DNA of 64,000 nucleotides, taken from NCBI GenBank assembly GCA_964016885.1, contig OZ024741.1, forward strand, positions 273,296,001-273,360,000. Direction: 5' to 3'. Positions 1 to 64,000 of this stretch are shown one piece after another. This stretch comes from Eledone cirrhosa (taxonomy: Eukaryota). Position 1 is the first letter of the stretch, and each line of letters starts with the position of its first letter. A program made the position numbers and the translations under genes. The notes beneath the pieces were generated by a model, which did not search any database, was not told the DNA's origin, and worked only from the letters and a program-made list of their open reading frames with translations.

Positions 1-46432: not shown

Positions 46433-47820
46433 CTAAGGCGGGTAAAATTCCCGAGATCCATGGACGAGTTCTCTCCAGCGGTCTCTGTCCCTCATTATCG
46501 CTGCCACGTCCTGCGTCTCCAACAGACCAGTGTCTGTCCTTAGGGCATCAACATGCGTTAACCTTGGTCTTCCTCTTCTAGTGTGTCCATGTAGGGGCTC
46601 CCAAAGGAGCACTGAGTGCAATGTCAACTCTGGATGTAGGTGAGCATGTCCAGCTAACCTCAGTCTCCTCTGTGTCACTTTTGAGCTGACTTTTGGGATG
46701 CTCCCATACAGCTCTGTGTTCTTCATCCTCAGTGTATACTGATTAATGTTCAGAGCCATCCTCAGCATTCTCGTGTAGCACCCATCCACCATCTGAGTGA
46801 GCTTCTTGGTCAGTGTCCAAGTCTCAGAGCCATACAGCAGCACAGACTCCACTACAGCAATGAAGAGGCGGATTTTCAGGTCTTTTCGAAGACGCGGATT
46901 TTCAGGTCTTTCTGAAGAAAGGAGTTGCCCCGAATCAGTGGAGGATCAGTAACATCGTCCCAGTGCCAAAGAAGGGAGATCTCTCTAACACCAACAACTA
47001 CCGGGGGATCTCACTGACGTCACTTGTGGCAAAGACACTCAACAGGATGATTCTTAACAGGATCCAGCCTGAGATGGAGTAGAAGCTCAGGAACAACCAT
47101 AACGGCTTCAGAGAGGGAAGATCAACCACCAGTCACATCCTGATGCTGAGGAGGATATTAGAGGGAGCTAGAGCAAAGTGCCTTCCTGCGGTCATGGTTT
47201 TCATTGACTTTAGGAAGGCCTTTGATTCTGTGGACCGTTACAACCTGATGAAGATCTTACAGGCTTATGGAATCCCCAAGAAGATAGTGGACCTGATATC
47301 ACTGCTCTACACCACCACCAAAGCCCAAGTTATACACCTGATGGAATGACAGAGTTCTTTGAGATACTGGCTGGAGTGCTCCAGGGAGATACACTGGCTC
47401 ACTAACTTTTTATCATCGTAGTGGACTATTGTATGCTCCTTGCACTGGAGAAACACCAGGACTCTGGCTTTACTGTAGCACCGGCTCCGAGCAGGAAAGT
47501 TAGGGCGAAAAAGGTATCGGATGCTGAATTTGCCGACGACATAGTTTTGATGACAAATACAGTGAAGGAGGCAGAGGATTTGATGCGGGAAGTGAGACTG
47601 TGTCGATGAGTGTGGGGCTGAGAATGAATGAGACTAAAACAAAATATCTGGTAGAGAATGTTGAGAAGCCAGAGGGGATCACTAATGTAGGCGGGAAGCC
47701 GGTAGAATTGGTTGAGGGCTTCCTGTATTTGGGAGCAAAGATTGGGAATACGGAAGATGTTGTGGTTAAGAGGAAGAGCAAGGCCTGGGCGGCGTGCCAC
47801 AGCTTGAGATCGGTGTGGCT
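46433..47820. mobile_element. RTE-group (RTEX/Proto2-like) LINE with 5' inversion
   Basis: Minus 46433-46885: ESVLLYGSETW..RRLRLAGH..WEP; plus 46915-47820: NYRGISL..FIDFRKAFDSV..FADD..LRSVW. Confidence 0.85.
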
Positions 47821-47881
47821 GTATATGTATATATATATATAAGTATATATATATATATATGTATATATATATGTACATATA

Positions 47882-48010
<129 letters not shown>

Positions 48011-48095
48011 GTATATATATATGTATATATATATGTATATATATATATGTATATATATATATGTATATATGTATATATATATGTATATATATATG

Positions 48096-48131
<36 letters not shown>

Positions 48132-48167
48132 TGTATGTATATGTATATATATATATATGTATATGTA

Positions 48168-48304
<137 letters not shown>

Positions 48305-48323
48305 TATATATATGTATATATAA

Positions 48324-48406
<83 letters not shown>

Positions 48407-48407
48407 A

Positions 48408-48440
<33 letters not shown>

Positions 48441-48470
48441 TATACGTACACACATATATATATATATATG

Positions 48471-48502
<32 letters not shown>

Positions 48503-48606
48503 TATACATATGTATATCTATATATATGTATATATGTATATATATATATACATATGTATATATATATATATAAGTATGTATATATATATGTATATATATA
48601 TATATG

Positions 48607-48637
<31 letters not shown>

Positions 48638-48734
48638 GTATATATGTATATATATATATATACATATGTATATATATATATGTATATATATATATGTATA
48701 TATATATATATACATATGTATATATATATGTATG

Positions 48735-48768
<34 letters not shown>

Positions 48769-48772
48769 TATG

Positions 48773-48836
<64 letters not shown>

Positions 48837-48970
48837 TATGTATATATATATATATACATATATATATGTATGTATATATATACACATGTATATATATATA
48901 TATATACATATGTATATGTATATATATACATATGTATATATATATATATGTATATATATATATACATATG

Positions 48971-49003
<33 letters not shown>

Positions 49004-49267
49004 ATATATATGTATATATATATGTATATATATATGTATATATATATGTATATATATATGTATGTATGTATATATATGTATATATATATATATGTATATA
49101 TATATGTATATATGTATATATATATGTATATATATATATATACATATGCATATATATATATACATATATATATGTATGTATATATATATATATACACATG
49201 TATATATATATATACATATGTATATATATATATATACATATGTATATATATATATATATATATATAC

Positions 49268-49325
<58 letters not shown>

Positions 49326-49366
49326 ATATATATGTATATATATATGTATATATATATATATGTATG

Positions 49367-49421
<55 letters not shown>

Positions 49422-49426
49422 GTATG

Positions 49427-49457
<31 letters not shown>

Positions 49458-49458
49458 G

Positions 49459-49540
<82 letters not shown>

Positions 49541-49558
49541 TATGTATACATATATATG

Positions 49559-49593
<35 letters not shown>

Positions 49594-49706
49594 GTATATA
49601 TATATGTATATATATATATATATGTATATATATATGTATATATATATATATATATGTATGTATATATATATATATGCATATATATATGTATGTATATATA
49701 TATATG

Positions 49707-49737
<31 letters not shown>

Positions 49738-49792
49738 GTATATATGTATATATATATGTATATATATATATATGTATGTATATATATATATG

Positions 49793-49894
<102 letters not shown>

Positions 49895-49960
49895 TGCATG
49901 TATATATATATATATATGTATGTATATATATATATATATATATGTATGTACATATATATG

Positions 49961-49991
<31 letters not shown>

Positions 49992-49994
49992 GTA

Positions 49995-50067
<73 letters not shown>

Positions 50068-50086
50068 GTATATATATATGTATATA

Positions 50087-50126
<40 letters not shown>

Positions 50127-50192
50127 TATATATATGTATATATATATGTATATATATATGTATATATATATGTATATATATATATATGTATG

Positions 50193-50227
<35 letters not shown>

Positions 50228-50236
50228 ATATATATG

Positions 50237-50271
<35 letters not shown>

Positions 50272-50315
50272 GTATATATATATGTATGTATGTATATATA
50301 TGTATATATATATAT

Positions 50316-50926
50316 GTCAGGTCACCAGTTGGTGCTACTGGTAACATGTATCCCAGTACAACCTGTCTCATGGTCGGGTCGTTGGCGACTAAACTGGCAA
50401 CCCCACCAAGGTTTCTTGGTGAGGAGGGTGACTTTGGACATCCTGCAGGACTAAAAACAAAACCTGTCAAAGGGCAAAGGAGCTCTTAAGAGTCAATGGC
50501 CATCCAAAATCACCGGGAGAGATGACCCCTTAGCCTTTGTCAAGGCAGAATTCTAGGAGAAGGAAAACTCTGATATAACACCTGCAACCCTGATGGTATC
50601 CAATGATGTTGACTTGTTCTTCTTTTTGGTAAATATCATCTTGGTTAAGAGAGTGGGACTGGCTTTGTGCAGTGCCTTTGCTCACTATAAAAGCTTCACG
50701 GCACAGGCATTGCTTTATATCTGGAGATCTCTCTGCACTTGTCGTCACATGGTACCATGGGCCCAGCACTATGTGTCAATAATTGTCACAAGTGTAGTGT
50801 TTGTACCAGAGTTTTCAAGTCACTGGCTGAGACTAAAAAGTCACACTCGTTCAGCGCATCGGTAGGGGTTCGCCTACATGGATATAAAGTAGTGGCCGTA
50901 CTCGAAAACGAGTTGGCAGTCACCAT
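50316..50926 (+). mobile_element. Bipartite RTE-derived SINE, copy 3 (longest 5' end)
   Basis: Near-identical to 25267-25867. Confidence 0.87.
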
Positions 50927-50955
50927 ATATATATGTATATATATATGTATATATG

Positions 50956-50987
<32 letters not shown>

Positions 50988-51202
50988 TATGCATATATAT
51001 ATATACATATATATATGTATGTATATATATATATATATATATACACACATGTATATATATATATACATATGTATATATATATATATACATATGTATATAT
51101 ATATATATATATACATATGTATATATATATATATATATTATATATATATGTATGTATATATATATGTATATATATATGTATATATATATATATATATGTA
51201 TG

Positions 51203-51259
<57 letters not shown>

Positions 51260-51264
51260 GTATG

Positions 51265-51295
<31 letters not shown>

Positions 51296-51296
51296 G

Positions 51297-51415
<119 letters not shown>

Positions 51416-51484
51416 GTATATATATATGTCTATATATATATATATATGTATGTATATATATATATATGCATATATATATGTATG

Positions 51485-51531
<47 letters not shown>

Positions 51532-51604
51532 GTATATATGTATATATATATGTATATATATATATATGTATGTATATATATATATGTATGTATATATATA
51601 TATG

Positions 51605-51708
<104 letters not shown>

Positions 51709-51778
51709 TATGCATGTATATATATATATATATATGTATGTATATATATATATATATATATGTATGTACATATATATG

Positions 51779-51809
<31 letters not shown>

Positions 51810-51863
51810 GTATATATGTATATATACATGTGTATATATATATATATGTATATATATATATAC

Positions 51864-51909
<46 letters not shown>

Positions 51910-52018
51910 ATATATATGTATATATATATGTATATATATATGTATATATATATGTATATATATATGAATGTATGTATATATATGTATATATATATATGTA
52001 TATATATATGTATATATG

Positions 52019-52050
<32 letters not shown>

Positions 52051-52181
52051 TATGCATATATATATATACATATATATATGTATGTATATATATATATATA
52101 TATATATACACATGTATATATATATATACATATGTATATATATATATATACATATGTATATATATATATATATATATATAC

Positions 52182-52227
<46 letters not shown>

Positions 52228-52272
52228 ATATATATGTATATATATATGTATATATATATATATATATGTATG

Positions 52273-52331
<59 letters not shown>

Positions 52332-52336
52332 GTATG

Positions 52337-52437
<101 letters not shown>

Positions 52438-52456
52438 GTATATACATATATATATG

Positions 52457-52506
<50 letters not shown>

Positions 52507-52560
52507 TGTATGTATATATATATATATGCATATATATATGTATGTATATATATATATGTT

Positions 52561-52591
<31 letters not shown>

Positions 52592-52646
52592 GTATATATG
52601 TATATATATATGTATATATATATATAGGTATGTATATATATATATG

Positions 52647-52707
<61 letters not shown>

Positions 52708-52822
52708 ACTATATATATATGTATATTATATATATATGTATATATATATATATATATATGCATGTATATATATATATATATGTATGTATATATATATATA
52801 TATATGTATGTACATATATATG

Positions 52823-52931
<109 letters not shown>

Positions 52932-52999
52932 GTATATATATATGTATATATATATGTATATATATATATATATGTATATATATATGCATATATATATGC

Positions 53000-53030
<31 letters not shown>

Positions 53031-53116
53031 TATATATATATATATATATATGCATATATATATGTATATATATATGTATATATATATGTATATATATATG
53101 TATATATATATATATG

Positions 53117-53161
<45 letters not shown>

Positions 53162-53433
53162 ATATATATGTATATATATATGTATATATATATGTATATA
53201 TATATGTATATATATATGTATGTATGTATATATATGTATATATATATATGTATATATATATGTATATATGTATATATGTATATATATATGTATATATTTA
53301 TATATATACATAGGCATATATATATATACATATATATATGTATGTATATATATATATATATACACATGTATATATATATATACATATGTATATATATATA
53401 TACATATGTATATATATATATATATATATATAC

Positions 53434-53483
<50 letters not shown>

Positions 53484-53543
53484 ATATATATGTATATATA
53501 TATGTATATATATATATATATATGTATGTATATATATATATAT

Positions 53544-53578
<35 letters not shown>

Positions 53579-53583
53579 GTATG

Positions 53584-53614
<31 letters not shown>

Positions 53615-53615
53615 G

Positions 53616-53687
<72 letters not shown>

Positions 53688-53717
53688 TATATATATATAT
53701 ATGTATATATATATATG

Positions 53718-53750
<33 letters not shown>

Positions 53751-53833
53751 GTATATATATATGTCTATATATATATATATATGTATGTATATATATATAT
53801 ATGCATATATATATGTATGTATATATATATATG

Positions 53834-53864
<31 letters not shown>

Positions 53865-53919
53865 GTATATATGTATATATATATGTATATATATATATAT
53901 GTATGTATATATATATATG

Positions 53920-53992
<73 letters not shown>

Positions 53993-53994
53993 TG

Positions 53995-54046
<52 letters not shown>

Positions 54047-54128
54047 TGCATGTATATATATATATATATGTATGTATATATATATATGTATGTACATATA
54101 TATGTATATATATATATATATATGTATA

Positions 54129-54173
<45 letters not shown>

Positions 54174-54216
54174 GTATATATATATATATGTATATATATA
54201 TATGTATATATATATG

Positions 54217-54265
<49 letters not shown>

Positions 54266-54280
54266 ATGCATATATATATG

Positions 54281-54331
<51 letters not shown>

Positions 54332-54344
54332 GTATATATATATG

Positions 54345-54376
<32 letters not shown>

Positions 54377-54474
54377 TGCATGTATATATATATATATATG
54401 TATGTATATATATATATATATATGTATGTACATATATATGTATATATATATATATATGTATATATATATGTATA

Positions 54475-54509
<35 letters not shown>

Positions 54510-54555
54510 GTATATATATTATATATATGTATATATATATATGTATATATATATG

Positions 54556-54638
<83 letters not shown>

Positions 54639-54647
54639 ATGCATATA

Positions 54648-54688
<41 letters not shown>

Positions 54689-54705
54689 ATATATATATGT
54701 ATATA

Positions 54706-54758
<53 letters not shown>

Positions 54759-54859
54759 ATGCATATATATATGTATATATATATATATATATATGTATGT
54801 ATATATATATATATATGTATATATATATGTATATATATATATGTATATATATATGTATA

Positions 54860-54900
<41 letters not shown>

Positions 54901-54909
<9 letters not shown>

Positions 54910-55438
54910 TAAACAAATAATGAATAAACAATTCCTTATATTAAACAAAAAAAGTTCATTATTTAACGATCGTTTCTAGGATATATATGTGTTATAATTG
55001 GTATGCATATTCAACAGATCTATGTACAAAATTATACAAAATTATACAAATTATCAAGATTAAATATACATACCAAACACATATATACGCCGTCTTCAGA
55101 GATTATTTCTGAAGACGGCGTATATATGTGTTTGGTATGTATATTTAATCTTGATAATTTGTATAATTTTGTATAATTTTGTACATAGATCTGTTGAATA
55201 TGCATACCAATTATAACACATATATATCCTAGAAACGATCGTTAAATAATGAACTTTTTTTGTTTAATATAAGGAATTGTTTATTCATTATTTGTTTAAT
55301 ATTTTATCTTGACTCTGTATACCGTTTATCTTTCACCGAAAGTGGTTTTTCATTACATCTCTTCTTTCCATGATATCCGGAATACATTGAGTTCTTCATA
55401 CGGATTGGACACTACCGTAAACTCTTGGTAGATTTATC
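54901..55438. mobile_element. Fold-back pLTR insert: palindrome with 200-bp arms
   Basis: Arms 54901-55100 and 55108-55307, 7-nt spacer; right arm continues 131 nt. Confidence 0.88.
55102..55250 (+). ncRNA. Type I HHR with 116-nt stem II hairpin
   Basis: attattt-CTGAAGA-[116 nt]-GAAA-c/gatc/g-TT-aaataat. Confidence 0.8.
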
Positions 55439-55470
<32 letters not shown>

Positions 55471-55562
55471 TGTATAATATATATGTTTTATATATATGTA
55501 TATATATATGTATATATATATGTATATAATTATATATATGTATATATATATGCATATATATA

Positions 55563-55630
<68 letters not shown>

Positions 55631-55722
55631 TATATATATATATATATATATATGCATATATATATGTATATATATATGTAGATATATATGTATATATATA
55701 TGTATATATATATATATGTATG

Positions 55723-55759
<37 letters not shown>

Positions 55760-55999
55760 ATATATATATATGTATATATATATGTATATATATATGTATA
55801 TATATATGTATGTATGTATATATATGTATATATATATATATGTATATATATATGTATATATATATATATATGTATATATATATGTATATATATATGTATA
55901 TATATATGTATATATATATGTATATATATATATGTATATATATATGTATATATATATGTATATATATATGTATATATATATGTATATATATATGTATAT

Positions 56000-56670
56000 A
56001 TTTCGTTTCTGAATTTGGGAACGGATAAATGAACACTGGCGAGACCTTCAAGATAATAAAGAATCATCTGTACTCTACCAACATGCTAAGATAGAACACA
56101 AGGGTAAATTAGAGAACATAGAAATAAAAATAGAATCTACACACAAAAAAGATACAATGTTTAGACAAATTACAGGGGCAATAAACATAAAAGAATTACA
56201 ACCAAAATTAAATAGAAAATATGAGTGTAACAGCAACATCACAACTTACAATTAAGGACAAAATGAAAACACACACATAGAACAAACAACCAACCAATAA
56301 CATGTAAATAAATAAATAAATCAACAAATAGATAAATGAACATAAACACACACAGACACACGGATGTGGCGCATGCGCAAACTGAGCACACAACACACAC
56401 ACACAGAAACAAAATGGCGTAGGACAGAAGAAAGGAAAGGCACAGAAACAAAGAAAGGAATCCCCAGTCACTGAAGAGGTCACAGAGTGTGTGACGAAAG
56501 GACTATGACTATATATAAACAACTATCTGGTTGTGGAACCAACCAACCAACCAAACAGAAATTTATAAATTTGTAAATTTGTAAATTTATAAATATATAA
56601 TAAATTGAAGTGAAAGCAACTGGTGCGTGTGTTTCTTGTTGGCAACATGACCCTCCCAAAGTATAACAAT
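56000..56670 (+). mobile_element. Family A 3' fragment with short inverted cap, HHR 56466-56510
   Basis: Matches about 19026-19665; 56000-56017 is the reverse complement of end site B. Confidence 0.9.
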
Positions 56671-56905
56671 ATATGTATATATATATCTATATATGTATAT
56701 ATATATGTATATATATATGTATATCTATATCTATATATATGTATATATATATGTATATATATATCTATATATATATATGTATATATATATGTATATATAT
56801 ATGTATATATATATATATATCTATATATATATATGTATATATATATGTATATATATATGTATATATATATGTATATATGTATATATATATATGTATATAT
56901 ATATG

Positions 56906-56936
<31 letters not shown>

Positions 56937-57019
56937 GTATATATATATGTATATATATATATATATATATATGTATATGTATATATATGTATATATATAT
57001 GTATATATATATGTATATA

Positions 57020-57110
<91 letters not shown>

Positions 57111-57119
57111 GTATATATG

Positions 57120-57154
<35 letters not shown>

Positions 57155-57189
57155 GTATATATGTATATATATATATATGTATATATACA

Positions 57190-57863
57190 TAAGGACATGA
57201 TTTATGATATATTGCTCTGATTATTTAATTTATTAATTCTTCATAGAGCTTAAAAGAGACCGGTTGCAACGTATATATATCTATAACTTTATGTATATGT
57301 AAACCTTTATATTTAATAATCTCCCGTTAGGTTGAGATTCAATTTGGCGATATTTGGCTGCTCTTTCTAGCAGCAAGCCTACCCGCCGTAAGCAACCAAT
57401 CACATTCTTTCTATCTTGACCACAGCCACATAGCGATTCTTAGCCATTTTTTAATCTAATTTTGGCGCGATCGGGTTGAAAAACTAGGTGTCTGATTTTG
57501 AGTTTGTCTCCTGATGAATCCTAACTCATTCCTATTATTTGGATGTCTAAAAATACGGATGAAACCATGGTAGAGATATAATTACGGTATGTACGCATTT
57601 CTTCTAAGTTTAATTTTACACCTAATTGTGTATGGTTGATGATATATTTAGTCAGGTTCTACATGCTGTCGAAATGTTGGATAAATATTCGATTGGGGCC
57701 ACCGCGAAGAGGCCACCTTCGGTTATTTGTCGGAGATTTCTCCATAAGAGCCTTTCTTCTTATAGCTTGGTCTAATTGATTTTTTATATGGTAAATTATG
57801 CTAATTAGAAGAGGAAATAGTATATATTTTATCTGATAATTCTAAGGACATGATTTATGATAT
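57190..57863 (+). mobile_element. Retrozyme-like element: 653-bp monomer with 21-bp terminal direct repeat
   Basis: taaggacatgatttatgatat at 57190 and 57843; internal HHR; no long ORF. Confidence 0.8.
57506..57577 (+). ncRNA. Type I HHR
   Basis: gtctc-CTGATGA-atcc..ggat-GAAA-c/catg/g-TA-gagat. Confidence 0.88.
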
Positions 57864-57875
57864 GTATATATACAT

Positions 57876-58395
57876 TCACTGATGAGGGACTCATTTTATT
57901 ACATGTTATCCATGTGCTACCTGCAGTATTTTTCTCTATATTTTATTACATATATTTACCACTGCGATTCTGTGTTTTTTTCTCTCTCTCTTACTGTTCC
58001 CCCATTCTCTCTGTTTCTCCCCCTCTGTCATGTCAGTTAACTCTTCCTCACACTTTCACTCACTCACTGTTTCTCTCTCTTCTCTTCATTTCATCCTGTA
58101 CACCACGAAGGCTATTTTTCTCTCTCCGCTCATAGCCTTCGCTCGTGTCGGGTCTGTTCTAAAAGCGCTCATATATTCACCTAGCTTATGCTAAACAGAA
58201 TAATTTTTGAAGCTTGTTTCTTTCCCCTGGTTAGCCATACTCTTTGTTGTTCTCCTGTCTCACTCGCTTTACGCGTTTTAATTGTCCTAATAACTTATTT
58301 TGGTTATTATTGCACCGACGTGAGGTATATGATTTTTAATGCAATGAAATATCTATGATCTTCGGCAAATCACTGATGAGGGACTCATTTTATTA
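57876..58395 (+). mobile_element. 494-bp unit with 26-bp terminal direct repeat (retrozyme-like, HHR incomplete)
   Basis: tcactgatgagggactcattttatta at 57876 and 58370. Confidence 0.6.
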
Positions 58396-58399
58396 TATG

Positions 58400-58431
<32 letters not shown>

Positions 58432-58463
58432 TATATATATGTATATATGTATATATGTATGTA

Positions 58464-58526
<63 letters not shown>

Positions 58527-58528
58527 GT

Positions 58529-58592
<64 letters not shown>

Positions 58593-58596
58593 TTAT

Positions 58597-58765
58597 ATTT
58601 CGTTTCTGAATTTGTTTAGCAAGATTCTTTATCTGAAATCGTGTGTTGAAACCGATATTGTTATACTTTGGGAGGGTCATGTTGCCAATAAGAAACACAC
58701 GCATGTGTGTTTCTTATTGGCATGCGTTTCTTATTGGCAACATGACCCTCCCAAAGTATAACAAT
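58597..58765. mobile_element. Family A fold-back mini-insert
   Basis: Minus arm ends at site B, plus arm ends at site A; short internal duplication at the junction. Confidence 0.88.
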
Positions 58766-58840
58766 ATATATTTATATATATATATATATGTATATATGTA
58801 TATATATATATATATATGTATATATATCTATATATCTATG

Positions 58841-58875
<35 letters not shown>

Positions 58876-58958
58876 ATATATATATATATCTATATATATA
58901 TATGTATATATGTATATATATATGTATATATGTATATATGTATATATATGTATATATG

Positions 58959-58990
<32 letters not shown>

Positions 58991-59010
58991 GGTATATATA
59001 TAAATATATG

Positions 59011-59100
<90 letters not shown>

Positions 59101-59144
59101 GGTATGTATATATGTATATATAAGTATATATAAGTATATATATG

Positions 59145-59229
<85 letters not shown>

Positions 59230-59276
59230 ATATATATATATATGTATATATATATGTATATATGTATGTATATATG

Positions 59277-59385
<109 letters not shown>

Positions 59386-59450
59386 TTATATATATATATA
59401 TAGGTATATATGTATATATATATATATGTATATATATATAGGTATATATG

Positions 59451-59482
<32 letters not shown>

Positions 59483-59492
59483 GGTATATATG

Positions 59493-59526
<34 letters not shown>

Positions 59527-59536
59527 GGTATATATG

Positions 59537-59641
<105 letters not shown>

Positions 59642-59864
59642 GTATATATGTATAGATATATATATGTATATATATGTATATATATATATATGGATATAGA
59701 TAGGTAAATATACACGGGTGTGTATGATTGTGTATAGAAGATTATATTAATAAGAGGAATTCCAACTTTGTCTGATTTACTCGTTTTATTTACAATCCTT
59801 TAAAATATATATAATGGTATTATAATGAAATAGTATGATAGAATATTAAATTCTAAGTGTTAAT

Positions 59865-59903
59865 TGAACAAGTACTTTCATGCTTTCGCAATCTTCAGGT
59901 TCA
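59865..59903 (-). ncRNA. Minimal type I HHR
   Basis: tgaac-CTGAAGA-ttgc/gaaa/gcat-GAAA-g/ta/c-TT-gttca. Confidence 0.85.
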
Positions 59904-60280
59904 TGATATGTGGTGACAGACGAGTTTACAATTTTCAACTGTAATGATATGGGTAAATTTCGTACCTTTTATACATTTTATACAGAGAAAAGTGACTCCA
60001 GAATGCAAAGCCCTGTAAACTGTATTTCGACCAATCAGTGTGTAGTTTCACTGAATTACTACAGCTGATTGGTTTAAGCGTCACGGCTGGTTGAGCATGC
60101 TAACGACCAATAGTCATATCCAACATATCAATTGTTTTGCTTTTTGAAATGATGAAAATAGCATTTTCTATTAATCATCACCATCAACATCACTTTTATT
60201 ATTATTATTATTGTTGTTGTTGTTGTTGTTGTTAGTGGTCGTGGTCATAGTGGTAGTAGAAGTAATACCCCTAGGCGTTA

Positions 60281-63206
60281 TTATTGTTCATTTAGCTTGG
60301 GTTTGAATTTATCAATAAAATTATTTTCTTTGATTTTTCTCTTGATTTCACTTGGGCTGTGTAATTTGTAGAATGGGAATATTATAAATATTCCCTGACC
60401 ACATGTTGCCAGGTGGCCGCTTAGGGGTATCTGACGGACATTTGGGTCTCTGATTTGTTGACGGTGTACCCGTGCACGTTCCGATAGTGCATTTCCAGTT
60501 TGACCGACATATAGTTCTTCACAATTCGGGCATTTAATGCAGTAAATTAGATTTCTGCTTTTGCAGTTCATATTTGCATTTGGGAATATTTTTCAAGTTT
60601 TTGTTTTCATATATTGACCGGCGTGTATGGATTGACATGTGCCGCATCGATTATCATTGCATTTAGATACAGTGAATGATTGGTCTTTGTTGTTAAGGTC
60701 AAACTTTGCTTTTGTTAGCAATTGCTTCAAATTTTTTGGCTGTCTTTTACTAAGAGTCAAAGATCGATCTGTGATTAAGCCTTTTAATTCATTACTTTGA
60801 GCAATGATCGGTAGGTTTGCTTTGGCAGTGTTGAAGATATTCTGGTGACATGGGTTGTGTGTCATTATAAATGGTATGACCAGTTCTTGGTTTCTTCTTC
60901 CTTGGGTTGTTCTAAGTTGTTGTATAGGTATTTTTATAGCCCGCTGTATGCCATTTTCTATAAGTAGAGATGGGTATTTTTGTTTGAGCAAAAATTCTCT
61001 TAGTTCTGTTAGGCGTTTGTACCTGGTATTCGTATCTTCTACAATGGTACAAATTCTTCTGGCTAGGCAGTATGGGATGTTGCGTTTTGTATGAGGTGGA
61101 TGGCACGACTTAAAATTCAGATATTGATGGGTGTCTGTGTGTTTATAATATATATCCGTGGTAATGGTGGTGTCGTTTTTGATTATCATTATATCTAGGA
61201 ATGGTAATTTGGTCCTACTCATCTCTTTTGTGAATTGGAGAGATGGGTGTAGGTTATTCAGGAGGATATTGAACTCATCCAGAGTATCTAGAGATTCTGT
61301 CCAGATGGTGAAACAGTCGTCAAGGTATCTCTTCCAAGATTTTCAATGTACTTTCTAAAGTCAGTACTATATTTTTCCTCTATTTCTTGGTAGAGTTGTT
61401 GTTCTAAGTATCCCATTACAGAGTTCGCGTAAACGGGAGCAAACTTCGTTCCCATCGCTGTGCCTCTAATTTGGATGTAATTCTTTCCATTGAAGAAGAA
61501 AGTGTTGTTTTCCAGAATAAGTTTAACTGCGTCTAATATAAATGGCGCTGTGAATCTAATGGGAATCACTTCTCTATGTTTTTCCACCCAGTATTTAACC
61601 GCCTTTATTCCTAAATCATGTGTAATGTTGGTGTAAAGGCTTACCACATCAAAACTGAGTAGAAGTGAATTCGTTTCCGTGGTTTTAGGAAGATGGGACA
61701 GGAAGTCGATATCATCCCGGGTGAAATTGGTATGTGAATACATAGTGGTTTCAAAATAATGTCAACAAAATTGCTTAGACGGTGGGTGGGGCATGTTGGA
61801 CCAGCTATAATAGGTCTAAGTTTTAAGTCTTTTGGGTGTAATAATTTAATGTACTCACTGTTTTGTTCTCTTACTGCCAGTTGTATTTCTTTTGACTTGT
61901 GAACTTTCGGTAGGCCATACAGGTTGCTGGGTTTCGGCTCAAAATTGGTGATGTAGTCTCTTTCCTTATCGGTAAATGAGTTGTGGGATTTTGAAGCCAG
62001 GTTGTTGATCTTCTTCATGATGTTGTGGTCTATATTTGACGGTATTTCATGATAGAATGTTGTGTCTTTCAGTTGTTCCTCAACCAAATCCTTGTAGTAT
62101 TCAGTATCCATTATAACAACTGCACCCCCTTTATCTGCTTGTTTAATTATTATTGTTTTATCATTTTGTATACGTTTAAGTGCAGACATTTCTGATTTGT
62201 TAATGTTTGGCCTAACATTAGTATTATGTCTAAGAGGAAATTTAGACAGGATGTCAATGTATTGGTCGAGATAGATATTTCTTCCTTTTGCCGGAGTGAA
62301 ATTTGATTTATTCTTTACTAGTGATTCATCACTCTCATTATTTTTATCAGCGAAGAATTCTACAAGACGTAATTTTCGACAGAATTCTTGGGTATCCTCC
62401 TTCAGTTCTTGGTGGTTGACTGTTGGAGTCGGTGTGAATTTCAGTCCTTTTGACAGAATTTGCATTTCATCATTGTCAAGATCTCTTTTAGATAAATTAA
62501 TTATTTTATGATCTACGTGTACAGCTGTTTTGGGTATGTTTCCTCCTGGAGTTTTTCTTTTTCCGGTTTTTGTTGTCCTGACGTTAAAAAATGAATTTTT
62601 CTCTGTTCAGGATTTATATTCCTGTTGGTGTTCGCTTGATGAACTTTTGGTCGTGATATTATATTTGGTTTCGTTATGTATTTTGTCCTATTTTTGGTAT
62701 TCTGTATATTATTTTTCTTCCTGTTAGCATTATTTTTAACAATCTGGGAAAATGACCTAGGTTTGCTTTCAGGTTTAGATCGTTTTTTCGTCCAGTTTCT
62801 TGTGGGCAATCTCTGTTGAGATCTTGAGAGTGATCTGGTTATTCTACGTTTTGTTTCCACATTCCTTGTTGGTAGTCTCTGTTGAGATCTTGAGAATGAT
62901 CTCCTGGTTTTACTACTTCTCATGGTCTGGTCAAAGGAATACCTATCGTGTTTGTGCTTTTTGTTCATGTTGTGTGCGATAGGGTGTTTTTGTAGAAAAA
63001 GCGAAGAGTTATTACCGTAGTTCTTCTTTGATTCAAGGTAAGGTGAGTGTTTGTGTTGGCACGTGTTCTGGCGTATGTTGTGTTGATGAGTTTGTCCACT
63101 TTTAATGCTTTTTCTCAGGGTTCCAGAGTCTTTACCGTAATTTGCAGCATATTCATCGAGAAATAATTGTTTCTGCTGCCATACCTTTCTTGATTTGTTT
63201 TCTTCT
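60281..63206 (-). pseudogene. Frameshifted PLE polyprotein (basic N terminus, RT, GIY-YIG)
   Basis: [68 protein letters not shown]. Confidence 0.9.
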
Positions 63207-63243
63207 AGTTGAAAATTGCAAACTCGACTGTCACCACATATCA

Positions 63244-63282
63244 TGAACCTGAAGATTGCGAAAGCATGAAAGTACTTGTTCA
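63244..63282 (+). ncRNA. Minimal type I HHR (inverted pLTR copy)
   Basis: Same sequence as the HHR at 59865-59903, opposite orientation. Confidence 0.85.
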
Positions 63283-63558
63283 ATTAACACTTAGAATTTA
63301 ATATTCTATCATACTATTTCATTATAATACCATTATATATATTTTAAAGGATTGTAAATAAAACGAGTAAATCAGACAAAGTTGGAATTCCTCTTATTAA
63401 TATATATATATGTATATACATATATATATATATAAATATGTATGTATATATATATATATATGTATATACATATATATATATATATAAATATGTATGTATA
63501 TATATATGTATATGATAAAGAACACAAGAGCGTCTACAACATCAAACATTTTTAATTG

Positions 63559-63603
63559 GCTTACAATGTTTCTTCCTTACGTAACCGTAGGATTCTTCAA
63601 AGC
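63559..63603 (-). ncRNA. Minimal HHR (U3 variant), likely the 3' pLTR of an element extending past the window
   Basis: gct-TTGAAGA-atcctacg/gtta/cgtaaggaa-GAAA-cattg-TA-agc. Confidence 0.65.
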
Positions 63604-64000
63604 TATAAAAGGGGTTTGATTGGTGTTATGGACTCTACCAACCAAACATTCAAGAACAAAGAGTAAAGAGAGTAAAGAGCAAAAGCAGGGGACAATAAGT
63701 CTAATTTAGTTGCGGGAGGGGAGGTGTGGGTCCTTGTTTACTAGCTGTGGTCATATTCATTCCCGGGAGTCGAGTGGTTAGTGGAGCCATAGATGGGGTG
63801 GCATTGATAGTAGGGTGCAGAAGGTGTGCAGAGGCTACACACACACAAAGGGCATATATGGTAGTGTATCGAAGACCAGAAAACCATACTCCATAATATA
63901 GAACCAAGTGACTTATTTATGCGACCAAAATAACACTACACACATATTGGGTCAGCAACGAACAAGGAATTTTGGATGCACCGTCAATGACCGGGTAAGC

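Follow-up and report, generated by a model that had tools for sequence, protein, structure and literature searches.

Two kinds of described element invite comparison with the insert studied here, and papers are cited throughout for the sections that we compared. Animal non-LTR retrozymes (PMC7229834; 10.64898/2026.07.22.740005) are non-coding, multi-copy and low in GC (<50%), carry a type I hammerhead with a short palindromic helix III, and coexist with Penelope-like elements (PLEs). The invertebrate circles tested experimentally measure 170-400 nt (PMC7229834). A 2026 preprint survey gives retrozyme family lengths of 51-972 bp, with a mean of 650 bp in ray-finned fishes, describes solo monomers as frequent, and derives retrozymes from the pseudo-LTRs (pLTRs) of PLEs (10.64898/2026.07.22.740005).

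Endonuclease-bearing PLEs (PMC8557442, PMC3846280, PMC11167929) go into AT-rich or (TA)n targets as a unit with a 5'-truncated second unit, have a preferred 3' end downstream of the ribozyme, and form inverted joints; for coding PLEs, the footprint is given as a full unit preceded by a 5'-truncated unit (PMC8557442). The full PLE protein from Anolis cleaves AT-rich DNA and begins cDNA synthesis at fixed internal positions in a stem-loop downstream of the ribozyme; its template can be linear RNA that has not been processed, homology to the target is not needed, and mutating the ribozyme leaves insertion unchanged (PMC11167929). This internal initiation in vitro and the circle model (PMC4209133, PMC7229834) are competing accounts. 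Non-autonomous PLE pairs target microsatellites (PMC9977147), as does the Chlamys clade, whose non-autonomous members, such as MRC1, are non-coding PLE parasites with pLTRs and head-to-tail copies (PMC8557442).

Here, we describe the insert at 57190-57863 of a 64-kb window (the whole stretch of DNA analysed) and assess how it may have arisen. In our judgement it is probably one solo member of an abundant family that is non-coding and has a predicted type I hammerhead. The family is likely derived from PLEs as a non-autonomous element of the non-LTR retrozyme type, and a PLE reverse transcriptase-endonuclease supplied in trans likely placed this copy in a TA microsatellite. The features of the insert and its surroundings are as follows.

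56669..57189, no strand: (TA)n-type microsatellite, left flank, about 520 nt, inferred target
57190..57842, plus strand: 653-nt unit of an abundant repeat family, non-coding, GC 34% (from repeat spacing, run alignments and an ORF check)
57190..57210, plus strand: 5' copy of the 21-nt redundancy, likely the 5'-truncated start of a second unit and thus a very short pLTR
57505..57578, plus strand: type I hammerhead motif by descriptor match, predicted cut 57572/57573
57587..57651, plus strand: weak candidate for a spliceosomal intron of 65 nt, with donor-like GTATGT at 57587, branch-like CTAAT at 57622 and AG at 57650-57651 (by comparison with the splice consensus)
57786..57863, plus strand: predicted long stem-loop whose base is the insert's 3' end (fold prediction, pair probabilities about 0.5-0.7), candidate start signal for reverse transcription
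57843..57863, plus strand: 3' copy of the 21-nt redundancy and 3' end of the insert, ending in an AT run 291 nt past the predicted cut
57864..57875, no strand: TA-like spacer, right flank, 12 nt
57876..58395, plus strand: neighbouring insert, unrelated but of the same build, with a 494-nt unit and a 26-nt redundancy; abundant family

The insertion comprises 674 bases and carries an exact 21-nt direct repeat at 57190-57210 and 57843-57863, with a period of 653. The repeat cannot be extended on either side, no third copy with up to four mismatches is present in the 64-kb window, and the chance expectation of such 21-nt pairs in 1.2 kb is ~2e-6. These results bear out an earlier note on this DNA, which had described a 653-nt monomer with a 21-nt terminal redundancy, that is, a copy of slightly more than one unit ending at an AT-rich junction; the repeat at 57843-57863 does border TA-like sequence. 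That note had also placed TA runs on both flanks, which applies to the left (about 520 nt of TA) but not to the right, where 12 nt of TA-like sequence lead into the second insert and the next TA tract begins only after it. The 3' end itself falls within an ATATAT run, and further AT runs occur in the unit at 57272, 57642, and 57821. A CCAAT box is located at 57396. When circularly permuted, the unit is predicted to fold better than shuffled sequence (z -3.6, 25 shuffles).

The unit has no long ORF, as had been noted: the longest that starts with ATG is 47 codons, with the unit junction included, and all three frames are closed by at least seven stops on both sides of the ribozyme. Searching the unit with eight PLE protein pieces from the window (tblastn) gave nothing better than E 0.46, and the 57190-57863 copy contains neither an RT plus GIY-YIG ORF nor a remnant of one.

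The hammerhead core consists of CTGATGA (57511-57517) and GAAA (57561-57564), with the predicted cut after GUA at 57572. Helix I pairs 57505-57510 with 57573-57578 (6 bp, possibly extended by another 4 bp), helix II has 4 bp closing a 35-nt loop, and helix III has 2 bp with a palindromic CATG loop. These helix sizes agree with the "canonical" type I motif of metazoans and not with the minimal motif of PLEs, as the two are set out in the sections of PMC4209133 compared. Our descriptor followed the hammerhead consensus; its strict form was matched by one of 20,000 dinucleotide shuffles and its loose form by 15 of 20,000. An intact hammerhead had been reported mid-unit, and the core letters are complete; the helices are less so, given that helix II opens with an A-U pair in place of the conserved G-C and that the active fold is predicted at -6.1 kcal/mol versus -12.8 kcal/mol for the best fold, ~6.7 above the minimum. 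On the predicted fold, these two properties would speak against an efficient monomeric ribozyme. In about one-quarter of the family records, ribozyme loop 2 has five extra letters that, by eye, would lengthen a hairpin there; the 57190-57863 copy may therefore be a slightly degraded variant.

An Rfam search returned no match at the gathering score and 37 matches by E-value, nearly all of them microsatellite artefacts and none a hammerhead. Two scans of prokaryote genomes gave 0 and 0 loci. A metagenome scan with the ribozyme pattern gave three loci with only 14-15 matching bases each, and viral scans gave 0 loci and then four with matches of 18-22 bases, of which the longest lies within a 783-aa ORF; we took all of these as chance matches.

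Set beside the animal non-LTR retrozymes (PMC7229834; 10.64898/2026.07.22.740005), the unit agrees in being non-coding, multi-copy and low in GC (34%), and in its type I hammerhead, short palindromic helix III and coexisting PLEs. It differs in the 35-nt loop 2 and the A-U closing pair of helix II. The label "large animal retrozyme" given to it earlier is apt for a non-coding, hammerhead-bearing, retrozyme-like family; the unit is longer than the 170-400 nt circles (PMC7229834), but "large" does not hold against the 51-972 bp of the survey (10.64898/2026.07.22.740005). With endonuclease-bearing PLEs, the family shares the unit with a likely 5'-truncated second unit, an apparently preferred 3' end downstream of the ribozyme, a probable (TA)n target and inverted joints; unlike them, the unit has no ORF, its ribozyme has canonical helix sizes, and no autonomous partner was found in the window. 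The Chlamys PLEs resemble it in the points given above but are green-algal, have (CA)n or (C)n targets and show similarity to a known autonomous partner (PMC8557442). The plant-type LTR retrozyme, with type III hammerheads in two LTRs and a 4-bp target-site duplication, does not match the single type I motif and the 21-nt redundancy without a ribozyme.

The window is a stretch of eukaryotic DNA in which inserts interrupt long TA tracts, and coding PLEs with RT and/or GIY-YIG domains lie in these tracts at 17369-19723, 36408-38853, 42595-44818, and 59703-63399. The first of these was identified by eye from the translated sequence, as Pfam gave no match to it. Three of the four have hammerhead-like motifs at their 3' ends (read by eye), and three of the window's PLEs have a Cys-rich linker between the RT and GIY-YIG domains, a trait given for the Neptune and Nematis clades (PMC8557442). 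PLE 36408-38853 is 5'-truncated and retains an uninterrupted 751-codon RT plus GIY-YIG frame, with 1,068 relatives in a set of 7,628 candidates. For one PLE protein, named relatives are few and come from assemblies of bivalve gill symbionts; we took these as host carry-over, which would suggest a marine invertebrate host. One of these PLEs, and an insert that resembles ours in build, are listed below.

59703-63399, minus strand: near-complete PLE interrupted by frameshifts and a stop; each arm of its 193-nt inverted terminal repeat carries a hammerhead-like motif
26468-27198, no strand given: third non-coding insert in TA, a 520-nt unit plus a direct repeat of about 210 nt (99.5% alike)

The third insert has a hammerhead-like motif at 26903-26982, and its predicted circular fold has a z of -4.0. 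The neighbour at 57876-58395 contains GAAA...TA, a short hairpin and CTGATGA in type II hammerhead order; we did not accept a type II hammerhead there, by eye, with helix II unpaired in that copy. Both inserts share their build with the 653-nt unit and have no sequence resemblance to it. Searching the masked window with the unit (blastn and nhmmer) gave no relative among the matches listed, and no autonomous partner with sequence similarity to the unit was found in the window. As separate observations, the hammerhead-like motif at 44657-44770, at a coding PLE's 3' end, has by eye an unusually long helix II region of ~85 nt, and truncated, inverted 3' ends of one PLE family, with a common terminus, are found at 19025-19723, 44905-45220, 56002-56668, and 58593-58772.

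To describe the family, we compared 57184-58398, which includes both neighbouring units, with public sequencing runs. The alignment, at 80% likeness, covered four of nine DNA-type or unlabelled runs (X1, X2, X6, and X7), of which X1 and X2 are one sample with contigs as records and X7 consists of RAD reads. The two units together drew 3,393 of the 16.5 million X1 contigs, 3,204 of the 16.3 million X2 contigs, and 6,612 of the 12.5 million X7 reads, counts that show abundance and from which no copy number can be derived. The matches cover all 30 bins, and most X1 and X2 records are 90-99% alike. X6 yielded 11 contigs, 10 of them fitting only in part, too few to name a relative; X4, X5, and X6 have a small share of matching words only. 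The 653-nt unit is one member of an abundant, diversified family, from whose majority the 57190-57863 copy departs at many places among the best 40 of 385 differences (loose ends were read from the best 24 of 803 and indels from the best 12 of 42). Of the 13 listed differences in the 3' part, three break a predicted pair, among them a near-fixed difference in the predicted terminal stem-loop (57786-57863), four keep the pair, and six fall on unpaired bases; no compensatory change is among them.

Other copies run from unit end into unit start. In X2, four contigs that start at 57193 carry unaligned 5' letters in agreement with the last part of the unit (19 of 23 against 57823-57845, by eye), and another contig returns from 57818 to 57201 via 37 junction-like letters that are about 23/35 alike (by eye). 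Three X7 reads extend beyond 57863 with ATT, the three letters that come next in the unit. The 21-mer is thus not missing from other copies, on the evidence of this continuity in 4 + 1 contigs and three reads. A joint that goes back 653 was not among the joints listed for the unit, versus 191 reads from 14 starts for the head-to-tail joint of the 494-nt neighbour; AATT and CATG sites beside the junction may remove RAD fragments that bear the 653-back joint. The contigs are short, and none in X1 or X2 spans the whole unit.

The same records also point to a common 3' end. At 57864, A is found in 47 and 49 contigs (>99% of depth) and in 220 of 222 reads from about 59 starts. Taken alone, this A is ambiguous because it is also the unit's own next base, and the reads that align further are pure TA (21/22 at 57873, 19/19 at 57876, and 18/20 at 57877). 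Contigs running on into unlike sequence have a share of 0 in X1 and X2. Many copies likely end at the same 3' point into (TA)n. Differently permuted copies, proposed as a check in the earlier note, did not emerge among the best-supported rows, which point instead to a shared 3' end.

The preferred origin starts from the template. Because the ribozyme site is intact mid-copy and the insert's own end is repeated at its start, a template continuous for more than one unit is needed; a circle, or a transcript of a tandem or partial-tandem source, would each supply it. Source copies of more than one unit would be transcribed into multi-unit RNA, either a linear multimer or, after cleavage and ligation, a circle. 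A PLE protein would then nick (TA)n and begin cDNA synthesis from a preferred internal position about 290 nt beyond the ribozyme, where the predicted stem-loop has its base and an AT run lies alongside. Synthesis would proceed through an uncut or religated ribozyme site and stop 21 nt into the second unit, as in ordinary PLE 5' truncation. Because the 57190-57863 copy has one ribozyme and its palindromic helix III is weak, it would release no monomer of its own; it is probably unable to excise unit-length RNA alone and likely a dead end.

Whether the template was a circle is a narrower question. In this sub-case of PLE insertion, which differs in the template alone, AT microhomology would prime synthesis on a ligated 653-nt circular RNA and the enzyme would copy slightly more than one lap; we consider it possible but not probable. 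The intact mid-copy ribozyme site, the redundant ends and the 3' end within an ATATAT run are what such a lap would leave, the unit closes on itself in other copies and has a stable predicted circular fold, and there is precedent in the model proposed in PMC4209133 and in the circles shown for coral, mussel, and axolotl retrozymes (PMC7229834). However, a linear multimer yields the same product, and the AT runs at 57272, 57642, and 57821 are not seen as 3' ends among the best-supported rows. Since ordinary PLE insertions also leave one unit with a short overlap, that structure is not by itself evidence of circular RNA, and since the PLE enzyme starts internally in vitro on uncut linear RNA, with no need of target homology or a working ribozyme (PMC11167929), a circular template is possible yet unneeded.

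Alternatively, the insert could be a solo pLTR or a gutted coding PLE, comprising 3' UTR, promoter, ribozyme and 5' UTR with the ORF missing, and thus a by-product rather than a self-propagating family. The order of CCAAT box (57396), ribozyme, intron-like stretch and 3' end does resemble a PLE pLTR (PMC8557442, PMC3846280), many truncated PLE ends lie in the window, and the opposite-strand joint 57199/57588 that we found in X1 and X2 is of the inversion type made by PLEs. Yet the closing of every frame on each side of the ribozyme leaves no coding trace, and the high depth over the whole unit, together with the junction in divergent copies, argues that the closed form itself has multiplied. 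No loose end leads into ORF-like sequence among the best 24 of 803, a comparison to which the short contigs lend little power; we think this reading unlikely, though an ORF-linked minority could lie outside those 24.

Very unlikely, in our view, is a satellite-type tandem repeat dispersed at the DNA level, by an excised circle or by recombination, with the ribozyme as a relic. The family is high-copy and head-to-tail continuous, and a DNA circle would likewise give one unit plus overlap, but PLE-driven insertion better accounts for an apparently shared 3' end in (TA)n, for the conserved ribozyme core, and for three same-build inserts among PLE copies in one window. Finally, a target-site duplication around a 632-nt insert, which the two identical flanking 21-mers might suggest and which had already been rated the lesser option, is so improbable that we set it aside: in other copies the 21-mer lies between the end of the unit and its start, so it is element sequence.

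As a likely non-autonomous PLE derivative, the family is a further example of a known element class, the animal retrozyme kind, and it may already be catalogued in Repbase or Dfam. Neither its size nor its monomer state is new, since the survey gives lengths that include it and frequent solo monomers (10.64898/2026.07.22.740005). Being abundant, non-coding and apparently fixed in its 3' start, the family is nevertheless a test case for whether PLEs copy circles or linear multimers in vivo. More speculatively, and with considerable doubt, the three units in the 64-kb window could represent a guild: non-coding RNA circles of 490-650 nt, unrelated to one another, each of which borrows PLE enzymes of the Neptune/Nematis type via a stem-loop start signal at a fixed distance from the ribozyme. 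If this were true, the literature compared would contain no invertebrate retrozyme circle larger than the 653-nt unit, and comparison of the families would define the minimal signal for PLE mobilisation of any RNA into (TA)n.

Several other inserts were observed in the window. Another non-coding insert occurs in TA tracts as three copies that are ~97% alike (25268-25881, 27740-28121, and 50319-50923), a short hammerhead-bearing insert with an inverted 129-nt copy lies at 45268-45763, and a 401-nt near-perfect palindrome is found within a TA tract at 54904-55304. The window also contains a broken hAT transposase (5159-6918, minus strand) and an AP-endonuclease/RT LINE with C2H2 fingers (32058-35691, plus strand).
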